Shown here one piece after another: positions 1 to 42,427 of a stretch of 42,427 nt of DNA. The stretch is taken from assembly GCA_048885925.1 (NCBI GenBank), contig JBHLLG010000023.1, forward strand, positions 1 through 42,427, written 5' to 3'. The notes beneath the pieces are model-generated. The model was not told where the DNA came from, did no database searches, and saw nothing but the letters and a program-made list of their open reading frames with translations. Numbering within the stretch: position 1 is the stretch's first letter; each line of letters begins with the position of its first letter. Origin of the DNA: Candidatus Hermodarchaeota archaeon (GTDB taxonomy: Archaea > Asgardarchaeota > Lokiarchaeia > Sigyniarchaeales > SOKP01). A program made the position numbers and the translations under genes.

Positions 1-287
1 AAATCTCCCATGAGCTGATAAGGATCCGTGATCGTTCTTGGACATTGATTATAACAAATTCCGCATCCTGTGCATTTGCCTATCAATTTTGGTTGTCCTG
101 CTAAATCATCCCATTCCAACACCGGACATACAGCAGCACAAGTAGCACATTCAGTACAAATCCCTGTTCGAACGATCTCCTTCATTAATAATCCGAAACT
201 GTCTTTAGCGCCTTCAAGCTTCTTCTGAATATACTCAAATGAATATTCATATGGACTTTCAGTTTTCTCAGATTTATCTTCTGTCAT
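1..287 (-). CDS. 5' part of a coenzyme F420 hydrogenase/dehydrogenase beta-subunit (FrhB/FdhB-like) protein with 2x[4Fe-4S] ferredoxin domain; runs off the window edge
   Basis: Not in the ORF track. Manual translation from ATG at 287 gives MTEDKSEKTESPYEYSFEYIQKKLEGAKDSFGLLMKEIVRTGICTECATCAAVCP...GKCTGCGICYNQCPRT, with two CxxCxxCxxxCP motifs like those of ORF 14333. Confidence 0.75.
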   Translation of the reverse strand, partial: MTEDKSEKTESPYEYSFEYIQKKLEGAKDSFGLLMKEIVRTGICTECATCAAVCPVLEWDDLAGQPKLIGKCTGCGICYNQCPRTITDPYQLMGD

Positions 288-456
288 GATATTCTATTGA
301 TACCTTAAATTTAATTATAAATTCATGAAAGTTCTAATTAATAAAATAGGTTCTGTAAAAAAAATATTATTAAATTATTAAATAAGCATTTAGCCCTTTT
401 TGAAAAAAAAGTAAAAAAAGGTTAAAAATAAATTATAAAGTGAAATACTGATAAGT

Positions 457-648
457 ATGATCCCAAAAACTATCATTGAAAAATTGATTGAGAATTATGT
501 TTATGTTTACATTAAAAACATAGCAAAAGAATTTGCAGGCAAACTCCTCTCTATAACAGAAGATGACATAATAGTTTTAGAAGATAAGTATAATAATGTT
601 ATTTATATACCGATATCCGAAATTACTATTATAACTGAAAGACGATAA
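457..648 (+). CDS. small Sm/LSm-like beta-barrel protein
   Basis: 63 aa with pattern VYVYIK..EFAGKLLSITEDDIIVLED..VIYIPISEITII resembling the Sm1/Sm2 strands. Confidence 0.55.
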   Translation: MIPKTIIEKLIENYVYVYIKNIAKEFAGKLLSITEDDIIVLEDKYNNVIYIPISEITIITERR

Positions 649-682
649 ATTTATAAATATAATACTAAAATCTATGAAAAAT

Positions 683-2281
683 CTAATTATTCATATTATT
701 TGCTTCAAGCCTTTCCTCAATGTGTTTTATTGCATTTGAAGCATAGATCCTAACAACCCTATGAAAATCATTAACTCTTTTTAATAACGCACTGAGCACT
801 TTTTCATCCCCAAATGTTTCTAATAGTTTTATTATACCCAATTTAACTTTATAATTTTCATCTTCTTGTTGTCCTAAATATTCAGATATTAAAGCAATCT
901 TTTTATTAAATAATCTTCTTATATCTTCACTTTTTATTCGATACCAATTTCTTTGGAAAACATTATAAATAGCATCAATTGTGACTTTCTTAATCAACCA
1001 ATATTCTTTTTTATCGTCTAAAATATTTATTAAAGAGTCTAAAGGTTCAAAATTACCAATTTTTCCTAAAGCAATTATAGCAATTTTTCTTACATCTAAA
1101 TTTCGTACTCTTAATAAACCTAATAAAGGTTTTACAAAATCCTCTTTCCCTATCTCTCCTAAAATAAAAGCTACACTTTCTTTTATGGTATTATTATCTC
1201 GATTTAGACAAGAAAATAATTCTTCATAAGTAGCATCTTTATTATTCAAATATATTTTCTTAATAGCATCAAGAATGTATAATTTCATATCTAAATCAGT
1301 ATATTCGAAACTCATATCTTCAATGTCTAAAACGTTTAAAAGCTCGGGTACAGCAGATAATTCTCCGATTTCACCTAAAGCTTCTATAGCAGCTATACTG
1401 ACCTCATTATAAATATTATCTAAATTAGTTAATAGTAAATCTACAGCACTCTTCAGTTTTAATTTCCCACTTAAAATTACCGAATTCTTTCTTACTATGA
1501 AATCATCGTTTAACAATAATTTAATTAAATCTTTTTCAACCTTATCTTCTAATAATTTTAAAATAATGATTACGGAATTCAGAAGATCTGAATCTTCTTC
1601 TTTTAAAATTAACGTTATAACATCGAGTAAAATATTTTTATTTTGAATTAAGTTTGTTAAAATTTCAGGATATTTTGCTTTTAAGTAACTCATATCTTCA
1701 AAAGATACATTTATACTTGATAACTCATATCCAATTAATTTTACTACTTCAGTTTTATGTTTATTTGAAAATCTCTTATTATTTAATGAATTTATTGATA
1801 ATTTTATAAGATCTTCAGGATTCAGACTTAATAATTGAATTGTAACATAATCTTTTATTGAATGATAATTATTATCAAGTTCATTAATAAATAGTTGAAT
1901 TTCGTGATCTTCAAATCTAATTTTATGTATTGCCTTTAAAACTGATAACTTTATTTGGTTATCAACTTGTTCTTGTTCTAATATCCATTTTAAAGGTTTC
2001 AATCCTTTCTCATGTTTTATTCTCCCTAACGCTTTTGCGGCTTCACATTTTATTTCAATTTTATCATCGGAAACTAACAAATTCTCAAAAGTACCAAAGC
2101 ATTCATTCTTTATCGAATTTGAATTAATGCCTATTAAAGCCAAATATTTAATTGCTTCTTTCCTTTCATTGTCATCCGCATCGGATTCGATTATTTCAGT
2201 TAATAAACTCGCTGAATTCTTAAATCCTAATTCCTCACTTCTCTTAAAAATTTCTTGCGGACGAATCTTTGATTGTTGCAT
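683..2281 (-). CDS. HEAT/PBS-lyase repeat protein
   Basis: Repeated helical units such as 'EAAKALGRI', 'AAIEALGEIG', 'VAFILGEIG' and 'AIIALGKIG'. Confidence 0.9.
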   Translation of the reverse strand: MQQSKIRPQEIFKRSEELGFKNSASLLTEIIESDADDNERKEAIKYLALIGINSNSIKNECFGTFENLLVSDDKIEIKCEAAKALGRIKHEKGLKPLKWILEQEQVDNQIKLSVLKAIHKIRFEDHEIQLFINELDNNYHSIKDYVTIQLLSLNPEDLIKLSINSLNNKRFSNKHKTEVVKLIGYELSSINVSFEDMSYLKAKYPEILTNLIQNKNILLDVITLILKEEDSDLLNSVIIILKLLEDKVEKDLIKLLLNDDFIVRKNSVILSGKLKLKSAVDLLLTNLDNIYNEVSIAAIEALGEIGELSAVPELLNVLDIEDMSFEYTDLDMKLYILDAIKKIYLNNKDATYEELFSCLNRDNNTIKESVAFILGEIGKEDFVKPLLGLLRVRNLDVRKIAIIALGKIGNFEPLDSLINILDDKKEYWLIKKVTIDAIYNVFQRNWYRIKSEDIRRLFNKKIALISEYLGQQEDENYKVKLGIIKLLETFGDEKVLSALLKRVNDFHRVVRIYASNAIKHIEERLEANNMNN

Positions 2282-2578
2282 TCAAGAATCCTTCAGTTAT
2301 TTTCAAATCTCTTATTTTTTCTTTGATTATTATCATAGTAGATCAAATGAATATAAAATATTTTCTGATTTCCAACATAAATACGATTTTCCTCTATCAA
2401 AATCATATAAAATTATCGAATTCGGAAAAGCTAGAAGAAAAAAATATCAGAATTCCCCATATAATATCTTGATTTTAATTAAAATAATTATAATACTAAA
2501 TTCAAAAAGTTCATTTTAATCTAAAATCCTTGGTTCTTTATCAATAGATTTAAAATAAATAAATTCTGAACATTATCT

Positions 2579-3304
2579 ATGACTGTACGTCAATCTATAA
2601 ATAAAGCAAGGGCAAAATTTTACAATGTTGTAACAAATTTTAATGTTATAAAATATTGCGCCATGGGCGTTATGATAGGATATATTTCTTTACTCATAAT
2701 TGGGGTTATTGTCGCTGCCTTGTTAGATCCCGATGGATATACTATTTGGGATAACTGGATTTCTGATCTTGGATCAAGTGAACACACTCCAGCACCTTAT
2801 TTATATGACATTGCTTGTATTGTTGCAGGATCTCTGACTCTTCCGCTTACTTTCTATATGGAAAAATTTCTTGCCCCATTACCTAAGAGAACTAATATTG
2901 GAGAACAACACTTTTCTCGATTGCGATTTCGTTTAAGTAGTTTTGCTTTCTTATTTAGTCTTATAGGGAATTTTGGTTATATTGGAGTAGGAATATTCAG
3001 TGCAGATCGTGATTATGATGCATTTAGTGTCTTAGGACAAGGACCGCACGGTATTATGTCTTATCTCGCTTTTGGAGGCTTTACTTTTGGTGCTTTCTTC
3101 ATGGGATGGTTAATCGTGTTATATAATACTAAGATACCAAAAATTCTGGGAATCTATGGAATATTTGGTCCATTAACTGTGGCTATTTTGAATCTAATTG
3201 AAGGTACTGAATTACTAGAGTGGATGTTGCTCTTCTCAATTTTAGCCTGGATCATCCCTCTTTCTCTCATTGTGCTAATGAAACCTGACTTAATTCCAAG
3301 GTAA
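2579..3304 (+). CDS. DUF998-like membrane protein
   Basis: Multiple hydrophobic segments; 'GYTIWDNWISDLG', 'GVGIFS' and 'ELLEW' motifs. Confidence 0.7.
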   Translation: MTVRQSINKARAKFYNVVTNFNVIKYCAMGVMIGYISLLIIGVIVAALLDPDGYTIWDNWISDLGSSEHTPAPYLYDIACIVAGSLTLPLTFYMEKFLAPLPKRTNIGEQHFSRLRFRLSSFAFLFSLIGNFGYIGVGIFSADRDYDAFSVLGQGPHGIMSYLAFGGFTFGAFFMGWLIVLYNTKIPKILGIYGIFGPLTVAILNLIEGTELLEWMLLFSILAWIIPLSLIVLMKPDLIPR

Positions 3305-3361
3305 AATTAAGTATAAAATCTCAATATTTATTACAATATTTTTTTTATTTTTAAATTAGAT

Positions 3362-4042
3362 TTATACATATCTCCCAAAAAAAAATTCCATTGCTTTGTT
3401 TTCTGCTTTCCTTAGAAATTTATTAACAGCTGAAATAGTAATCCCAAAATGATCTGCTATTTTAGAGGCACTAATTTTTTTAGGTGAATTAAAGTAGCCA
3501 TTTTTAGCAGCATAAGTGGCAATATCTTTCTGGCGTTTAGTAAATTCTGGAAAAGGTATAGCAGATCTCCAAAGAGTATTATCAAACTTATCTAATTTAT
3601 CGACGTCTGTCATTCCGATAATCTTGAAATTCTTTGTAAACGATGAAATTATGTTAAATAAGTTCTCTATATATTCATTTTGAGAAATGATATTTATTAG
3701 AAGAATTTGTTGAGAAACGTGAATAGGGAACAAAAGAGCCCAAGGTCCTGAATCAAAAATAGGAAAAAATCCTGACTTATTACTTTGATTCATGATACAA
3801 ATAATTTCTTTACCAGATTGAGCCAAGAGTTGAAAAGCTTCTGGTTGAAAATAAGATTTTATATAGTTCTCAATCGCTCCTTCAATTTCATGTTTAAATC
3901 TAATTTTTTGTAATGCAAAAAAATGGGTCTGATCATATTGAAAGGCATTTAATATTTCTACAAACTCTAATTCTTGAAATAATTCAGCAAACCCAATATG
4001 TTCAAGAAAATTACCAGGTATTTGCAATCGTATAACTTTCAT
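3362..4042 (-). CDS. HTH_10 (bacterio-opsin activator-type) transcriptional regulator
   Basis: C-terminal 'FTKRQKDIATYAAKNGYFNSPKKISASKIADHFGITISAVNKFLRKAE'. Confidence 0.85.
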   Translation of the reverse strand: MKVIRLQIPGNFLEHIGFAELFQELEFVEILNAFQYDQTHFFALQKIRFKHEIEGAIENYIKSYFQPEAFQLLAQSGKEIICIMNQSNKSGFFPIFDSGPWALLFPIHVSQQILLINIISQNEYIENLFNIISSFTKNFKIIGMTDVDKLDKFDNTLWRSAIPFPEFTKRQKDIATYAAKNGYFNSPKKISASKIADHFGITISAVNKFLRKAENKAMEFFFGRYV

Positions 4043-4103
4043 TACTTTTTTACTCTTTCAAATTAATGTACTATATATATTCAAATTCTTATCTCTTTTT
4101 ATA

Positions 4104-4119
4104 GGTTGCGATCGCAACC
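4104..4119. promoter_or_regulatory. perfect 16-bp palindrome, candidate operator
   Basis: GGTTGCGA|TCGCAACC, GC-rich within the AT-rich gap between the divergent HTH_10 regulator and the epimerase gene. Confidence 0.55.
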
Positions 4120-4263
4120 CCATAACATAAATATAAATTCTTATATAATATTATTAAGGGTCAATCTAATTTCTCTCAAAGGAATAAAGATTGATGGTAT
4201 GAGAATATATCTCTTATAGTAATTAGCTTTAAAAGTTAATATTAATCAATTTCAGGTCTAAAG

Positions 4264-5244
4264 GTGGTAATTTTGAAAATTTTGCTTACAGGAGCATTTG
4301 GTAATGTTGGATTAAGTACCTTAAAAGAACTAATTAAAAGAAATTATGATATTAGAGTTTTTGATATTAAGACTAAAAGAAATAATAGACTAGCACATAA
4401 ATTTAGGAAAGATATAAAAGTTGTTTGGGGCGATATAAGAAATCCTAAAGACGTAGAACGAGCTGTTTCTGATAGAGATGTCGTTATACATGTTGCTGCA
4501 ATTATTCCTCCTCTTGCTGATAAAAAGCCGAAATTTGCAGAATCAGTAAATGTAGGAGGAACTGCAAATTTGATTGAGGCTATGCAAAACCAACCCAAAA
4601 AACCACAACTTATATTTACTTCTTCAGTTGCAGTATATGGTGATCGCCTTGAGAATCCTTTAATAACCCCAGATGACCCTATAAACCCCAATTTTGATGA
4701 TGAATATGCCAAACAAAAAGTAAAATGCGAACAATTAATTAAAAATTCGAGTCTGGAATGGGTTATCTTTCGTTTAACATATATAGTATCTTTGAATAAA
4801 CTGCAAATAGACCCATTAATGTTTGAAATGCCACTCGAAACAAGCATCGAAATCTGTGATACTAAAGATGTGGGTCTTGCTCTTGCTAATGCGGTTGAGT
4901 GTAATAAAAAATGGGGTGAAACTATGCATATTGCAGGGGGACTACAATGTCGTATTACATATCGCGAATATCTTAATGAAATGCTAGATATTTTTGGTAT
5001 TGGACGTGATTTCTTGCCTGAAGAAGCTTTCAGACAAATTAGAGGCTTTCACTGTGGCTATATGACAACAGATAAAAGCCAAGCACTTCTAAATTATCAA
5101 AGATATACTCTTGATGATTATTTTAATGCAGTACGAAAGAAAGTAGCAATTTCACGATTTTTTACAATGATATTTAAACCAATAGCCCAAAAATATCTTT
5201 TAAATAAATCCCATTATTATAAAGAATATTTAAAAAACAATTAA
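4264..5244 (+). CDS. NAD-dependent epimerase/dehydratase (extended SDR)
   Basis: TGAFGNVG Rossmann motif, HVAA, TSSVAVYG and YAKQK (YxxxK). Confidence 0.9.
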   Translation: MVILKILLTGAFGNVGLSTLKELIKRNYDIRVFDIKTKRNNRLAHKFRKDIKVVWGDIRNPKDVERAVSDRDVVIHVAAIIPPLADKKPKFAESVNVGGTANLIEAMQNQPKKPQLIFTSSVAVYGDRLENPLITPDDPINPNFDDEYAKQKVKCEQLIKNSSLEWVIFRLTYIVSLNKLQIDPLMFEMPLETSIEICDTKDVGLALANAVECNKKWGETMHIAGGLQCRITYREYLNEMLDIFGIGRDFLPEEAFRQIRGFHCGYMTTDKSQALLNYQRYTLDDYFNAVRKKVAISRFFTMIFKPIAQKYLLNKSHYYKEYLKNN

Positions 5245-5429
5245 TTTGATTTTTTACAATTAAATTAAATTTTTTAAAAAAAATTTTGTTTATACTCAAT
5301 TTTTAGAATTTATTCTTTGATTTTTTAGTAGATATATTTTCTATTCCTTATATAAAATTCAAAAAGTATTAATAAAGGTTAATAGTCCCAATAAAAAAAT
5401 TTTTTAACAATTAGAATATTCTTTTAAAC

Positions 5430-5446
5430 TAGTCAAGATTTGACTA
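5430..5446. promoter_or_regulatory. 7-3-7 inverted repeat upstream of the flavodoxin gene, candidate operator
   Basis: TAGTCAA-GAT-TTGACTA, 25 nt before ATG 5471. Confidence 0.35.
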
Positions 5447-5470
5447 AAAGAAAAAAAAGTGTAATTCCAA

Positions 5471-5917
5471 ATGAATATACTTATTGCTTATGATACTAAA
5501 TATGGAAATACTAAAAAAGTAGCAGAATTAATTGCTGAAGGTTTAAAAACAGTTGAGGGAAACACTGTTTCACTTGAAAATGTAAAAGAAATTAATCTAG
5601 AAAAAGATGAAACTTTTGATTTGATACTCATTGGTTCTCCAAACCAAATGGGGGCTCATATTAGTTCCGTAAAGAAATTCATAAAGAAACTTGCCAGTTC
5701 TTCATTAAAAGGGAATAGTTTTGCAGTATTCGACACATATGTAAAAAAAGATTTCGAAAAAGCTACAAAAAAAATGGAAAAACAAATTGCTAAAGTTATG
5801 CCAAATATGAAAAAAGTGAGTTCTGGCTTATCTATAAAAGTTGGGGGGATGAAGGGACCCATTATTGAAGAAGAACTTCCCAAATGCAAAGAGTTTGGAA
5901 TAAAATTAGCAAAATAA
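5471..5917 (+). CDS. flavodoxin family protein
   Basis: 'YDTKYGNTKKVAELIA' FMN phosphate loop; 'LIGSP' and 'AVFDTY' motifs. Confidence 0.9.
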   Translation: MNILIAYDTKYGNTKKVAELIAEGLKTVEGNTVSLENVKEINLEKDETFDLILIGSPNQMGAHISSVKKFIKKLASSSLKGNSFAVFDTYVKKDFEKATKKMEKQIAKVMPNMKKVSSGLSIKVGGMKGPIIEEELPKCKEFGIKLAK

Positions 5918-5963
5918 ATTCTAAAATCTTTTTTTTTAAAATCTCTAATTCATTTTCAATGTT

Positions 5964-6008
5964 ATTTTCATTGAAATCAGACTCTGAATTTACTTTTCCA
6001 ACCCAATT
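5964..6008 (+). repeat. intergenic repeat copy A
   Basis: ATTTTCATTGAAATCAGACTCTGAATTTACTTTTCCAACCCAATT; used as the reference copy. Confidence 0.85.
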
Positions 6009-6015
6009 ATGAAGA

Positions 6016-6648
6016 TTATCTTGATTTTCTTAACATACACCAAAGAGGTACATCAGTTTCAGGGATTATTGCATGGTTAATTATTTCAAATCCATATCTC
6101 TGGTAAAATGACAAATTTTTTTCATTATTAGTTTCCAAATAAATTGGTAACTCTTCACTATCAATTTTATTAAGCATAGCCCCGATTAGCAGCCCTCCAT
6201 ATCCTTTTCTTTGTTCTTCTGGTTTAACTGCAATATTTTGAAGATACCAATGATCAAAGGGCACAAGATCTTTATGTACAGATTCCTGATATTTAAATAC
6301 AGTTATAGTTCTTTTCATTGCTTTTAGTTTTAAACCTACTTTACGTGTTGCATAAAAACCACCATGTTTCATCATAGTCCAAGCAGATGGATAAACCTTA
6401 TCGGGGGGTAGCCATATTATCATTCCCTCTAAATTATTAGATGTTGCATAAGTTACTCCATTTCTTATTCCATACTCATAGATCATTTTAAATCCATATT
6501 TTAGTTTTTGCTTTCTTTCTTTCTCATCAGGATATACAAATATAGTAAAAGGATCATCTTGAAAAGCGTCCCCTGCTATTTCAATTGCCTTTCCAACATG
6601 CTTTGGTGTTAACTTAAAAAAACTGTCAATATCATTATTCATATTCAT
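6016..6648 (-). CDS. GNAT family N-acetyltransferase
   Basis: 'WYLQNIAVKPEEQRKGYGG' (motif A) and 'IYLETNNEKNLSFYQRYGF' (motif B). Confidence 0.9.
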   Translation of the reverse strand: MNMNNDIDSFFKLTPKHVGKAIEIAGDAFQDDPFTIFVYPDEKERKQKLKYGFKMIYEYGIRNGVTYATSNNLEGMIIWLPPDKVYPSAWTMMKHGGFYATRKVGLKLKAMKRTITVFKYQESVHKDLVPFDHWYLQNIAVKPEEQRKGYGGLLIGAMLNKIDSEELPIYLETNNEKNLSFYQRYGFEIINHAIIPETDVPLWCMLRKSR

Positions 6649-6791
6649 ATTAGAATTTAGAAAAGATTTGAATATAATAAATTAGTAGACCAGTATTTAT
6701 AAAGATCCTCTAATTTAGTATTGCTCTCATTAGAGAAAGCATAAAAATAATTCTTATTGGAATGAGTTGTCAAATTTTAACATTTGCAAAG

Positions 6792-6860
6792 AAATTTTCA
6801 GTGAAATTAGACGCTGATTTACCTTTCAATTCCAATTTCAAAGGAAATTAGGTATAAATT
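6792..6860 (+). repeat. intergenic repeat copy B (long form with hairpin)
   Basis: AAATTTTCAGTGAAATTAGACGCTGA-TTTACCTTTCAATTCCAATTTC-AAAG-GAAATTAGG; 24/28 identical to the copy A core. Confidence 0.8.
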
Positions 6861-6922
6861 TCAAAAGTTTTTTATACTCTTCTGTATATTCATATTCAAT
6901 AATTAAGAGGGTAGAAGTTATT

Positions 6923-8119
6923 GTGCTTGTTTTGGATGAATTTGGCAAAAATTATTTGCTTTTAGGACTTAGAATAGGAAAATTAATAGAGGGTTATGTG
7001 GAATCTTATTATGGTCTCCCAGAGTTGAAGGAAATAGTTGATATGGAACAGCCATCTTCTCCGAAGAGACTTTTATCTGTTTGTAACGGTCTCCAACAAG
7101 ATTTACCGAATCAAGGTTTTCCAGAGAATCGTATTAAATTTTTAAATAAAATGCTTGGAGCCATGGAAACATCATTAAAAGTAGCTAATGGTGAGAATAT
7201 TCCTTATTTAGAACAAGTTAATAAATTTTATGACATAAAACCAGAATTAGTAGATGATTCTATTATTTATAAAGCTGCTGAAACATTAGATGAAATTTAT
7301 AGTGGAAGTGGTAGTTTATCGGATCGGATTAATACTTTAGAGAAAGAACGTGCTATCCCTGCTGAAAAAATTAAAGAAATCTTTAATCACGCATTCCAGA
7401 TCGTTCAAGCAAAAACAAAAGAGTTATTTCCCAATTTATTACCAAAAAACGAAAAATTCAATATAAAAATTGTTAAAAATCAACCTTGGGGTGCAAGAGC
7501 GACATATTTAGGCAATTTTAATTCTCAAATCGAAATAAACACTGAAATCCCTGCTGATTGGACTAATGTTTTATCGTTAGCATCACACGAAGGATATCCA
7601 GGCCATCATACAGAATCTTCAGTTAAAGAAAAATTGCTTTATCTTGAAGAGCAACAGTTTGAACATTGTCTTGTATCATATCAGGTACCCAATTTGGTAA
7701 TTTCAGAAGGTATTGCCAATACGGGTATTGATGTATTATTTTCACCAAGAGAAATAGCAACAATAGGTCTTGAAGAAATTTGCCCCTTTCTTGAAAAAGA
7801 ATACAACATAGATGTGTTAATTGCTGAATATAATGCTAGAAAAACCCGTTTTGTTCTAACAAATAATCTTGCGTTTCATACTCATGTAGATGGTTGGTCT
7901 GACGAGAAATTAGTAAAATATGGATTAAATTTTGGAATTCTAACTGAAAATATCATAAAACACAGCTTAAAATTCATCCATCATCCAATAAGTTCAACTT
8001 ACGTTTTTAATTATAATATGGGGGAAATGTTAATCAAAAAAAAATATGGTGAACGACCATCTCCAGCTGATTTTAAACAACTTCTAACTCATCAGTTTTT
8101 ACCTTCAGACTTAGTATAA
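6923..8119 (+). CDS. DUF885-like protein (HExxxGHH, metallopeptidase-like)
   Basis: 'LASHEGYPGHH', 'SEGIA' and 'YVFNYNMG' motifs. Confidence 0.7.
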   Translation: MLVLDEFGKNYLLLGLRIGKLIEGYVESYYGLPELKEIVDMEQPSSPKRLLSVCNGLQQDLPNQGFPENRIKFLNKMLGAMETSLKVANGENIPYLEQVNKFYDIKPELVDDSIIYKAAETLDEIYSGSGSLSDRINTLEKERAIPAEKIKEIFNHAFQIVQAKTKELFPNLLPKNEKFNIKIVKNQPWGARATYLGNFNSQIEINTEIPADWTNVLSLASHEGYPGHHTESSVKEKLLYLEEQQFEHCLVSYQVPNLVISEGIANTGIDVLFSPREIATIGLEEICPFLEKEYNIDVLIAEYNARKTRFVLTNNLAFHTHVDGWSDEKLVKYGLNFGILTENIIKHSLKFIHHPISSTYVFNYNMGEMLIKKKYGERPSPADFKQLLTHQFLPSDLV

Positions 8120-8268
8120 CATCTTGTTCTTGAAAATTCTTCAATTCTAAAAAAGAGGTTTTACTTTCTCATTTATCAAAAGTTCAGATAATTAAGAACA
8201 AATAGTAAGTAGGTTCAAATTCCTCATCTTTAATAAATAGACAGGATTTCAATATTGTAATTTCCACT

Positions 8269-8306
8269 AAATTTTCATTGAAATCAGAAGTTGAATTTAC
8301 ATTTTC
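8269..8306 (+). repeat. intergenic repeat copy C
   Basis: AAATTTTCATTGAAATCAGAAGTTGAATTTACATTTTC; 25/28 identical to the copy A core. Confidence 0.85.
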
Positions 8307-8317
8307 GGAAATTATAT

Positions 8318-8983
8318 TTAATAAAGAAATGGAAAGAGTCTTTTAGTGTTCCTTTTATATTCTTCAAATTGTTTGCCAAATTTCTCTAGTAAAATTCTTT
8401 CTTCTTCGATTATGCGCATTCTGTATATTAAAAAAGTATATATAAACATAATAATAAGGGTAATGATACATCTGAAAACAAGACAGAATCCAATAGTAGC
8501 AATTAAACCACCAGAATACATGGGATTTCGAATATATTTATATACTCCCTCGGTAAAGAGTTGATGATCCTCTTCGATACTTAATTCTGCAGTTCCAAAT
8601 CGACCTAATTGAACTCTTGCCACGAAAATTACCAAGGCACCAGTAATATAGAGAATGAATCCTATATAACTAATAATAACACTATCCCATAAGGGGAATT
8701 TTTGGGATATAAGCAATGTATTTTCGAGATGCGCCCCTATTAGGAAAAAAGGAGATAATAAAAGCATACTTAATATTAAAATATCATAAATTTTTGAAGC
8801 GCTTTTTTCTTCTGGAAGGGAACGTATTAACGTATCTGCAAGAGTAAACATATATGCAGTGAGCAAATATATCACATAAATAGGAATCGAGTATATCTCT
8901 GGTACAAGAATTATGTAGAATATGTTTTGGTAAATAAGATAAACAAATATGAAAAGTAAAAGTTTTTTTATGATATCGTTCAT
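8318..8983 (-). CDS. isoprenylcysteine carboxylmethyltransferase (ICMT/PEMT) family membrane protein
   Basis: 'HQLFTEGVYKYIRNPMYSG' and 'RIIEEERILLEKFGKQFEEY' motifs. Confidence 0.85.
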   Translation of the reverse strand: MNDIIKKLLLFIFVYLIYQNIFYIILVPEIYSIPIYVIYLLTAYMFTLADTLIRSLPEEKSASKIYDILILSMLLLSPFFLIGAHLENTLLISQKFPLWDSVIISYIGFILYITGALVIFVARVQLGRFGTAELSIEEDHQLFTEGVYKYIRNPMYSGGLIATIGFCLVFRCIITLIIMFIYTFLIYRMRIIEEERILLEKFGKQFEEYKRNTKRLFPFLY

Positions 8984-9069
8984 TTTAAGATTTGGTTTTT
9001 TAAGAAGATTATGGGATAAATCATTATAAATATTTTATGGAAAATTAATTCTTATTCTTTCTTCACAAA

Positions 9070-9130
9070 AATAACATTAAAATTAAACTCTAAATTTGCT
9101 TTACATCCCAATTTCACAAGAAATTGGGAT
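9070..9130 (+). repeat. intergenic repeat copy D (diverged core, perfect hairpin)
   Basis: AATAACATTAAAATTAAACTCTAAATTT (21/28 to the copy A core) followed by an 11-bp stem ATCCCAATTTC-ACAA-GAAATTGGGAT homologous to the copy B hairpin. Confidence 0.65.
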
Positions 9131-9202
9131 AAAAATTAAAGAATTTCGAACTTTATATGACTTCATCTTTGGTTGAGTAATATTACGGAGGTTCTAACTA
9201 TT

Positions 9203-10408
9203 CTAAGTAACAATTGTATGTTTTCTCAAATGAATTTTTTCGAGGATAAAATGACTTAATAGATAACAAGCGATGCCTGTTAAAGGAAATACAATAGCTA
9301 ATTTTATAGTAGGATAAAGACTTAAGGATGCGAACCCAAGTGAAATAGTTATAAGGATGGGTGGATGAAGGAGGTACATATGATATGCGCTTGTAGATAG
9401 GTTTCGCAGTATAGATCCTTGCTTGTTGAATTTTGCATAAAAAACCTTAATCAATACAAAAATAACTCCCATGCAGATGACGTTATCAACCATAGCAAGT
9501 AAAAAGGCATGTATATTAGCCCCTCCGTTGAAATTTATAAAATCTACATCCATTGCTATAGCTATAAAAAAATCAATATAAATTACTATGAGTGAAATTA
9601 TTATTGTAATTAACCATATTTTGACGTGTTTTTTAGTCATTTTTTCGAACCAAAGATACCTAATGCAAATAACTCCAATGCTGAACATCATTAGATATTG
9701 AATGATTTGACCCCATGGTATTTCTAAGGGGCGTACATCTATAGGCAAGAATATACGAACTAAAAAAGTAAAAAATCCTAATCCAATAGCTATAAGAAGT
9801 AAATAAGAATATTTTGGAATGAAAAATTCCTTTGAAATTTTTAGCTGTACCGAGTCTAACTTGGTTATTTGACGCCAGACGGTATAAATTGCAGTGAATA
9901 TTAGTAAAACCTTGAGAAACCACATAGGGCCCCCAAATGATATAAAGTTAATAAAATCTTCCCAAGATAAAAATCTACTAAAATAATAATCTAGAACCGT
10001 TCCTTGCAACATTGGATTAGTATTCCAAGGAGGGATCCCTAAATTGGCTAGGGTATAAATTATAAGAGGATTTATTAATACGGTATAAACAAGGAGAGGG
10101 ATGCCGAGACGAATAAGTCGTTCTTTCCAAAAACTACTAATGCCTTTTCGATCATAACTTTTAGGAGTAAAATAACCCCCTAATAAAAAGAATAATCCTA
10201 AGAGTGAAGTTTGAAATACACCTCCAATTGAAGCCACAAGTAGAAAGAAAATTTCACTGAAAGGATCAAGTGGATTAGATTCTTTATAATACCACCAACC
10301 CACCTCAAAATAAGTTACCATCGTGTGCCAAAAAATCACTAAAATAGTAAAAAGTACTTTTATATTATCAAGGAAGTGGTATCTTATTCCCTTAAATTCT
10401 GTATTCAT
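9203..10408 (-). CDS. acyltransferase family 3 (OpgC/MdoC-like) membrane protein
   Basis: 'RYHFLDNIKVLFTILVIFWH', 'LFFLLGGYF', 'RLIRLGIP', 'PMWFL' and 'SAYHMYLLHPP' motifs. Confidence 0.9.
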   Translation of the reverse strand: MNTEFKGIRYHFLDNIKVLFTILVIFWHTMVTYFEVGWWYYKESNPLDPFSEIFFLLVASIGGVFQTSLLGLFFLLGGYFTPKSYDRKGISSFWKERLIRLGIPLLVYTVLINPLIIYTLANLGIPPWNTNPMLQGTVLDYYFSRFLSWEDFINFISFGGPMWFLKVLLIFTAIYTVWRQITKLDSVQLKISKEFFIPKYSYLLLIAIGLGFFTFLVRIFLPIDVRPLEIPWGQIIQYLMMFSIGVICIRYLWFEKMTKKHVKIWLITIIISLIVIYIDFFIAIAMDVDFINFNGGANIHAFLLAMVDNVICMGVIFVLIKVFYAKFNKQGSILRNLSTSAYHMYLLHPPILITISLGFASLSLYPTIKLAIVFPLTGIACYLLSHFILEKIHLRKHTIVT

Positions 10409-10507
10409 GAGAATGGTTTATCTTATTTTTAAGTTTGATATAAATGTGATAATTTCTAATATAAATTTGATCATTTGTTTATAACTCTTTCCTTTTTAAG
10501 ATGTTGA

Positions 10508-10538
10508 AAAATTTCATTAACATCTTTTCAAAGAAATT
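10508..10538 (+). repeat. degenerate, internally deleted repeat copy F
   Basis: AATTTCATTAACATC (12/15 to the left half of the core) joined to TTTTCAAAGAAATT, which resembles the hairpin segment. AT-rich, so the match is weak. Confidence 0.35.
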
Positions 10539-10547
10539 ATCAGAAAA

Positions 10548-11294
10548 TTAAATAGACGTATAGAAAGGAAGAGTACTGAGTTTTTTTTGGACTTCATTAA
10601 AAGGGTGTAAAGTCATTTTTTTGGTGAGGTCATAAATATCTTCTATATCTGAATAAAAGTTGTACCATTTTACAGCTTTACTATACACAGTTTTATACAA
10701 TTCCTTCTTATTAAGTAAGACATCTTTTGCCACCTCTTTTGGTAAATTTACTATTGTATCCTTGTATACTTTCTCTATAGCAGTTTTTACTTTCATTTTG
10801 GGTTTATCTTGTAATTTTTTTACCACATTATCCATATATTCCTTATATTCACTTAAATAATCAAAAGTTTTTTCAACGTAATTAATCACTTTTTGAGCAT
10901 CAATTTTATAGGCATCAAAACTTTGAATTGTCTCTTCAATCCTAACTTTCGCTTTATCTACAAGTTCATCTTTAATTTCCTTAATTAAAACATCTATTGA
11001 ACCCTCACCAGAGAATAACACACTGGCCTTTGATACTAAACTTAAAAGTAATTGCTTTTCTATTTCTATTGGTGAAGAATGAGCTTTCTTAAGAGTATTT
11101 TCAATTATTTCGGTGTGTTCTCTATTATCAATATTTATCGTATAATCCTCTGCTATCTCTTGCTGTGTTTGATTATTTTCTTGTTTTCCCTCAATGCATG
11201 AAAGACAAATTCCATCATATGTATGTACTTCCCCTATCCAAGTTGCGGTACTATATATTTTTTTACACTTCTCACAATGATAATATTTTACCAT
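10548..11294 (-). CDS. hypothetical protein with N-terminal zinc-finger-like CxxC...CxxC
   Basis: 'HCEKCKK...GICLSC'; GAGGAG RBS-like sequence upstream on the minus strand. Confidence 0.7.
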   Translation of the reverse strand: MVKYYHCEKCKKIYSTATWIGEVHTYDGICLSCIEGKQENNQTQQEIAEDYTINIDNREHTEIIENTLKKAHSSPIEIEKQLLLSLVSKASVLFSGEGSIDVLIKEIKDELVDKAKVRIEETIQSFDAYKIDAQKVINYVEKTFDYLSEYKEYMDNVVKKLQDKPKMKVKTAIEKVYKDTIVNLPKEVAKDVLLNKKELYKTVYSKAVKWYNFYSDIEDIYDLTKKMTLHPFNEVQKKLSTLPFYTSI

Positions 11295-11475
11295 AAGTAA
11301 CTCCTCATACCTTATTTTTAAGTGATTAAAATTATTATATTTAATTTTTCACTTAAATTTATATTATTTTTGTTATATTAGGAAAATAAAATTTATTAGT
11401 AATTTATAATTAGGTTAATATTCTTTATATACATATAATATTGAGTTTATTATTTTTAATTACCTTTTTTGAAGG

Positions 11476-11522
11476 AAATTTTCATTGAAATCAGACGCTA
11501 AATTTACCCTTCTATTCCAATT
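11476..11522 (+). repeat. intergenic repeat copy E
   Basis: AAATTTTCATTGAAATCAGACGCTAAATTTACCCTTCTATTCCAATT; 26/28 identical to the copy A core. Confidence 0.85.
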
Positions 11523-11814
11523 AAAAAAATAGATTTTTAAAAGAAATCAAATTTTCCTCAGAAATGTTCAAGAACGATCATTTATTCTATTAATATTTTT
11601 GATCTCCAAAAATCTTTAATTCCAAATTATCAAAAAAGTGAAAATTAGTTGGGATCCATAATCATAATCTTAAAATTTGCTTAAAAAAATCAATCGTAAG
11701 AAATAAAAATATTAAAAACGAATAAAACCTAAAAGATAAAATATTAATTTACGAAATATAAAAAAGATTGTACAATCTTGTATAAAAAAATTAGAGGTTG
11801 ATGTGAAAAGAGTA

Positions 11815-13758
11815 ATGGAAAATCAAACTCATCGGATTGGTTACTATGCATGTCAGTGAGGTATAAACATCCGAAGTAAAGTTGATTGTGATGAGCTCGT
11901 GGAGTACGTTAAAAACAAATTTCCTGATGAAATTGTTATATCAAAAAAAAACGCTTTCTTATGAACTGATAGTGCTCAAAATGAAATAATTGAGGATATA
12001 AAAGAGAAAAATTTAAACAGAATTGTAGCTTCAGCTTGAACTCCGCGTACACATGAAGTAATTTACCGAGGGACAATCGCTAAGACAGATTTAAATCCAT
12101 ATTATTTTCAGATGGTAAATGTACGGGAACACTGTTCTTGGTGTACAGATAGCAAACAAGAAGCGACAGAGAAAGCAAAAATACTTGTAAAAAGTGGTAT
12201 TGAAAGAGCTAAACTACTAGAGCCAGTTCCGATTAAAACAGTTCCTGTTACAAAAGCTAGTATGGTTGTTGGAGGAGGAATTGCAGGGATGAATGCTGCT
12301 TTGGATCTAGCTAATCAGGGGATCAAAGTCTATTTAGTAGAACAAAAAACAACTATAGGAGGTAGAATGGCTCAATTGGATAGAACATTCCCTACTGATG
12401 ACTGTGCTATATGAATTTGTGGTCCTAAAATGTTAGAAGTAAATAGGAATGAGAATATTGAATTATTAACCTATTGTGAAGTGAAGAAAATAGAGGGTTA
12501 TGTTGGTAATTATAATGTAACAATTGAAAAGAAACCAAGATATACTACAGATGAATGTAATGGGTGTGGAGCATGTGCTGAAGTTTGTCCTGTTTATACA
12601 ACAAATTATTTTGATGAATATTTAGGTACACGAAGGGCAATTGATATTTCCTTTGGTCAAGCGGTACCATTCTTATATGATGTAGATCGAAACGCTTGTA
12701 TTGAATGTTTCTCGTGTGTGGATGCTTGTGAATTAGATGCCATTGATTTTAGCCAAATACCAAAACAGATAGAGATCAACGTTGGTACGATAATAGTAGC
12801 TACAGGTTGGGATATCCATGAGCCTTATGGAGAATACGGTTACGGAGAATTTGAAAATGTTATTACTCAAGCCCAACTTGAGCGAATGTTAGCTCCAAAT
12901 GGACCACTTGAAGGACATGTGCGAAGAATTTCAGATGATAAAAAACCCCAAGAAATCGTATTCATCCAATGTGTCGGAAGTAGAGAAACAGAAAGAACAT
13001 ATTGCAGCGGTGTATGTTGCATGTTAGCTTTAAAAAATGGAAGATTATTAAAAGAAGAATTTCCAGAAGCAAATATTACAATTTGTTATATTGATATAAG
13101 AACAAATGAAAAAGGTTTCGAAGAATATTTCCAACGTGCTAAAGATTTTGATATTAAATTGGTTCGAGGTAAGGTTGGTGAGATCTCTGAAGATCCTGAT
13201 ACTAAAAATATAATACTCCGTGTTTATTCGTCTTTAACGGATGAGATTATAAAAATAGATGCGGATTTAGTTGTTCTATCTACAGCAGCGCTCCCATCAA
13301 AAGGCACCCAACAAATTGTTCAAGTGTTGAATCTTGATACAAATACATATGGGTTCCTTACAGAATCACATTTCGGTTTAATGCCGCAAGAAACTAAAAC
13401 AAAGGGAATATTTATTGCGGGTTTTGCTCAAGGACCAAAAAATATCTCATATTCCGTGTCTCAAGCCAGAGCTGCCGCAAGTAAAGTAGCTGAATTGACT
13501 TCCCCAGGAGAAATCGATTTAGAACTAATAACTGCGGAAGTAGATAGTGAATTTTGCATATCATGTAGAAGATGTGAAAAAGAATGTCCTAAGAATGCCA
13601 TCAAAATAGATGAAGCGATTGGTGCTTTTATCGATGAAATTAACTGCGATGGTTGCGGTATTTGTGCGACCTGTTGTCCTACTCAAGCAATTGACATTAA
13701 ATATTATCGTGATCACCAATTATTTGCTGAAATTACTGGTTTATTAGGAGGTGAATAG
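11815..13758 (+). CDS. hdrA: selenoprotein heterodisulfide reductase subunit A, ~647 aa, 4 in-frame UGA (Sec)
   Basis: One frame from ATG 11815 (alternative GTG 11803) to TAG 13758, interrupted only by TGA at 11857, 11962, 12037 and 12412. Contexts are ACQUGINI, AFLUTDSAQ, ASAUTPRTHE and DDCAIUICGPKM, each matching a Cys in the paralog at 17270. Joins track ORFs 12112-12414 and 12430-13758. Confidence 0.93.
13747..13754 (+). promoter_or_regulatory. Shine-Dalgarno site for vhuD
   Basis: GGAGGTGA 10 nt before ATG 13765, inside the hdrA 3' end. Confidence 0.7.
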
Positions 13759-13764
13759 ACAATA

Positions 13765-14220
13765 ATGCAACATAATTATAAAATAGTAGCTTTTGCTTGT
13801 TTAAAGTGAGGTTATAGCGCAGCAGATTTAGCAGGTGTTTCTCGTTTAAAATATACGACAACAGTAAAAATTGTTAAAGTAAGATGTACAGGGAGAGTTG
13901 ATGTGAAACATATCCTTTATAGTATTATCTCTGGAGCTGATGGCGTCATGGTAGTAGGTTGACGACCTAATGAGTGTCAATTTAAGAATGGTAATTTCAC
14001 GGCTCAACGGCACGTTGATTTGGCAAATAGAATTTTAGAATCTCGAGGTTTTGGAAATCAAAGAGTTAATATGTATTGGTTAAGTGGGGCTGAATCAGAA
14101 AAGTTTGTAAAGAGTGTTGAAGATGCTTATGAAAAAGTAAAACGAGCTGGCCCAAATCCAATTAAAACTATGGATGTCGATATACCAGAAGACAAATTAG
14201 TAATTACCCCTATAGAATGA
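13765..14220 (+). CDS. vhuD: selenoprotein methyl-viologen-reducing hydrogenase delta subunit (VhuD/MvhD), 151 aa, 2 in-frame UGA (Sec)
   Basis: MQHNYKIVAFACLKUGYSAADLAGVSR...RCTGRVD...GADGVMVVGURPNECQF; TGA at 13807 and 13960 align with Cys in CCNWCSY and ITGCHIGDC of the paralog at 20381. Confidence 0.92.
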
Positions 14221-14273
14221 TTCTTATAAAAAAATCTTAGTTATAGGATGACTAACCTTGTGACGGAAGGGGT
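14206..14273 (+). promoter_or_regulatory. eukaryote-type SECIS element candidate
   Basis: AUGAU (14217-14221) / UGAC (14249-14252) non-Watson-Crick core; 8-bp helix UCUUAUAA/UUAUAGGA; A-rich apical loop AAAAAUCUUAG; lower pairing ACCCC (14206-14210) / GGGGU (14269-14273). Confidence 0.8.
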
Positions 14274-14332
14274 TCTAATAAAATTTTAAAAATTATCGAA
14301 TTCTTATAAAGTTTTTAAAGATTACTAAAAAT

Positions 14333-15847
14333 ATGGTTCAAATAGTTAATAATAAATTGTTTACTGGAATATCTCCAAAAGGATTAATGGAAGCAACTTA
14401 TAAAGCTTCATGTAATTTTCAAATTCGAGCTTTTTTTGAAGCAAAAGATGAAATATTGAAGGCTGGAAAATATACCGAGAATGAGTTTTATGAAATTCTG
14501 GATGCGATGATTGATGCAGAAACAGAGCGTAAATTAGTCTTAGAAAAACTAAAAGGTAATAAACCGCTATTTTTAGAAGAACTTGCAATAGTTGTTAAAG
14601 AATTTCCCTTAGAGAATGTAATTAGAGATATAATCTATTTAAAAGAACAAGGATATATTGAGGAACATATTGAAGTTAAAACTAAAAAAGTGATTAAAAA
14701 AATTAAGGGAGAAGAAAAAGAAGTTGAGGAAAGTGAAAATTTCTATAGATATCAAGTGAAAGATATTTCTGATAATTTTATTGAACATTTTTTTGAACCA
14801 GTATCTTTAGTGTCTGAATCTGAAGTATGCTGTCAGTGTGGTTGGTGTTCATCAATTTGTCCTGTAAATGCCATTACAGTTACAGCAGATACTTTAGAGA
14901 TTGATGATGATATTTGTATGAAATGTGGCTTATGTTATTCAGTTTGTCCTCGTTCCTTTTCAATTGAACAAGCTTTATTGAGTATTAACAAGCTCAATAA
15001 ATCATTGAAATTTTCAGAAAAAATCAACGGGTATCTTAATACTTATTCAGCTACAACAACGAGTGATGAGATCAAAAAGATACGACAGGATGGAGGAATT
15101 GTTACCTCTTTACTTGAATATTTATTGAAGAATAAATTAGTTGATGCGATTGTAGCTGTTCAGCATTCACAGGACTATTGGAAACCTGAACCAGTTATAA
15201 TAGATGATATTAAAAATTTATATAAAACTGGTGGAACCAAGTATGCTAATGCATCAACTTTAAACATAATCGATAAAACAAAGAGGTATGAGAATATCGC
15301 AATTGTTGGTGTTCCTTGCATGATGAATGCTCTAGAAAAAGGTAACTTATTCCCAAGCGGATTTCCTTTTTTTAAGAATATCAAATATAAAATTGGACTT
15401 TTTTGCATGGAAGCCTTTCCTTATGAGAATGTGCTTAAACTTATTAAAGAACAATTTGACAAAGATTACACAAAAATAAAAAAAATGGATATTAGTGGGG
15501 GTAAATTTATTGTTTACTTAGATACAGGTGAAGATTTAAGAGTGCCGTTAAATGATGTAAAAGTTTATGCACGTCATAACTGCCATTTTTGCGAAGATTT
15601 AACCTGCGATTGTGCCGATATTTCTGTAGGATCAATAGGATCACCGAGTGGTTGGTCATCAGTAATAACCAGAACGAAAATTGGAGAAAAAATCTTTAAA
15701 AATGCTATTAAAAAGGGTTTAATTGAATCCAAAAGCCTAAAAGACGTTAAACCAGGCCAAGATTTGCTTGAACGGATAGCTGGAACAAAAAGAAAGAATT
15801 GTAAGCCGCTAATATTAAAAAAGAAGACCTTGATTTCAAAATGCTAG
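14333..15847 (+). CDS. coenzyme F420 hydrogenase/dehydrogenase beta subunit (FrhB/FpoF-like) with N-terminal helical/wHTH extension and 2x[4Fe-4S]
   Basis: CCQCGWCSSICP, CMKCGLCYSVCP, QDGGIVTSLL, GTKY, VGVPC, IGLFC, CHFCED and ADISVGSIG motifs. Confidence 0.88.
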   Translation: MVQIVNNKLFTGISPKGLMEATYKASCNFQIRAFFEAKDEILKAGKYTENEFYEILDAMIDAETERKLVLEKLKGNKPLFLEELAIVVKEFPLENVIRDIIYLKEQGYIEEHIEVKTKKVIKKIKGEEKEVEESENFYRYQVKDISDNFIEHFFEPVSLVSESEVCCQCGWCSSICPVNAITVTADTLEIDDDICMKCGLCYSVCPRSFSIEQALLSINKLNKSLKFSEKINGYLNTYSATTTSDEIKKIRQDGGIVTSLLEYLLKNKLVDAIVAVQHSQDYWKPEPVIIDDIKNLYKTGGTKYANASTLNIIDKTKRYENIAIVGVPCMMNALEKGNLFPSGFPFFKNIKYKIGLFCMEAFPYENVLKLIKEQFDKDYTKIKKMDISGGKFIVYLDTGEDLRVPLNDVKVYARHNCHFCEDLTCDCADISVGSIGSPSGWSSVITRTKIGEKIFKNAIKKGLIESKSLKDVKPGQDLLERIAGTKRKNCKPLILKKKTLISKC

Positions 15848-15965
15848 TAAAACCATGAGTTTTATACTTTCAAGATTTTGAGATTTATTACTTATACAAC
15901 ATAAAAAAAAAAAATAATAAGTATAACATGTTATAAGAATTAATTTTTAGAGGATATCTTTTTAA

Positions 15966-17270
15966 TTGTATTATATTAATGGATTGGAAGTGGACATAAT
16001 AACAGAAATTAATGGAAAGGATAAATTGCAACCAAAAATAGATGAAACTGACATCTATCTAGAGAAAATTTATGAAGAAAAATTAAGAGATATGCTGAAG
16101 CGTTGCTATCAATGTGGTCGTTGTTCTGGAGTATGTCAACTTAGCAAAGTTCAAAAGTTTACACCTAGTAGAATCATTCAAATGATCTTGGAAGGTTTTG
16201 AAGACAAGATAATTGAAAGTGGTGTATTATGGGACTGCTTATCGTGTAACACATGTCTACAATATTGTCCTGAAGAGATCAATTTTGCAGATATTGTAAG
16301 AGTCGCGAGATATAAAATGCGAAATTTGGCAAATCAAAGCCCTGATGAATACATAGCTCATAAAGGTATTTATACAACTATTTCTGAAATAATGAGTCAA
16401 CAAGGAATACGTCCTGAAAGAAATCTTGAGTGGGTTCCTAAAGGATGTAAAATTTCTGATAAAGGAAATATAATGTATTATATTGGATGTCTACCTTTTT
16501 ATAATTTTGAATTTGAAAATTCAGATTCTATAGCGAAAAGTACTCTAAAAATTATTTGTCAAATTGAGAAAGAACCTATTGTTGTTCTTAAGGATGAAAT
16601 CTGTTGTGGCCATGATATATATTGGGGACAAGGAAAGTTAAATGAATTTATCAATTTGGCTAAAAAAAATGTTAAAAAACTTGAAGAAACCGGGGCTACA
16701 ACAATTATAACTGCTTGTGCAGAATGTTATAGAACTTTTAGAGTGGATTATACACACTTATTTGAAGATTTTAATGAAAAATTCAAGGTAAAACATATAA
16801 TAGAATATGTTTATGATCTCTGGAAACAAGGTAAAATTGAATTTAAAAGTCCTAAAGATATAACAGAACCTATTTCATTTACATATCATGATCCATGCAG
16901 ATTGAGTAGATTTTTACCTAAAGAAAGCACTTTAATGGAAAATGTAAGAGAGTTATTCTCTGAATTAAAAAAAATTGGTTATGAATTCAATGAAATGGAA
17001 CATAATCAAGAAAATTCTTTATGCTGTGGAGTCAGTTCTTGGATGAATTGTAATGAAAAGTCTAAAGCACTTCGATATAAGCGTATGTTAGAAGCAAAAG
17101 AAGCAGGAACAATAATGGTAACATCTTGTCCAAAATGTGCCATACATTTAAATTGTATCCAAAATGATTATGAAAATTTGGCTTCAGTAGAAATTCTAGA
17201 TTTTTCAGAATTTTTAGTAAATTTAATACAGATTAAAAATGCTGTAGAAAAATCGGAGGTTAAAGAATAA
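15966..17270 (+). CDS. HdrD-like Fe-S oxidoreductase (HdrC-type ferredoxin plus two CCG domains)
   Basis: CYQCGRCSGVC, CLSCNTCLQYCP, EICCGH, TACAEC, YHDPCRL, LCCG and TSCPKC motifs; exact start uncertain. Confidence 0.88.
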   Translation: MYYINGLEVDIITEINGKDKLQPKIDETDIYLEKIYEEKLRDMLKRCYQCGRCSGVCQLSKVQKFTPSRIIQMILEGFEDKIIESGVLWDCLSCNTCLQYCPEEINFADIVRVARYKMRNLANQSPDEYIAHKGIYTTISEIMSQQGIRPERNLEWVPKGCKISDKGNIMYYIGCLPFYNFEFENSDSIAKSTLKIICQIEKEPIVVLKDEICCGHDIYWGQGKLNEFINLAKKNVKKLEETGATTIITACAECYRTFRVDYTHLFEDFNEKFKVKHIIEYVYDLWKQGKIEFKSPKDITEPISFTYHDPCRLSRFLPKESTLMENVRELFSELKKIGYEFNEMEHNQENSLCCGVSSWMNCNEKSKALRYKRMLEAKEAGTIMVTSCPKCAIHLNCIQNDYENLASVEILDFSEFLVNLIQIKNAVEKSEVKE

Positions 17271-20200
17271 TGGAAGGTGCAGTTTGTGTAATTGGAGGAG
17301 GAATTGCGGGAATTCAAACTTCTTTAGATCTTACGGAATTAGGCTTTAAAGTTTATTTAGTAGAAAGAACACCTTCGATTGGAGGTAGAATGTCTCAACT
17401 TGATAAAACGTTCCCTACAAATGATTGTAGTTTATGTATTCTGGCACCGAAAATGGTAGAGGTTTTTAGGAATCCCAATATAGAGTTGATGACATATCAC
17501 GAAGTTAAGGAAATTTCGGGTGAACCGGGAGATTTTACCGTTACTGTTCTGAAAAAACCTCGATATATTGAGGAATCACTATGTAAAGGATGTGGTGACT
17601 GTGCAACAAAATGCCCTAAAATAGAAGTTGGAAACATTTTTGACATGAATTTGGGTAAAAGAAAATCTGTGTATATCCCATTTCCACAAGCAGTCCCTCC
17701 TGTTTATTTAATTGACCCTGAAATTTGTTTGAAACTAACGAAAGGAGTGTGTGGGGTTTGTGAAAAAGTATGCGAAGTTAAAGCAATTAATTATGAACAG
17801 AAACCACAAGAAATAAAAATCAAAGTAGGAGCTGTAGTTGTAGCAACCGGATTTGATATGCCTGCTGAAGAATTATCAGCTAGATGGGGTTATCATTATA
17901 AAAATGTAGTGAGTGCTCTTGAATATGAAAGAATTCTATGTGCTTCTGGACCATTTGGTGGTCACGTTTTAAGACCAAGTGATGAGGAAGAACCCGAAAT
18001 TATAGCATTTATTCAATGTGCGGGTTCTCGAGATTTACATGAAAACGTGCCTTATTGCTCATCAGTTTGCTGTATGTACACTGCAAAGGAAGCCATAATA
18101 ACCAAAGAACATTCTGAGAAATCACAATGTTATGTATTTAGGCATGATATAAGAGCGTTTGGTAAGAATTTCTATGAATTTACTCAAAGAGCTCAAGATG
18201 AATATGGTGTGCAATACTATCAAACAAAAATCAGCAAAATAACAGAAGATCCCAAAACAAACGATTTAATTATTCATTATGAAGATTTAAAAACCGGAGA
18301 ATTTAAAGATTTTCGAGCAAATTTGGTTGTTTTGGCAACCCCATTGGTTCCTTCAAAAGGTACAACAGATTTAGCAAAAATTTTAAATATAGAATTAGAC
18401 GAATACAACTTCTTTAAGGAATACTCATATTTTAATAAATCTCAATCCTCACAAAATGGTATATTTTTATGTGGATTTTGTCAAGGTCCACAAGATATTC
18501 CAGAAACTGTAGCTGATGCGAGTGGAGTTGCATCACAAGTAGCTATGTTATTAAATCCAGCTAAATTTACTCAAGTTAAGGAGAAAATTTTTGAAGAACT
18601 AGAAAAAGAAGTTAAAATCACAGATACTCCTAGAATTGGTGTAATGATATGTTGGTGTGGGATTAACATTGGAAAATACGTTGATGTTCCTAATGTTGCA
18701 GAATATGTAAGAACATTACCAAATGTTGTTCATTGTGAAGATAATTTGTATTCATGTAGCTCAGATTCTCAGACAAGAATAAAAGAACTGATAAAAGGAT
18801 ATAAATTAAATAGGTTTATTGTAGCATCGTGTACTCCTAGAACTCATGAATCACTATTCCAAGAAACTTGCCAAGAAGCAGGATTAAATAAGTATCTCTT
18901 TGAAATGGTTAATATTCGTGATCAATGCTCTTGGGTTCATATGACTGAACTTAAGGCAGCAACACAAAAGTCTAAAGATCTAATTCGAATGGCTGTTGCT
19001 AAATCAAGATTATTAAAACCTCAGAAGGAAGAGACACTTGAGATTACTCCTACAGCATTAATAATAGGTGGTGGAATCGCTGGGATGAGTGCTGCTCTAA
19101 ATATTGCTAACCAAGGATTTAAAACTTTTATTGTTGAAAAGGAAAAATATCTTGGCGGAAACTTAAATAATTTAAATAAACTTTATCCAATTCATGAAAA
19201 TGCTACAAAATTTCTTGAAAATACTAAAAAACTAGTCAGCAATAACAAAAATATACAAGTTTTCTTAGAATCTAAAATAAATGATATCAAAGGATATATT
19301 GGTAATTATAATGTATCAATTATGGACTCTAAGCAAGAATTGCATGATCTCTTGATAGGTACGATTATTGTAGCCACAGGAGGACAAGAACTTAAGCCTA
19401 AAGGACTATTTCAATATGATGGAAAAAGAAAGAATGTAATGACTCAATTGGAGTTAGAGCAGAAACTTAAAGAAGAGGATAAATCTTGGCTTAATGATAT
19501 TAAACGTGTAACAACAATTTTATGTGTTAATGCGAGACAAAAAGAAGGTATAACCTATTGTTCAAATACATGTTGCGGAAATAGCATTAAAAATATTAGT
19601 TTCTTAAGAGAAATAAAACCTGAACTTGAAATCATTGTACTTTACAGAGATCTTCAGATGGCGAAAAAGAAATACGAAGAATATTATCGTAAACGTAGAA
19701 AAGATGCTATATTTTTGAGATACGATTTAGATAATATTCCAGAAATAACTAAAACAAATGGAAAAGTTGAAAAATATACTGTAAAAGTATTCGATACTAA
19801 TTTACAAGATACCGTTGAATTTGATACAGATTTAATAGTGTTATCAACTCCAATAATACCTGCAGATAACTTAGAAGATTTAGCAAAGAAACTAAAGGTT
19901 CCTCTGGATAAAAATGGATTCTTCTTGGAAGCTCATGTTAAATTACGTCCTTTAGATTTTGCGACTGATGGTATTTTCTTATGTGGATGCGCACAATGGC
20001 CTAAAAATATACAAGACTCAATATCACAGGCAAATGGAGCTGCTGGAAGAGCAAGTAGATTTTTAAGCGCAAAAGAAATCACCACATCGGGGATAGTAGC
20101 AGAATCAAATCCAGATATGTGTATTGGATGTGGTAAATGCGTAGAAATATGTCCTTATAATGCAATAGAATTAATTGAATCAACAAAAGATTTCGAAGAA

Positions 20201-20353
20201 GTTAGCTTTATTATTAAAAAATCATTTATAAACCCTGCCTTATGTAAAGGATGTGGAACATGTGCCGCTACATGCCCAAATGGCGCAATCTCAGTTAAGC
20301 ATTACGACTTTAATCAAATCACTGCTATGATAGAAGCATTTCTTTTAGAGTGA
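17270..20353 (+). CDS. hdrA: large Cys-type heterodisulfide reductase subunit A with two FAD-binding modules
   Basis: Two GGGIAG motifs, DKTFPTNDCSLC, CAGSR, CSSVCC, ICWCGINI, ASCTPRTHE, NIRDQCSW and C-terminal ferredoxins; start overlaps the upstream stop (TAATG). Confidence 0.92.
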   Translation: MEGAVCVIGGGIAGIQTSLDLTELGFKVYLVERTPSIGGRMSQLDKTFPTNDCSLCILAPKMVEVFRNPNIELMTYHEVKEISGEPGDFTVTVLKKPRYIEESLCKGCGDCATKCPKIEVGNIFDMNLGKRKSVYIPFPQAVPPVYLIDPEICLKLTKGVCGVCEKVCEVKAINYEQKPQEIKIKVGAVVVATGFDMPAEELSARWGYHYKNVVSALEYERILCASGPFGGHVLRPSDEEEPEIIAFIQCAGSRDLHENVPYCSSVCCMYTAKEAIITKEHSEKSQCYVFRHDIRAFGKNFYEFTQRAQDEYGVQYYQTKISKITEDPKTNDLIIHYEDLKTGEFKDFRANLVVLATPLVPSKGTTDLAKILNIELDEYNFFKEYSYFNKSQSSQNGIFLCGFCQGPQDIPETVADASGVASQVAMLLNPAKFTQVKEKIFEELEKEVKITDTPRIGVMICWCGINIGKYVDVPNVAEYVRTLPNVVHCEDNLYSCSSDSQTRIKELIKGYKLNRFIVASCTPRTHESLFQETCQEAGLNKYLFEMVNIRDQCSWVHMTELKAATQKSKDLIRMAVAKSRLLKPQKEETLEITPTALIIGGGIAGMSAALNIANQGFKTFIVEKEKYLGGNLNNLNKLYPIHENATKFLENTKKLVSNNKNIQVFLESKINDIKGYIGNYNVSIMDSKQELHDLLIGTIIVATGGQELKPKGLFQYDGKRKNVMTQLELEQKLKEEDKSWLNDIKRVTTILCVNARQKEGITYCSNTCCGNSIKNISFLREIKPELEIIVLYRDLQMAKKKYEEYYRKRRKDAIFLRYDLDNIPEITKTNGKVEKYTVKVFDTNLQDTVEFDTDLIVLSTPIIPADNLEDLAKKLKVPLDKNGFFLEAHVKLRPLDFATDGIFLCGCAQWPKNIQDSISQANGAAGRASRFLSAKEITTSGIVAESNPDMCIGCGKCVEICPYNAIELIESTKDFEEVSFIIKKSFINPALCKGCGTCAATCPNGAISVKHYDFNQITAMIEAFLLE

Positions 20354-20380
20354 GAATAAAAATAATAAAAAGGAGATATT

Positions 20381-20818
20381 ATGTCAAAATCAAAAAGTAA
20401 AGAAAATAAAGAAGGTTTCAATCCAGAAATTTTAGTTTTTTGCTGTAATTGGTGCTCTTATGCTGGAGCTGATTTAGCGGGAGTATCAAGATTTCAATAT
20501 CCTCCTAATATGAGGATTGTTCGAGTTATGTGTTCGGGTCGAGTTGATCCTTCCTTTGTTTTGAAAGCTTTAAATAATGGTGCAGACGGTGTTCTTATTA
20601 CTGGGTGTCATATTGGTGATTGCCATTACATATCTGGAAATGAATATACAAGAGACAGATTTAAGAGATTGCATGAAATCATAATAAAACAGTTAGGTAT
20701 AAATGGTAAACGTGTTAGACTTGAGTGGGTGAGTGCATCAGAAGGTAAGCAATTTGCAGATTTAATCACTGAATTTACAAATCAAATAAAAGAATTAGGG
20801 CCATTTCAAGCGACATAA
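20381..20818 (+). CDS. mvhD: methyl-viologen-reducing hydrogenase delta subunit (Cys type)
   Basis: FCCNWCSYAGADLAG, VMCSGRVDP, GCHIGDCHY and WVSASEG motifs; AAGGAG RBS. Confidence 0.95.
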   Translation: MSKSKSKENKEGFNPEILVFCCNWCSYAGADLAGVSRFQYPPNMRIVRVMCSGRVDPSFVLKALNNGADGVLITGCHIGDCHYISGNEYTRDRFKRLHEIIIKQLGINGKRVRLEWVSASEGKQFADLITEFTNQIKELGPFQAT

Positions 20819-20877
20819 TCTTTTTTAAGTTAATATTTTTTTCTTAGTTTTAATTATAGGAGTTAGGACCACTTTAG

Positions 20878-21585
20878 TATAAAGAAAATAATGCGAATTA
20901 TTTAAGATATAATTTGAGTAATATTCCAATTGTAGAAAAAATTGACAAAAATCCTGAAAAATATTGGATAGAAATGCGTGATGATGTTGATGTGGAAAAA
21001 AAAATCGCTTTTAAAACAGATCTTGTTTTGCTAGCAACCCCATTGATTCCCTCTAGAAATTTAAAAGAACTAGCAGCTATGCTAAACTTATGTTTGGATG
21101 ATAATGGTTTTTTTCCAGAAGCTAATGAAAAAATGCGACCTTTAGACTATGTAACCCATGGTATTTTTGTATGTGGGTGTGCTCAATGGCCAAAAAGTCT
21201 TCAAGATTCTATAACAAAAGCAAATGGATCTGCTAGGAGAGCCAGTATATTTCTGAGTAGAGGAAAAATCTCAAAAACAAACCTAGAATTTATGTCATTT
21301 CTACTTTCAATTGAATGCTTTTTTAGAGATTTAATTATTAATCCTAAAAAATGTAATGGTTGTGGAAATTGCGTGGAGAACTGTGCTTTCAAATCGAATG
21401 ATCTTATAGATGGTGAGAGTAAATTTGAGGATGATAGTTTACTCATTAGAAAAGCTGTAATAAATTCTGCACTTTGTAAGGGATGTGGAAAATGTTCTTC
21501 CATTTGCAAACTAAAAGCAATAAAAGCGAAATATTTTGATTTCAAGCAAATTTCATCGATAATTGACCCATATTTCTTAGAATAA
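20878..21585 (+). pseudogene. 5'-truncated paralog of the HdrA C-terminal region
   Basis: Similar to residues DLIVLSTP...GIFLCGCAQWPK...FLLE of the 17270 HdrA. Homology (NANYLRYNLSNIP vs DAIFLRYDLDNIP) extends upstream of the TTG at 20914 to an in-frame TAG at 20875 with no start codon. Confidence 0.65.
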
Positions 21586-21711
21586 GTAAAGGGATTTAAA
21601 ATTGAAGATGAAGAAATACCAATAATGGTCGATTAAGTTATTAATTTAATGAATAAAATCAGTCAATTTTGCATTAAAATTTATAAATAATAAGAAGATT
21701 AGGTTAATATT

Positions 21712-22053
21712 ATGGTTATGCAAGATATTAAAGAGGACCCAGAAACGAGAATAAAGAAATGGTTAGGGCAGCTTCAAACATTTCGAAATCCAATAACAAT
21801 AGTCGGGACAACAATACCAGAAGAATCTGATTTGGATGCTCAAATTAGAGAAGCTGCGTATTACTTATCATTAAAAAATCCAACTTATGAGGATTTATGT
21901 TGGAGTTTAGCTGAAAAGGTTCAAAAAGAAAAAAACCCCTCGCCCACTATAGACGATATTAGAAAAACTGCGGAAGAAATCTCTAATTCATCGAAAACAT
22001 ATGATGAATTATGTTGGTTAAATGCTGAATTAGAAATCTCCACGAAAAAATAG
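21712..22053 (+). CDS. hypothetical protein with two DUF2934-like repeats
   Basis: IREAAYYLS..TYEDLCWSLAE and IRKTAEEIS..TYDELCWLNAE. Confidence 0.6.
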   Translation: MVMQDIKEDPETRIKKWLGQLQTFRNPITIVGTTIPEESDLDAQIREAAYYLSLKNPTYEDLCWSLAEKVQKEKNPSPTIDDIRKTAEEISNSSKTYDELCWLNAELEISTKK

Positions 22054-22171
22054 AGAGAAATTTTAGGATAGAATTAGAGTTCCTTTAGCTTATACAAATA
22101 GAATTAATAAAAAAAGCTATTGAATTTAAGGGATTATAAGTCTCCTTTGCTTAGATTTCATATTTGATGTA

Positions 22172-22348
22172 CTATATGGGCACCCAAGTGTTATAATTAG
22201 AATAGCCCATATAATACACTCTCTCACATTCGGGACATTTCCGTGCCTCAATTATGTGAGAATCTTTAGTATAAGATGTATTTTCCTCACAACAGACCAA
22301 TTCTGTATGGCAATGTTCGCATTTATCAGGAAATTTTATTTTTTTCAT
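22172..22348 (-). CDS. 58-aa zinc-ribbon microprotein (absent from the ORF track)
   Basis: MKKIKFPDKCEHCHTELVCCEENTSYTKDSHIIEARKCPECERVYYMGYSNYNTWVPI*; AAGGAAAGGA upstream of the ATG. Confidence 0.7.
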   Translation of the reverse strand: MKKIKFPDKCEHCHTELVCCEENTSYTKDSHIIEARKCPECERVYYMGYSNYNTWVPI

Positions 22349-22409
22349 AATATCCTTTCCTTTCTAATAACATTTTTTTTTTAAAATACAATGAAAATAT
22401 ATAACGAAA

Positions 22410-22667
22410 TTAAATTAATATTTCAAAAACACTTACTCGTTTATCATTGTTATCTTTCGATTTTTTTATAAAATTATTCTCTTGGAGTTTTTTTAAAGCA
22501 TATGCGACGGTGCGTTTAGGGAGAAGGCTTTTCTTTAATATATCAATTTGGCTTAAAGATCCTCTTTGTTTTAACAAATATAAAATAAATTTACTAGAAG
22601 GAGATAAAGAATACAAATTTATCTTTTCCTCATAGTTTGATACAGAATATTTATCTTCTACAATCAT
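22410..22667 (-). CDS. MarR-type winged-helix regulator
   Basis: 'LSPSSKFILYLLKQRGSLSQIDILKKSLLPKRTVAYALKKLQENNFIKK...DKRVSVF'. Confidence 0.85.
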   Translation of the reverse strand: MIVEDKYSVSNYEEKINLYSLSPSSKFILYLLKQRGSLSQIDILKKSLLPKRTVAYALKKLQENNFIKKSKDNNDKRVSVFEILI

Positions 22668-22869
22668 TTATTGTTCCTTTCAAAAGAGTGATGATATTAA
22701 TTTAATCTTTCAAATTATTATAAAATGTTCTCTTATATAAGGATTATGGATTTCAATTAATTTAAACGATTATTTCGGCCTTTGTTTCAATTTAATACTA
22801 GATTTAATTTTTAGTTTCAAATTTAAACTATTTTAAAATAGTTAATCACGCTTTCTAAAATGATTAATG

Positions 22870-23433
22870 TTAAAAATTACCACAGCCATCACATTTACCA
22901 TCTAGATACGCTTCACAATCTTTACATATATTCCCACAATCAGCTTCTTGACTTTTTTTGCTAAAAAGGTTTAGAGCTAGATATTTAGGAGTGTCTAGAT
23001 TAGAAACAAATAAAATTTCAGAATGCAATATTCCCTCTTTATTTGTCGGTCCGCAGTAGTTAATATATCTATGAAGAACATCAATACTTTGACCTATTAT
23101 TCCCATTATTAAATTATATCGTCCAGTAATTTGAGCTAGTAAAAAAACTCTTGGACAATCAGAATATGCATTTATAATCTTTTTTACTTCATCATAATTT
23201 TTCATTTCTAGAAGAATTATACATGCTTTATAATTGAGGGCGTTAATATTAATGTTTCCTTGGACTTTGAGTATTCCCGAATCTTCTAATTTTACAATTC
23301 TTTTTCTTACACCAGCATGAGTCATGATATCTTGATCTGGTTTGAACACTTTTTCGCCTATACTAATTAAACTTTCTCGCCCTTGATTATATAAAGCATT
23401 AATAATTTGCTTATCTATGTTATCTAATCCCAT
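22870..23433 (-). CDS. Lrp/AsnC family regulator with Cys-rich C-terminal tail
   Basis: LDNIDKQIINAL..GVRKRIVKLEDSGIL HTH; ITGRYNL RAM domain; CGNICKDC..KCDGC tail. Confidence 0.88.
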   Translation of the reverse strand: MGLDNIDKQIINALYNQGRESLISIGEKVFKPDQDIMTHAGVRKRIVKLEDSGILKVQGNININALNYKACIILLEMKNYDEVKKIINAYSDCPRVFLLAQITGRYNLIMGIIGQSIDVLHRYINYCGPTNKEGILHSEILFVSNLDTPKYLALNLFSKKSQEADCGNICKDCEAYLDGKCDGCGNF

Positions 23434-23672
23434 AATATAAATACAAGAAGTCTTAAAATAAAAATATGCAATAATACAAATTTAAGACAATAAAAATTCT
23501 CCTTTATCTACCCTTTAAGTTAAGAAATCACAATTTCTTAATCTTTATAGTCATTCTTTTCATTTTTTGAATTTTTTAGTAGCCATTTTAAAAAGTTAAA
23601 GTACTATTAAGTGAGTTAAGTTTTTTGTTTATAACTAATTTATTATAAAACGTAAAAACCTTAAAGAAAATA

Positions 23673-24179
23673 TTATAAATCAGAAGAAATATTCGTTAAC
23701 TTACTAATGTCATCAGGAAGATGATCAATTCCAGCGAATTCTTTTATAACAATTGATTTTATTTTAGATCGCAATTCTGGTTTGAGATTAGGGTAAGTTA
23801 TTTGAGATTTCCCTCCAATACTTTCACAATCATCTTCAATTATTAAATTGGGTTTAGCTTCTTTAATTACCAAGTTCCAATTTTTCTCTTTTCGGCGATA
23901 AAATATAGGTCCTTTAGGAAATTTGTACTTTATTAACACATTTTCGTCCTTTTTTACATTTTCGAGAGTTAAGTGAGAACTAAGATACAAAATCTCAGCT
24001 CCTTGATTATACCATGAAGTTAATTTTTTAACAACATTACCAATTGGAATGTATGAAGCAAAATCAGATATAGATTCATCAGCATCTTTGATAATTTGTT
24101 GTACTATTTGTCCTCTTGAAAGACCTAAAGCAGTCTTATGCATAATACAGGTTCCATGGAGAAATACTAGAATCCTCAT
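23673..24179 (-). CDS. HAD-fold-like hypothetical protein
   Basis: ILVFLHGT (degenerate motif I), ILYLSS and LIIEDD. Confidence 0.55.
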   Translation of the reverse strand: MRILVFLHGTCIMHKTALGLSRGQIVQQIIKDADESISDFASYIPIGNVVKKLTSWYNQGAEILYLSSHLTLENVKKDENVLIKYKFPKGPIFYRRKEKNWNLVIKEAKPNLIIEDDCESIGGKSQITYPNLKPELRSKIKSIVIKEFAGIDHLPDDISKLTNISSDL

Positions 24180-24342
24180 TCGCGTTGTGTTTTCCGATAT
24201 TTATTTTTAATCATACTCTTACATCAATCTTAAGATTTAATTAATTATAAAGAAAATTAATTTTCCTTTATATTATTCATACTACAAAAGTCTCTGTTTA
24301 AAACTGATAATATTTATTGATATTGTAAATTTCTGAAAAAAC

Positions 24343-25347
24343 TCACTTTCGATAAATAAGTTGAGTGGCTTGTGTTGGACATGAAGTTACACACAGACCA
24401 CAGCCATAACATCTATTCTCATTTATTATTGGTAATTCATTATCTAGATCTCTCGCACCAAATAAACACACGTCAATGCAGGTATGACAACCATTACATT
24501 CATCTGGATTTAATATAGCTATATAATCTGCTTTTGCAATGAAATTGAACTTATTGAATTTTAAAAGTGCTTGAAGTTCATGACAGCAGCAAGCACAACA
24601 ACTACAAATTGCATAAACCTCTTGACCGGGTAAAAATAGAGCGAGATGAACTAATCTAGCTTGACTTGAATATTCAAGAATTTTTTTTGCTTTTTTGAGC
24701 GAAATGAGTTTTCCATATCCATGTGAAATTATATGTTCCCCTTCCTCATTAAGAATTAAACATGTTTCAATTCGATTACTACATTTTTCGAAAGCTACAC
24801 GACAACCACAATTTGAAAGTGAAATAATACGAGCATGTTCCAAAATTTGTATAGCTTGATTTGTAGGTAGAATATATTGGGATAATGTGAATGCCTTATT
24901 GATGGGAATTACTTCAGAAGAGAATTTGAGCTTACCTTCAGCGATAGCACCTTCAGTTTTTTCTATGCGTGTATTAAGATAGTAATGTCTAAGCCTATTT
25001 AATTCTACGGGTTTGAATATCAAATAAGGGTGCTCCTGAAGGTTCCTACTTACAATTTCATAAAAACTTCTGCACTTATAAACAATATCATTATTAACTT
25101 TTTTTTTTTTAAGAAATCCTTTCTTGAACAGTTTAGCAATGATAGATGGTACTTTAGTTGATCTATTTAGAATCAACCTTTCTCGTAATAATGAAATAGT
25201 CAAAAAATCTTCAGTTAAGAAATTTAAAACCTGTAACTCGTCAAGGGTAATAACACTTCTAAAAATGTTTAAAAACTCATCAGGAACATCTATAGCTTTT
25301 AAGAATTTTTGATATTGAATTTCCCAGAGATCTTTTGTTGTTATCAT
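24343..25347 (-). CDS. 4Fe-4S ferredoxin-domain protein with N-terminal wHTH and Cys-rich middle region
   Basis: NCGCR..C..C, ICSCCACCC, CNGCHTCIDVC and CYGCGLCVTSCP motifs. Confidence 0.85.
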   Translation of the reverse strand: MITTKDLWEIQYQKFLKAIDVPDEFLNIFRSVITLDELQVLNFLTEDFLTISLLRERLILNRSTKVPSIIAKLFKKGFLKKKKVNNDIVYKCRSFYEIVSRNLQEHPYLIFKPVELNRLRHYYLNTRIEKTEGAIAEGKLKFSSEVIPINKAFTLSQYILPTNQAIQILEHARIISLSNCGCRVAFEKCSNRIETCLILNEEGEHIISHGYGKLISLKKAKKILEYSSQARLVHLALFLPGQEVYAICSCCACCCHELQALLKFNKFNFIAKADYIAILNPDECNGCHTCIDVCLFGARDLDNELPIINENRCYGCGLCVTSCPTQATQLIYRK

Positions 25348-25359
25348 TTCAATTAATTA

Positions 25360-26220
25360 TCATTTGCAACATTTATTTTGATTATCATCTGATGGTATTT
25401 CTAACCATTCAATTTTTTTTTGATCTTGCTCAATAGATACTTCGCAACTTTGAACATAATCTATATCTAACCTATTCTCAAAGAGCCTGCGAGCTAAAAT
25501 TAATGCCTGATTTATATTTATAACCCTACCTTTTTGATCTGGATTACATCTTTCCCATTCTTTGAGACTTTCATTTGAAGTAAAAAATAATGTAGTAGAA
25601 CATTGAGAACCTAAATATGCAATTAGGTTTTCAGGCTGTTGGTAAGCAATTTGTTCATCTTTAATCTCTATCTTAATTTCTTGTTTAGAAATAGGATCTT
25701 TTGAAAAAATCATAGCATCTTGATTGTATGTAAAAGGAAGACCCAAAGCATCGATAACACATGCTGCTTCAATAGGTTTGAGGCTTCTTCCATCTTTTAA
25801 TATAACTTTGTGATCATATCCAATTTTAGAAATTCGCGGAATAATTTTGTCATCGGCTACTCTATCCCTATAAATTAATCCTATTCTTTCAAGTTTAGCT
25901 AAAATTTCGTTTAGATCTTGAACTGACATGTATAATTCATTTTCAATTTCCATAAAAATATGGATTATATCATATTTTGAATATTGTTCTATTATATAAT
26001 TAAAAACCTTTTCTTGATTTTGAGTTAACCCAACTTGAGGAAATCCTCTTTTTACAAATTGTATCATCATTTTTTCTTCAATTTTTTTATCGTAGTTTAA
26101 TCTTAGAGTTCGCTTAGTCTCTTCAATATCTGGAAAATGATGATTTTGTTTATACTGATCTAACAGATATGTTAGAATCTTTCTTTCTTCTATCGTTAAT
26201 TCTGAATCTATACTTTTCAT
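25360..26220 (-). CDS. organomercurial lyase (MerB)-like protein with N-terminal helical/wHTH extension
   Basis: ACVIDALG (Cys/Asp), SKDPISKQEIKIEI and QCSTTLFFTS resemble the MerB core; ends in CCK. Confidence 0.7.
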   Translation of the reverse strand: MKSIDSELTIEERKILTYLLDQYKQNHHFPDIEETKRTLRLNYDKKIEEKMMIQFVKRGFPQVGLTQNQEKVFNYIIEQYSKYDIIHIFMEIENELYMSVQDLNEILAKLERIGLIYRDRVADDKIIPRISKIGYDHKVILKDGRSLKPIEAACVIDALGLPFTYNQDAMIFSKDPISKQEIKIEIKDEQIAYQQPENLIAYLGSQCSTTLFFTSNESLKEWERCNPDQKGRVININQALILARRLFENRLDIDYVQSCEVSIEQDQKKIEWLEIPSDDNQNKCCK

Positions 26221-26319
26221 CTTATTATATCTTGAGAAATGTAAAGTTTAGTTTTAAATAATCATAATGGACTTATAATCTCTTTTTAATAAAATTATGT
26301 GAATTTATTTTCTTAATAA

Positions 26320-26334
26320 ATGTAAAAATTGCAT
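26320..26334. promoter_or_regulatory. 15-bp palindromic operator candidate (site 1)
   Basis: ATGTAAAAATTGCAT, upstream of the merB-like gene. Confidence 0.55.
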
Positions 26335-26527
26335 TTAATTTTATATGTGAAAATTTACCTATTATATACTAAAAGGAAATTAAATTATTCAATATTTAAA
26401 GAGATCTACCCTTAATAAAAATTTACAATAAGTTAACTCTCTCCCTACCTGATCATATGAGAATATATTTGTTTCCTTTTTTCCTTTTTTCTAACTCTAT
26501 AGTTTGATAATAAAATTAATAAAAAAG

Positions 26528-27478
26528 CTATTTAAATGAATAATGGTCTGGTTCTGGATGTACTTTATTGACTAAATTAAGGTCAAAAATATCTTCTTGT
26601 TTTAAATTCTTTTTTATGTATCCTAAATTATGAAGAGTCTTTATGAATTTCATAGTTGCTTGTATATAACCTTCCGAGAGGGCTATACAATATTTTGGAG
26701 ATATTTTTAAAACCGCCTCCACATAATTTTTATCAATTATTTCAAATGATTTTGATATTTTTTCTGCTGCTATAGATGGTGAATCTCTTAGTAAATAAGA
26801 CGCATTTTTATGGTGAGTCAGAAATTTCAACACTAATTCAATATTGTTTTGAATAAACTTTTTATGGACAAATATTCCATAACTCGGATTATTTGGCCAT
26901 AATTCCTTTGCTTCAATGATTAAATGAGACTCCAAAATTGTTGATGTAAAGACAGCTAAAGCAGGAGTCCCAACACCTGCTTCCAAAAAACCATCTCTCA
27001 TATCCATAGCAATAAATTCTGCTTGTTCATAGTTTTTAATCGTAATTTCCTCTAATAAATTGAATCTTTTTAAATAATAATTTAATATGACATCATGAAT
27101 AGAACCTTTACTTGGAACACCTATTGTTTTTCCTTTGAACTGAGAAAAAACCCTATTTAAATCATTATCTAATTGCTTTTGTGTTTTATATCCTCTTTTA
27201 GCAACCACAATTGTTCCTTCAACATGACCTCCAGCTATGCATATGATTGGAACTTTTTGAGCAATTCCGATAATGGCAGGAGGTAGTCCCATATACCCGA
27301 TATCTAGTTTTTCTTCTTTAAATGCCTTAACCATAGCGGGTCCAGTTCCAAATAGAATCCAATTTATATCTACTTTTAAATCATTTGCTAAATCGTCATT
27401 TTCCATTAAAATATAGCTAGTGTGATATGCAGTTGAAAGGTGCCCAATCGTTAATTTATCTTTTCTAATTAAAATCAC
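26528..27478 (-). CDS. SsuA/TauA/NMT1-THI5-like solute-binding protein
   Basis: FGTGPAMVKAF..LDIGYMGLPPAI and GKTIGVPSKGSIHDV motifs; no obvious signal peptide. Confidence 0.8.
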   Translation of the reverse strand: MILIRKDKLTIGHLSTAYHTSYILMENDDLANDLKVDINWILFGTGPAMVKAFKEEKLDIGYMGLPPAIIGIAQKVPIICIAGGHVEGTIVVAKRGYKTQKQLDNDLNRVFSQFKGKTIGVPSKGSIHDVILNYYLKRFNLLEEITIKNYEQAEFIAMDMRDGFLEAGVGTPALAVFTSTILESHLIIEAKELWPNNPSYGIFVHKKFIQNNIELVLKFLTHHKNASYLLRDSPSIAAEKISKSFEIIDKNYVEAVLKISPKYCIALSEGYIQATMKFIKTLHNLGYIKKNLKQEDIFDLNLVNKVHPEPDHYSFK

Positions 27479-27496
27479 TATTTTGTTTCTAATTTA

Positions 27497-27511
27497 GAGC
27501 AGATATTGCAT
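27497..27511. promoter_or_regulatory. 15-bp operator candidate (site 2)
   Basis: GAGCAGATATTGCAT, between the divergent solute-binding and MoaD/SAMP genes. Confidence 0.4.
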
Positions 27512-27612
27512 TAATCTTTAATTTTTATAATACTTATAAATAAATGATATATACTTATTGAAATATTAGATATTTAATAGAATTGAAATCAAAATAGGTA
27601 CGATTTTTACCT

Positions 27613-27900
27613 GTGATAAATATAAAAGTTTTCTTCCTTTCATTATTAGCAGATAAATTTGGTAAAGAAGAATTCACTTTTAAGCTTGACCATGTTATTA
27701 CATTAAAGGATTTGTTAAATGAATTAAATTCTAAACTTGGAAGAGAATTTAAAGAAACTATTATTGCCTCGGAAGGTAAATTAAATAAATATATCATTTT
27801 AGGGTTAAATGGAAAAAGTATTGGTAAATTTGATGGTTTTGATACAATAATAAAAGATGGAGATGAACTTTCTTTTCTACCAGCTATCGCTGGAGGGTAA
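27613..27900 (+). CDS. MoaD/ThiS/SAMP ubiquitin-like sulfur carrier
   Basis: Beta-grasp pattern ending 'IKDGDELSFLPAIAGG' (C-terminal Gly-Gly). Confidence 0.92.
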   Translation: MINIKVFFLSLLADKFGKEEFTFKLDHVITLKDLLNELNSKLGREFKETIIASEGKLNKYIILGLNGKSIGKFDGFDTIIKDGDELSFLPAIAGG

Positions 27901-27923
27901 TGGAAATTCCCTTTTAAAAATTA

Positions 27924-27938
27924 ATGAAAAAATTGCAG
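27924..27938. promoter_or_regulatory. 15-bp operator candidate (site 3)
   Basis: ATGAAAAAATTGCAG, ~63 nt upstream of cysE. Confidence 0.45.
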
Positions 27939-28000
27939 GTAATTTTTTATTTCAATTAATTTTTTTCTATTTAATAAAAAATCTGTGAAAAAAATAAATA

Positions 28001-28840
28001 ATGAAAGAATTCTTAAATTGTTTAAATTGCGGTAAACTTTTAGGAGATAAAGAGAGAAATCATTATAATTTTTGTGCTGAATGTCTTTTAAAGTTAGATT
28101 TTAGTTTAGCAAAGTTAAATCATGAAGAGATAGACTTTAATTTACAAAAAATTTTAAATTTCTTTGTATCTGATGTTAGTGTTGCTTTTAATAAAGATCC
28201 CGCCGCTCAATCCCTCTTAGAAGTTTTAACAAGTTATCCAGGTGTTAAAGCTATCTTATTGCATCGGATTGCTCACTTTTTTTGGAAGATTAAAATGCCA
28301 TTTGTACCAAGATATATTTCAGAAATTACTAGGGAACTTACTGGAATAGAAATTCATCCTGGTGCCGAAATTGGGAAAGATTTTTTTATTGATCATGGAG
28401 GGGGCGTTGTCATTGGAGAAACAGCAAAGATTGGTGATAATGTTACAATATATCAGGGAGTTACCTTAGGAGGAACAATGACAGATCCAGTTAAAAGGCA
28501 TCCAACTTTAGGGAACAATGTTGTTGTGGGTACTGGAGCAAAATTATTAGGCCCTATAACTATTGGAGATAATGTAAAAATTGGAGCAAACTCTGTGGTT
28601 ATTACCGATGTCCCTTCCAATTCGGTAGTAGTTGGCGTCCCAGGAAAAATTATATCACAAGAAGGAAAGACAATAAAAAAAATAGATTTATCTCATGGAG
28701 ATTTACCTGATCCATTAGTAATCACTCTTTCTTCGATAAATCGAAGAATAGAATTTCTTGAAAAACAATTGAATATTGAATCTGAGAGTAAAGAAGACGA
28801 TATTGAAATTTTTTTTGGTTTAAATGGAGGAGGAATTTAG
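28001..28840 (+). CDS. cysE: serine O-acetyltransferase with N-terminal CxxC...CxxC extension
   Basis: [34 protein letters not shown] and KRHPTLG (hexapeptide repeats). Confidence 0.95.
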
Positions 28841-28871
28841 AAAACTAAATATGGATATGAGGTGAAAAAAT

Positions 28872-29801
28872 TTGGGAAGAATTTATAACAATATTATTGA
28901 AACCATTGGAAACACACCTTTAGTAAGGCTTAATAGAATTACTGAAGATATTGAACCTAATATCTTTGCAAAAATTGAAGCTTTCAATCCTGGTGCAAGT
29001 GTTAAGGATCGTATTTGTATATCTATGATTGAAGCAGCTGAAAAAGCTAAAATTATAGACAAAAATACCATTATTGTTGAACCTACTTCAGGAAATACCG
29101 GCATTGGTTTAGCATTAGTGTGTGCTGCCAAAGGCTATAAATTAATTCTAACAATGCCAGAGAGTATGTCAATTGAAAGAAGAAAAATATTGAAGGCGTT
29201 CGGCGCGGAGTTAATTTTAACTCCCGCAGATAAAGGTATGAGAGGAACTATTGAAAAAGCGGAAGAATTAGCTAAGGAGAACGATAAAGTATTCATTCCT
29301 CAACAATTCAAGAATCAAGCTAATCCGGAAGTTCATCGCAAAACAACTGCGGAAGAAATTATAAATGATTTAGATAATAAAATTGATGGTTTTGTTGCAG
29401 GAGTTGGAACTGGAGGTACTATAACAGGTGTTGGAGAAATTCTTAAAAAGAAAGTAGGAGAGCATGTGAAGATATATGCTGTAGAACCAATTCAATCTGC
29501 AGTTTTATCAGGTGGAAGTTCAGGTCCACATAAAATACAAGGTATAGGAGCTGGCTTTGTGCCAGATGTATTAAACACAAACATTTATGATGAAATAATT
29601 CAAGTTAAATATGAAGATGCAGTAGAAACCGCAAGAAAATTGGCTAAACTTGAGGGTATATTGGTTGGTGTTTCTGCGGGAGCAGCAACATGGGCAGGAA
29701 TCAATGTTGTTGCTAAGAAATTTAAGAAAGGACAAAATATTGTGATAATTTTACCGGATACTGGTGAAAGATATTTATCGACTGATCTATTTGAATCCTA
29801 A
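28872..29801 (+). CDS. cysK: cysteine synthase A (O-acetylserine sulfhydrylase)
   Basis: NPGASVKDRI (PLP Lys), EPTSGNTG, GVGTGGT, HKIQGIGAG and PDTGERYLST motifs; GAGGTGA before the TTG start. Confidence 0.96.
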   Translation: MGRIYNNIIETIGNTPLVRLNRITEDIEPNIFAKIEAFNPGASVKDRICISMIEAAEKAKIIDKNTIIVEPTSGNTGIGLALVCAAKGYKLILTMPESMSIERRKILKAFGAELILTPADKGMRGTIEKAEELAKENDKVFIPQQFKNQANPEVHRKTTAEEIINDLDNKIDGFVAGVGTGGTITGVGEILKKKVGEHVKIYAVEPIQSAVLSGGSSGPHKIQGIGAGFVPDVLNTNIYDEIIQVKYEDAVETARKLAKLEGILVGVSAGAATWAGINVVAKKFKKGQNIVIILPDTGERYLSTDLFES

Positions 29802-29817
29802 TATCAATATTAATTTG

Positions 29818-29846
29818 AAATCCTTTTGATTTTAGGGATTTTTTTG
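29818..29846 (+). terminator. possible terminator after cysK
   Basis: AAATCC...GGATTT hairpin running into a T-tract. Confidence 0.3.
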
Positions 29847-29878
29847 GATAAAATGAAAAAAAATAAGAGATAGTAAAA

Positions 29879-30424
29879 ATGACCGATAATAATTTAAATT
29901 TAGATGAAATTGACTTGAAATTAATTTCATTGTTAAAGGAAGATCCAAACTTAACTCATACCCAAATTGCGGAAATTGTCAATCGAAGTCAACCAACTGT
30001 AGGAGCTAGATTGAAGAAACTTAAGCGCAAAGGCATCCTACAGATTCAAGCGGGATTCAATTTTAAAAAACTTAATATTCATTTAGCTTTAGTAAACTTA
30101 AATACAAAAAATCCAAATGAAATAATGGAAATGGTTGAGTACTGCCCCTTCATGCTCAACGCTTTTAGGATCGTTGGAAAAAATAATATTACTATTTTAT
30201 TAGTTAATACAAAAATTAAAAAAATTGAAAGAATTGTGAATCACCATTTTAGAAATAATCCTCAAATTCTAGAAGTATCTATGGACATAATAACTGATAT
30301 TACTAAGGATCTTATTCTACCTATTAATGCTGATTCAGAAATTCTTAAACCAATCTTAGAAGATGGTTGTGATGCTAACTGTAAATATTGTAAATTTAAA
30401 AAAATAATGAGATATAATACGTAA
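29879..30424 (+). CDS. Lrp/AsnC family regulator with C-terminal CxxxCxxC
   Basis: LDEIDLKLISLL..TQIAEIVNRSQPTVGARLKKL HTH; GCDANCKYC tail. Confidence 0.9.
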   Translation: MTDNNLNLDEIDLKLISLLKEDPNLTHTQIAEIVNRSQPTVGARLKKLKRKGILQIQAGFNFKKLNIHLALVNLNTKNPNEIMEMVEYCPFMLNAFRIVGKNNITILLVNTKIKKIERIVNHHFRNNPQILEVSMDIITDITKDLILPINADSEILKPILEDGCDANCKYCKFKKIMRYNT

Positions 30425-30520
30425 ATACAACTTTTATGTTTATTTAAAAAACTGAATTCTTTCGATTTTATTCTACTAATATTTAAGGTTTAATTGATAA
30501 TTCATTTTGGATTGGAAAAT

Positions 30521-30790
30521 TCAAAGTTTCTTTAGTTTTAACAACCAAATATCTCTATCTGGATTAATCTCTTTTACTTCTAATAGATCTGCCAAATTTT
30601 GACGCTTACAATTTTCAGGAATATTTTTAATAGCATGAAGGAAGTCTAATTCAACTTCTAATATATCCCCCTTACTTAATTCTTCAAGAGCTAGCTTAGT
30701 ATAGACAAAAGTCATAGGGCACATTTGGCCTTTTATATCAATTCTTTTTATTTTCAATTCATTATAAATTTTTGAGTTTTCTATTGACAT
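30521..30790 (-). CDS. tusA: TusA/SirA family sulfurtransferase
   Basis: IDIKGQMCPMT..LEELSKGDILEVELD..NIP motif. Confidence 0.9.
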   Translation of the reverse strand: MSIENSKIYNELKIKRIDIKGQMCPMTFVYTKLALEELSKGDILEVELDFLHAIKNIPENCKRQNLADLLEVKEINPDRDIWLLKLKKL

Positions 30791-31587
30791 ACATCCTCAA
30801 TCCTATAATCATAAGTTTTAACCAAATCTTCAGCATTAATCCCACATGCGATACAATTTTCATCTCTATAAATATCAATAAAATTAAAGGCATTGCGTAG
30901 AAGATCTACATATAAAATCTTATTTGTTATTAAATCTCCTACATTTAAAATGCTTTTAATTGCCTCATTTGCTTCTATACAACCAAGAATTCCTGGAATT
31001 AATCCTATAACTCCTGCTTCAGAACAAGACATTCCAGTAGGAGTGTTTGTTATGTCACCAAAAAGACATCTATAACAAGCAGTTTTTGCATCTGGAACTG
31101 TAGTCATTATTTGACCATGGAATCTTAACACTCCTGCTATAGTAAATGGGATCTTTAAATTAACACATACATCATTAATTAGCATTTTGGTAGGGAAATT
31201 GTCTGATCCTTCTATAACGAAATCAGAGTCTCTAATAATTTCTTTGGCGTTTTTAGGCGTGATTTTATCGAAAATAGCTTCGATATGGCAATCTGGGTTT
31301 AATAGATTAAGCTTTTCAATGGCACTCTCCGTTTTTTTCTTGTTAATATCTTTTGTGTAATGGAGAATCTGCCTATGTAAATTCGATGGATCAACTAAAT
31401 CATAATCAACAATTCTTAGAGTACCAATTCCAGCACCCACTAGATAATAAGCAGATGGTGATCCAAGAGCTCCTAGACCAATTAGCGTTATTTTTGAATT
31501 TAATAATTTTTTTTGGCCTATGCCACCAACCTCCTTAAGGACAATTTGACGAGAATATCTTTTAATCTGTTCTTCTGTTAGATTCAT
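30781..31587 (-). CDS. moeB: MoeB/ThiF/UbaA E1-like adenylyltransferase
   Basis: RYSRQI, GLGALG, SNLHRQ, GSDNF, CYRC and CIACG motifs. Confidence 0.92.
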   Translation of the reverse strand: MNLTEEQIKRYSRQIVLKEVGGIGQKKLLNSKITLIGLGALGSPSAYYLVGAGIGTLRIVDYDLVDPSNLHRQILHYTKDINKKKTESAIEKLNLLNPDCHIEAIFDKITPKNAKEIIRDSDFVIEGSDNFPTKMLINDVCVNLKIPFTIAGVLRFHGQIMTTVPDAKTACYRCLFGDITNTPTGMSCSEAGVIGLIPGILGCIEANEAIKSILNVGDLITNKILYVDLLRNAFNFIDIYRDENCIACGINAEDLVKTYDYRIEDVCQ

Positions 31588-31647
31588 CTTCTTCTATTCA
31601 TATAATAAAGCCTAAGATATTAAAATTTTAAACTTATATAAAATAAA

Positions 31648-31662
31648 ATGCAAAAATTGCAT
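31648..31662. promoter_or_regulatory. 15-bp palindromic operator candidate (site 4, best match)
   Basis: (AA)ATGCAAAAATTGCAT(TT), just upstream of a TATA-like TTTATATA on the minus strand before moeB. Confidence 0.6.
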
Positions 31663-31956
31663 TTAGATATTTAAAGAATGATTGCTAATTTGATCAAAAG
31701 GAATTTAATTCAATCATTTATTGGATTTCGCAACCGATTAATTTAAAAGTTTAATCTTTCCTCCTCTTTTATATTATTAGATTGAAATATTCTTCCTTTT
31801 CTTCTTTTTCTTAAAATTTTATAAGAATTTTCTTATTTTTCATATGAAATTATAAAAAAAAAGAGTTGCCACCTCTTCTAGGTAGAATAAAAGAAATTTA
31901 AAGGTGCTTACCTAATGTTTAATTAATTCAAAATAAATTTTTTCGAGAAGATAAAT

Positions 31957-32694
31957 ATGGAAAAAGAATATCACTTTATTAAAGTTGAAAGAAAAGGTAA
32001 AGTCTCTATAATTAGGTTTAATCGCCCTGAAAAGAAAAATGCTTTAAGTGAGGCCATGAGAACAGAGCTAATTGATGCTTTAAACTCTCTTAAAGAAGAA
32101 CAAAGAATTAAAGCTGTAATTTTTTATGGTGGAGAAGATTTTTTTTCTGCAGGGTTTGATAGGGATGAAGTCCAAGCAATAGTACAAGGAAAAGGAGATT
32201 ATCAACAATTTATCGATTCCAACCATCTTTTTCATCAAACAATTTTCGATTTTCCTAAATTATTAATTGCTGCCGTGAATGGATATGCTCTTGCAGGTGC
32301 TTTTGACCTAGCAGTTATTTGCCATCTTCGGATTGCTTCAAAGGGCTCACTTTTTGGTCATCCCGAGATAAGGTTTGGTGCATGTCCTTTATTTTTTCCC
32401 TATATGACACTTGTAGGACGTGGAAAAGCATTAGAAATTACATTGAATACAGGAACTAAGGATACTTTTCTTACTGCGGAAGAAGCATATCGATTAAATA
32501 TTATAAACAAATTAACTGTTAAAGGAGAAGCTTTGAATGAGGCTATTAATCTAGCAAAGCAGATTATTCAATCTCCTGATTATGTAGTAAAACAATTAAT
32601 ACAAGTGAATAATATATTTTTCAATCAAGTTAAAGCATTTGATGCTGAAATAGATAGCATCATTAAAAGTATGAGTACATTTTTAGGGATTTAA
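31957..32694 (+). CDS. enoyl-CoA hydratase/isomerase family protein
   Basis: FNRPEKKNALS, FSAGFD, AAVNGYALAGAF and FGHPEIRFG motifs. Confidence 0.92.
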   Translation: MEKEYHFIKVERKGKVSIIRFNRPEKKNALSEAMRTELIDALNSLKEEQRIKAVIFYGGEDFFSAGFDRDEVQAIVQGKGDYQQFIDSNHLFHQTIFDFPKLLIAAVNGYALAGAFDLAVICHLRIASKGSLFGHPEIRFGACPLFFPYMTLVGRGKALEITLNTGTKDTFLTAEEAYRLNIINKLTVKGEALNEAINLAKQIIQSPDYVVKQLIQVNNIFFNQVKAFDAEIDSIIKSMSTFLGI

Positions 32695-32756
32695 TTACTT
32701 TTTTTATTTTATTTTTATTAATAAACACATATATAATTTTTTGAGATGAAGATTCT

Positions 32757-33734
32757 ATTAGAGCTGCTGTATTTGAAGATATTAAAAAAATTGTTTATAA
32801 AGAAGATTATCCTAAACCTGTTCATGGTCCAGATGAACTATTAATTAAGGTTCATTACTGTGGAATTTGTGGAAGTGATATAAGTAATTTTAAATATCAG
32901 ATTTATCAAGTTCCATTAATAATGGGACATGAGATATCTGGAGAAATAATTGAAATCGGTAAGGATATTACTGACATGAATATTGGAGATAAGGTAATTG
33001 CCATGAATGTTTCAATGCATATTACGGGACAATTAAAAGGATTAGGTATATTTGAAGATGGAGGATTTGCTGAATATGTAAAGGTAAGTAAAAATAACAT
33101 ATTTTTTCCACCTAAATCGATTTCAACTAAAGAAGCTGTTATGATTGAAACCTTTGCTAATATTATGAGAGCTTTAAAATGGTTGAATATCGAAAATAAT
33201 CAGAAAATTATAATAATTGGGGGTGGAAGTATCGGTCTAGCTTTTCTAGTTACTTTAGTCAGCGAAAAAAAACTGGAGTATGTAGTTTTGGTAGAACCCC
33301 ATGAATTTTTAAGGGAAAAAGCAATAGAATTTGGTGCTTCAAATGCCTTTCCTCCAAACAAAACAAAAATAAAAAAATTTATGAAAGAATATGGCCATCC
33401 TTCATTTATTTTTGATTGTGTAGGAAGCCAAGAAACTTTAAAGTTAGCAATCGATTTAATTCAAAGAGGAGGAACTATACTATTGGAGGGCGTACAAAAA
33501 GGTAAAATAGAATTACTTCCATTTGACCTTATAAACAAAGAAATTTGTCTAAAAGCGTGTTTAGGACATGATCGTGAAGATATTTTAGCAGCTATAGATT
33601 TGTTTGCTAAAAATAAAGTAGATACTAAAACATTTATTTCAAAAGTAGTTCCTTTAAAAGATTTACAGAAAAATTTTGAAAGATTTCTTGAACCTAGTGG
33701 TAGGGATTTCATTAAGATTTTAGTAGAGATATAA
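32757..33734 (+). CDS. zinc-binding (MDR) alcohol/threonine-type dehydrogenase; probable ATT start
   Basis: The frame is open 55 codons upstream of the track start: (I)RAAVFEDIKK...IKVHYCGICGSD...MGHE; GGGSIG NAD motif. In-frame TGA at 32742, with no ATG/GTG/TTG between it and 32922. Confidence 0.85.
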   Translation: MRAAVFEDIKKIVYKEDYPKPVHGPDELLIKVHYCGICGSDISNFKYQIYQVPLIMGHEISGEIIEIGKDITDMNIGDKVIAMNVSMHITGQLKGLGIFEDGGFAEYVKVSKNNIFFPPKSISTKEAVMIETFANIMRALKWLNIENNQKIIIIGGGSIGLAFLVTLVSEKKLEYVVLVEPHEFLREKAIEFGASNAFPPNKTKIKKFMKEYGHPSFIFDCVGSQETLKLAIDLIQRGGTILLEGVQKGKIELLPFDLINKEICLKACLGHDREDILAAIDLFAKNKVDTKTFISKVVPLKDLQKNFERFLEPSGRDFIKILVEI

Positions 33735-33858
33735 GACAATTCCTACTTCAATTTGTCTTTTTTTATATGTCTATATGATTCAAAATGAAAGATATAAATA
33801 CTTTTATTTTTAAGAAAATTTTAAACTCATAATTGAGCATTGAAAAGGTTAAATATAA

Positions 33859-34824
33859 TTGTCATTTAAAGGAGTAGAAGAAGCATTTAGAAGACTTAGA
33901 GAGGTTGTTAATAAAACCCCAGTTATGACTTCAAGGACCCTTAATTTGCTACTAAAAGCAGAAATTTACTTTAAATGTGAAAACTTTCAAAGAATTGGTG
34001 CTTTTAAGTTTCGAGGTGCTTATAATACAATAAATTTGCTTTCCGAAGAAGAAAAGAAACGAGGTGTAATTACTCACTCAAGTGGTAATCATGCTCAAGC
34101 TGTAGCTCTAGCAGCATCTTTATTAGGGATTCAAGCAACAATAGTAATGCCCAAAGGAGCCCCTATAAGTAAAATCAATGCAACTAAAGGTTATGGTGCT
34201 AAAATAGTATTTTGTGATAATAATTTAGAATCTAGAGTTCAAACTACCAATGAATTAATTGAAAAAAATAAACTAATTCTAATTCATCCCTATGATAATG
34301 ATAATATAATTAATGGTGCGGGAACGGTATCTTATGAATTTATTCAAGAAGTCGGTAAATTTGATATCATGATTACTCCACTTGGAGGTGGTGGATTATT
34401 GAGTGGGACTGCTATTGTTACTAAAAAATTGTGTAAGACTGCACAAGTTATTGGAGTAGAACCTTCTATAGCTGATGATGCTTTGAAATCTATTAAAGCA
34501 GGTTATATTATACCAAGTACTTATCCAAATACCATTGCTGATGGTTTACGTACTTCTCTTTCTGAAAGAACTTTTAATATTATTCGCAAATTAGTAGATC
34601 AAATCATAACTGTATCAGAAATGGAAATAATTGAAGCAATGAGGTTTTTATGGGAACGAATGAAAATAATTGTTGAACCTTCTGGAGCAGTGCCATTAGC
34701 AGCTATATTATCAAAAAAACTTTCAGCAGAGAATAATAGGATTGGAGTAATTTTAAGTGGGGGTAATATTGATTTAGAACCTTTTTTTCAACTATTAGAA
34801 AAAAAATTGTATGAGTTATGCTAG
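33859..34824 (+). CDS. PLP-dependent threonine/serine dehydratase (serine racemase-like)
   Basis: FKCENFQRIGAFKFRGA, SSGNHAQA, GGGGLLSG, EPSGA and SGGN motifs. Confidence 0.92.
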   Translation: MSFKGVEEAFRRLREVVNKTPVMTSRTLNLLLKAEIYFKCENFQRIGAFKFRGAYNTINLLSEEEKKRGVITHSSGNHAQAVALAASLLGIQATIVMPKGAPISKINATKGYGAKIVFCDNNLESRVQTTNELIEKNKLILIHPYDNDNIINGAGTVSYEFIQEVGKFDIMITPLGGGGLLSGTAIVTKKLCKTAQVIGVEPSIADDALKSIKAGYIIPSTYPNTIADGLRTSLSERTFNIIRKLVDQIITVSEMEIIEAMRFLWERMKIIVEPSGAVPLAAILSKKLSAENNRIGVILSGGNIDLEPFFQLLEKKLYELC

Positions 34825-36092
34825 AACAATTAAATAAATTATTCAAAAACATAGAACTTTCTTGGATTGATTCAGTAGAAGAAATTGATCTTTCTGATGA
34901 ATTTTTCAATCTTAAATCTATATTTCCAAACTTAGAGAGAATTTTTCAAGATGCTAAAGAGAAAAATAGAGATGAACTTCAAAGAACAATAAGACATATA
35001 TTTAGATCATATAAGATATTCTTTTTAATAAAAACTGGAGAATTCTATCATGAAACTCTTTCAAAAGAATCAATAATTAAAATCCAAGAGAAAGTTATAA
35101 ATCAAGACACTCAAAACGAATTAATCATTCCAATAATTTTAATGTATCATGATATTGGTAGATACCTTGATAATAAAAAACATCCTTATCATAGCTATCA
35201 ACTTATTTCAAATTTTAGATTGCTTGAACCATTTGAGCTTTCAAGTGTAGACAAATTACTTATCACCAATTTAATTCAGTATCACTTATTAATTGCTACT
35301 ATATATACTGGTGAATCTACCTTTTATGGGATTTATTCTTTATTGAATGATCCAGAATTTATTAGGATGATCTCAATGGAAAATGCCATAGATAGATTTA
35401 TTGATTTATTAGAAACTTTTACTTATATTGATATTCTTGGTTATTATTATACTAAAATATTTGACCATTATATTAAGTTTTACAATGAAATTAGTTTTAA
35501 TTTGAAAATTATTTTAAAAATTTGGCCAAACAAAGAGTTAATCTTAAAAAAAGCAAAAGAATTTTCACAAGAATGGTTAGATTGGAGGCTTGCTGGTGCC
35601 CTTAGAATATTCCAATTTGTTGAAACACAACCACATTTAACCAAAGAATTTTATTATAATAAAATAAAAGACAGTATAAAGGAAACTAATAATCGATTAC
35701 TTAATGAACTTAACTGGGATTCAATAAGGAACCAGTATTTGATCCATTCTTATAAAGTACAATTGAGATATTCCTTAGCATTTTTGATGATACTAGCATT
35801 TGGGAGTTTTCAACGTATGGGATTAAAAATTAATGCTGGTGTATCATACAAATTAATTTTGTTCTGGACCTTGCTTTTAAAGGAAATAGAATCAAGATCT
35901 AAAAATAACCCTAAATCTCTATGGAATATTTTTTTAGATGGAATGCCTCATTGGTCAAAAATAAATGAAATTTTTATAGAAAAGTTAAGTGATAATAATC
36001 TTAAGGCTTTGATTCATAATTCCAAGCAAAAATTCGATAAAGATAAGGATGAATTTAATCTTTTTTTAGATTTTAGACATATATTCAAATAA
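34818..36092 (+). CDS. HD-domain-like hypothetical protein
   Basis: RHIFRS...MYHDIG...HPYHS...QYH...YIDI. Confidence 0.6.
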   Translation: MLEQLNKLFKNIELSWIDSVEEIDLSDEFFNLKSIFPNLERIFQDAKEKNRDELQRTIRHIFRSYKIFFLIKTGEFYHETLSKESIIKIQEKVINQDTQNELIIPIILMYHDIGRYLDNKKHPYHSYQLISNFRLLEPFELSSVDKLLITNLIQYHLLIATIYTGESTFYGIYSLLNDPEFIRMISMENAIDRFIDLLETFTYIDILGYYYTKIFDHYIKFYNEISFNLKIILKIWPNKELILKKAKEFSQEWLDWRLAGALRIFQFVETQPHLTKEFYYNKIKDSIKETNNRLLNELNWDSIRNQYLIHSYKVQLRYSLAFLMILAFGSFQRMGLKINAGVSYKLILFWTLLLKEIESRSKNNPKSLWNIFLDGMPHWSKINEIFIEKLSDNNLKALIHNSKQKFDKDKDEFNLFLDFRHIFK

Positions 36093-36522
36093 ATAACTCT
36101 TTAATCTGAAAAAAAGAATAGAAAAATCTATTACTCCCTTTTATTAAATGGTTATATAATTTCATATACATATATCCATATTATATTGGTTTTAAAACTA
36201 AACTGGATAACCTATATTTCAGTTATCAATATATTCATCAACTTTATGAAGGAATTCGTATATTTCTGGGTAATTGTTCTAGGATTTCTATTGATATTAA
36301 TTAAAAAAAAGAAGATTTTTTCTCTGTTTAAATTAATGTCGTTTTTGTCATACGAAATGAGAGATAAATCTTTTGTATATAACCATAACACGAAAAAAAT
36401 GTCAAAAGAATTAACTTTTATTTTTAAGTTGATTAATAGATCCATAATTGCTTCCTTAATTAGGGATAACTTTATAAGAATATTTTTTTAATTAATTAAA
36501 TTTTATAAACGGTGTATTTTGG

Positions 36523-37131
36523 GTGAAACTGTTCAATTTCTTGTCTCGATTAAAAAAAACAAAACAATTAGTACGTATGACAATTGTAGGGGATGGAGCT
36601 GTCGGAAAGACGACGTTGGTCCAAGCAATGCTCCGAAGGACTTCTAATCAAACCAAAAATACTTCTCTTAATTCCCCTTTAGATGATAAAAAAATTACTC
36701 GTACTCCTTTTATGGAGATCGAAACTTGGACTTATGGAGATTTGCGATTTCAATGTTATGATTTAGCTGGGCAAAGAATTCCTGGAGGTCATCCTTTAGA
36801 CCTGTTACAAGACCAAGTTATAAGTTCTATAGATATTTATATTTTTGTCTTCTCGGTAGATAGATATGAATCATTTGAAAATCTTAATAATTGGATACAA
36901 TTGATGGATCTAGATGCAAAAAGTAAGAATGGTTCTAAAGGATTTATTTTAGTAGGGAATAAAATAGATCTAGAAAGAAATGTATCACATGAGTTAATCC
37001 ATTCTTTGGTGGGGAGTAATAAATACTTTCAAACTTATGTAGAGACATGTTCATTAGATGGAATAGGTATTGATAGCTTATTAAATGAGATTGCTAGTAT
37101 GGGCAAAAAACTCCTTAGTGTAAGTGATTAA
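36523..37131 (+). CDS. Ras-superfamily small GTPase
   Basis: G1 GDGAVGKT, G2 T, G3 DLAGQ, G4 NKID and G5 ETCS. Confidence 0.93.
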   Translation: MKLFNFLSRLKKTKQLVRMTIVGDGAVGKTTLVQAMLRRTSNQTKNTSLNSPLDDKKITRTPFMEIETWTYGDLRFQCYDLAGQRIPGGHPLDLLQDQVISSIDIYIFVFSVDRYESFENLNNWIQLMDLDAKSKNGSKGFILVGNKIDLERNVSHELIHSLVGSNKYFQTYVETCSLDGIGIDSLLNEIASMGKKLLSVSD

Positions 37132-37174
37132 GGGAGTCATATCTTTAAATTTAACTCTCATCTAAAAAATTATA

Positions 37175-39418
37175 ATGAGAGGAGGTGAAATCTTGACTGA
37201 AGTTAACTGTAAAATTTGTGATAAGAAGATTAAATTCGATCCTAATAATCCTAAAACTTATATCAATAAATCTGAATCCGGTAATCTAATGATTGGAAAG
37301 TTATTTACTATCCGAATAGGACATCAAGCCGATTCAGGCAAATCACATATTAATGTGATTGTAATTGACGAACAAGGAGCTTATAGAGCTCATAAAGATT
37401 ATTATGAAGAAAAAGAAAGTTTAGAAGGAACTCCTGATTTATGGAATGATCTTCAGCATGATATACCAACAGAACTTCGTCCATATTTAGCTTTAGCAAA
37501 TTCTGAAGAAAAAAAAATACTAACCGCTAAGTGTGAACCATTTAAAAAAACTGTAATTGAATGGTATGATACACTAATAGAATTGAAAAATAGCAATCCT
37601 CATAGTCAATTTTTCAAATTCTTAGGCGTTAAATGGGGTTTTATAATTGGTAAAGGAAAAGACATCATAGATTATAAATATGAACCCGATTCTTGGAGTT
37701 ATTTATTATATTTACGTCTCCTTGCAAGGTTTAAGCCCTCACCAGATTTACTAGAACAAGCAAAGAAAGTTGATATGGGTTCATCTCCTATTTTGATTCA
37801 ATTAGAAGCTGCAATTGCTAAAGCAGAGGTCTTTCTTCGTTTAAGTGCCTATGAAGATCTTGAACTATTATACAGTGAATGCAAGAAAAAATGGGGCAAT
37901 CAAACTTCTATAGAAATGAAATCAGGAATGATGTTATTGCAAGGTTATTACGGCTTTAGGTTATATTTCCTTCAAAGAATTAGCGACGCGATCAATTTAA
38001 TTGAACCTGTATTTAATTTTGGACAAATTACAGAGAACCGAGAAATAATAAGCGTAGCAGGAAACTTTTATGCTGCCGTTATTCAGTCTAGTGGAGATTT
38101 AGAAAAGGCGCTAAATATCTTCGAAATTGTTTTAAAAGTTAGTGAAGATATGGGTGATGAACGAACTAAAGTAGTTATTTCTACTAATATGTCAGTTATT
38201 GAATCTAAGCAAGGATTATATGATGAGGCCTTAAAACGCCAGCAAAATGTTCTTACTTTACCTATAGTTCAAGCCGAATTTTTCTTAAAAATTTCTATTA
38301 TGAGTATCTATGCTGAAACGCTTTTTATTGCTGAACACTATGATGAATCAAGAAAGGTATGTCAGACTCTTCTTTTAGAAAAAGAGATACCTACCTATTA
38401 TAAAATTGATGTGCTTTCAACCCTTAAAAGAACTGCGGGGAAAACACATTCGCATGGACTGTTAACTCTTGTAAGAAATAATCTTCCAGCAGATAAAGAT
38501 TTTATGGATTCGCCAGTAGGTCATATTTTTATGCATGATCTTGAAGCGATAGATGGAGAATTACATCATAATTGGATAAAATTAATTAATAATTTGAATA
38601 AAGAAAGAGAGATCATGTTTAAAAATCAATCCGTTGAAAATGCCAGTGATATTGAAATTCGGCTTGCTGAAGCATACTTTAAATATTTTCAAGATACTAA
38701 AAAACTAGAACATCTAAATCACTCTTATAATCATTTAGATTTAGCTAAAACGATTGCTCTAGAAAATCAGAGTTATCTAGATCTTTGCAGATTAGTTATG
38801 CTTAAAGGATTATTAGCCGCGGAAAGTAAATTACCAGAACAAGCAAAAGTTTATTTTGAAGAAGCATTAAAAACTGCGCGTGAATATAACTTATCAAATC
38901 TCGAAAAAGAAATAAACGAAAACCTAGAACAATTAGATACAGGGATTATTGAAAAATCAGCTAATTCAATTTTACGTAGGATGTTTAATCGATTAACTTT
39001 TAGGAAATCTGAGGAATTAAAATCAAAAAAAGAAAGTAATATTTATACAATGTTTATAGGGACACATGACTCTGCTTGGGAATTAATTTTACAAAATGAA
39101 AAGAGTGGTTCTTGGAAAGATATTAACTATATCCTTGGATTTCATGATCTCTGGAATAATATAAGAAATAATATTATTCAACAACAAATTAATTATTTTA
39201 CAGTAAGTAGAGGGGCTGTATTAATAGAAAATTCAGCTCATTTTCAATTATTTGCTTTATGTGATCAATTAGATTATATGACTCGATTAAAAATTCAAAA
39301 TCTCTTACCAGAATTAGAAAAATTTTCTTTTAGGCACATTCCAGAAGAATTAGAAGAAAAAGTACTGAATTCTCTCAAAAAAGATATAGGGAAATTCACT
39401 AAAGTAGAAAATTACTAA
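37175..39418 (+). CDS. TPR-like helical repeat protein with N-terminal CxxC/His domain and C-terminal longin-like domain
   Basis: CKIC..H..H N-terminus; TPR-like 'GDLEKALNIFE', 'GLYDEALK' and 'AKVYFEEALK'. GGAGGTGA at 37181 suggests the true start is TTG 37193. Confidence 0.7.
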   Translation: MRGGEILTEVNCKICDKKIKFDPNNPKTYINKSESGNLMIGKLFTIRIGHQADSGKSHINVIVIDEQGAYRAHKDYYEEKESLEGTPDLWNDLQHDIPTELRPYLALANSEEKKILTAKCEPFKKTVIEWYDTLIELKNSNPHSQFFKFLGVKWGFIIGKGKDIIDYKYEPDSWSYLLYLRLLARFKPSPDLLEQAKKVDMGSSPILIQLEAAIAKAEVFLRLSAYEDLELLYSECKKKWGNQTSIEMKSGMMLLQGYYGFRLYFLQRISDAINLIEPVFNFGQITENREIISVAGNFYAAVIQSSGDLEKALNIFEIVLKVSEDMGDERTKVVISTNMSVIESKQGLYDEALKRQQNVLTLPIVQAEFFLKISIMSIYAETLFIAEHYDESRKVCQTLLLEKEIPTYYKIDVLSTLKRTAGKTHSHGLLTLVRNNLPADKDFMDSPVGHIFMHDLEAIDGELHHNWIKLINNLNKEREIMFKNQSVENASDIEIRLAEAYFKYFQDTKKLEHLNHSYNHLDLAKTIALENQSYLDLCRLVMLKGLLAAESKLPEQAKVYFEEALKTAREYNLSNLEKEINENLEQLDTGIIEKSANSILRRMFNRLTFRKSEELKSKKESNIYTMFIGTHDSAWELILQNEKSGSWKDINYILGFHDLWNNIRNNIIQQQINYFTVSRGAVLIENSAHFQLFALCDQLDYMTRLKIQNLLPELEKFSFRHIPEELEEKVLNSLKKDIGKFTKVENY

Positions 39419-39558
39419 TTTTATACCTTTTTCTATATGTAAATAGAAATTTTACATTTTATTTGATAAAAATATTATTATAAAATAAAATTCAATTATT
39501 ATTATTCCAAAATCCAAAAAGAATTCATTCAATACGAAATAAAGGTTTGATTTGAGTT

Positions 39559-40923
39559 ATGGAAACACTATATCAGGAAAAAAGAAAGAAGACTTTTCGT
39601 TCACTTTTTTTTCTCTATTTTATGATATATTTTTTTATAGGGATAATGCCTGTAAATATTGATAATTTATTATTATACCTTCCGAAGACAACAAAATTTG
39701 GAGTTGGATTAATCGTCGCTTTCACTTTAATCGTTGGAATAATTAGTATATTATTTTTCGGTTATTTTACTGACAAAATTGCAGAAAAACATTCAAAGAA
39801 AAAGATTTTTGTTATTTCAAATTTGTTATGGATTTTTGGATATGGTTTAGCAGCCTTATCCTTAGACTATTATTATTATTTAATTTTTCTTATAATAAGT
39901 GCGATTGGTACAGGCGCTTTTTTACCTATTGGTTTTTCGATGATTGGAGACTTTTTTCCTCCAAAAGATCGCGGAAAAAAATTTGGAGTTATGAATTTTG
40001 CTTTAATTTTAGGCAGTGGTATGGGGATAATTATTGGTGGATTTATGGGAAGTTATACAGCTGGGCCTTTAGGATGGAGATTAGCTTATATGCTAGGTTT
40101 TATTTTAGGAATTTTAACACTTTTTAATTATATTTTTGAAGGAATTGAACCCGAACGTGGTCGTGCTGAACCCGAATTCGAAGATTTTAAGGGAGAGATT
40201 AATTATAATTATAAAATAACTTTTAAGAATCTTGTTGAATTATTTCGAAGGAAATCGATTGGATCAATTTTAATTTATGTATTATTTTCCGGAATTGCCA
40301 CCTCAACTCTTGGTACATGGGCAATTTTTTATCTCACCTCTAAAATTGATGGAATAAATGCTGAATTAACAGCTACTACTATATACTTACTCGCAGGCGC
40401 GGGAGCACTTCCAGGCACCATTTTGGGAGGGAAATTTGGAGATTTGTATTTAAATAAGGGTAAAATGAAAGGACGTGTAATTATATCGATTGTTGGTATT
40501 ACTATTGGAGTTATTTTAACACTCATTTTCTATTTAACTCCATTTTTTACAGCAAATTTAATACAAGTTATCTTTTCATATACATTTTTCATTTTAACTG
40601 GTTTTCTGGGTTACATGTTTACAAGTTTCCCCATAGGAAATCAATTCGCAATATATTCAGAACTATCTGTTCCTGAATTAAGAAGCACTGCTAATGCTAT
40701 GAATGGTTTAATGGTAAATATAGGGGGCATTATTGGTAATTTATTGTTGTCATCCTTAATTGAGAGAAATATATCATGGTTACCAATTACCATTTTTTCG
40801 GTATTATTTATATGGTTAATTGGGGCTTTATTTTGGTTAATACCCTACTTTTATTATCCAAAAGAATCTGAAAAGACCAGAATCATATTATCAGAGAGAA
40901 GGAAAGAATTAGAAAGAACTTAA
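39559..40923 (+). CDS. MFS transporter
   Basis: ~12 hydrophobic segments; FGYFTDK, IGDFFPPKDRGK and GWRLAY motifs. Confidence 0.92.
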   Translation: METLYQEKRKKTFRSLFFLYFMIYFFIGIMPVNIDNLLLYLPKTTKFGVGLIVAFTLIVGIISILFFGYFTDKIAEKHSKKKIFVISNLLWIFGYGLAALSLDYYYYLIFLIISAIGTGAFLPIGFSMIGDFFPPKDRGKKFGVMNFALILGSGMGIIIGGFMGSYTAGPLGWRLAYMLGFILGILTLFNYIFEGIEPERGRAEPEFEDFKGEINYNYKITFKNLVELFRRKSIGSILIYVLFSGIATSTLGTWAIFYLTSKIDGINAELTATTIYLLAGAGALPGTILGGKFGDLYLNKGKMKGRVIISIVGITIGVILTLIFYLTPFFTANLIQVIFSYTFFILTGFLGYMFTSFPIGNQFAIYSELSVPELRSTANAMNGLMVNIGGIIGNLLLSSLIERNISWLPITIFSVLFIWLIGALFWLIPYFYYPKESEKTRIILSERRKELERT

Positions 40924-41046
40924 AATTCAAATTCATTTAATTGCATTCTGCTCAAAATTTACTTTTTTTTTAGTTAAATTTTTAGAATAAGAAGAATTTT
41001 TTTTTTTGAATTAATTGTAATTATTTTCTTTTGAAAAATTCTCAGA

Positions 41047-42096
41047 TTGGTTGCGGTGTCAAATACCTTTAATGGTTCAGTAGAAAAAAATCCTAATGAA
41101 GACTTGTGCCTTGTATATATTTTGTATTTTGACGAAAAGAAAGGACAAATTCCGCTTTTAATGTATCCTGATGATAGACTCAGAAGTAATAAAAAATATA
41201 TGCGACCAATAAATTATCATCCTGTTTGGTTTTTAGAAACGGAAGAACTTGATCATATTGATTTAGAATACAAGGGTTATACCTTTTTCGGTAAGAAATT
41301 TAAAACTATATCAAAAAGGGAAAAAAGAAGAGCTGGACTTGAAGAAAAAACCCCAGAAACGATAGTAATTATAGTTTCACTCCCCGTAGAACTAGAAATA
41401 TTTGGCGATGAGCTCATTAAAAAATTAGTAAATCAATTAAGAGATAAATTTGAAGATCAATTTACTGAAGTAATAGAAAGTGAAATTGTCGCGGATAATG
41501 TAATTAAAACTCCAAAAATTCAAGAACGAATCTCAAAGGGAACAAAAATTAAGGTATTTATGCGTGAGCTAATTGATAATACAGTTAGAAATTATTTTTC
41601 AACAGCTATAGAGAAAAAATCAGAATCATCATCTCTTAAAACTCAAAAAGCTATTTCATATTTTGCATTGAAAGGGTTCGAATTTTCTCCATCAAGTAGT
41701 TTAAGAGGAACAAACAATTTTGAAGATATAGAACTCTTTGATTTTGTAAAGAAATCAACTGAGGAGATTGTTTCAAAGCTTCCAATTTCAATTAATAAAA
41801 TAAATTTCATTGAAAACAGCCAAGAAATTGAAATTATAGCAAAAAACAATACTAATAAAGAATTGACACATATTTCAATAACAATTACTCATGTGAAAGA
41901 ATATTTTGAACAAGAAATAATGAATCAACGGGTTGATTTTTGGTTTCCTCAAGAGGAACTTTTATTTGTTTCCCCAGTGGTTCCTCATATTAATGAATAT
42001 TTAGTTACTATTAAAGAACAAGATAATAAGGGAGAAGATAAAAAACTATTAACCCACAGGATTGATTTAAAAACAATAAATAAAATAACAAGTTGA
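41047..42096 (+). CDS. hypothetical protein with uDENN/longin-like N-terminus and beta-rich C-terminus
   Basis: 'VYILYFDEKKGQIPLLMYP' matches the FDxxxGxxxxxxYP pattern typical of uDENN domains. Confidence 0.6.
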   Translation: MVAVSNTFNGSVEKNPNEDLCLVYILYFDEKKGQIPLLMYPDDRLRSNKKYMRPINYHPVWFLETEELDHIDLEYKGYTFFGKKFKTISKREKRRAGLEEKTPETIVIIVSLPVELEIFGDELIKKLVNQLRDKFEDQFTEVIESEIVADNVIKTPKIQERISKGTKIKVFMRELIDNTVRNYFSTAIEKKSESSSLKTQKAISYFALKGFEFSPSSSLRGTNNFEDIELFDFVKKSTEEIVSKLPISINKINFIENSQEIEIIAKNNTNKELTHISITITHVKEYFEQEIMNQRVDFWFPQEELLFVSPVVPHINEYLVTIKEQDNKGEDKKLLTHRIDLKTINKITS

Positions 42097-42098
42097 AA

Positions 42099-42427
42099 AT
42101 GAAAATGAAAATGTCAGATGAAGAACATCAAGAAGAAAATATAATTATTAGGAATTATCGCACTTCTGATTATCAAGCAACATTAGAAATTCTAAAAGAA
42201 CTAAATGAAATGTTTGATATTGGATTTAATGAAAACCAATGGAGAGAGTCTAGTGGTCTACGCCAATTTAAACCTAACCTTAAAAGGATAACTTTAATTG
42301 CAGAATTAAAACCAACTGGAGAAGTTGTTAGCATGGGAATGATTGAAGCGGTAAAAAATACTCTTGGACAATATATTGGTTATTTAGATAATTGGGCTAC
42401 AAAAAAAGAATTCATTGGTAAGGGAGT
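42099..42427 (+). CDS. GNAT family acetyltransferase, 3'-truncated by the window edge
   Basis: Not in the track. MKMKMSDEEHQEENIIIRNYRTSDY...GYLDNWATKKEFIGKG (motif A); alternative ATGs at 42105 and 42111. Confidence 0.75.
   Translation, partial: MKMKMSDEEHQEENIIIRNYRTSDYQATLEILKELNEMFDIGFNENQWRESSGLRQFKPNLKRITLIAELKPTGEVVSMGMIEAVKNTLGQYIGYLDNWATKKEFIGKG

Follow-up and report, generated by a model that had tools for sequence, protein, structure and literature searches.

Between an SDR/epimerase-family gene and an hdrA-like gene, the window (by which we mean the whole stretch of 42,427 nucleotides that was analysed) carries six accessory genes and, in the gaps between them, five copies of a repeat, R, all on the + strand (Table 1). 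Each module consists of a gene followed by R, and the set is inserted between the SDR gene and hdrA. The conserved block of R spans ~47 nt, TTTTTCAAAGGAATTTTCATTGAAATCAGACNCTGAATTTACCTTTCC. A 30-nt core with at most 3 mismatches was matched three times in the window and not once in 100 shuffles, and a profile built from the five copies recovered all five, with E-values from 1.6e-10 to 5.1e-5. A sequence-only reading of this DNA had described five same-orientation copies that bracket single genes, with none elsewhere in the window. All five were found where it had placed them, the 75–89% identity to the copy at 11478 over 28 nt agrees with the core identity of 21–26/28 given there, and the sole other match, at 41802, was sub-threshold (79% of 28 nt; profile E 98). 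That reading missed the flavodoxin as sixth module gene, and the R block begins ~8–10 nt further upstream than its core (TTTTTCAAAGG). The weak remnant that it proposed near 10510 is not significant alone, but in two other arrays (G022:C28 and G001:C78) an intact R stands at this position, after the homologue of the acyltransferase gene.

Table 1 Features of the window array, its flanks and the direct R copies of integrase elements
Feature	Coordinates	Strand	Evidence or remark
Left chromosomal flank, SDR/epimerase-family gene	4264..5244	+	Pfam 3Beta_HSD/Epimerase
Inserted segment, six genes and five R copies	5328..11560	.	absent from three relatives
Module 1, flavodoxin	5471..5917	+	Pfam Flavodoxin_5/_1
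R copy A	5953..6011	+	profile E 1.6e-10
Module 2, GNAT acetyltransferase	6016..6648	-	Pfam Acetyltransf_7/_1
R copy B	6783..6852	+	hairpin CCAATTTCAAAGGAAATTAGG; profile E 1.7e-9
Module 3, 398-aa protein, no assigned family	6923..8119	+	no Pfam match at E<=0.01
R copy C	8260..8306	+	profile E 1.5e-7
Module 4, PEMT/ICMT-family methyltransferase	8318..8983	-	Pfam PEMT 56.6 bits, ICMT 49.5 bits
R copy D	9059..9151	+	degenerate core, intact hairpin CCCAATTTCACAAGAAATTGGG, long-form extension remnant; profile E 5.1e-5
Module 5, acyltransferase-3	9203..10408	-	Pfam Acyl_transf_3 84.5 bits
Decayed R remnant	10509..10545	+	6.1 bits, E 0.03 within 161 nt
Module 6, 248-aa protein, N-terminal Cys-rich stretch	10548..11294	-	no Pfam family
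R copy E	11467..11522	+	terminal copy by right junction; profile E 2.3e-10
Right chromosomal flank, hdrA-like gene	11815..13758	+	orthologues in three relatives
Direct R copies, L257	2111 and 7215
Direct R copies, L287	4237 and 13557		private core variant common to both
Direct R copies, L288	2284 and 9195
Direct R copies, L285	1, 9078 and 12418

The flavodoxin, GNAT, ICMT-like and acyltransferase-3 calls of the sequence-only reading were borne out by Pfam, whereas its DUF885-like assignment of the module 3 protein rests on a match of merely 22 residues (14.4 bits against a cut-off of 32.4) and the 248-aa protein matches no family. The cassettes of the window reappear in other arrays with different neighbours. 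The GNAT shares 83% amino acid identity with a gene that two R copies enclose in G012:C79, 64% with one in G001:C392, and 74% with one beside an R in metagenome contig L180; the module 3 protein is 80% identical to the product of a gene between two co-oriented R copies (metagenome contig L252). The acyltransferase-3 is 87% identical to its counterpart between two R copies in G022:C28 and 58–59% identical to two genes of the G001:C78 array, where the neighbours differ, while the 248-aa protein is 64–65% identical to products of genes that neighbour R with the same relative orientation (metagenome contigs L173 and L266).

Insertion of the segment was observed against three genomes of the same genus (G014, G002 and G042), in which SDR orthologues (69–81% amino acid identity) lie directly upstream of hdrA (87–90%) and the orthologous site holds none of the six genes and no R copies. 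At the left edge, homology with G014 stops at 5327, which puts the flavodoxin gene within the insertion. At the right edge, blastn homology restarts at 11705 (G042) or 11771 (G014, G002), near 11560 in a weaker MAFFT alignment, and thus 40–250 nt beyond R copy E. No R was found at the array's entry site in the relatives, and a degenerate R sought at the left junction did not appear at any useful score, the only weak resemblance being CTATTCC...ATAAAATTCAAAAAG. The flanking words GATTTTTTA and GATTTTTA were discarded as junction evidence, being too AT-rich. The flavodoxin failed as a synteny anchor, since relatives of the gene are located elsewhere: its orthologues (66–81% amino acid identity) share a different conserved context in five relatives, and the source genome's version of that context is without a flavodoxin gene. 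The hdrA-like frame is open only if four TGA codons are read through.

Individual copies of R also mark where the window parts from other DNA. Metagenome contigs that have the repeat alone in common with the window diverge from it at 5964 and 5997–6000, in copy A; an 89%-identical block common to the window and G012:C79 stops at 6852, in copy B; and copy D can be aligned with long-form copies. Three joints known only from contigs (6847>5954, 11512>8261 and 6849>11465) join whole repeats; their short sides of 31–36 nt leave them ambiguous, and they probably come from other arrays.

Distribution and anatomy of R across the family

A profile search found R to be rare in the source genome, with 8–9 copies, five of them in the window; the genome-wide scatter that would have spoken against a gene-capture site is thus not seen. 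Across the family R is present in 105 of 130 sampled genomes, at 1–38 copies per genome (38 in G002, and 21 in the closed genome G006), and it is essentially absent from 19 genomes of the sister families f2–f4 in an order-level sample, with one marginal match. In a closed genome, R occupies at least 8 separate places, and its orientation differs from array to array along the chromosome. In 10 or more genera of a single family the core is near-invariant, while one central position (index 22) is freely variable (T 131, G 99, A 10, C 7). Identity per column is 83% in an alignment of 62 copies.

To describe array anatomy, we compiled 247 unique R copies in 131 loci, counting neighbouring pairs less than 6 kb apart and ORFs of at least 80 aa. 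R was intergenic in 239 of the 247 copies, neighbours were co-oriented in 130 of 131 pairs, and 94 of 130 inter-R intervals held exactly one ORF. Spacing had a median of 1180 nt (range 277–4011). Gene strand relative to R was random (81 same, 86 opposite). The same picture was obtained from 118 metagenome contigs (48/48 pairs co-oriented; one ORF in 33/48 intervals; 30 genes on the same strand versus 26 opposite). Recurrent gene families neighbouring R were all of cargo type, and leftward ORFs that run into R had only R-encoded residues in common.

Rfam gave no match on R in the window at E<=10 and none at E<=1 in three array loci, long forms included, and R showed no unusual fold stability (z -0.42 as RNA, -0.50 as DNA). 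The 27-nt core had no exact match in IMG/VR viral contigs, and the core sequence none in the published literature searched; our search of the literature on Asgard/Lokiarchaeia cassettes, mobile elements, recombination sites and islands found nothing relevant.

Breakpoints and integrase elements at R

Comparison between assemblies gave 47 unique shared blocks (identity of 88% or more, length of 400 nt or more) with 80 internal ends. Twenty of these 80 ends fall within R at an equal R coordinate in both partners, against a share of each locus lying in R of ~2.5%. They gather at the edges of R, 11 at -15..+4 and 9 at +38..+62, and past all 20 no tblastx match was found within 2.5 kb, the adjoining DNA being unrelated. 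Single modules shared by L024/L150 and L067/L075 are 93–94% identical with unrelated DNA on both sides, and genus g16 has a block in common, at 95% identity, with a genome that is syntenic with the window (L043/L116). Stable gene order, which would have refuted the sequence-only reading, is therefore not what we observed: three relatives are without the segment, and interspecies blocks break at R edges. Several of the arrays and contigs examined end within ~100 nt of R, and 34 of 166 R copies in metagenome contigs are less than 150 nt from a contig end; many contigs of R-bearing genomes break at R, and the accessory genome is thus probably under-assembled.

The recombinase that the sequence-only reading had placed elsewhere was sought in linkage to R, and a tyrosine integrase was found tied to it in relatives and metagenome contigs. 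The start of R lies 639–641 nt before the integrase start in all four integrase loci with a detectable R (L257, L285, L287 and L288), and a fifth integrase locus has a partial R at the contig start. R also starts 121–123 nt before the start of a ribbon-helix-helix (RHH) gene in nine loci, RHH remnants counted. A second direct R follows 5.1–9.3 kb downstream in the integrase elements (Table 1), which measure 5–9 kb. The integrase scores 80.4 bits against Pfam PF00589. Among 29 unique long-form R extensions, 6 enter an intact 172-aa RHH ORF and at least 15 are broken off after 2–69 codons; truncated RHH gene starts were found inside arrays, and many integrase copies have in-frame stops.

Part of such an element is present in the source assembly. 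Contig C131 opens partway through an integrase gene (94% identical over residues 221–301) and bears 422-aa and 629-aa element genes with 92% and 94% identity to an R-flanked element of G131. C131 is only 6.2 kb long and comes from a genome bin with 4.4% contamination, so it may not belong to the source organism; no RHH gene was found in the source assembly.

The linkage has limits. No R (E<=0.05, filters off) was detected around integrase copies of 65–86% identity in L286, L290, L291, L279, L280 and L277, so that either the integrase family uses other sites too, or the ends have decayed. Most R-rich genomes are without an integrase of this kind, G002 and G006 having only an XerA-type match to PF00589. 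With XerA and a second integrase fragment of the source genome (contig C76) as probes, no recombinase was found near R in the 131 loci (759 ORFs plus six-frame translation). A serine recombinase was represented by one broken copy in five genomes, and the integrase had no match in a phage record collection.

Interpretation of the R arrays and relation to known systems

Taken together, these observations make it probable that R is the core att site of small Asgard (Promethearchaeia) integrative elements, with the RHH and tyrosine integrase genes beside R, and that the window holds six att-bounded modules that have accreted. R has the anatomy of an att site because it is linked to RHH and integrase genes, because direct copies flank the elements, and because RHH starts are truncated in arrays; since R also ends integrase-carrying elements, the array resembles a series of exchangeable gene modules more than ordinary intergenic DNA. 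The earlier proposal of a gene-capture or shuffling site family with its recombinase encoded elsewhere is supported in this refined form, in which R serves as att core for elements that carry an integrase and the arrays show decay; catalysis has not been shown. That the integrase cuts and joins R is inferred, no recombination activity having been shown, as are a crossover near +38 of the R block and the movement of single modules as circles. There is no excised circle, no recombination assay and no matched empty and occupied site from a single population; the empty site seen in relatives is that of the window array.

In the mechanism that we propose, a circle with one R would recombine with a resident R, leaving the incoming DNA between two direct R copies. 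Repeated integration would yield co-oriented arrays, deletion of the integrase backbone would leave single cargo genes, and later R x R recombination could reassort, excise and transfer modules. Catalysis would be supplied in trans by the integrase of an intact element, possibly with a contribution from homologous recombination.

The arrays could instead be passive remains: tandem integrase elements that lost their backbones, with immobile modules reshuffled by homologous recombination between repeats of 47–150 nt and the integrase uninvolved. The truncated RHH starts, the in-frame stops and the lack of an integrase in most array-rich genomes all fit such a history, and breakpoints at both outer edges of R are what any crossover within a conserved block would give. 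It explains less readily how single modules of 0.6–1 kb come to be 93–94% identical in different species with both flanks unrelated, or the 95%-identical block shared with genus g16, and position-by-position conservation of the core with one free central base fits protein recognition better than plain identity. We regard this account as rather unlikely, although it overlaps with the att-site interpretation and does not exclude it.

A bolder extension of the att-site interpretation is an integron-like exchange system, in which hundreds of single-gene modules, each ending in a 47-nt att core, would be excised and re-inserted in trans by a dedicated RHH and integrase pair that small autonomous elements carry. 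Accessory enzymes and surface proteins would in this way pass from species to species and genus to genus with no need of viruses or conjugation. We put this forward only tentatively, as somewhat short of an even chance. Because the arrays hold truncated RHH starts, the evidence for integration in tandem and later decay is no weaker than that for capture of promoterless genes in the manner of integrons. Clusters of attC sites have been reported in Archaea (Ghaly et al. 2022, PMC9668308), and, as far as the available part of that source goes, R arrays resemble integron arrays in having one recombination site per gene, co-oriented sites and accessory-enzyme cargo such as GNATs and esterases, and resemble CALINs in often being without a linked integrase. 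A tyrosine recombinase is the presumed catalyst in both. The sites themselves differ: as the sequence-only reading had noted, attC ends are lacking, with no RYYYAAC...GTTRRRY pair 30–130 nt apart on either strand in 5245–11810 (1.55 +/- 1.7 in 200 shuffles), neither AAC nor GTT conserved among the 62 aligned copies, and conservation of sequence rather than of fold, whereas attC is recognised as a folded single strand whose structure is conserved while its sequence varies. Integron cassettes are mostly co-oriented and promoterless, whereas R-module genes face either way and must therefore carry their own promoters. The R integrase lies inside a mobile element beside the RHH gene, with no fixed attI platform, and R arrays occur at many chromosomal places. 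Overlap with the Asgard attC arrays listed in the supplements of PMC9668308 is not excluded, although R is without attC core sites. Scores of 52.6 bits on TIGR02249 (cut-off 265) and 25.4 on NF011946 (cut-off 435) separate the enzyme from integron integrases, and it is neither IntI nor XerA.

CIMEs, the cis-mobilisable remnants found next to the ICEs of streptococci, are att-flanked modules without recombination genes. They result when elements integrate site-specifically in tandem and then decay, and an intact relative can mobilise them. R modules likewise are without recombination genes and lie between att sites that belong to an integrase element. Unlike CIMEs, they are mostly single genes of ~1.2 kb, form arrays of up to 9 or more and occur throughout an archaeal family; the scan of element genes identified none for conjugation, and neither a tRNA nor a fixed gene is the primary target. 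Another comparison is with Yucahu-i and mini-Yucahu, plasmid-like elements that integrate in Atabeyarchaeia (PMC11529989). In the portion of that report available, these too are small integrative elements of Asgard archaea. Their first gene encodes a tyrosine integrase, they have a helicase or ATPase and smaller derivatives, and a short AT-rich att motif recurs at each end. This motif is 11 bp long, unrelated to R and confined to one unique place, and that portion describes neither multi-module arrays nor a 47-nt core conserved across a family.

Use of R by the host XerA, as a dif-like site of pdif modules or Xer-exploiting elements, we consider very improbable. XerA is the only tyrosine recombinase present in all five genomes examined and reaches its NCBIfam cut-off (248 versus 220 bits), yet the closed genome has R at many places and not one, neighbouring sites are direct repeats rather than alternating inverted ones, and a dedicated integrase is physically tied to R. 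R is also missing, bar one marginal match, from the f2–f4 genomes, where XerA is presumed present from its general spread in archaea, so far as the accessible part of PMC2958812 documents it. The Xer/dif site described there is 28 bp long, with 11-bp inverted arms and a 6-bp spacer. R has no such 11-6-11 dyad, the best arm pairs reaching 7/9 or 8/11 at spacers of 3, 6 or 7 and none exceeding 8/11 at any spacer of 2–10. Sites of the pdif type, which are 28-bp dyads (11-6-11), alternate in orientation and are acted on by the Xer of the host. As in pdif modules, accessory genes lie between short recombination sites with the recombinase encoded elsewhere; unlike pdif, R is an asymmetric 47-nt block, its copies are direct repeats, and it has an integrase of its own.

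Equally improbable is R as a cis-regulatory or architectural element (an operator, insulator or bidirectional terminator) that marks accessory genes by chance, a notion prompted by its two short dyads (TTTCA-T-TGAAA and TCAG-ACN-CTGA), its intergenic position and the T-run that often precedes it. The sequence-only reading had held constant orientation against a plain terminator or promoter, and in the larger sample R orientation tracks the array and not the gene; interspecies homology breaks at R, direct copies flank integrase elements, and neither Rfam nor folding lends support. Least credible of all is an end or target of an IS200/IS605-type, REP/RAYT or MITE-type element, for although the core ends in TTTAC, followed by a hairpin in many copies, and arrays are strand-specific, Y1 transposase (PF01797) was found in 0/5 genomes by a search whose control matched 6/14 reference genomes, there are no terminal inverted repeats, copies per genome are few, and array orientation varies along the closed chromosome.

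With R as att core, the finding supplies a family-wide 47-nt site, a candidate recombinase module and several hundred modules with base-defined borders. If active, R and its integrase would be a site-specific integration tool native to a lineage with almost no genetics, and both are short enough for a direct two-plasmid recombination assay. R arrays are also distinct from CRISPR arrays: no 18-mer recurs at least four times at 45–110 nt spacing in the source genome, and in place of a regular period of that length R copies stand more than a kilobase apart at the median.

A repeat array between the SDR gene and hdrA

R, a repeat of about 47 nt, occurs five times among the accessory genes between the SDR gene and hdrA. 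With up to three mismatches allowed, its 30-nt core matched the window three times and 100 shuffles not at all, and a profile built from the five copies and run against the whole 3.9-Mb genome recovered them with E-values of 1.6e-10 to 5.1e-5, so that the five placements and the single orientation proposed in the sequence-only reading were reproduced. Outside the window, the profile search detected only three or four further copies, the next-best match having an E-value of 0.47; because of this scarcity, R is not a genome-wide REP-type repeat; a genome-wide scatter would have refuted the proposal of a gene-shuffling site. The weak remnant that had been suggested at ~10510–10545 is not significant by score alone, but two other arrays have an intact copy at exactly this position, behind their homologue of the acyltransferase gene. 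Among the earlier gene labels, flavodoxin, GNAT, PEMT/ICMT and acyltransferase-3 are backed by Pfam, while 'DUF885-like' rests only on a 14-bit motif match.

Positions of R copies and of associated genes
Feature	Sequence	Position	Strand	Basis
R copy	window	5953-6011	+	sequence match
R copy	window	6783-6852	+	sequence match
R copy	window	8260-8306	+	sequence match
R copy	window	9059-9151	+	sequence match
R copy	window	11467-11522	+	sequence match
R copy	own genome, C11	16663		profile search
R copy	own genome, C126	2762		profile search
R copy	own genome, C151	4224		profile search
R copy, weak	own genome, C151	2739		profile search
SDR gene	window	4264-5244		
hdrA-like gene	window	11815-13758	+	
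629-aa element gene	own genome, C131	2702-4591		
629-aa element gene	L287	8238-10127		
ORF entering R	L288	991-2337	-	
ORF entering R	L285	7959-9149	-	
ORF entering R	L285	11122-12471	-	
ORF entering R	L287	12138-13988	-	

In three relatives (G014, G002 and G042), orthologues of the SDR gene and hdrA lie ~1 kb apart with synteny kept on both sides, and neither R nor any of the six window genes was found between them. Homology to G014 ends at 5327, and homology with relatives returns at 11705–11771 by blastn, with a weaker alignment at ~11560, directly past the last R. Gene content thus varies at this site as had been predicted, and the array is, on this comparison, an insertion; no R was recognisable at its left junction. 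Flavodoxin orthologues occupy another conserved neighbourhood in five relatives, and the equivalent neighbourhood of the present genome (contig C1) lacks a flavodoxin gene. Judged by synteny, the flavodoxin gene is part of the insert.

Distribution, architecture and sequence of R

In a first sample of 23 further genomes from the genus, 22 contained the 28-nt core of R. A sequence-only model found R in 105 of 130 sampled family genomes, at 1–38 copies per genome and across at least 10 genera, and returned one marginal match from 19 genomes of three sister families. Since arrays break short-read assemblies, these copy numbers are lower bounds; many contigs end within ~100–150 nt of an R, as in relatives (G002:C15, G002:C12, G003:C26 and G001:C392) and at 34 of 166 metagenome-contig copies. 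Exact-pattern scans retrieved at least 118 metagenome contigs and no viral contigs. In species-representative genomes they hit at least 107 stretches; apart from a single, probably mis-binned contig of a bacterial bin, all of these carry Asgard labels. The R-carrying contig L125, from a bin labelled Nanopelagicaceae bacterium, shares 97.5% identity over 1705 nt with an uncultured archaeon contig (L148) and by that match is probably an archaeal contig placed in a bacterial genome bin.

Across 247 unique copies, 239 are intergenic, neighbouring copies are co-oriented in 130 of 131 pairs and the median R-to-R spacing is 1.18 kb. A single ORF occupies 94 of 130 intervals, and ORFs lie on the same strand as R (81) about as often as on the opposite one (86), as expected from the claim of one gene per repeat with an orientation independent of gene strand. 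The metagenome contigs agree: 48/48 pairs are co-oriented, 33/48 intervals have a single ORF, and 30 ORFs share the strand of R against 26 on the other. The cargo is mixed, comprising GNATs, alpha/beta hydrolases, carboxylesterases, acyltransferases, methyltransferases and NosD-type beta-helix, TPR and LRR proteins. The majority of array ORFs in other species lack a counterpart in the present genome and the flanks have one (not tallied); the same flanking gene in two species can adjoin arrays with no genes in common. One closed 2.3-Mb genome (G021; L038 8765–9992) has a lone R, after which come an unknown gene and 126 aa of a fragmentary window GNAT (73% identity); even solitary copies mark module remnants.

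A gap-free alignment of 62 copies from several genomes delimits an informative block from about −8 to +38, TTTTTCAAAGGAATTTTCATTGAAATCAGACNCTGAATTTACCTTTCC, within which a single central base is free to vary (T 131, G 99, A 10, C 7 in the 247 copies); the core contains two dyads, TTTCA-T-TGAAA and TCAG-ACN-CTGA. 3' of the block, copies are no longer alike. In a subset, the long form, R is extended by a hairpin, CCAATTTCACAGAAAATTGG, a TATA-like TTTAAAAAGG, and then GGAGG...ATG starting a short reading frame. No Rfam match was found and the folding energy of R is not unusual; nor were attC-type core sites detected, consistent with the absence of attC ends noted earlier. Unrelated leftward ORFs enter R at three loci (L285, L287 and L288), having in common only 13–20 N-terminal residues from the R reverse strand (MNGKVNS.S...). 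Core variants there place an ATG inside R, and whether R supplies a real start codon or merely an incidental open frame is undecided.

Breakpoints at R and R-flanked integrase elements

The window acyltransferase is 87% identical in amino acid sequence to a G022 gene lying between two R copies, and the window GNAT is 83% identical to its G012 counterpart, each with other neighbours; the GNAT and the 398-aa and 248-aa window genes also adjoin R in metagenome contigs with relative orientation kept. Different assemblies share 47 unique blocks at 88% identity or more, and these blocks have 80 internal ends. Twenty ends fall inside R, at an equal R coordinate in both partners and grouped at the two R edges, and past all 20 no similarity was detected, protein level included, up to 2.5 kb; the remaining 60 lie elsewhere. 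Because R makes up only ~2.5% of the sequence, chance is far from explaining this count, and breakpoints at the repeat, which the sequence-only reading had set as a test, are evident.

No recombinase was found in or adjoining arrays, and a tyrosine-recombinase search of five genomes gave only a XerA-type enzyme common to all. In the metagenome contig L257, a ribonucleotide reductase core gene and R come first. Next are a 173–182-aa ribbon-helix-helix (RHH)-like gene and, overlapping it, a 306-aa tyrosine integrase (80 bits to PF00589), then a 505-aa P-loop protein, one small ORF and a NosD-type gene; a second direct R closes the series. Relatives G131 and G040, the latter with three copies of which one lies at a contig start, show this arrangement again: R is 121–123 nt before the RHH start and 639–641 nt before that of the integrase, and a second direct R follows 5–9 kb downstream. 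Both end copies of the G131 element have a private core variant; the L257 and G131:C168 elements are examples of intact ones. The supposition that the recombinase is encoded elsewhere has thus gained a candidate, whose activity on R is inferred. Curated cut-offs rule out XerA and IntI as its identity, and its database relatives have generic names only, in Asgard-labelled bins. Strong matches occur in 19 of 134 family genomes, many copies being broken, and at six other loci with integrase copies of 65–86% identity no R was found nearby.

The short frame of the long form is the N-terminus of the RHH protein. Among 29 unique long forms, 6 lead into an intact RHH gene, while in at least 15 the frame breaks off after 2–69 codons; therefore, arrays hold decayed left ends of integrase elements. 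Contig C131, binned with the present genome, begins within an integrase gene (94% identity to residues 221–301). Two further genes of the element follow, of 422 aa and 629 aa, which are 92% and 94% identical to those of the R-flanked G131 element; the stretch upstream, expected to hold R, is missing from the assembly, in which no RHH gene was found. The 629-aa HATPase_c_3 (GHKL ATPase) protein, 94% identical between two species, may be defence or DNA-handling cargo.

Taken together, R behaves as the attachment-site core of RHH-integrase elements, the action of the integrase on R being inferred. A circle with one R would integrate into a resident R, which would yield direct repeats, an orientation that stays constant irrespective of gene strand, and array growth; subsequent loss of the element backbone would leave single-gene units and truncated RHH starts, and recombination within R would account for the breakpoints. 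The crossover position is likewise inferred, as is whether single modules move by themselves or via homologous-recombination reshuffling. The system works like integrons and the att-site accretion of integrative elements. It failed every tested criterion for membership of the integrons, and likewise of Xer/dif modules. Literature searches found no published description of R or its arrays, the supplements of an archaeal integron paper (PMC9668308) being outside the comparison.

Neighbourhood of the insertion

The hdrA-like gene forms one 647-codon frame only with readthrough of four in-frame TGA codons (15, 50, 75 and 200), each at a cysteine-type position (YACQ-G, FL-TD, ASA-TPR, CAI-ICGP), which suggests a selenoprotein with four selenocysteines; a SECIS element was not sought. 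The slot that flavodoxin occupies in relatives is itself variable: when C1 236300–239300 (L151 3372–6071) was set against G021 and G042, each of the three genomes had its own extra genes there, and no R. In other genomes, R lies near orthologues of window genes 2579–5244, a few genes from the window insertion point (L035, L175 557–607); the L035 copy (G014:C12) lies upstream of the gene 2579–3304 orthologue, at a distance of ~740 nt. These positions suggest that insertions land repeatedly in the neighbourhood of genes 2579–5244.

Follow-up and report, generated by a model that had tools for sequence, protein, structure and literature searches.

A predicted Loki-type hdrA-vhuD selenoprotein pair with six in-frame UGA codons and a single SECIS element in a Candidatus Hermodarchaeota archaeon

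Described HdrA-VhuD systems and the present locus

In Loki archaea, HdrA with up to four selenocysteine (Sec) residues was described by Mariotti et al. 2016 (PMC4989117). Sec-HdrA was reported there to occur always in tandem with a two-Sec VhuD, the two genes sharing one SECIS, and six UGA codons were described on this one element. The same account stated that the N-terminal Cys residues are not cluster ligands; it predates any HdrA structure, and no paper revisiting this statement was found in a literature search. The pair type was extended to Asgard archaea in 2024 (PMC11227280), in a survey of 1439 selenoprotein sequences among which HdrA and FrhD/VhuD were the commonest. Terms for multiple Sec residues or for iron-sulfur are absent from the main text of that survey. 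According to the available text of the 2016 account, the multi-Sec HdrA gene is a type already described for the lineage, and the word "hidden", which an earlier note on the same DNA had used for the gene treated here, had to be given up.

For the structure of HdrA, Chadwick et al. 2022 described an N-terminal Fe-S cluster bound by Cys residues of the N-terminal domain together with Cys197 of the partner HdrA, and attributed the solved HdrA structure with the Cys197 ligand to M. wolfeii. In two cryo-EM papers of 2026, Cys/Sec197 is treated not as a fixed cluster ligand but as one half of a Cys pair, which carries either an unknown ligand or a selenylsulfide. The first of them, in Nature (PMC13518236), reported a density between cluster A3 and FAD which is held by a Cys and Sec197, and suggested a selenylsulfide relay. 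The second, in Science Advances, reported an unknown ligand on the Cys202/Cys205 pair, termed HA3 a shuttle cluster and added Cys16 of MvhD to the conserved Cys residues along the path.

The locus analysed here lies in a window (the whole stretch of DNA that was analysed) of 42,427 nucleotides from Candidatus Hermodarchaeota archaeon (GCA_048885925.1 JBHLLG010000023.1:1-42427). Judged from sequence comparison, the region very probably (roughly 0.93) holds an intact hdrA-vhuD selenoprotein pair of the Loki-type Asgard archaea (Promethearchaeota), in which six UGA codons are recoded via one SECIS. Comparison with the Loki pairs as described in the available text of PMC4989117 showed no essential difference. 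As in those pairs, UGA codons lie at conserved Cys positions including the site near codon 200, with up to four Sec; a two-Sec vhuD stands directly downstream on the same strand; the stop codon of hdrA is TAA or TAG and never TGA; and the only SECIS, located after vhuD, combines an AUGA core and a 9-bp stem with an 11-nt A-rich loop and GA. EFSec and tRNA-Sec, too, lie on opposite strands about 6 kb apart, as in the Loki layout. Absent from the available passages of the Loki accounts are a lower helix and a third hairpin of the SECIS and a fifth Sec at column 298, 301 or 614 of some orthologs. In addition, the tRNA-Sec intron lies in the D arm in this genome, whereas the Loki sequence of 2016 (PMC4989117) has it in the T loop.

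Similar to the HdrA of M. maripaludis (PDB 9sfi; PMC13518236), the window HdrA has a predicted Sec at the codon-200 position, and both in-frame TGA codons of the window vhuD align with the two X (Sec) positions of the M. maripaludis VhuD (9sfi_K). However, the M. maripaludis HdrA has one Sec and all of its N-terminal Cys are Cys, whereas the window HdrA would have four Sec. The former is also part of a CoB-CoM heterodisulfide reductase from a methanogen, its SECIS being of the archaeal type, while the SECIS of the window is eukaryote-like. The HdrA of Methanothermococcus thermolithotrophicus (5odc) is all-Cys, without selenocysteine, and its Cys11, 13, 46, 71, 194 and 197 correspond to C13, U15, U50, U75, C197 and U200 of the window protein.

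The hdrA-vhuD locus and its SECIS

Translation of the hdrA stretch (Table 1) showed a single frame with TGA at codons 15, 50, 75 and 200, no TAA or TAG ahead of the terminal TAG (13756-13758) and no other stop, in agreement with the earlier note. The two remaining forward frames had 48 and 77 stops across the same stretch. A GTG at 11803 is a possible alternative start. With translation table 11, the frame was broken into 12112-12414 and 12430-13758, which is the splitting by gene callers that had been foreseen in the same note. Callers using table 11 break up or omit hdrA and its partner vhuD, an annotation issue shared by five among the genome's ten full-length HdrA paralogs.

Table 1. Positions of the features of the hdrA-vhuD region, of its neighbouring genes and of tRNA-Sec. 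Positions are those of the window, except for tRNA-Sec (C8).
Feature	Position	Strand	Remarks
hdrA-like gene	11815..13758	+	647 codons, TAG stop; solved HdrA chains matched full-length
UGA codon 15 (C-Q-U-G)	11857..11859	+	Cys13 of 5odc_A; TGA in 73/73 covered orthologs
UGA codon 50 (F-L-U-T)	11962..11964	+	Cys46 of 5odc_A; 74 covered orthologs: TGA 51, Cys codon 23
UGA codon 75 (S-A-U-T-P-R)	12037..12039	+	Cys71 of 5odc_A; TGA in 74/74 covered orthologs
UGA codon 200 (D-C-A-I-U), canonical HdrA Sec site	12412..12414	+	Cys197 of 5odc_A; TGA in 79/79
vhuD/mvhD-like gene (FlpD family)	13765..14220	+	151 codons; Pfam FlpD 2.5e-42
lokiSECIS	14206..14273	+	AUGA 14217-14220; GA 14250-14251
FrhB-like	14333-15847	+	
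HdrC/B-like (CCG domains)	15966-17270	+	
Fused double HdrA, all Cys	17270-20353	+	1027 aa
Cys-type MvhD	20381-20818	+	
Ferredoxin-like protein	20914-21585	+	
tRNA-Sec	C8:83691-83815		Just before SepSecS; 32-nt D-arm insert 83708-83739

The hdrA product was aligned end to end with solved HdrA chains, with the best match to 9sfi_A (1.2e-196) and another to 5odc_A (9.8e-192). Pfam searches produced an FAD/pyridine-nucleotide fold and two ferredoxin domains, and with the N-terminal Cys set the four-domain layout of HdrA is present. The NCBIfam equivalog for methanogen CoB-CoM HdrA was missed (762 bits against a cut-off of 1100; 617 against 1400). On these matches, the hdrA product is a homolog of the HdrA family, and a role as CoM-S-S-CoB reductase is not implied.

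All four TGA codons of hdrA fall on Cys columns of 5odc_A, and codon 200 is also opposite the X of M. maripaludis 9sfi_A, the known Sec197. The fused double HdrA of the window likewise showed Cys opposite each of the four, as had been read from the sequence before; U15 (CWC), U50 (YSCS) and U75 (ASCTPRTHE) were matched in its second half and U200 (DCSLC) in its first half. The hdrA protein has 29 Cys and 4 TGA positions among 647 residues, and the chance of four random positions all lying on Cys-type columns is approximately (33/647)^4, or about 7e-6. The four internal UGA codons of hdrA are almost certainly read as selenocysteine.

The first half of the fused double HdrA lacks the N-terminal cluster domain but retains the DCSLC pair. 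The same complementary loss is found in the fused or tandem HdrA of ANME archaea, where it was read as a built-in heterodimer (Chadwick et al. 2022).

Elsewhere in the genome, 10 full-length HdrA paralogs and additional fused forms were found. In five of the ten, both column 15 and column 200 had TGA; one member of this group, on C5, also had TGA at column 50, and the window copy had TGA at columns 50 and 75 additionally. Cys13 and Cys197 were invariably Cys among the ten. If the genome as a whole read TGA as a standard amino acid (e.g. Trp or Gly), with no selenocysteine involved, the hdrA frame, which is open with TGA as any residue, would likewise be accounted for. However, in-frame TGA codons of the HdrA and VhuD paralogs are confined to Cys columns, and the genome has a dedicated tRNA(UCA) of the Sec-type 9/4 fold as well as SepSecS, SelD and a SECIS. 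Furthermore, TGA serves as the ordinary stop of 4 of the 31 large ORFs in the window, which indicates that the code is not reassigned. Reassignment thus has next to no probability, and reading of these codons as Sec is preferred.

The vhuD gene starts 6 nt after the hdrA stop and on the same strand, a spacer that leaves no room for a second SECIS after hdrA. Its UGA-Sec codons are codon 15 (13807-13809), with which Cys16 of MvhD aligns, and codon 66 (13960-13962). Both were retained in 25 of 28 ortholog rows. The terminal TGA of vhuD (14218-14220) sits within the AUGA of the SECIS and, being too near that element, would terminate translation.

The upper stem of the lokiSECIS has 9 bp (14221-14229 with 14241-14249) and closes an 11-nt loop, AAAAAUCUUAG, at 14230-14240. 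The SECIS motif was present in 25 of 28 ortholog rows, and the remaining three loci end too early. In the alignment of these 25 sequences, 94.5% of the cells were paired and 7 pairs were changed on both sides. The covariation score was reached by none of 500 shuffles, and slid controls were only 45-61% paired. RNAalifold independently gave the same three helices. Rfam at gathering thresholds gave no match in the window, and no Rfam family reported a Loki-type SECIS.

Beyond the published upper stem, two further parts of the SECIS were conserved with compensatory changes: a lower helix, in which 14206-14211 pairs with 14268-14273, and a third, small hairpin formed by 14256-14259 and 14263-14266.

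A two-Sec HdrA paralog at C11 (~62263-60232, minus strand) had a lokiSECIS-like motif at 60221, approximately 10 nt past its TAA. A tblastn search with the window VhuD found no vhuD adjoining this paralog. With respect to the wording "always in tandem" in the available text of Mariotti et al. 2016 and of the 2024 survey (PMC11227280), the C11 paralog is an exception to the published rule.

Conservation in orthologs and the selenocysteine machinery

A match to hdrA at E<=1e-100 was obtained in 59 of 60 related genomes. The first ortholog set comprised the best 27 loci of other genomes, which were 80-94% identical and had 3-5 TGA codons where complete. Among these best 27 loci, TGA was found at column 15 in 25 of 25 covered loci, at column 75 in 25 of 25 and at column 200 in 27 of 27, while column 50 (26 covered) had TGA in 22 and TGT in 4. 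The wider set consisted of 80 loci, mostly from Promethearchaeota/Promethearchaeia with a few under other Asgard labels, and overlaps with the genomes of the first set; it was reduced to 79 when one locus (L154) was dropped after the filter found no segment in it. Of the 79, 46 rows had the same four TGA codons (15, 50, 75 and 200), 21 rows had three TGA (one of these incomplete), one row had TGA at 15, 75, 200 and 614, and five rows had five TGA. At the four columns, relatives had TGA or Cys codons throughout; TAA and TAG, which the earlier note had raised as contrary signs, did not occur. All 27 complete ortholog rows had TAA or TAG as the hdrA stop. A TGA was also read in one row each at column 13 and at column 96; both were rejected as alignment artefacts, the reading of these rows having started inside a frame-shifting insertion.

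Selection was estimated by the Nei-Gojobori method against eight orthologs, with dS of approximately 0.25-2.4 in the segments that gave an estimate. The dN/dS ratio was 0.01-0.17 in segments 16-49, 51-74, 76-199 and 201-647, wherever dS was estimable, and the first 14 codons of hdrA were under weaker constraint (0.35-0.84). A decaying hdrA paralog, turned into a pseudogene by four nonsense mutations, might be considered given the redundancy of HdrA in this genome and the disruptive insertions in 4 of the 79 orthologs. Against decay, each of the four stops is a TGA at a Cys column, and they are kept among the covered orthologs (Table 1) with synonymous sites near saturation. In addition, the dN/dS ratio stays low after each TGA, and the window copy has no TAA, TAG or frameshifts. 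A pseudogene is therefore scarcely conceivable. Judged from these codon comparisons, hdrA is not decaying and its UGA codons are kept under strong purifying selection, which bears out the argument of the earlier note that four such codons are not random decay.

Another possibility is that UGA is decoded partly or mainly as Cys, by a near-cognate tRNA or when selenium is limited, or that only the distal UGA codons are recoded and translation starts internally at 12112 or 12430. Column 50 switches freely between TGA and Cys codons, so Cys works there; ATG codons are present at both internal positions; and recoding of six UGA codons over 2.4 kb with one SECIS is demanding. On the other hand, columns 15, 75 and 200 never had a Cys codon in the 73, 74 and 79 covered orthologs, a failure to revert which speaks for selection on Sec itself. 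The same purifying selection as in the rest was also seen in the segments upstream of 12430. Cys decoding or internal initiation is thus improbable, and Sec insertion at all four hdrA positions is the reading kept below.

An extra Sec at column 298, 301 or 614 was found in 6 of the 79 orthologs (L148, L103, L122, L139, L102 and L155), in the motifs CxxUxxC (298), CxxCxxU (301) and CxxU (614). These are canonical Cys of ferredoxin motifs without an extra Cys nearby, and they differ from the C-terminal Sec site in the available text of Mariotti et al. 2016, which adjoins an extra Cys. Sec at canonical ferredoxin cysteines in these orthologs suggests that the HdrA family tolerates Sec as an Fe-S ligand. 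A five-Sec HdrA, together with the two Sec usual in the downstream vhuD, would place seven UGA codons on one SECIS.

Short insertions of approximately 30-39 nt were observed in 4 of the 79 hdrA orthologs (L094 at ~967-1005, L101, L160 and L163). They were located at three sites of the N-terminal domain, before codon 15 and at codons ~101 and ~108, and they hold in-frame stops or shift the frame. Two of the insertions at one common site retained the hairpin AAGAGU/ACUCUU with a different loop, and both folded into a 4-bp helix, a 3-nt bulge and a 9-bp helix. The insertion of L094 is single-copy in its own genome. These insertions could be introns of the bulge-helix-bulge type in a protein-coding gene, or else insertions that kill the gene, and some hdrA copies that carry them may be dead or need splicing. 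The passages covered in a targeted literature search did not describe introns in the mRNAs of Asgard archaea.

For decoding, the earlier note had pointed to tRNA-Sec, SepSecS, an EFSec-type factor, SelD and PSTK, whose absence would have spoken against Sec; candidates for all were found, PSTK only as a fragment. SepSecS was identified at C8:83884-85185 (478 bits against a cut-off of 225) and adjoins a Sel_Asgard protein (229 bits against 132). An EFSec-like factor of 472 aa was located approximately 6 kb upstream on the opposite strand; its score of 235 bits is slightly below the bacterial selB cut-off of 242. SelD was found with one in-frame TGA.

The unspliced tRNA-Sec gene (Table 1) scored 34 bits in Rfam against a cut-off of 47, a low raw score because the 32-nt insert breaks up the D arm, and ARAGORN did not find tRNA-Sec on the raw genome. 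With the insert removed, ARAGORN called tRNA-SeC(tca) with a 9-bp acceptor stem, a 4-bp T stem and a 7-bp D stem. The UCA anticodon, the 9/4 fold, a 4-nt D loop and a long variable arm, which are features of archaeal tRNA-Sec, are all present after removal of the insert. Intronless tRNA-Sec orthologs scored 60-62 bits against the cut-off of 47, and tRNA-Sec was present in 23 of 23 same-genus genomes searched. The 32-nt insert is common to two same-genus relatives; two relatives have other inserts at that place and 16 same-genus loci have none.

PSTK was represented by an N-terminal fragment of 44 residues only (C154 ~1385-1540, minus strand), the gene being interrupted by a run of N after about 50 codons; the fragment is 77% identical to the start of a full-length homolog in a relative. 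Full-length PSTK relatives scored 136-154 bits, under the equivalog cut-off of 290. Searches with TIGR03574 and PF08433 for PSTK in the own genome gave P-loop fragments only, and a match at C66 was dropped as it resembles APS kinase by eye. With PSTK cut by the run of N, automatic checks for a complete Sec machinery would miss it. Overall, by homology, the genome encodes the archaeal/eukaryotic Sec pathway, with PSTK as a fragment only.

Predicted recoding and selenium at the iron-sulfur clusters

Following Mariotti et al. 2016, hdrA and vhuD would be translated off one mRNA. The single SECIS at the 3' end, the EFSec-like factor and Sec-tRNA(Sec) would recode all six UGA codons over approximately 2.4 kb. 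HdrA is presumed to function as a flavin-based electron-bifurcating subunit. In this protein, Sec200 and Cys197 would form a CxxC/U pair between three cofactors: the [2Fe-2S] cluster of VhuD, FAD and HA3, the mobile [4Fe-4S] shuttle cluster of the N-terminal domain.

Since no more than four Cys-type residues are conserved in the N-terminal domain (C13, U15, U50 and U75), a [4Fe-4S] cluster bound there would use at least two Sec. At least two of Sec15, Sec50 and Sec75, possibly with Sec200 of the partner subunit, may bind iron via selenium or form a selenol relay beside the cluster. A selenium-ligated [4Fe-4S] site in HdrA, in line with the multiply Se-ligated metal site suggested in the earlier note, is plausible. 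The more specific proposal, in which the N-terminal shuttle cluster is mostly or entirely selenolate-bound (Sec50, Sec75 and in addition Sec15 and/or Sec200 of the partner) and the VhuD cluster has a Sec as neighbour or ligand, is put forward tentatively, with somewhat less than even odds. BLASTP of the HdrA N-terminal domain against VhuD gave nothing significant. In hhalign, with small alignments, the same comparison reached a probability of 14.8%, a weak hint; in this low-probability alignment U15, U50 and U75 were opposite U15, C41 and U66 of VhuD.

A selenium-ligated Fe-S relay centre is not known to have been characterised in any enzyme, and no paper proposing a selenium-ligated cluster for the Loki enzymes was found in the literature search. 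If the proposal is true, HdrA would hold a natural selenium-ligated Fe-S electron relay tuned for low potential or for fast ligand exchange.

The class to which this locus is assigned is a published case of one 3' SECIS that serves six UGA codons across two cistrons, and also of a SECIS of eukaryote-like form in those archaea that are most closely related to eukaryotes. Of the predicted Sec residues of HdrA, three belong to the domain in which the shuttle [4Fe-4S] cluster is bound, and the fourth is the residue reported to bind the cluster from the partner subunit. With Sec positions in or near the domain of the shuttle cluster, the HdrA family would be well suited for asking what role selenium has at or beside an Fe-S cluster.

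Follow-up and report, generated by a model that had tools for sequence, protein, structure and literature searches.

The segment at positions 14206–14273 of the analysed DNA is very probably the single lokiSECIS of a hdrA-vhuD gene pair, built as a kink-turn (k-turn) on a three-way junction, with the UGA of its AUGA core read as the stop codon of vhuD. The window, i.e. the whole stretch of DNA that was analysed, comprises 42,427 nt of the forward strand of contig JBHLLG010000023.1 from Candidatus Hermodarchaeota archaeon (assembly GCA_048885925.1), and all the features described below lie on the forward strand. In an earlier note on this DNA the segment had been described as a SECIS with an AUGA/GA core, a helix of 8 bp, an A-rich loop and a lower ACCCC/GGGGU pairing. 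These parts were found to be correct to the base.

The hdrA gene (11815–13758, 647 codons) lies directly upstream of vhuD on the same strand. It matched the Pfam Fer4 and Pyr_redox families and ends in UAG (13756–13758), which agrees with the statement in PMC4989117 that the hdrA stop is always UAA or UAG. Four in-frame UGA codons of hdrA, at 11857, 11962, 12037 and 12412, are predicted to encode selenocysteine (Sec) and occupy Cys-type positions, e.g. in the stretch C-A-I-U-I-C-G-P. The vhuD gene (13765–14220, 151 codons), a member of the MvhD/FlpD family, starts with the ATG at 13765 and matched Pfam PF02662 (FlpD) over residues 7–128 with an E value of 2.7e-42. Two in-frame UGA codons at 13807–13809 and 13960–13962 are predicted Sec codons of vhuD, and the first in-frame stop after them is the UGA at 14218–14220, in agreement with its proposed role as the terminator. 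A stop at codon 152 is reasonable because the FlpD/MvhD domain ends at residue 128 of 151. Behind the stop, UUC UUA UAA follows in frame, the UAA being located at 14227–14229. The gene pair has six in-frame UGAs at distances of 257 to 2360 nt upstream of the AUGA: the four hdrA codons are 1805 to 2360 nt and the two vhuD codons 257 and 410 nt away.

Components of Sec synthesis and insertion were detected in the same genome. SepSecS was found with 380.7 bits and an EFSec-like gene with 234.9 bits, the latter just below the cut-off of the bacterial selB model. About 220 nt upstream of SepSecS there is a tRNA with a UCA anticodon loop. It is probably the tRNA-Sec; its score with the Rfam tRNA-Sec model was 34.1 bits (cut-off 47), and no tRNA-Sec was called in the genome by aragorn. 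The closest plausibly recoded UGA in the genome was located 117 nt before an AUGA, in a small ORF on contig C11. Hydrogenase large-subunit genes with a Sec codon near the end were also sought, as these would set a limit on how close a recoded UGA can lie, and an in-frame stop inside the Pfam match was present in none of the three genes.

The element consists of three helices arranged around the core. The 5' strand of helix I (14206–14211) pairs with 14268–14273, forming 6 bp composed of ACCCC/GGGGU and one U-A pair. This strand corresponds to Thr-Pro codons of vhuD, which bears out the claim that the 5' strand of the lower helix is coding sequence. A short C stem follows (5' strand 14213–14215), in which G14215 pairs with C14252, A14214 with U14253 and U14213 with A14254. 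The AUGA occupies 14217–14220, with the vhuD stop codon at 14218–14220, and was invariant in all 46 rows of the orthologue alignment A1. Helix II is formed by 14221–14229, which includes the in-frame UAA, and by 14241–14249 as determined from the sequence and alignment A1. In the window its nine positions comprise eight standard pairs and a U.U at the base, i.e. at the first pair. The apical loop of 11 nt (14230–14240) begins with five A and ends with AG. The GA at 14250–14251 forms the 3' part of the core, and the C stem is closed by the invariant C behind it (14250–14252 together). A small hairpin in the 3' strand, helix III (14256–14266), is formed by 14256–14259 with 14263–14266; in the window three of its four positions pair and the remaining one is a U.C mismatch.

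The core reads as a standard k-turn. At the sequence level it has the Watson-Crick closing pair, the 3-nt bulge and the G.A and A.G oppositions by which standard k-turns are defined. With the nomenclature given in PMC4005666, the k-turn loop at 14216–14218 consists of A, A and U as L1, L2 and L3, i.e. A14216, A14217 and U14218, and the G-C pair next to it takes the -1b/-1n position. G14219 stands opposite A14251 and A14220 opposite G14250, and these would form the tandem sheared pairs. U14218, the L3 nucleotide, is the first base of the vhuD stop codon, and by this assignment of positions the stop codon as a whole corresponds to L3, G1b and A2b. The closing G-C pair, formed by the G two positions before AUGA and the C after the 3' GA, was invariant in 46/46 orthologous and in 14/14 PrxL sequences. 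Among the A1 sequences the second pair of the C stem was formed in 36/46, with five different pair types, and the third in 22/46.

The specificity of the motif was estimated by pattern searches. A loose SECIS motif was unspecific, giving 28 matches in the window, the DNA of which is AT-rich (29% G+C). The strict motif was defined as AUGA, nine helix positions with at most one mismatch, an 11-nt loop with at least three A among its first five nucleotides and G as the last one, and then GA or AA. It matched once in the window and nine times in the 3.9-Mb genome, compared with 1, 0, 1, 1 and 0 matches in five shuffled genomes. Six of the nine genomic matches were located directly behind genes with in-frame UGA codons, namely the window's own, those behind three other vhuD genes that follow hdrA, one behind a lone hdrA and one behind PrxL. 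The remaining three lie within long ORFs and look like chance matches.

Single-sequence folding resulted in a minimum free energy of -14.3 kcal/mol in a structure without helix II; the z value was -0.12, and 91 of 200 shuffled sequences were equally stable. The proposed structure had -12.6 kcal/mol compared with a minimum of -14.6 in the evaluation made for it. Thermodynamic folding is uninformative for such an AU-rich element, and the support for the structure is comparative. The Rfam scan of the whole window at gathering scores gave no matches, SECIS families included, and in a permissive scan of 13700–14400 (E up to 10) no SECIS family was obtained. The missing Rfam match is expected because existing SECIS tools, whether archaeal, bacterial or eukaryotic, are reported in PMC4989117 to have failed on lokiSECIS genes. 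With the covariance model R1 the element was the single match in the whole 42-kb window. The same model missed the motif-defined SECIS elements of PrxL and of the third vhuD paralogue in this genome, and these two were handled by the pattern and by eye.

Comparative analysis was based on four alignments. A1 (46 sequences) was aligned by MAFFT and not fitted to the model, A2 (49 sequences) was model-fitted, A3 contained 79 model-fitted sequences of a second VhuD family that were not used in model building, and A4 contained 14 unfitted PrxL sequences. In A1, 88.0% of the cells of helices I, II and III were paired and 12 of the 19 pairs changed on both sides. The covariation score of A1 was 0.209, compared with 0.147 for shuffled alignments, none of 500 of which reached it; controls with slid pairing partners gave at most 0.130. 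The corresponding values for A2 and A3, which as fitted alignments favour the modelled structure, were 92.8% paired cells with 16/19 pairs changing on both sides, and 89.0% with 19/19. The score of A3 was 0.584 against 0.209, with slid controls at most 0.136. In the PrxL alignment 89.4% of the cells were paired. The structure is conserved in the orthologues, with covariation in all the helices, and the earlier proposal of a eukaryote-like SECIS with a kink-turn core is supported both by this and by the presence of all the sequence features listed for lokiSECIS elements.

The three helices were considered also separately. Four of the six pairs of helix I changed on both sides in A1 and all six in the model-fitted A2 and A3; its sequence differs between the gene families and is complementary in each of them. 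Helix II was paired in 95.7% of the A1 cells, with changes on both sides in 6/9 pairs. Helix III was paired in 87.0% (A1), 89.7% (A2), 89.5% (A3) and 84.3% (A4) of the cells, and in A3 all four of its pairs changed on both sides. The non-bulged strand carries this hairpin downstream of the 3' GA and upstream of the 3' strand of helix I, and in this way a three-way junction is formed, which recurs in three gene families, i.e. in two VhuD families and PrxL. The same architecture was seen by eye behind the lone hdrA and behind the small UGA-containing ORF.

The overlap between the stop codon and the core was studied in 46 loci with a close VhuD relative, all from Asgard metagenome-assembled genomes. 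One locus (L042) was cut off before the gene end. By the motif scan, a SECIS was present at the end of vhuD in all 44 loci with a readable start and end, and in 39 of these the core UGA was the first terminal stop in frame. In L045, which lacks the gene start, the core UGA was also in frame when the coordinates of the match were compared with those of the motif, resulting in 40 overlapping loci of 45. The question whether the overlap is conserved in other Asgard vhuD genes can be answered positively for this orthogroup. Of the five exceptions, L013, L041 and L046 have an in-frame UAG just before AUGA, L044 has an in-frame UGA abutting AUGA, and L039 has an earlier stop a few codons upstream. 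The C-terminus of VhuD needs no residues beyond the core, since the exceptions end one to a few bases before AUGA. In the maximum-likelihood protein tree, the bootstrap of which was not fully settled, the five exceptions were scattered singletons corresponding to five changes for five rows; L013 was sister to the overlapping L015 (support 100/97) and L044 to L043 (95/94). The overlap is the prevailing and probably the ancestral state of this VhuD orthogroup, with several independent departures. A UAG in the stretch before AUGA was considered as a conserved stop in a second frame and rejected, as its position varies among the orthologues.

In other selenoprotein gene families the stop codon was placed differently. 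Within the genome analysed here, the stop is a UAG 1 nt before AUGA in two further vhuD paralogues and a UAA in one more paralogue (20 nt before AUGA), in the lone hdrA (11 nt) and in PrxL (2 nt). The second VhuD family comprised 80 loci; the strict pattern missed 18 of these, and the covariance model found a SECIS in 79, for which the stop classes were counted from the model alignment. The most frequent class was UAG 1 nt before AUGA (35/79), followed by UAA 9–15 nt before AUGA (23/79), the core UGA (14/79), UGA abutting AUGA (6/79) and UAA 2 nt before (1/79). Four bacterial sequences (L165–L168) were dropped from the 17 PrxL loci, and a SECIS was found behind all 13 of the Asgard genes retained. 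Nine of these end in UAA 2 nt before AUGA, one in UGA 2 nt before, two in the core UGA and one in an earlier stop. With few exceptions the stop lies no more than about 20 nt from the core, use of the core UGA being a variant that recurs.

The proposed mechanism is as follows. The element would direct Sec insertion at the six upstream UGAs, four in hdrA and two in vhuD. The ribosomal mRNA channel covers roughly a dozen nucleotides downstream of the decoded codon. With the core UGA in the A site, helix I, the k-turn and the 5' strand of helix II would already be unwound, and the mRNA would present no SECIS for recruitment of the Sec machinery. We propose that the core UGA is read by the release factor because no SECIS then exists on that mRNA. 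UGA may serve as a stop here solely on account of its closeness to the SECIS, which would preclude recoding. The same argument for termination by unfolding is already given in the Discussion of PMC4989117. The overlap most plausibly represents one result of the SECIS and the stop being packed very tightly, rather than a regulatory device in its own right.

A device of that kind had been suggested in the earlier note: the terminating ribosome would destroy the SECIS and in this way pace or limit recoding at the six UGAs, with discrimination between stop and Sec built into the overlap. It is true that the overlap was kept in 40/45 loci although the preceding protein tail varies in length and sequence, and that helix I is part of the coding sequence, so ribosomes finishing vhuD must unfold the element. 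However, the SECIS would be unfolded to the same extent by ribosomes that stop 1 to 15 nt upstream, and therefore the overlap adds no further unfolding. The three vhuD paralogues of the same genome do without it, ending in UAG 1 nt (two) or UAA 20 nt before AUGA, and the core UGA is the stop in just 14/79 members of the second VhuD family (35 UAG, 24 UAA and 6 abutting UGA in the others) and in 2/13 PrxL genes. With UAG or UAA 1 to 20 nt upstream of the core in other vhuD paralogues and in PrxL, these appear as interchangeable tight arrangements; the overlap as a required device was not upheld, and a selected regulatory function of it is considered unlikely. Another possibility is that the structure is not a SECIS, being instead some other k-turn RNA, for instance an sRNA of the C/D-box kind or a structure at the operon end that binds L7Ae and acts in regulation or termination. 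The core is indeed a generic k-turn, and three weak C/D-snoRNA-like Rfam matches, with E values of 0.66 to 9.2, were obtained nearby, on the opposite strand (two of them) or elsewhere. These matches were rejected as noise, with scores far below gathering (18.5 vs 43 bits, the others similar). Moreover, besides the six strict matches behind UGA-containing genes, one model match lies behind the small UGA-containing ORF, and in other genomes the element stands behind 44/44 and 79/80 vhuD genes and 13/13 PrxL genes. This makes a non-SECIS identity highly improbable.

Decoding of the core UGA as Sec at a useful rate, the protein then ending with Sec and two further residues before the UAA, was weighed against termination. 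Sec close to the C-terminus is known in other selenoproteins, and the UAA two codons past the core UGA was present in 35 of the 40 overlapping loci. The UAA, however, coincides with the top of helix II. In L005, L016, L023 and L032 it was lost with a compensating change on the opposite strand that kept the pair, and in L014 it is replaced by UGA. In the four loci without the UAA the next stop is 18 to 30 codons further on, and read-through there would add 18 to 30 unconserved residues, i.e. a translated SECIS. The UAA is a by-product of the structure and not a conserved back-stop: its presence in frame two codons on had been stated correctly, and with its loss in 4/40 loci and its change to UGA in 1/40 it is not supported as a selected feature. 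Furthermore, the two residues that would follow Sec are dictated by the stem sequence, and the exceptional orthologues end before the core, at UAG (three), at UGA (L044) or at the earlier stop (L039). The authors of PMC4989117 argue that, for structural reasons, a SECIS cannot act on UGAs this close to it. Useful Sec insertion at codon 152 is on these grounds very unlikely, and termination at the core UGA is the reading that we infer.

Every sequence criterion listed for lokiSECIS elements in PMC4989117 (Mariotti et al. 2016) is present in the element described here: AUGA before the stem, a 9-bp stem, an 11-nt loop with the first five nucleotides A-rich and the last one G, usually preceded by A, and GA (AA in some genes) after the stem. 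The arrangement is similar as well: a single element, placed right where the coding sequence ends, serves each hdrA-vhuD pair with up to six UGAs over about 2 kb. An AUGA doubling as the stop codon was described in PMC4989117 for VhuU.1, and UGA stops near the SECIS were argued not to be recoded owing to structural constraints and a minimal UGA-SECIS spacing as in eukaryotes. In the present case the gene is vhuD, and the overlap is the conserved state (40/45) of one VhuD orthogroup. No mention of a third hairpin, or of a closing G-C pair beside a 3-nt loop, was found in the main text of PMC4989117, the figures and supplements of which may differ. In PMC11227280 (Huang et al. 2024) UGA stops of Lokiarchaeia selenoprotein genes are reported to overlap the AUGA motif often. 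The element fits the Asgard eSECIS-like type I of that study in its GA_[G/A]A core, upper stem of 7–15 bp and apical loop of 8–20 nt. In comparison, the type I model as given there has only an internal loop and a lower stem, with no conserved nucleotides in these parts across families, while in the present alignments a covarying hairpin occupies the 3' side of the 'internal loop'.

The likeness to the eukaryotic SECIS type I (RF00031 and related) consists in the AUGA...GA kink-turn core and the unpaired A at the start of the apical loop, and, following PMC4989117, in the action at a distance on several UGAs and the minimal UGA-SECIS spacing. In contrast to the eukaryotic elements, helix II is shorter, an extra hairpin is present on the 3' strand, no Rfam SECIS model matched, and the element overlaps the coding sequence and is not situated in a long 3' UTR. 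No SBP2 homologue was reported in Lokiarchaeota or other Asgard archaea in the texts of PMC4989117 and PMC11227280. The SECIS elements of Methanococcales and Methanopyrus are likewise located just after the gene, and their vhuD elements carry AUGA and GAC or AAC on either side of the main stem according to PMC4989117, but their GC-rich two-stem structure with the GAA/A bulge is absent here. The topology resembles the k-junction described by Wang et al. (2014, PMC4005666), with the third helix on the non-bulged strand, a likeness that concerns the sequence-derived structure of the present element. Unlike in that k-junction, the k-turn is separated from the third helix by the C stem of 1 to 3 bp and a linker of 2–3 nt.

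The overlap of stop and core and the argument that such a UGA is too close to be recoded are already published (PMC4989117, PMC11227280). The present analysis adds the frequency of the overlap per family (40/45 vs 14/79 and 2/13), the recognition of the UAA as a by-product, and the double role of the sequence encoding the VhuD C-terminus, which also builds helix I and the k-turn, so that RNA structure dictates the last residues of VhuD. It adds also a covariation-supported, fuller predicted secondary structure with a standard k-turn and a third helix. No description of the third hairpin was found in the main texts of PMC4989117, PMC11227280 and PMC13188914 or in a literature search on SECIS with three-way junctions, k-junctions or lokiSECIS; the figures or supplements of those papers may show it. 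Tentatively, the Asgard SECIS might be regarded in general as a k-turn seated on a three-way junction and not as a simple two-stem eukaryote-like hairpin. With similar reserve, the third hairpin and the standard k-turn geometry can be put forward as possible functional parts of the Asgard SECIS not described before.

As the lokiSECIS has been proposed to connect archaeal with eukaryotic selenocysteine decoding, its exact anatomy matters in the search for the archaeal SECIS-binding factor. The fuller structure could guide probing, binding and reporter work. If the proposed architecture is true, the archaeal SECIS-binding factor could recognise the element by its third hairpin or, alternatively, this hairpin could have disappeared in the evolution towards the eukaryotic SECIS.

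In most of the orthologues, the final residues of VhuD were Thr-Pro-x-Glu (14200–14220 in the window and the matching positions of L001–L046, the loci with a close VhuD relative). The codons for the last residues of VhuD also form parts of the SECIS, namely helix I (its 5' strand), the C stem and the k-turn loop, and therefore the C-terminus of the protein appears, as judged from sequence, to be dictated by the RNA structure. The second VhuD family and PrxL were found to have another helix I sequence and, encoded by it, another C-terminal peptide. In the unfitted alignment A1, the sister sequences of loci L013 and L015 differed in length, L013 being one base shorter between helix I and the AUGA. 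The stop of L015 was the UGA of the core, and that of L013 was an in-frame UAG immediately 5' of the AUGA.

Downstream of the window SECIS, genes for a ferredoxin domain-containing FrhB/FdhB-like protein (14333–15847, plus strand) and a CCG-domain (HdrB/C-like) protein (15966–17270, plus strand) were located. The next start codon follows the SECIS after just 59 nt, and the element may thus lie within a longer transcript. Elsewhere in the same genome, a lone hdrA with its own SECIS was found on contig C11 (C11:60152–60243, minus strand; locus L048). This gene has 678 codons with two in-frame UGAs, and its SECIS lies 11 nt past the UAA stop with no vhuD between.

The same contig carries a candidate small selenoprotein gene followed by a SECIS (C11:36831–37154, plus strand; loci L054 and L140). 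The ORF comprises 80 codons counted from its ATG and encodes one hydrophobic stretch, after which an in-frame UGA occurs in a Gly-Sec-Gly-Cys context, 117 nt upstream of the AUGA of the SECIS. The latter matched the SECIS covariance model with 56.7 bits. With this ORF as the query, 11 of the 23 same-genus genomes yielded a match, always with a single in-frame TGA, and the 16 genomes of other families yielded none. The product does not obviously fall into any archaeal selenoprotein family that the accessible portion of PMC13188914 names.

On contig C8, a tRNA, probably tRNA-Sec, with UCA in its anticodon loop (C8:83730–83804, plus strand; positions 1501–1575 of locus L058) lies about 220 nt upstream of SepSecS (C8:84028–85185), and an EFSec-like gene is present at C8:76648–77568. 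The tRNA scored 34.1 bits, below the Rfam cut-off of 47, its acceptor stem did not align, and it was not called by aragorn.

Three [NiFe] hydrogenase large-subunit genes (on contigs C7, C39 and C11; loci L146–L151) had no in-frame stop within their Pfam matches, suggesting that this genome may encode Cys forms where other Lokiarchaeia have Sec-containing VhuU/FrhA.
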